Assembly (NCBI GenBank): GCA_030619825.1
Contig: JAUXAS010000009.1
Location: 1 to 17,921, forward strand
DNA from: Hadesarchaea archaeon
GTDB lineage: Archaea > Hadarchaeota > Hadarchaeia > Hadarchaeales > Hadarchaeaceae
Reading direction: 5' to 3'
DNA length: 17,921 bases
A program made the translations under genes and the position numbers. Below the pieces are notes generated by a model. It was given only the letters and a program-made list of their open reading frames with translations, had not been told where the DNA came from and searched no databases. Each line of letters begins with the position of its first letter. Positions within the stretch are counted from its first letter, which is position 1. Positions 1 to 17,921 of the stretch are shown here, piece by piece.

Positions 1-624
1 AGCGGGGGCCTCAACCGCCCCAGTCCATGTCTCTATCAGCTGCCATCCGGCTGGGGCTTCAACCGTTCCGGTCCACGTTTCGATCAATTGCCATTCGGCT
101 GGGGCTTCAACGGCGCCGGTCCAAGTCTCAATGAGCTGCCATACAACAGGAGCTTCGACCGTCCCGGTCCATGTTTCGATGAGCTGCCATTCAGCGGGTG
201 CCTCGATCGTTCCCGTCCAAGTCTCGATGAGCTGCCATTCAGCGGGGGCTTCAACCGTCCCGGTCCATGTCTCTATCAGCTGCCATTCGGCAGGCGCCTC
301 GATCGTTCCCGTCCATGTTTCGATGAGTTGCCATACGACAGGCGCCTCAACGGTGCCAGTCCATGTCTCGATGAGTTGCCATACGACGGGAGCTTTGACC
401 GTGCCAGTCCATGTTTCAATCAATTGCCACGCAGCGGGTGCCTCAACCGTTCCTGTCCAGGTTTCGATGAGTTGCCATTCGGCAGGGGCACTAACGGTAC
501 CAGTCCATGTTTCGATGACCTGCCAGACTACGGGAGCACTGATCGTTCCCGTCCACGACTCCACCACTTGCCATTCAACTGGTGCACTAACGGTGCCAGT
601 CCATGTTTCGATCAGGCCCCACGC
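1..624 (-). repeat. 13 tandem 48-bp (16-aa) coding repeats, consensus PAEWQLIETWTGTVEA
   Basis: Period-48 recurrence of ccatgt(t/c)tcgat...tgcca on the + strand, with many synonymous differences between units. Continues off the left edge. Confidence 0.95.
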
Positions 625-2499
625 ACCCACCACCACCTCGAAAGTCCACGTGTTCTCGGACCAGTTGTCGCCTTGGGCGTTGCGCGCGCAGACCTTCCAG
701 TAGTAGTTGTCCGGCGGCAGCTCAGTCGTCGGGGTGAAGGAATTATCGCCGATTATCGTGTTGTCTATCGCGTTTTCCCCATCCGCGAAGTTCGGATCGT
801 TGTCGACCACCAGCCTGTGGTTCTCCGCGTTCGTCCCGTTCTCCCACTCGAAGTAAGGGGTGTTGTCGTAGGTCTTGGTAGCGTTCTCGGGCAGGTAGAG
901 CACGGGCTTGCCGGGTGGTACGGCAGAAGGGGCTACGTCAAGAGAAGTGTTATCGACCCAAGCAAACACCTGATTAGTCTCATTGGGGTTTTCCAAGTCC
1001 ATCAAAAACCGAAACTCATAAGTCCCACTTTCATCGAAATACGAAGAAACATCCGTAGGACCAACAGATGTCCAATCAATATCTCCTGTCTGAGTATCCT
1101 CCCAAATTCTCACCGCATTGACCCAATCGCCACCACCACTCGGCTTTAATATTTCTGCTGCTACCGTCTGTGTTACGGGCCCCACCACAGTTGTGTGTGA
1201 TTTCTTCCACCACAAACTAAGCTTGACGGTATCGGTCGAGTTTATCGTCGTGGAAATGGTCTGGGTCGCGGTTCCGGTCTTTGCGTTGTTCCTCTTCGCA
1301 TCCGTCTCTGTCTCGATGGAGCCAGCCGTATCCTGATATGTCGCGCCATCGTAAACGGTAACATCCAAAGTCCAGCCGTCCGCATTGTTGGTGAAGCTCG
1401 GGTTCGTGAGATACTCGCTTGGGTCAGCAACGATAACCCTCCAGTCATCACCGATCGCGCTTCCCCCCCGATAGATCAGCTCAGAACGGAAGTAGTACTT
1501 GGTCGGCGGTAAGGTTCGTTGTGGAGATCTGAGTACATAGGATCTAGAAACGGAATCACTGACCGCGCCAACGTCCCACTCTATCTTGTTGTAATCTTCA
1601 TCGTGAATGCTGACGATCCCTCCATTCGCGTCGGTCACGGTCCAATCGCTCGGGAAGTAATCAGCTAGGGTCGCGTTGTCCACCTGGCTTGAAACGGTCG
1701 CGGTGATCGTCATGTTCACGGGGGAGAGAGGTGGCACTTTGTGCTGACCTACCCTGTCTCCGGATAATCGCCTATCGAACGTTACCTCAATGACAACTTG
1801 GTTATCCGTGGCCTGATTCTCGAGTATAACTCCCGTCCAAATCTCGACGGGTTGCCAAGCAGCTTGGGCTCCAACGAACCCAGTCCAAGTCTCAATGATA
1901 ACATGAGTTTCCGATATTTGGTTATCGATGGGTTGATTCTCAGGTACAACTTGGTTCTCGGGCACAACTTGGTTATCGGCTATCTGGTTATCTGGTACAA
2001 TTTGGTTATCAGCTATTTGATTATCGGTGGGCTGATTCTCGGGTGCAACTTGGTTATCGGGGGACTGATTCTCAGGTACAACTTGGTTATCGGCTATCTG
2101 GTTATCGGTGGGCTGATTCTCGGGCACAGCTTGGCTATCGGTTATTTGATTATCAGTGGGCTGATTCTCAGGTACAACTTGGTTCTCGGGGGGCTGATTC
2201 TCGAGCACAGCTTGGTTATCGGTTATCTGGTTATCGGGTACAACTTGGTTATCAGTTATTTGGTTATCAAGAGGCTGATCCCCAGATATTTGGTTATCCG
2301 TGACCGCCGCTTGGTAATCCGTTAGCTGGTTCTCCACTATCTCATTCTCCACAAGTTGGGCCCCAGCGTCTTGCGTGCTGGTAATTATGGCCGCTACGGG
2401 CGGGTTGAGGTGGAGAACCACAAACATGAATAGCACTACTACCGCACCTGCCCTCTGCCTCAAGCTCGGCTTCGCCCAGCTCCCTAGCTCACTACCCAC
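1..2499 (-). CDS. Large secreted/cell-surface repeat protein, 3'-truncated by the window edge (>=833 aa). Order: signal/TM segment, [D/E]NQ repeat region, DUF11/Ig-like domain, CBM-like beta-sandwich, FN3-like domain, 16-aa Trp repeats
   Basis: Not in the ORF track because its stop lies outside the window. Manual translation shows no stop from 2499 to 1. N-terminus (GTG 2499; alternatives 2508, 2463) is MGSELGSWAKPSLRQRAGAVVVLFMFVVLHLNPPVAA. FN3-like segment PGKPVLYLPENAT...TPYFEW...YYWKVCARNAQGDNWSENTWTF. Start overlaps the stop of the upstream wHTH gene. Domain names are by motif resemblance. Confidence 0.9.
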   Translation of the reverse strand, partial: MGSELGSWAKPSLRQRAGAVVVLFMFVVLHLNPPVAAIITSTQDAGAQLVENEIVENQLTDYQAAVTDNQISGDQPLDNQITDNQVVPDNQITDNQAVLENQPPENQVVPENQPTDNQITDSQAVPENQPTDNQIADNQVVPENQSPDNQVAPENQPTDNQIADNQIVPDNQIADNQVVPENQVVPENQPIDNQISETHVIIETWTGFVGAQAAWQPVEIWTGVILENQATDNQVVIEVTFDRRLSGDRVGQHKVPPLSPVNMTITATVSSQVDNATLADYFPSDWTVTDANGGIVSIHDEDYNKIEWDVGAVSDSVSRSYVLRSPQRTLPPTKYYFRSELIYRGGSAIGDDWRVIVADPSEYLTNPSFTNNADGWTLDVTVYDGATYQDTAGSIETETDAKRNNAKTGTATQTISTTINSTDTVKLSLWWKKSHTTVVGPVTQTVAAEILKPSGGGDWVNAVRIWEDTQTGDIDWTSVGPTDVSSYFDESGTYEFRFLMDLENPNETNQVFAWVDNTSLDVAPSAVPPGKPVLYLPENATKTYDNTPYFEWENGTNAENHRLVVDNDPNFADGENAIDNTIIGDNSFTPTTELPPDNYYWKVCARNAQGDNWSENTWTFEVVVGAWGLIETWTGTVSAPVEWQVVESWTGTISAPVVWQVIETWTGTVSAPAEWQLIETWTGTVEAPAAWQLIETWTGTVKAPVVWQLIETWTGTVEAPVVWQLIETWTGTIEAPAEWQLIETWTGTVEAPAEWQLIETWTGTIEAPAEWQLIETWTGTVEAPVVWQLIETWTGAVEAPAEWQLIETWTGTVEAPAGWQLIETWTGAVEAPA
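1798..2352 (-). repeat. About 28 coding 5/6-aa repeats ending in [D/E]NQ (ITDNQ, PTDNQ, VVPENQ)
   Basis: ttggttatc / ctgattctc recur every 15-18 bp. Translation includes VVPENQ PTDNQ ITDSQ AVPENQ PTDNQ IADNQ. Confidence 0.95.
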
Positions 2500-2809
2500 C
2501 GAGCTCACTCTCCCTAGTTGTGACGGGTTGCCGGGAAACAAGGCTCTCAACACTTACCTCATTGCCAGCCTCCCTCAGCAGGCCCGTGAAGTACCTGATC
2601 CCGCTTGCGGTGAGCTTGCAGAGCTTTCGGGGCCGCCCTCGGATGAAACGGGGTTCCAGCTCGACCTTGATGAACCCCAAAAGCTCGAAACGCTTGAATA
2701 ATCGCGAAATTTTCCAAGAAGGGAGCCCCGTGGATAGGCAGAGATCGGTCTGACTAATCCTACCGTTTGAAAGGAGCTCCCTTCCTAGTGTACAGACAGG
2801 CGATTCCAT
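2492..2809 (-). CDS. Winged helix-turn-helix transcriptional regulator (MarR/ArsR-like)
   Basis: ISQTDLCLSTGLPSWKISRLFKRFELLGFIKVE...GRPRKLCKLTASG is an HTH plus GRP wing. ATG 2809 is preceded by GGTGG. The track start at 2848 is possible. Confidence 0.8.
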   Translation of the reverse strand: MESPVCTLGRELLSNGRISQTDLCLSTGLPSWKISRLFKRFELLGFIKVELEPRFIRGRPRKLCKLTASGIRYFTGLLREAGNEVSVESLVSRQPVTTRESELGG

Positions 2810-2950
2810 TGATGGCCACCAATTTTTCGCCATTTTCCAGCACTTCAATCTCGGTTTTCGGCGCGCTTAAGGCGGAAAAGCTAATCCAGCCATCACGGAC
2901 CATCCCGAAACCCTCAAAAACGAACTGGCCCACTCGCCCAGACTAGCCCA

Positions 2951-2980
2951 TATCGGATTTTTCCGAAACCTTTTTAATAA
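2951..2980. promoter_or_regulatory. Palindromic site TCGGA-TTTT-TCCGA next to a BRE/TATA-like sequence (copy 1)
   Basis: TATCGGATTTTTCCGAAACCTTTTTAATAA; 2951-2973 matches 4488-4510 at 22/23. Confidence 0.65.
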
Positions 2981-3113
2981 AACTCAACTATCCAACGATG
3001 AACAAAAATGATCAAAAAGAACGATCATCAGCAATTAGAGACGACAAGAAGTTAGATTGATATTTCTTTTTGTTGGATGGAAGCCCTTCGCTACTCGAAA
3101 TTAGCCGCGGAAC

Positions 3114-3575
3114 TCATTCAGCCGCGTATATCACGCCGATCACGAGACCATGAACGTTTCCTTCTGGAACCCAATTAGGATCGGGCTCCGAGAGATTGTC
3201 CCCTTTGGCTATGAACCGATATTCTCCATACGTCATCCCCACTTCGATTATCCTGTGAACTATGTTGTCATACCCTGGCCTAGTCGGGTGTTTGTAAATG
3301 ATGATGTCGCCCACCCCGAGATTCTCCCCCTCGACCTCGACCCAAAGGACCACATCGCCCTCCCCGAACGTCGGCTCCATGCTGGTCCCGCTAATGACGG
3401 AGTAGGAGATCCTTCGGTCGAGGTATGCCTCGTATCCGTGGAAGATCTCCGTCCTCTCATACGTGTTATCGTAGGGTATGCTCTCGTGAGGTTTCGACCC
3501 AGAGCTGAACCATCCAATTCCCATAGCGATAAGAGCGACGATCAACGCGAGGATCGCTATCCCTTTTCTATCCAA
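3114..3575 (-). CDS. sec11: Signal peptidase I, archaeal/ER (S26B, Sec11/SipW-like) type
   Basis: N-terminal TM; SGTSMEPTF (catalytic Ser), VGDIIIY, IVHRII (His), KGDN...PD motifs. AGGTG RBS before the TTG start. Confidence 0.9.
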   Translation of the reverse strand: MDRKGIAILALIVALIAMGIGWFSSGSKPHESIPYDNTYERTEIFHGYEAYLDRRISYSVISGTSMEPTFGEGDVVLWVEVEGENLGVGDIIIYKHPTRPGYDNIVHRIIEVGMTYGEYRFIAKGDNLSEPDPNWVPEGNVHGLVIGVIYAAE

Positions 3576-3642
3576 ATTTCACACCTTTCAACATAGTGGT
3601 CGTCCCGATGAGATATAAGTCGTTAGCTAACGCTAATCCGAT

Positions 3643-3659
3643 AAAAAAGGAAAAAGGAG
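3643..3659 (-). terminator. Oligo-T archaeal terminator candidate for the 3677-4405 gene
   Basis: Minus strand CTCCTTTTTCCTTTTTT, about 20 bp after the stop. Confidence 0.5.
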
Positions 3660-3676
3660 TATGGAAGGTAAAGCCC

Positions 3677-4405
3677 TTACTTGTAGCAGTAGTAGGTCAC
3701 GGTCAGATCGATGTTTTCGCCAGCTCCAAGTTTATAACCGTTGCCGCCGTTGTCGAATAAGTGGTTCACACGAAGCCAGTCAGTTGGTCCATCACTATCG
3801 AATAAGTATCTCTTTCCTGTACCGAGGGTGTTCTCATCGTCGCTGAATGCGTTGCTGATGACCAACCTAACGTACATGTTCTCCTTGTTGACATAGGCCA
3901 TGTTATCAGTGTGCCCCTTAACAGCAACAACAATATCGAAGTAATTTTCGTAGGGGATGTTCTCAGCGGGTAGCTCAGTATCTTCAATGACGGCGGTGTT
4001 CCCCTGATAGACCTGAAGGTTTTCGTGCCCACTCAAGTCCGCGCTGTTATCGAACAGGCCATGCTGCATGATGTAGACGTTCTCTATCCCTGAGGTAGTT
4101 GGTATCCCACCAGCAAAGGCGATCCCTGGGGCTGTTGGTACACTTATAGTGGCGGGCTGTCCGGGCGGAGGCACTTCTCCTGCAGGGACCCCGTAGAGAG
4201 CCCATGCTCCAATCGCTGCTACTATTATGATGACCGCTACGGTTGCCCAAGGAAGTTTACTAGTCATTTCTTTTTCATCTCCTTTTCTTATTATCCTAGG
4301 TGCCCCTACAGTTCCGAGATAATCCATTCTCCCCTTACAGCGCGGGCATTCTTTTGGTTGCGGAATCTTCGACTTCCACTCATATCCACATCGGGGGCAC
4401 TTCAT
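3677..4405 (-). CDS. Membrane-anchored/secreted protein with N-terminal C4 zinc ribbon, TM/signal segment, Pro-rich linker and beta-rich exodomain
   Basis: CPRC-x14-CPRC, then WATVAVIIIVAAIGAWALY. Second in-frame ATG at 4267 preceded by AAGGAGA. Confidence 0.85.
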   Translation of the reverse strand: MKCPRCGYEWKSKIPQPKECPRCKGRMDYLGTVGAPRIIRKGDEKEMTSKLPWATVAVIIIVAAIGAWALYGVPAGEVPPPGQPATISVPTAPGIAFAGGIPTTSGIENVYIMQHGLFDNSADLSGHENLQVYQGNTAVIEDTELPAENIPYENYFDIVVAVKGHTDNMAYVNKENMYVRLVISNAFSDDENTLGTGKRYLFDSDGPTDWLRVNHLFDNGGNGYKLGAGENIDLTVTYYCYK

Positions 4406-4487
4406 GGTTGATACTCTTGAATAACGCCATTTAAAGCTTTGCTAATCTTGCTACTATTATGATTATGACTATGTTTTTGTATATATT

Positions 4488-4515
4488 TATCGGGTTTTTC
4501 CGAAACCTTTAATAA
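4488..4515 (+). promoter_or_regulatory. Palindromic site TCGG-N6-CCGA overlapping BRE/TATA (CGAAACC-TTTAATAA) of the 4540 gene (copy 2); divergent promoter region
   Basis: TATA-like box about 25 bp before ATG 4540 (leaderless spacing). An AT-rich TATA-like box for the minus-strand gene is at 4480-4490. Confidence 0.7.
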
Positions 4516-4539
4516 GAAGAGTTCAAAATTCGTTAGTGT

Positions 4540-5178
4540 ATGAAGGTGAAAAAGGTTGATCGCGTTCTCCGCGAGATTCTTTACCGGGTCTACGAGCGGA
4601 ACGAGTCGTTCATGAGCCAAAAATCGCTGGCTCAGACATGCGGGCTGTCAATGGATACCGCCAACCGCCTCGTGGCGAAGCTCAACCAGTTCCGCGCGAT
4701 CGAGAAGAAGCCGCTCGGGTTCAGAGTGGTGGACCCAAAGAAGATCCTCTCCTACTGGGCAAGCACCCGAAACCTGGCCAGCGATATCGTTTACAGCACG
4801 TACTCGCCCGACTCGGTGTCGAAGATCGAGAGCGAGCTCCCTCCAGGGTCCATTTTCACTGCATACTCGGGCTACCGGCTCAAGTTCAATGAAACTCCAA
4901 CCCATTACGAGGAGATTTTCGTCTACGCCGACCCAGATGAGGTGCGACGGAAGTTCCCGGAATCGGATGTGGAGCGGCGCAACCTGTTCGTGTTGAGGCA
5001 GGACCCCCACCTCGAGCGCGTGGGTAAGGATGGAACTGCAACGCTCGCCCAGCTCTACATCGACCTCTGGCAGATCGGGGGCGCCACGGCCGACCGATTC
5101 ATCCTAGAACTAGAGAAACGACTCGAGCCTAGGTCGATCGAAGCCCTGAAGATGCTGGCGCGGAAGGGAAGTTCCTGA
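4540..5178 (+). CDS. wHTH regulator with AbiEi-like (type IV antitoxin-like) C-terminal domain
   Basis: MSQKSLAQTCGLSMDTANRLVAKL HTH; DPKKILSYWA, FTAYSGY and ATLAQLYIDLW resemble archaeal AbiEi-type proteins. Confidence 0.7.
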   Translation: MKVKKVDRVLREILYRVYERNESFMSQKSLAQTCGLSMDTANRLVAKLNQFRAIEKKPLGFRVVDPKKILSYWASTRNLASDIVYSTYSPDSVSKIESELPPGSIFTAYSGYRLKFNETPTHYEEIFVYADPDEVRRKFPESDVERRNLFVLRQDPHLERVGKDGTATLAQLYIDLWQIGGATADRFILELEKRLEPRSIEALKMLARKGSS

Positions 5179-5189
5179 TTTTTCCCGTC

Positions 5190-5870
5190 TCACTTCGAAG
5201 TTATTCCATTAGCGATGTCTAACATCGCCGCTCGGGGGTTGGGGGCCTTCACCACACTTGATGCGAGGAGCACACCCTCGGCGTCCAGCTCCAGCGCGAT
5301 CCGCACGTCCTCGCCGCTTGTTATCCCCGCGCCGCAAAGCACTCGTACCCCTGGGTTGACCTCATGCACGAGCTTGACCGCGTCGCTCACGACCTCAGGT
5401 TTGACTTTAGAAACAGCTCGCCCAGTCCCTATCAGCTCGGGGGGCTCGACCGCGACCATGTTGGGCTTGAATGCCGTAACCCGCTTACAAACCTCTGGAT
5501 CCCTCGCGCAGACGACGCTCGTTAGCTCCAACTCTCGCAGGCGCCTCACCACTTGCTCGATTTCCTCAGGCTGAAGCTGGTGCTCCGAGTGATTGATCAA
5601 CGAACCAACTGCCCCCGTTTCCTTCGCCGTCTCCGCCAACAGCCATCCCGTGTGGGCACCTGGAGTGATGGGATCGATGTGCTGCGCGAGCACCGGAATA
5701 TCAATTTGACTCGCGACCCGGTAAATATCGAGGTTCTGAGGGGCAACCGCGACGCTTATCCCCTTTTCCTTGGCCACCGAGGCGATCGTCTTGGCAAGCT
5801 CCACCGCTCGCTCGCCCACTGATTGAGGGTAGGTCTTGAAGTTCACGATCACGATCGGGGTTTTCAGCAA
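5190..5870 (-). CDS. tpiA: Triosephosphate isomerase (archaeal type)
   Basis: VNFKTY, AQHID, LINHSE, AVEPPELIGTG, LCGAGI, GVLLAS motifs. TTG 5870 follows a GGTGGCGG RBS. Confidence 0.97.
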   Translation of the reverse strand: MLKTPIVIVNFKTYPQSVGERAVELAKTIASVAKEKGISVAVAPQNLDIYRVASQIDIPVLAQHIDPITPGAHTGWLLAETAKETGAVGSLINHSEHQLQPEEIEQVVRRLRELELTSVVCARDPEVCKRVTAFKPNMVAVEPPELIGTGRAVSKVKPEVVSDAVKLVHEVNPGVRVLCGAGITSGEDVRIALELDAEGVLLASSVVKAPNPRAAMLDIANGITSK

Positions 5871-5900
5871 ACCGCCACCGCACGAACTTGGAGCCAATCC

Positions 5901-5913
5901 TATAAATTATTTA
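5901..5913. promoter_or_regulatory. Compact bidirectional TATA region for divergent tpiA and MFS genes
   Basis: TATAAATTATTTA lies about 25-30 bp from both starts in a 66-bp intergenic gap. Confidence 0.55.
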
Positions 5914-5936
5914 GCACTGCCCGTCGACTCTCGACC

Positions 5937-7055
5937 ATGCGCCAATTACTCACAGGCATGCTCCTCCTAGCAATTTCGATGGGAATGGCCGGACTAGCGC
6001 TGCCCCTATACGCGAAGGACCTAGGGGCGAGCTATACCGAGATCGGAATGCTCGGCGTGGCATATGTGGTCTTTTTAATCCTCTTCTCGGTGCCGGTTGG
6101 GCGCGCGGGCGATCGTCGAGGCAGAAAGCCCCTCCTCGTGCTCGGGTTCTTCCTTACAGCATGTGCGCTGGCCCTCTACTCCCTCGTGGACGTAGTAATC
6201 TGGCTCATTGCCCTCCGATTCTTCCAAGGGGCGACCGAGGCGCCGATATGGGTCAACGCCCAGAGCGCGGTCGCTGATCTCTCGGGGCGGGGCGAGCGGG
6301 GGCGAGCGATGGGTACCTACGGGACTTCCTGGGCGATTGGTTTCGGGATAGGGCCGTTCATGGGCGGGGTCCTCTATGCAACCATCGGAGCTGCGCAAAC
6401 TTTCCTGCTGAGCGCGCTCGTCGCGTTCATCGCCACCGCCATCATCGCGGGGATGCACTTGCCCAAACCCAAACTCGTGGCAAGAAAGTTACGGCTGCGC
6501 AGCATCTGGCCCGCGTGCTTCGTGGGACTCATTTATGCTGGCATCGTGTCAGTCATCTTCCTTCTTTTCCCAGTCTACGCTTTCAAAGCACAGCCTGAAG
6601 GAGGGCTAGGCATGTCAGAAGTTGAGATCGGCCTCCTCATCGCGCTCTTCGCAGGAATTCGGGCGGCGCTTCTCGTGCCCATGGGAAGCCTCTCGGACCG
6701 CATCGGCCACCGCTCGATCATCTTGGCCGGGATGTTTGGATCCGCGCTCGCCTTGGCTGGCATCGCGCTTGTCTCCGGATACTTGGCGCTCGCGGTCATC
6801 ATCTCCATCATGGCCGCTGCCGAAGGGGCGATCTACCCCGCAGTGATGAGCATGATCTCGAAGGCCGGCGAGGGAAAAAATCTGGGCTATGTGATTGGGA
6901 TCTTCAACGCCGTAACCATGGTGGGGTGGGGGCTGTTCCCGGGAGTGGGTGGGGCGCTCGCCGACGTCTATGGCCCGACCTCGCCCTACCTGATGTGCGC
7001 GGTGGTTGCTCTCGTCGCGTCGGTGCTGCTCTGGAAGCTGCTTCCGAAGGGGTAG
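5937..7055 (+). CDS. MFS transporter (DHA1-like)
   Basis: About 12 hydrophobic segments; motif A GRAGDRRGRK and GSLSDRIGHR; RFFQG; ERGRAMG. Likely start ATG 5937. Confidence 0.93.
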   Translation: MRQLLTGMLLLAISMGMAGLALPLYAKDLGASYTEIGMLGVAYVVFLILFSVPVGRAGDRRGRKPLLVLGFFLTACALALYSLVDVVIWLIALRFFQGATEAPIWVNAQSAVADLSGRGERGRAMGTYGTSWAIGFGIGPFMGGVLYATIGAAQTFLLSALVAFIATAIIAGMHLPKPKLVARKLRLRSIWPACFVGLIYAGIVSVIFLLFPVYAFKAQPEGGLGMSEVEIGLLIALFAGIRAALLVPMGSLSDRIGHRSIILAGMFGSALALAGIALVSGYLALAVIISIMAAAEGAIYPAVMSMISKAGEGKNLGYVIGIFNAVTMVGWGLFPGVGGALADVYGPTSPYLMCAVVALVASVLLWKLLPKG

Positions 7056-7179
7056 TGGTGCCGGGGGCGGGGATCGAACCCGCGAACCTCAGGATTTCTC
7101 ACATCATCTCGTGATCAGCACTCACAACCGACGATCAGGTTATGAGTCCTGCGCTCTAACCAGGCTGAGCTACCCCGGC
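7056..7179 (-). tRNA. tRNA-Met(CAT), elongator type, with 45-nt intron at 37/38 (7096-7140) and encoded CCA
   Basis: GCCGGGG acceptor, GCTC/GAGC D-stem, CAGGA-CTCATA^A-TCCTG anticodon arm, GCGGG-TTCGATC-CCCGC T-arm, ACCA end. BHB central helix CTCA/TGAG. Confidence 0.95.
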
Positions 7180-7330
7180 AAGTTAGAAATCTGCGCCCTC
7201 AATTTTAACTTTAACGTCGCGCGAGTGATAAACGTTTGACATGCTTCGCCGCCTCGACCACTTCACACCTTCACTCGACTGCGCTACAAGTTTTTAAATA
7301 ACCCAACCTATATTGAAGAATGGTGAACTC

Positions 7331-7861
7331 TTGAAGCGCATCGTTTCAGCGCGGGACGCGATGACCGGGAAAGTTCTGACGGCGGCCCCGAACACCACGG
7401 TCGCCAAAGCGGCAAAGCTCATGGCCGAGCGGGGGGTTGGAAGCATCATTGTCGTGAAAAGCAAAAAGCCCGTTGGAATCCTGACCGAGCGTGACCTACT
7501 CATGAAAGTCGTGAGCCTGAACCTGATGCCCAGCAAGGTCAGGGTCGGCAAGATCATGTCGTCTCCCATACAGACGATCGGCCCCGACGCGGATATCACC
7601 GAGGCCGCGCGGATAATGGCCCGCAGCAAAATCCGACGTTTGCCCGTGGTCGAGCGCGGGGGCCTCATAGGCATCCTCACCGCGAGCGACATCACCGCGA
7701 TCTCCCCTGAGCTCATTGGTGTCGTGACAAGTCCCGAAGTGCCAGCACGCGAGGAAATCGAGCAGAGCGTCTGTGAAGTCTGCGGCGAGGTTACGACTGC
7801 CCTCCACGAAGTTAACGGCATGTGGGTCTGTGAGCACTGCCGCGACACGACGGGAGGGTAG
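7331..7861 (+). CDS. CBS-pair protein with C-terminal Zn ribbon (CEVC...CEHC)
   Basis: Two CBS domains (GILTERD, IRRLPVV..GILTASD). TTG 7331 follows GGTGA. TATA TTTTTAAATA at 7291-7300. Confidence 0.92.
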   Translation: MKRIVSARDAMTGKVLTAAPNTTVAKAAKLMAERGVGSIIVVKSKKPVGILTERDLLMKVVSLNLMPSKVRVGKIMSSPIQTIGPDADITEAARIMARSKIRRLPVVERGGLIGILTASDITAISPELIGVVTSPEVPAREEIEQSVCEVCGEVTTALHEVNGMWVCEHCRDTTGG

Positions 7862-7869
7862 ATGTTGAA

Positions 7870-8685
7870 ATGGCATGCCGGGACTTGCTCATGCGAGCCA
7901 GCGTTAGCGACGTGATGCAACCCTGCTCTGTTTTCGTCAGCTCACACGATCTCGTCACTCGGGCTCGGGCGATCATGCGCTCGAGCGGCTTTCGAACCCT
8001 TCCCGTCATCGATGGAGGGCGGCTCGGGGGTATCATCACCGCCCGCCAGATTATTCGCATCACCTCAACCCGCTCCAACATCCCCGTCGCAGGTATCATG
8101 TTTCCACCCCGGCTCATCGCAACTCCCGCCAGCAACTTGGTCGAGCTCGCTAGGGATATGGTCAAGCTTGGAATCTCAAACGTACCCGTGGCCCAGAGCT
8201 ACGGCGATAAGACCGTGATCGGACTCATAAGGTTGGATGGCATCCTCAAAAAAATCGCGGGTGGGATGAAGTCGAAGCCCACGGTTGGTGACATCATGAC
8301 CCGAAATGTCGTAACCTGCGAGCAGGACGATGAAATATCTCACGCCTGGAGTACCATGGAAAAAAATCGCTACTCGGGTCTGCCCGTCACGCGCTACGAC
8401 AAGCAAAAACACAAGCTCGAGGTCATAGGTATGGTAACACGATCTGACATCATTCGCTCGGGAACAATCCGATTGGCGGGGGAATCTGTGAAAGGGGGGC
8501 GCCCACCCACCAAAGTGCGAAGCCTCATGCGCACCCCCGCGATAACTGCCACCTCAAACATGCCCGTCGCCGAAGCGATCGAAGTCATGCTCCGACGCAA
8601 CGTGGGCAGACTCCCGGTCATCGATGAGGGCAATCTCGAGGGGATAGTGAGCCGCTCCAATGTCATAAGAGCGGCATGTGGGTGA
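7870..8685 (+). CDS. CBS-domain protein (4 CBS)
   Basis: FRTLPVID, VGDIMTRNV, YSGLPV, VGRLPVID..GIVSRSN. Start may be ATG 7891. Confidence 0.92.
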   Translation: MACRDLLMRASVSDVMQPCSVFVSSHDLVTRARAIMRSSGFRTLPVIDGGRLGGIITARQIIRITSTRSNIPVAGIMFPPRLIATPASNLVELARDMVKLGISNVPVAQSYGDKTVIGLIRLDGILKKIAGGMKSKPTVGDIMTRNVVTCEQDDEISHAWSTMEKNRYSGLPVTRYDKQKHKLEVIGMVTRSDIIRSGTIRLAGESVKGGRPPTKVRSLMRTPAITATSNMPVAEAIEVMLRRNVGRLPVIDEGNLEGIVSRSNVIRAACG

Positions 8686-8689
8686 TGGG

Positions 8690-9589
8690 ATGCGAAGATT
8701 TCCCCACTACAAGTCCATTAAGCGTGGGCCGCTGGCTTTCGAGTCGAAACTCCACCGGGAGGAAGGGAACATCATGCCCCTTGCGCGAAAAACCGTGATA
8801 ACGGTCCCACCGACGACGCGGATAAAAGATGCAGCTGAGCTTATGGTCGGGAGGGGCGTGCGAAGGTTACCCGTAGCGAGCCCCGGCACTAAAAAACTCA
8901 TGGGTATCGTCCGCACGCGCGACATCATCGACTTCTTGGGCGGGGGTGAAAAATTCAGGATTGTGCAGGAGAAGTTGAAGGGTAACTTTTTCGCCGCGGC
9001 TAACGAGCCCGTGCGAACGATCATGTCCGAGCGGGTGATCCACGGCACCACCGATATGTCGATAATCGATGCAGCGAGGCTCCTCCTCCAAACCGGTGTC
9101 GGCGGTGTGCCCATCCTCGACGGGCGCGAGCAGATTGCCGGTATCGTTTCAGAGCGTGATTTCATCTCCTACGTGCCAGCCACGACCGGAACCCCCGTGA
9201 GCTACCACATGACCCGCCACGTAATCACTGCGGAACCCGAGCTTCAAATTCGTGAAGCCGCTCGAAGGATGATTTCCCGAGGGGTTCGCCGTCTACCCGT
9301 GGTGCACGAACGAGAGCTGGTCGGCATCGTCACGAGCGTCGACATCCTTCAATACTTCGGGACGAGCAAGGTGTTCGAGCACATGCTCTCGCAACGCTTG
9401 GACGAGGCGATGTCTGTGGGCATTGAAGAGATAATGACCCGCGATGTGCTGACCGTGGCACCCGAGACCGACCTCGGCGAGGCCGCGGGGCTCATGCGCG
9501 AGCGGGGCTGCGGTTGCTTGCCCGTGATCGAGCGAGGTGAACTCAGGGGGATAATAACCGAGCGCGACATGCTGGAGTTGTTGATTTGA
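8690..9589 (+). CDS. CBS-domain protein (4 CBS), MJ1225-like adenylate sensor
   Basis: PPTTRIKDA..RRLPV..DIIDFLGGGEK..NFFAAANEPVRTIM resembles MJ1225 (recalled, not searched). ATG 8690 follows GGTGA. Confidence 0.92.
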   Translation: MRRFPHYKSIKRGPLAFESKLHREEGNIMPLARKTVITVPPTTRIKDAAELMVGRGVRRLPVASPGTKKLMGIVRTRDIIDFLGGGEKFRIVQEKLKGNFFAAANEPVRTIMSERVIHGTTDMSIIDAARLLLQTGVGGVPILDGREQIAGIVSERDFISYVPATTGTPVSYHMTRHVITAEPELQIREAARRMISRGVRRLPVVHERELVGIVTSVDILQYFGTSKVFEHMLSQRLDEAMSVGIEEIMTRDVLTVAPETDLGEAAGLMRERGCGCLPVIERGELRGIITERDMLELLI

Positions 9590-10443
9590 AGGTAGCCGAT
9601 GTAATGAGCTCGCCCGTGATGGCAATCACACCCACTGACCCAGTTGCGCGCGCGAAGAATTTGATGCTCCGCTACAGGGTCAAGCGCCTCGTGGTCATCG
9701 ACCGGGGTAAGCCGACCGGCGTCGTCTCGATGCGCGACCTCGCCGAACGCTTGGGCAGGGGCACATCAACTTGGCGCCACCGCCCGATCGACCACATCCC
9801 GGTGGCGCGAGTGATGAGCAAGGGTCTTGTGGGCGTGGCGCCCGGGACCGACTTGGGAAAGGCCGCCAAACTCATGCTCCGCCATGGGATAAGCAGCCTC
9901 GTCGTGCTCGATGGGAAGAAGCTCGCGGGCATTGTGACCAAAACTGACCTGACGAGATACTTCGCTAAGCAACTCGGGGGGCGCGCTAAAGTCAGGGAGC
10001 TCATGAGTACCGACATCGTAACGGTCGACCGAATGCACTCGTTGGCGCATGTGGTCGAGCTCATGGGAAAACACGGGATAAGCCGTGTGATTGTCGCTAA
10101 CGGCAAGAAACCCATCGGCATCGTAACTGAGAGAGATGTCGCCTTGGCCCAACTGGAGAAGCCGGCGAAGGGGATTGGGCGGCGAAGGGTTCGCTATACC
10201 CGAAAAGCAGAACGAGCCGACCGACCCCGCTATCGCTACGTGAAGTACGTCGCCTTGCTGACCGCCGATGACGTGATGAAGCCAGGGTTGCTGACCATCG
10301 GAGGTGAGGAAGATGTTGCCCGCGCGGCGAGCCTGATGCTCGAGCACGGGATAAGCGGGCTTTCCGTGGTTGAGGATGAACAGTTGGTCGGCATCCTGAC
10401 CAAGACCGACCTCGCGAAGGGTGTCGCCAAGCTAGGTGTCTGA
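9586..10443 (+). CDS. CBS-domain protein (4 CBS) with a basic insertion
   Basis: MKVADVMSSPV, GIVTKTDL, GIVTERD, GILTKTDL. TTGA overlap with the previous gene. Confidence 0.92.
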   Translation: MKVADVMSSPVMAITPTDPVARAKNLMLRYRVKRLVVIDRGKPTGVVSMRDLAERLGRGTSTWRHRPIDHIPVARVMSKGLVGVAPGTDLGKAAKLMLRHGISSLVVLDGKKLAGIVTKTDLTRYFAKQLGGRAKVRELMSTDIVTVDRMHSLAHVVELMGKHGISRVIVANGKKPIGIVTERDVALAQLEKPAKGIGRRRVRYTRKAERADRPRYRYVKYVALLTADDVMKPGLLTIGGEEDVARAASLMLEHGISGLSVVEDEQLVGILTKTDLAKGVAKLGV

Positions 10444-11238
10444 ATGCGTGTGAACCAAATCATGAGCTCGCCAGTCGTGACACTGGACAAGGACCAGCCC
10501 CTATCGAACGCAATCGACCTTATGCAACGGAATGAGATTTCTCGCCTCGTGGTGCTTCAGACGGGCAAAATCGTGGGCATGATCACCGAGAAGGATGTAG
10601 CGCGCGAACTTGGGTCGAGTACCGCCTACCGCTTGCCCCCGGGGCGGATGCACGTTTCGAACGTGATGGCCTCGAACCCGATTACGGTTGCCCCCGACGT
10701 CATGGCAAAGCGTGTGGCGGAGATCATGCTCGACCACGACGTGAGCGGGCTACCGGTGGTCGAAGGTGAAAATCTCACGGGGATCGTGACAAAGCTCGAC
10801 TTCGCGAAGGTGTGCTCTGGGTACGAGGATGTCTACGTGGGGCAGGTGATGCAGGCTAGCCCGAGGACCATCTCACCCAGCGATCGGGTCATCCACGCCC
10901 GCCGACTGTTGTTCGACGAGGATTTGATCGGGCTTCCCGTGGTTGAAGGAGACAAGCTCGTCGGGATCGTGACCATGCGAGACGTGGCGATGAATTTGGC
11001 CGCCTTTCAGAAGGTCGTTCCGGATCGGTACAAGAGCGAGCGCATCCGAAACTTGCTCGTCGAGGACATCATGACCCAACCAGCCACGACGACGCGAACC
11101 GACGCCAGGCTCTCCAAGGTCTCGCGGCTGATGCTCGAGCGGCGATTCTCCGGCCTTCCCGTGCTGAACCTAGAGGGAGAGCTGGTGGGGCTGCTGACGA
11201 AGACCCAGCTCACCCAGGTAGCGCGGGAGCGACTTTAA
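10444..11238 (+). CDS. CBS-domain protein (4 CBS)
   Basis: MRVNQIMSSPV, GMITEKD, VSGLPVV, FSGLPV. Abuts the previous stop. Confidence 0.92.
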   Translation: MRVNQIMSSPVVTLDKDQPLSNAIDLMQRNEISRLVVLQTGKIVGMITEKDVARELGSSTAYRLPPGRMHVSNVMASNPITVAPDVMAKRVAEIMLDHDVSGLPVVEGENLTGIVTKLDFAKVCSGYEDVYVGQVMQASPRTISPSDRVIHARRLLFDEDLIGLPVVEGDKLVGIVTMRDVAMNLAAFQKVVPDRYKSERIRNLLVEDIMTQPATTTRTDARLSKVSRLMLERRFSGLPVLNLEGELVGLLTKTQLTQVARERL

Positions 11239-11276
11239 CACCAACATTTTTAGATTTCATGCCAAGTTGTTATCGT

Positions 11277-11368
11277 GCGGCCGTGGTCCAGCCTGGTTAG
11301 GACTCAGGCTTCCCATGCGGTTTCGGGAAAAGCCTGCTGCGCGGGTTCGAATCCCGCCGGCCGCACCA
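11277..11368 (+). tRNA. tRNA-Gly(CCC) with 15-nt intron at 37/38 (11316-11330) and encoded CCA
   Basis: GCGGCCG/CGGCCGC acceptor, GTCC/GGAC D-stem, CAGGC-TTCCCA^A-GCCTG, GCGGG-TTCGAAT-CCCGC, ACCA. Relaxed BHB/BHL helix TTCC/GGGA. Confidence 0.95.
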
Positions 11369-11496
11369 CAAAAATTATTCTAACCATCCAGCACTCGCTG
11401 CTAACGATCTTGGTCATGGAAGTGTTAGGTACCACATGTAAAAAAATTTTTAATTATGTGTGCCACCTAACTTATTCCAAACAATTGTTTTAGACT

Positions 11497-12327
11497 TCAC
11501 CGCCGCCTTCGGAAAGCCGAGAGCAGCAAGAGGAAGAAAATCAACGAGAAGAAAGACGACCCCCCGAAAAACGCCCCGCCCCCATCGCTCGTGGATGCCA
11601 CATAGGACGCTCCTACAGCAACAAGAATATTTTCCTCTATTTCGTGTGCTTCCTCCTCTGTTATCTCGTACGCGAGGAGGTCGGAGCGCATGAGCTTGGA
11701 GGGGGTCCACCCGAGCGGGTTCGTTCGTCCCGTAGCCTCAGCCCACACCCAACCGCCCTCGCCCTTGAAGTTCCAGTAGGTGTTCGCCCCCGGGTAGTCG
11801 GGCAGGTGAACGAGCGCTGCGGCGTGCTCTGGGGCAAGCACCACGGCCGACCGGAGGCCCGCCGCGCGGAACATCACCGCGAGCAAGACGGCGTAGTCCT
11901 CGCAATCGCCGCGCGAAAAACCTTGACGTTTGATCTCCTCCGCAACTTCGTCTGCATTGCGGGCAAACTCATCGTGGCCGAACTGGATTGCGTCGGATGT
12001 GTAGGTCACGTGATCTCGAGCATAGCTGAAGATTCGCTCCGCGCGCTCATTCCGATCGGGGTACCGTCCCTTGAAATTCTCGCCGATCGCCCACGCCTCG
12101 CTCTTCAGCTCCCCAAGGCTTTCGAACGCGATTGCAGGGCGGAAGGTCGAGTCTTTAACTTGGAAAAATCCATCTTTCTCCCCCCAGCATCGGGTCCGGT
12201 AGACGTCCCAGTCGTCGTATTCCTCCCCGCCGCTCTTGTAGAAGCCGCTCGAGGGGCTTGCGAGGCAGGGACCCGCTGAGGCAAGCGAAGTGAGTAGCAG
12301 GAGCCAAGCGAGCGCGAGCTTTTTCAC
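11497..12327 (-). CDS. Secreted transglutaminase-like cysteine protease with C-terminal membrane anchor
   Basis: Signal peptide MKKLALAWLLLL; GDCEDYA (Cys), PEHAA (His), WAEAT; C-terminus GGGAFFGG-TM-RRRR. Confidence 0.88.
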   Translation of the reverse strand: MKKLALAWLLLLTSLASAGPCLASPSSGFYKSGGEEYDDWDVYRTRCWGEKDGFFQVKDSTFRPAIAFESLGELKSEAWAIGENFKGRYPDRNERAERIFSYARDHVTYTSDAIQFGHDEFARNADEVAEEIKRQGFSRGDCEDYAVLLAVMFRAAGLRSAVVLAPEHAAALVHLPDYPGANTYWNFKGEGGWVWAEATGRTNPLGWTPSKLMRSDLLAYEITEEEAHEIEENILVAVGASYVASTSDGGGAFFGGSSFFSLIFFLLLLSAFRRRR

Positions 12328-12336
12328 TCACAACAC

Positions 12337-12792
12337 CTAGAAGGCAGCTGCGAAAGCGGCGTGGGTGATAAGCCCGAGGAAGGCGAAGTAGCCGAAGACG
12401 TAGAGCCCTGTCCCAATGGAGCTTTCGCGGAGGCTGATGAAGGGTATCTTGGGGGTCAGCCGGTCGAGGAGGTTGAACATCCCGACGGCGAGGAATAAGC
12501 TAATCACGAAGGCGACGGAGATCAACCCAAGCCTCCGCATGATCGAGTCCAGGACCACCAGTCCCCCGGGGAGTGTGGTCACGGCGCCGTGAATCACCAG
12601 CCCGAGGTAAATAAGGAATCCCGAGATGAACAGGCCCACCGCGCGAGGGTCCTTCCCTATCAGCTCCCGCTGGTGGATTTTAGGAGTCAAAGCATCGAGC
12701 ACCCGTAGCCCCAGCCAACCCAGGAAAAAGCATATCAGCGTGAAGAAGACTACCTTAACGACCCAGACACCCACGAGCTCCCAGAATTCCAC
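12337..12792 (-). CDS. Four-TM membrane protein, duplicated DUF350-like halves
   Basis: Internal repeat LDALTPKI...AVGLFISGF / LDRLTPKI...GTGLYVFGY. Confidence 0.7.
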   Translation of the reverse strand: MEFWELVGVWVVKVVFFTLICFFLGWLGLRVLDALTPKIHQRELIGKDPRAVGLFISGFLIYLGLVIHGAVTTLPGGLVVLDSIMRRLGLISVAFVISLFLAVGMFNLLDRLTPKIPFISLRESSIGTGLYVFGYFAFLGLITHAAFAAAF

Positions 12793-12886
12793 TCCGACAC
12801 CAACCTCATTGTGTTAGGAAACAATAAAAGTTTGCTAGCTGCTCGCGGATAATTGCCAACGGTCGAATTCTGCCAGGTGCAACGCT

Positions 12887-12931
12887 TTTTCCCCTTTATA
12901 AAAAACCTCCACCCAAAGCCTCGGCGGGATG
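12887..12931 (+). repeat. 45-bp TATA+leader repeat, copy 1 (promoter of the 12933 gene)
   Basis: 40/45 ungapped identity to 15205-15249, including the exact 22-mer CACCCAAAGCCTCGGCGGGATG and TTATAAA. Confidence 0.9.
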
Positions 12932-12932
12932 A

Positions 12933-13238
12933 ATGGGGAGAACGCTTCACTATCGGACGAAGGAGGCCGTAACCGCTGAAGAGTTCGAGCAAATCCGAAG
13001 GATCATGAAAAAATACAACGCGGGGCACGAATGGGCCTACGAAAACATCAAACTATGGAAGGACGCAAGCGGCGCGCTCTGGGGATTCACAAAGGTGAAC
13101 GACAATGACCGGGACAGAAAATTAGTAATTCAAGCGATAAAGGAGATGTCCAAGACAACGCCGCGGCTGACTTGGATGTTTTACGATGAGGGCGGGCTGG
13201 AGAAGGGCAAGTGGGTGAAATTAAGAGGTGGAAAATAG
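12933..13238 (+). CDS. Hypothetical protein (101 aa; MGRTLHY...GFTKV...DEG)
   Basis: Clean ORF with TATA about 30 bp upstream and globular composition. Confidence 0.75.
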   Translation: MGRTLHYRTKEAVTAEEFEQIRRIMKKYNAGHEWAYENIKLWKDASGALWGFTKVNDNDRDRKLVIQAIKEMSKTTPRLTWMFYDEGGLEKGKWVKLRGGK

Positions 13239-13304
13239 GGCCATTTGGTTTATTTCTCTTGACAACAAAAATGAAGTGCCCGTTAGCGGCGCGAGGTCTC
13301 AAAA

Positions 13305-14072
13305 TTGAGGGTGCTGACGAAACCTAGCTTCGAGGATGCGAAGGAACTCGTGAGCGCAGCGATAAGGAACAAACAACTTACCATGCTCGTCGGTTCCTGT
13401 GTGGTCAACTACGTGGGAAGGGCTGGCTCAGTGCTCCCCGAAGGCGAGCGTGTGGTGATGCTCAAACCAGATGGGACCCTGCTCGTCCACCAAATGAAGA
13501 AGCGGGAGCCCGTGAACTGGAACCCGCCCGGCTGCGAGGCGAGCGCGCGCTTGGGCGAGGAAGGCCTGCAACTCATCTCCAAGCGGGAGCGTCCGAAAGA
13601 GAAGCTTTTAGTTCTGTTCAGGAGCCTGAAGCTGGCCGCATCCTTCGAGCTCGTCGATCAGGAGGAGCTCTACCTCGTGGGGTCCGAGCGAGACTTGATC
13701 AACATAGCTTTCAACGAGCCAAGCTTGATCGAGCCGGGTTTCAAGCCACTCGAGCGGGAGAAACAGACGAAGTACGGCATGATTGACCTCTACGGCGTCG
13801 ACCGGGATGGAAATGGCATGGCGATAGAATTCAAGCGCGGGAGGGCCGAGCTCGCTGGGGTGAGTCAACTCAAGCGCTACGTGGAGGAGCTGAGCGAGAG
13901 GCTCGGAAAGCGCATCAGGGGCATCTTGGTGGCGCCTTCGATAACTTCGAGCGCCCTGAAGCTCCTAAAGGAAACACAGCTGGAGTACGTGCAGATCGGG
14001 AGGCCACCCACCTACACCTTTGAGAGGGTCGTGACCCGGGAGCGGGGGCAGAAGGGAATAAGTGAGTTCTAA
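13305..14072 (+). CDS. nucS: Endonuclease NucS/EndoMS
   Basis: CVVNYVGRA, KPDGTLLVH, PVNWNPP, IDLYGVD..IEFKR, QLKRY, RGILVAP; C-terminal PIP-like QKGISEF. Confidence 0.95.
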   Translation: MRVLTKPSFEDAKELVSAAIRNKQLTMLVGSCVVNYVGRAGSVLPEGERVVMLKPDGTLLVHQMKKREPVNWNPPGCEASARLGEEGLQLISKRERPKEKLLVLFRSLKLAASFELVDQEELYLVGSERDLINIAFNEPSLIEPGFKPLEREKQTKYGMIDLYGVDRDGNGMAIEFKRGRAELAGVSQLKRYVEELSERLGKRIRGILVAPSITSSALKLLKETQLEYVQIGRPPTYTFERVVTRERGQKGISEF

Positions 14073-14121
14073 GCTTAAGACGGATTAAAGTCCGCGATCC
14101 ACCACATTTCTTCCATAAGTT

Positions 14122-14152
14122 TTTTATATCACAAAGTGGACTAATTAGTTCA
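14122..14152 (+). promoter_or_regulatory. TATA box plus palindromic operator TGGACTAATTAGTTCA for the MNT-HEPN operon
   Basis: TTTTATAT at 14122-14129; perfect 10-bp palindrome ACTAATTAGT at 14140-14149, just before the ATG. Confidence 0.6.
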
Positions 14153-14766
14153 TGATGCGGACTAAAATAACCGATGTTCTCTCTCGGGTTCTAGGCTCGG
14201 AGAAAAGGAGGAAAATTGCCAGGGCCATTTTAAATTACCCTGAGAAAGATTGGAGCGTCCCGGAGCTCGAAAAAATTACCGGGGTCCCCCATGCGACGGT
14301 TTGGCGAACGGTCTTAGATATGGAAAATGCGAAGATCTTAAGATCGAGATTGTTGGGGAAGAAAACGAAAATATTTAACTTGATAGAGGGCTCGCCTTAT
14401 CTTCCAGCGTTGAAGTCTGCTGTCGCTGCTGAGACCTTCCCCCTTCGAGAGGTGGCCAAAGAATTAGCGCGGGAAGTTTCAAAACTTAAGGCGGTTCGAT
14501 CCTGTATTCTTTATGGCTCGGTTGCCCGCGGGGCCGCAACGCTGGAGAGCGATGTGGATGTGTTGATCTTGGCCAAGAGATCGACGAAAGCATTGGAAGC
14601 ACAAATCACAAAAATCGCTAGCGACGTGAGCCACCGCACAGGCTGTTCAATTGTGCCTACTGTGTTGTCCGATTCCAAGTTTGATGAGATGGCGAAAACA
14701 AAACATGAGTTTGCCGCCGCGGTTAAAAAAGAGGGAATCGTGCTGTTTAGGCGGGACAAAGGATGA
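14152..14766 (+). CDS. HTH-fused minimal nucleotidyltransferase (MNT) antitoxin
   Basis: WSVPELEKITGVPHATVWR HTH; LYGSVARG...SDVDVLI (GSx10DxD). Confidence 0.9.
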   Translation: MMRTKITDVLSRVLGSEKRRKIARAILNYPEKDWSVPELEKITGVPHATVWRTVLDMENAKILRSRLLGKKTKIFNLIEGSPYLPALKSAVAAETFPLREVAKELAREVSKLKAVRSCILYGSVARGAATLESDVDVLILAKRSTKALEAQITKIASDVSHRTGCSIVPTVLSDSKFDEMAKTKHEFAAAVKKEGIVLFRRDKG

Positions 14767-15161
14767 TTCACTCGGATCACCTAGAACAGGCAAAACTCTG
14801 GCTATCGGCGGCGGAGTACGTGTTTGGGCTGCAGATCGAGACGAGGAATAAGTACACGGTTGCATCAGCATTGGCTATTCATGCTGCGATCAAAGCGAAC
14901 GACTCGTTAACCACGAGGTTCTTGGGGCGGGTAGCCAAGCGACACGAAGACGCTCCGGCACTTTTCCTCGAATTGGTGAGAAAGAACTACCTGCCGAGTG
15001 AAGAAGCCCGCCACCGGGACACCTTAGCTGAGGCGATAAGAGAAAAATCCGCGGCCGATTACCACGCTGAGTTCTTCTCCAAAAAGGATGCGGAGAGCCT
15101 AATCAGAAAAATCAGGAAGTTTATCGAGATGGCCGAGAGGTATCAAAAACCACCGCGATAG
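14763..15161 (+). CDS. HEPN-domain toxin
   Basis: Helical 132 aa; LEQAKLWL..A, HAAIKA, RHED, REKSAADY. ATGA overlap with the MNT gene. Confidence 0.82.
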   Translation: MIHSDHLEQAKLWLSAAEYVFGLQIETRNKYTVASALAIHAAIKANDSLTTRFLGRVAKRHEDAPALFLELVRKNYLPSEEARHRDTLAEAIREKSAADYHAEFFSKKDAESLIRKIRKFIEMAERYQKPPR

Positions 15162-15163
15162 AC

Positions 15164-15175
15164 CGGGTTCGAATC
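15164..15175 (+). repeat. 12-bp exact copy of the tRNA-Gly T-arm (CGGGTTCGAATC), 2 bp after the HEPN stop
   Basis: Identical to 11342-11353. Confidence 0.6.
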
Positions 15176-15204
15176 TTCAGATAGCGCCACTTTTCCCCCC
15201 TAAC

Positions 15205-15249
15205 TTTTCCCTCTTATAAACAACCCACACCCAAAGCCTCGGCGGGATG
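15205..15249 (+). repeat. 45-bp TATA+leader repeat, copy 2
   Basis: 40/45 identity to 12887-12931. Confidence 0.9.
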
Positions 15250-15315
15250 GTCATGGAAAACCCACAAGCAAAGGGCTTATTACTTGGTGGGACAATAAGT
15301 GGGATGGGTGAAGAT

Positions 15316-15549
15316 ATGGGAGAAACCACGGTGGACGACAAGTGGAGGATAACCGTGCCCCCCGAGGTTCGGGAAGGGCTCCGGAAGGGCCAGACCCTCC
15401 AAGTGGAAAGGGAGGGCGAGCGCATAATCATCAAAGCGAGTATCGACATCGAAAAATTCGAACGGGAGCTGAAGGGTTGCATCAAGGGTTCTAAAATTCC
15501 TCCTGAAAAGCTGAAGGAGATATGGGGCATCCGCCATGCGCATGATTGA
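15316..15549 (+). CDS. vapB: AbrB/MazE-fold antitoxin (VapB)
   Basis: TTVDDKWRITVPPEVRE..L..G..L..E..I.I. ATG 15316 follows GGTGA. Confidence 0.88.
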   Translation: MGETTVDDKWRITVPPEVREGLRKGQTLQVEREGERIIIKASIDIEKFERELKGCIKGSKIPPEKLKEIWGIRHAHD

Positions 15550-15949
15550 TTCGAACATCTGGGCCTATTACCTCGACGCCGACGCCCCAGAACACAAATT
15601 CGTCGTTCCCGAGGTGAGGAAGGCCCTCCAGGAAGGGGTTTTGATCAACACCGTGGTTGCGATGGAGGTCGCTCACTTTCTGGTCAAAAATCTCGGGCCG
15701 GTGCTCGGGAAGGAAAAATTTGATACCTTTATGGGATTTCCGCTCGCCGTTGACGAACTGGACTTGGAGCTGGTGCGAGCTGCTATCGGCGAGCTGTGCA
15801 AGTACTCCCACCTCGGCATCGGCGGGAGGGACGCCACGCTGCTCGCGTCGATGCGAAGAAAGCAGGTCGACAGGATCATGACCCACGACGAGGCTTTGAA
15901 GAGGGTGCCCGACCTAAAGGCGATCGACCCCATCAGGTTTAAATCCTGA
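15536..15949 (+). CDS. vapC: PIN-domain toxin VapC
   Basis: MIDSNI, VAMEV, GRDATLLA, IMTHD acidic PIN residues. Overlaps the antitoxin gene. Confidence 0.92.
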   Translation: MRMIDSNIWAYYLDADAPEHKFVVPEVRKALQEGVLINTVVAMEVAHFLVKNLGPVLGKEKFDTFMGFPLAVDELDLELVRAAIGELCKYSHLGIGGRDATLLASMRRKQVDRIMTHDEALKRVPDLKAIDPIRFKS

Positions 15950-16030
15950 AGTTTCGCTGCCGATTTTCGTCGCCACCCCCACCACCACACGTTATAAAAC
16001 GTTGCCCCCTAATGCCTGGGTTCAATAACA

Positions 16031-16056
16031 TTTTTATAGTTCCTATATAGAAACTA
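16031..16056 (+). promoter_or_regulatory. TATA box plus 20-bp palindromic operator TAGTTCCTATATAGAAACTA
   Basis: 18/20 dyad symmetry at 16037-16056, directly downstream of TTTTTATA and 14 bp before ATG 16071. Confidence 0.7.
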
Positions 16057-16070
16057 ATAATAGTGATGAC

Positions 16071-16478
16071 ATGCCTAGAGGCCCAAGGAAGATTTTGCTC
16101 GTAGTATTTGACGCTCAGCCCATCCGTGTGCTCGAAACCCTAGCCAAATCCTCGAAGTCCTTCACGGAGGTGCTCAAGGAAGCGGCGTTGCCAAAAGCCA
16201 CCTTACACCGAACCCTAGTGGGGCTCGCAAGGTACAAATTTGTGAAAAAGGTGGACAACTGGTATGCGATAACTTCAGATGGGGAGCTACTGCTAAAATC
16301 CTTCAGGCGCCTGCAGGCGAGAAGCATGCTCAAAATAACCGATGATGGCTTGCGGCGAGTTCTTGAGCAGGTCGAGCGAACCCTGCGGATGGAACGATCA
16401 GGGTTCAGCAGAGTCGAGCAGTTCGAGAGTGTTCAGGAGGCGGTCGAGAGTGTCGAGGTTATTAGCGTGTCTGCGTAA
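16071..16478 (+). CDS. wHTH protein, probable antitoxin/autoregulator
   Basis: KSFTEVLKEAALPKATLHRTLVGL..FVKK...YAITSDG. Confidence 0.8.
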   Translation: MPRGPRKILLVVFDAQPIRVLETLAKSSKSFTEVLKEAALPKATLHRTLVGLARYKFVKKVDNWYAITSDGELLLKSFRRLQARSMLKITDDGLRRVLEQVERTLRMERSGFSRVEQFESVQEAVESVEVISVSA

Positions 16479-17022
16479 ACTGGTGGAGGTTTTCGAGGAG
16501 TGCGAGGTCCCGTACGCGGTTCTAGGCGGGCTGGCGATCCCGGCGTACGGAGTCCCCCGCAGCACGGTCGACGTGGACATCGGGCTCGCGGTCGGCGAGG
16601 AGGGGGAAACCCAAGAGTTCATACAGAAATTGGGGGCCCGGAAGGTGGTCGCGTTCGAGAAGCCGAAACCCGAGTACACCATGGTCTACATGTCGGACCG
16701 CGAGAACTTGGTCGACGTGGAGCTGTGGTTCAAGCCCGATGGCATCACCTGGGATGAGGAGACCCTGCGAAGGCGGTGGAAGGTGGCGTTCAAAGTTGCA
16801 AAGAAGGGATTCGAGGCCTACATTTTGTCGCCGGAGGATTTCATCGTAAACAAGCTTGCCCGCAAGGACCGAAGCGCCCGGGACGAGGAGGATGTAGTGG
16901 GGGTGATGGCGAGCTCGAAGGGTAAAATTGACTGGAGGTACCTCGCTAGGCGGGCGAAGGGGGCGGGGGTGGAGGACCTCGTGCTGGAGCTCAGGGAGAA
17001 AGTTTCCTCGATCAAGCGGTGA
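16450..17022 (+). CDS. Pol-beta-superfamily nucleotidyltransferase (DUF6036/AbiEii/MenT-like), probable toxin
   Basis: YAVLGGLA..YGVPRSTVDVD and SPEDFIVNKL...RDEED motifs. GTG 16450 follows AGGAGG at 16435-16440. Confidence 0.82.
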   Translation: MSRLLACLRKLVEVFEECEVPYAVLGGLAIPAYGVPRSTVDVDIGLAVGEEGETQEFIQKLGARKVVAFEKPKPEYTMVYMSDRENLVDVELWFKPDGITWDEETLRRRWKVAFKVAKKGFEAYILSPEDFIVNKLARKDRSARDEEDVVGVMASSKGKIDWRYLARRAKGAGVEDLVLELREKVSSIKR

Positions 17023-17047
17023 GCCGTGATTTAGGTAAAAAAAGCCA

Positions 17048-17135
17048 TTAATCACCGCAAGGTCAATCAAACATCGGGTGCCCATGGACCTCGAGCGCAA
17101 GCTCTCCCGGATCCCCAGCTACTCGCGCGAGCTGG
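17048..17135 (+). repeat. 88-bp direct repeat, copy 1 (promoter/RBS plus 5' end of a gene)
   Basis: Matches 17835-17921 with 5 differences (4 substitutions, 1 indel). Confidence 0.95.
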
Positions 17136-17206
17136 GCCTGGACCTGCGAAAGCCCCGGGATCGGTTCAAGTGGTTCCTGGCATCGATGCTTTTCGCCAAA
17201 CGCTAA
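17084..17206 (+). pseudogene. Truncated 40-codon 5' fragment of an HhH-GPD-like uncharacterised protein
   Basis: MDLERKLSRIPSYSRELGLDLRKPRDRFKWFLASMLFAKR*. Resembles the N-terminus of the YSxELGIDL..FKWFLASxLFGxRI family (recalled). Stops 9 bp before the tRNA-like repeat. Confidence 0.7.
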
Positions 17207-17215
17207 TCCAGCTCC

Positions 17216-17247
17216 CTGCGCGGGTTCGAATCCCACCAGCCGCACTA
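17216..17247 (+). repeat. att-like copy of the tRNA-Gly 3' end
   Basis: CTGCGCGGGTTCGAATCCCACCAGCCGCACTA vs 11337-11368: 29/32, all three changes are transitions. Confidence 0.92.
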
Positions 17248-17493
17248 TCAACGATGAACCCGCCGCCGCTTTTCAACGAGTCTCAAAAATTCTTCTCTGG
17301 TGAGTTTGGCGTCCCTTATTATCTTCCTCAACAGACCGCGCCCGATATCTTCCCCCTTGTGAACGGGAACTACGGTTGCCCTTCCATCGGAATGTTTGAG
17401 GAAAACATGGCTTCCTCTTTGCCTTGCCATTTCAAATCCTAACTTTTCTAGGGCCTTGATGACTCTCTCAGGAGAAACGGGCTTTAACTTCAT
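17248..17493 (-). CDS. hicA: HicA mRNA interferase toxin
   Basis: VIKALEKLGF..RQRGSHVFLKH..GRATVVPVH...GLLRKII. Confidence 0.95.
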   Translation of the reverse strand: MKLKPVSPERVIKALEKLGFEMARQRGSHVFLKHSDGRATVVPVHKGEDIGRGLLRKIIRDAKLTREEFLRLVEKRRRVHR

Positions 17494-17724
17494 TCAAACG
17501 GATACCTCTACCACTTGCATACCGATAAATTCCGTAGTGACATCAGCGGCCCCTTTTTCGACCTCTAGATAAAGTTTGATCGCTTCTTCAATACGTCTTC
17601 TCAGTTCATCCAAGGTTTTCGCTTGCGTGTGGCATCCGGGTAACTCTGGCACGGAAGCCACATAGTAGCCGTCCTCATCCCTCTCCACGACAACGTTGAA
17701 TTTTTTCATCATCTTTTTTACCAT
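17494..17724 (-). CDS. hicB: HicB antitoxin (short form, no DNA-binding domain)
   Basis: VVERDEDGYYVASVPELPGCHTQAKTLDEL..IEEAIKLYLE. TATA on the minus strand at 17744-17752. Confidence 0.95.
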   Translation of the reverse strand: MVKKMMKKFNVVVERDEDGYYVASVPELPGCHTQAKTLDELRRRIEEAIKLYLEVEKGAADVTTEFIGMQVVEVSV

Positions 17725-17788
17725 ACTAATTTTACATTGTTCCTATTAAAAATCCATCGAATTCATGTAAGTTAAGCTCAAAATTAGT

Positions 17789-17811
17789 GTTCGAATCCTG
17801 CCGGCCGCACC
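17789..17811 (+). repeat. att-like copy of the tRNA-Gly 3' end
   Basis: GTTCGAATCCTGCCGGCCGCACC vs 11345-11367: 22/23. Confidence 0.92.
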
Positions 17812-17834
17812 CTTTGCCGCTTCCAACGTTGCTC

Positions 17835-17921
17835 TTAATCACCGCGACGTCAATCAAACATTGGTGCCCATGGAGCTCGAGCGCAAGCTCTCCCGGATCC
17901 CCAGCTACTCGCGCGAGCTGG
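17835..17921 (+). repeat. Direct repeat, copy 2 (runs off the window)
   Basis: Matches 17048-17135. Confidence 0.95.
17870..17921 (+). CDS. 5' end of the second (possibly intact) copy of the HhH-GPD-like gene
   Basis: MELERKLSRIPSYSREL..., GGTG RBS; truncated by the window edge. Confidence 0.6.
   Translation, partial: MELERKLSRIPSYSREL

Follow-up and report, generated by a model that had tools for sequence, protein, structure and literature searches.

What builds a row of small gene modules behind a tRNA gene when no integrase lies among them? The question is raised by contig JAUXAS010000009.1 of a Hadesarchaea archaeon (GCA_030619825.1; genome 89% complete), of which a stretch of 17,921 nt, the window, was analysed. 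The host is an uncultivated subsurface archaeon with a 1-Mb genome and few recognisable mobile elements. We propose that the row is a tRNA-anchored island that grew by tandem site-specific accretion of small non-autonomous units, a reading to which we give a probability of about 0.6. Its features are given below; relatives carry G numbers, contigs C numbers, and copies of the tRNA 3' end are called tails.

11277..11368, plus strand: tRNA-Gly(CCC), head of the array, with a 15-nt intron at 11316-11330
11369..11490, no strand: non-coding remnant, first variable junction (genome comparison)
11497..12792, minus strand: transglutaminase-like gene and DUF350 gene (family matches)
12853..12884, plus strand: weak tail (12861-12883 in the earlier note); G011 has an insert at this position
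12887..12931, plus strand: 45-bp TATA-to-start promoter motif, also a module boundary (repeat search)
12933..14072, plus strand: 101-aa ORF of no family and nucS, accessory block
14090..14110, plus strand: left boundary of the MNT-HEPN cassette; tail or tRNA in relatives, deletion scar in the window
14152..15161, plus strand: cassette A, wHTH-MNT and HEPN pair (Pfam)
15164..15175, plus strand: truncated cassette A tail, of which six relatives have an almost full version
15205..15249, plus strand: second copy of the 45-bp promoter motif; G003 changes to a different module where the motif ends
15304..15949, plus strand: AbrB/MazE-type antitoxin and PIN (VapC-like) toxin (Pfam)
15972..15990, plus strand: presumed position of an eroded tail; a tail lies here in G010, in C18 of the same genome and in a contig of run X10
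16071..17022, plus strand: wHTH gene and nucleotidyltransferase gene, candidate fourth toxin-antitoxin (TA) pair
17044..17205, plus strand: 5' piece of a 202-aa gene, with a full copy on C55 of the same genome
17216..17247, plus strand: tail, 29/32; precisely at this site G003 carries an additional cassette of 1.28 kb
17248..17724, minus strand: hicA and hicB, 565-bp unit (Pfam)
17789..17811, plus strand: tail closing the HicAB unit, 22/23
17813..17921, plus strand: left arm plus the beginning of a further HhH-like gene copy, a repeat with which the contig ends

Tails and cargo of the array

An earlier note on this DNA had reported four copies of the tRNA-Gly(CCC) 3' end, and all of its coordinates and identities proved correct: 29/32 at 17216-17247, 22/23 at 17789-17811, 12/12 at 15164-15175 (2 bp past the HEPN stop at 15161) and 16/23 at 12861-12883. 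Ungapped scores were compared with a chance control of 2 Mb of random sequence matched to the genome. The tails at 17216 and 17789 (scores 26 and 21) are far beyond chance, since the control never reached such values (0 per Mb at scores of at least 16). Taken by itself, the tail at 15164 is suggestive and not significant (score 12; 17.5 per Mb in the control, about 0.1 expected per 6.5 kb), and the one at 12861 is at chance level (score 9, the control already giving 178 per Mb at scores of at least 10). Both weak tails are rescued because relatives have clearer copies at the same positions: an almost full-length tail aligns base for base with 15164 in G024, G016, G018, G020, G048 and G010, and in G011 the 12861 position is taken by an additional module of 1.2 kb that has clearer tails at either end. 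A stretch at 14090-14107 was considered as a fifth tail and rejected, because G002, G006 and G008 have its nucS-side letters as native sequence.

Scattering of such fragments over the genome would speak against a link with the modules. The tails instead cluster downstream of Gly tRNAs: of 30 non-tRNA matches to a 12-mer, 11 occur there, no more than 11 kb away and on the strand of the tRNA, where chance predicts 0.4 at most. This positional test was used because the reversed pattern gave 64 matches, more than the real non-tRNA matches, which makes raw 12-mer counts uninformative. The 5' stem and the upstream gene served to type the Gly tRNA loci; some of the tRNA genes carry D-loop introns, and the G020 homologue of tRNA-Gly(CCC) is an intron-less form. 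The tRNA genes often end in CACTT, CACCT or CACAT, and the next tail ends in CACCA. That tails stand at module junctions holds for the four sites, but none is recognisable at 14090-14110, about 15975 or 17023-17044, between TA modules. Likewise, tails do bound modules, but other repeats do so too.

As for the cargo, three of the four TA pairs claimed earlier are supported by Pfam (MNT-HEPN, with a HEPN score slightly below the cut-off, AbrB-PIN and HicAB). The fourth, wHTH plus nucleotidyltransferase, is a candidate only: a PADLOC search returned no match, and the best match to a solved structure has E=0.036. TATA-like boxes do lie 28-40 nt upstream of each of the four, as a pattern match without shuffle control. 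TA modules occupy the array beyond its initial 2.7 kb, but that first part has none and holds the transglutaminase-like and DUF350 genes, the 101-aa ORF and nucS; a cargo restricted to TA pairs is not supported. The transglutaminase-like/DUF350 block has a tail before it in G002, G013 and one metagenome contig, and the ORF/nucS block, found in 7 of 45 relatives with the query used, is accessory. Genome-wide, 11 copies of the 45-bp promoter motif were seen. The 202-aa gene found no match in a family search; we take it to be HhH-like.

Small, TA-rich cassettes recall a true integron or a CALIN array, and integrons have been reported in 3-4% of Hadarchaeota genomes (10.1101/2022.02.06.479319). 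As described there, integrons and CALINs also combine cargo with its own recombination site, are rich in TA and defence genes and are shuffled in order. Here, however, the site is a tRNA tail, neither attI nor attC is seen, and the best IntI score in the 89% complete genome is 58 bits, against a cut-off of 265, from a broken fragment. A heuristic scan of 11369-17921 found 0 RYYYAAC...GTTRRRY pairs (1.07 in shuffles), and genes lie on both strands behind their own promoters, where integron cassettes point one way and mostly lack promoters. Membership among integrons is not supported, and we regard an integron origin as extremely improbable.

Gain, loss and reordering in relatives

The earlier note had called for a comparison across genomes, and this showed modules gained, lost and shuffled with breakpoints at tails. 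Directly behind tRNA-Gly(CCC), at 11369..11490, extra units of 1.3 kb (G003), 3.2 kb (G013) and 10.2 kb (G011) are found, and G003 and G011 also carry inserts at internal tails. The left junction of cassette A follows directly after ...CACCA (or CACTA, CGCCA) in 9 of 14 cases, and its neighbours are of six kinds: tRNA-Gly(TCC), tRNA-Gly(CCC), the right end of an integrase element, two tail families and the tail of cassette B. Module order varies accordingly, being AbrB-PIN, A, HhH in G010 and tRNA, A, B, HhH in G016, with the nucleotidyltransferase preceding AbrB-PIN in G006. Modules 75-77% identical to the HicAB unit lie between other tRNA ends in G001, G047 and G059, a GCC-type tail accompanies its cassette at a TCC locus, and one ATP-cone cassette is present at both a Gly and a Leu locus of this genome. 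In three genomes (G000, G003, G019) the backbone behind the three Gly tRNAs has been exchanged.

Two parts of the earlier proposal did not survive this comparison. Capture is not confined to one tRNA, as several are used (Gly three times, Leu, Val). Nor does repeat decay record age: tail score and rank are uncorrelated (rho 0.14, p 0.39, all 37 automatically called units), and the window's best copies are those farthest from the tRNA. An age clock based on tail decay was rejected for want of this correlation.

Breakpoints also occur off the tails. Of 7 other contigs compared, 5 have PIN module ends of this sort, and the DUF350 ends in G002 and G005, a deletion within cassette A and the loss of hicA in G003 are further cases. 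Could the modules then have moved without any site-specific enzyme, through homologous or microhomology recombination at short repeats (tails, arms, the 45-bp promoter, HhH-like pieces)? In G010:C30 the 3' end of the HhH-like gene occurs three times between modules, C55 begins with a 235-bp repeat of its own interior, the 45-bp motif is a breakpoint site in G003 and G048, and many array-bearing genomes have no tyrosine recombinase match. Many tails, however, share just 8-12 bases with the tRNA and yet mark the junction to the base, and the periodic arm sites described below are polarised and conserved. We consider this explanation quite unlikely.

Integrase-free units and candidate enzymes

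For the anatomy of the units, 33 tail-bounded units at Gly tRNAs were retained after four of the 37 had been removed by eye as chance matches; the loci were partly picked by tail search, so the counts overstate the frequency of arrays. Their median length is 1.26 kb and six are gene-less or nearly so. That the modules lack an integrase was borne out: 32 of 33 have no tyrosine integrase, and there is none in the window. A conserved right arm, marked by sites with an 11-bp period (36 matches where about 1.5 would be expected), closes 25 of the 33, behind unrelated cargo and in several genera; at the window's own tails it was not recognised. Its sites may be integrase arm-type sites.

Such units might be CIME-like stumps, left by the decay of large islands that bore an integrase, with any movement occurring in cis together with an intact neighbour. 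This route has been described (PMC5704250), internal deletions are common, and the units keep both att sites and lack integration or transfer genes, as CIMEs do. In addition, the same tRNA is occupied in G011, directly before cassette A, by a 10.2-kb element that has inverted arm repeats and a 14-bp direct repeat and encodes an intact integrase of 417 aa. Against this, the same small units with the same two ends recur at different ranks, loci and genera, the 32 units hold no integrase fragment, and a single arm family bears unrelated cargo. The stump explanation appears unlikely to us, and we return to accretion of small non-autonomous units.

Which enzyme might serve them? The G011 integrase family occurs in 15 of 65 genomes and is absent from this one. 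The suggested search for an orphan tyrosine recombinase yielded five ORFs and two fragments in this genome, but none with arms tied to the array, and neither an integrase linked to the small-cassette arms nor a large parent of the small units was found. Serine resolvase, reverse transcriptase and IS110 gave no match in this genome (89% complete). Although 27 of 41 genomes have a PF00589 match of some kind, no conserved tyrosine recombinase emerged among the 41, and G010, G016, G018 and G020 (79-95% complete) have arrays and no PF00589 match. Viral contigs gave nothing with three att patterns and the G011 integrase as queries, a local profile detected no integrase in 23 metagenome stretches with the periodic arm, and no circle junctions were present among the joints listed, which cover contigs only.

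A casposase (Cas1-solo) could also have inserted the units, leaving the tails as target-site duplications. This genome contains broken Cas1 pieces, G001 and G048 have stand-alone Cas1 genes, and unit ends share 12-14 bp. Duplications would match the local tRNA, though, and some tails do not; no terminal inverted repeats were seen by eye at unit ends, two Cas1-solo genes have no adjoining tails, and G010, G013, G016, G018, G019 and G020 have no Cas1 match. The casposon combination of casposase, terminal inverted repeats and target-site duplication was not found, and we regard this origin as highly improbable.

Proposed mechanism and known relatives of the system

For site-specific accretion at the tRNA we suggest the following. 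A unit would consist of a left arm, cargo with its own promoter, and a right arm ending in the tRNA-like tail. It would move as a circle. Its tail would recombine either with an older tail or with a tRNA that ends in CCGCACCA, in the latter case over the final 8-9 bases, and most of the tail would travel with its cassette. The tRNA would thereby remain functional and each insertion would leave behind a site for reuse. Recombination is most likely catalysed by a tyrosine integrase that larger elements bring along when they visit these tRNAs, one such element being present at this tRNA in G011; it would act in trans or on cis neighbours. TA cargo probably helps units persist, and deletion and homologous recombination between other repeats may later erode and scramble the array.

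This could extend to a Hadarchaeota cassette-exchange system equivalent to an integron, in which the acceptor end common to Gly and Leu tRNAs receives, each cassette has a reusable tRNA-mimic tail of its own, empty arm-plus-tail units take up cargo, and one recombinase shuffles cassettes between several tRNA loci and swaps whole chromosome arms. We hold this wider scheme to be possible but doubtful.

How does the accretion reading fit elements already described? Like tandem tRNA islands, the array has direct tRNA 3'-end repeats around foreign DNA with the tRNA intact, and empty and filled sites in relatives at the repeats, with some breakpoints elsewhere; an integrase inside the element is found in 1 of 33 units. 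CIMEs and tandem accretion, as described in PMC5704250, share with it tandem elements at one tRNA with att copies between them, integrase-less members retaining both att sites, and gene capture. They are presented there as decay products mobilised in cis, whereas the small units here recur intact across genera and tRNAs, some gene-less, with arm families of varying cargo. Tycheposon islands of Prochlorococcus, according to 10.1101/2020.12.28.424599, are likewise tRNA-proximal, with partial tRNAs between elements and older remnants, but they carry their own integrase and are each bound to one tRNA. Here an integrase is missing from 32 of 33 units, units cross Gly, Leu and Val-type tRNAs, internal tails are reused, and the combination of own integrase with replication or packaging modules was not found. 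Thaumarchaeota cryptic integrated elements are also archaeal and tRNA-targeted, forming site-reuse arrays with TA cargo; in the account of PMC6563490 they are integrase-defined and span 2.6-98 kb, a class into which the G011 element fits, against 0.1-4 kb and no integrase for the units here. The pdif modules of Acinetobacter are recombinase-less, include some TA pairs and are moved by a tyrosine recombinase encoded elsewhere; they depend on XerC/D sites and on a host enzyme that is conserved, whereas no conserved tyrosine recombinase was found here.

Accretion at tRNA ends is a known route of island growth, and the general kind of island is known too; here it is unusually cassette-like, with the responsible enzyme not nearby. 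In searches of openly accessible literature, no description of such arrays in Hadarchaeota appeared among the papers listed. Island finders that require an integrase beside a tRNA fragment would miss such units. The backbone swaps suggest that the chromosome, too, is rearranged by the same sites. For a direct test of capture in trans, the locus offers sites and arms that are defined, together with one candidate integrase, and it shows how a subsurface archaeon turns over its TA, defence and metabolic genes.

The tRNA-Gly(CCC) island and its repeats

The window takes up all of contig C76 in a genome (G000) that amounts to 0.99 Mb and is 89% complete; G001 and higher numbers denote relatives, C contigs, L fetched stretches, and a tail is a copy of a tRNA 3' end closing a unit. 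The relevant features are:

1-2553, minus strand: big surface-protein-like ORF running off the contig end, with two types of tandem peptide repeat; a Pfam scan gave nothing above cut-off
7056-7179, minus strand: tRNA with a CAT anticodon and a 45-nt intron, overlooked by the tRNA tool run without intron search
7313-11238: five successive genes immediately upstream of tRNA-Gly(CCC), which we take to resemble CBS-domain proteins; the last keeps this place throughout the family
11277-11368: tRNA, Gly(CCC) after removal of a 15-nt intron (11316-11330)
12861, 15164, 17216, 17789: tRNA-like repeat copies
12887-12931, 15205-15249: 45-bp TATA-to-start motif
14152-15161: MNT-HEPN toxin-antitoxin (TA) cassette
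17044-17205, 17813-17921: pieces of a tentatively HhH-like gene

An intron-less version of the same tRNA-Gly(CCC) gene exists in G020, and D-loop and anticodon-loop introns of the relatives' tRNA-Gly genes vary between genomes (L040, L041, L050, L036, L224 and others).

All four repeat copies named in the earlier note are present. Nothing in 2 Mb of order-3 Markov sequence scored as high as the copies at 17216 (score 26) and 17789 (score 21); about 0.1 copies like that at 15164 (score 12) are expected by chance in the region, and that at 12861 (score 9) is at chance level. Sequence comparison with relatives supports both weak copies as putative tails: behind the same HEPN stop, six relatives have a nearly complete tail with different DNA after each, and in G000, G003 and G013 a common deletion sets in after 12 bases; at the 12861 position, G011 carries a 1.2-kb ATPase module with the tail decayed on the left and clear on the right. 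In a positional test on 16 genomes (nine of other families left out), 11 of the 30 non-tRNA matches to CCNGCCGCACYA fell in the 11 kb that follow a Gly tRNA and shared its strand, against at most 0.4 expected (P ~1e-13, kin not being independent).

TATA-like boxes were found ahead of all four TA pairs previously claimed; MNT-HEPN, AbrB-PIN and HicAB have Pfam support, which leaves the wHTH-nucleotidyltransferase pair as a candidate. No TA genes lie in the first 2.7 kb of the array; nucS, which does lie there, belongs to the accessory genes (present in 7 of 45 relatives by the query used). Single contigs from metagenome runs X1 (13292-17119) and X15 (14039-17119), belonging to two separate studies, span the window order, which is therefore not an assembly artefact. 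Two further contigs of G000, C55 and C18, probably continue the island through a putative join; they hold additional copies of the terminal HhH-like gene as well as weak tails, and encode a C5 methyltransferase, restriction nucleases and a further MNT-HEPN pair. In G010 (C30, L106:2774-6963), modules including an AbiEi-AbiEii pair are spaced by three HhH-like gene 3' ends, not tRNA tails. The 45-bp motif, which contains a near-palindrome ahead of the start and whose copies are 79-91% alike, has nine more sites (C33, C44, C47, C55, C60, C66, C78, C80, C92); it stands before TA genes, the nucS block, pilin-like genes and one tRNA, and may represent a regulon or a portable promoter.

Gain, loss and reordering in relatives

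The comparison of relatives that the earlier note had proposed revealed cassette gain, loss and reordering with breakpoints at the repeats, and some breakpoints elsewhere. Behind tRNA-Gly(CCC), tail-closed extra units were found in G003 (1.3 kb), G013 (3.2 kb) and G011 (10.2 kb), the first two genomes rejoining the window sequence past the tail; a 2-kb insert in G001 (C19) has no tail. A further 1.28-kb unit of G003 sits precisely at 17216, so internal copies are also breakpoints. The left edge of the MNT-HEPN cassette was compared at 14 junctions: nine abut a tRNA end or tail, with six kinds of neighbour, three carry a deletion scar (G000, G003, G013:C72), one has no tail within its 100 bases, and one has a decayed tail with no tRNA beside it. 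The last lies in a MAG labelled Methanobacteriota (L200:5850-7080); the cassette there, with 90% protein identity, is possibly a transfer between lineages.

AbrB-PIN lies ahead of MNT-HEPN in G010, and the nucleotidyltransferase pair ahead of AbrB-PIN in G006. HicAB modules 75-77% identical to that of the window are flanked in G001, G047 and G059 by another tRNA on one side and a repeat of that tRNA's end type on the other; in G009 such a module has no tails. One HicAB unit (L109:6063-6296, G003:C80) has lost hicA by internal deletion, leaving the antitoxin alone. Counting against breakpoints at the tails, the PIN module has no tail at its end in five of seven other contigs, and modules are bounded by other repeats too, namely the 45-bp promoter motif and HhH-like gene fragments.

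Recombinases and tail-bounded units

The G011 element of 10.2 kb encodes a tyrosine integrase of 417 aa, its catalytic motifs intact, that ends at a 14-bp repeat; inverted repeats lie on both sides of the element's core, and the element's left arm recurs behind tRNA-Leu of G000. This integrase family was found in 15 of 65 genomes and not in G000, which has five other tyrosine-recombinase ORFs, two fragments, and broken pieces of Cas1; searches of G000 for IntI, serine resolvase, reverse transcriptase and IS110 gave no match. Since no integrase was found adjoining the small-cassette arms searched, and PF00589 had no match in four array-bearing relatives, a resident integron-style enzyme is not supported. 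It is plausible that a visiting integrase moves the small cassettes. A 433-aa tyrosine-recombinase-like ORF missed by PF00589 lies directly behind tRNA-Val(CAC) (G000:C8:343-1644). The broken Cas1 pieces are at C64:26.4-27.2 kb and C63:0.2-0.5 kb; intact stand-alone Cas1 follows an HTH-like gene in L218:3709-4713 (G001:C8) and L219:1107-2135 (G048:C86).

A census covered 59 tRNA-Gly loci, a biased set partly picked by tail searches, and an automatic rule placed at least one tail at 28 of them. From 37 distinct units, four were dropped as chance and 33 kept (median 1263 bp). Only one contains an integrase, six have no or almost no genes, and 11 by the author's count hold TA or Fic genes, the others encoding enzymes, transporters and surface proteins. 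Most (25 of 33) close with one conserved arm of ~100 bp, whose tRNA match is limited to the last 12 bases and which bears 11-bp periodic sites 60, 71 and 82 nt from the end (36 matches in 21 arms, ~1.5 expected); the tails within the window belong to other types. The suggestion that repeat decay records age was not borne out, as tail score did not drop with rank (rho 0.14, p 0.39): likeness to the tRNA is set by cassette family, not age.

Proposed exchange at the tRNA end and related systems

A cassette with a GCC-type tail stands first behind tRNA-Gly(GCC) in G010, and the same tail is kept within the TCC array of G009. One ATP-cone cassette occurs in G000 both behind tRNA-Gly(GCC) and in a tRNA-Leu array; its tail is the same at the two places and has only CCGCACCA in common with its targets. 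We infer that most of the tail is the cassette's own and that the exchange falls within the last 8-9 bases, although arm-to-arm recombination might produce the same pattern.

In 11 genomes the rhomboid block comes after tRNA-Gly(GCC), but in G000 and G003 it comes after tRNA-Gly(TCC); the usual post-TCC gene is found behind GCC in G000 and behind CCC in G019. These backbone swaps are consistent with exchange in the tRNA end; MAG misjoins are possible, though two genomes agree. The swaps point to rearrangements at the common tRNA end. Relative to most relatives, the swapped sites are G000:C3:13337, C66:4545, G003:C150 and G019:C93. The same kind of tails was seen at tRNA-Leu loci of G000 (C64:52852-58804, C79:8616, C14:67486, C55:23769, C66:5600), and G002, the most complete relative, has an inverted tRNA-Gly(GCC)-type tail 5.5 kb downstream of tRNA-Gly(CCC) (L036:12464; C1, ~557.5 kb).

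The array is real, and is a variant of tRNA-anchored tandem islands. We favour, at a probability of roughly 0.6, tandem site-specific accretion of small non-autonomous units at the tRNA. Three described systems already cover the basic picture: elements accreted in tandem, among them CIMEs that lack an integrase (PMC5704250), the islands of tycheposons, which contain partial tRNAs (10.1101/2020.12.28.424599), and the cryptic integrated elements of archaea (PMC6563490). As in integrons (10.1101/2022.02.06.479319), each cassette here brings its own site, but by an IntI search and a heuristic attC scan the array does not qualify as one. Our literature search found nothing on such arrays in Hadarchaeota. 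To this the locus adds cassettes that could be followed through six genera in differing order, tails that accompany their cassettes from one tRNA to another, exchanged chromosome arms, and a candidate integrase that sits at the same site.
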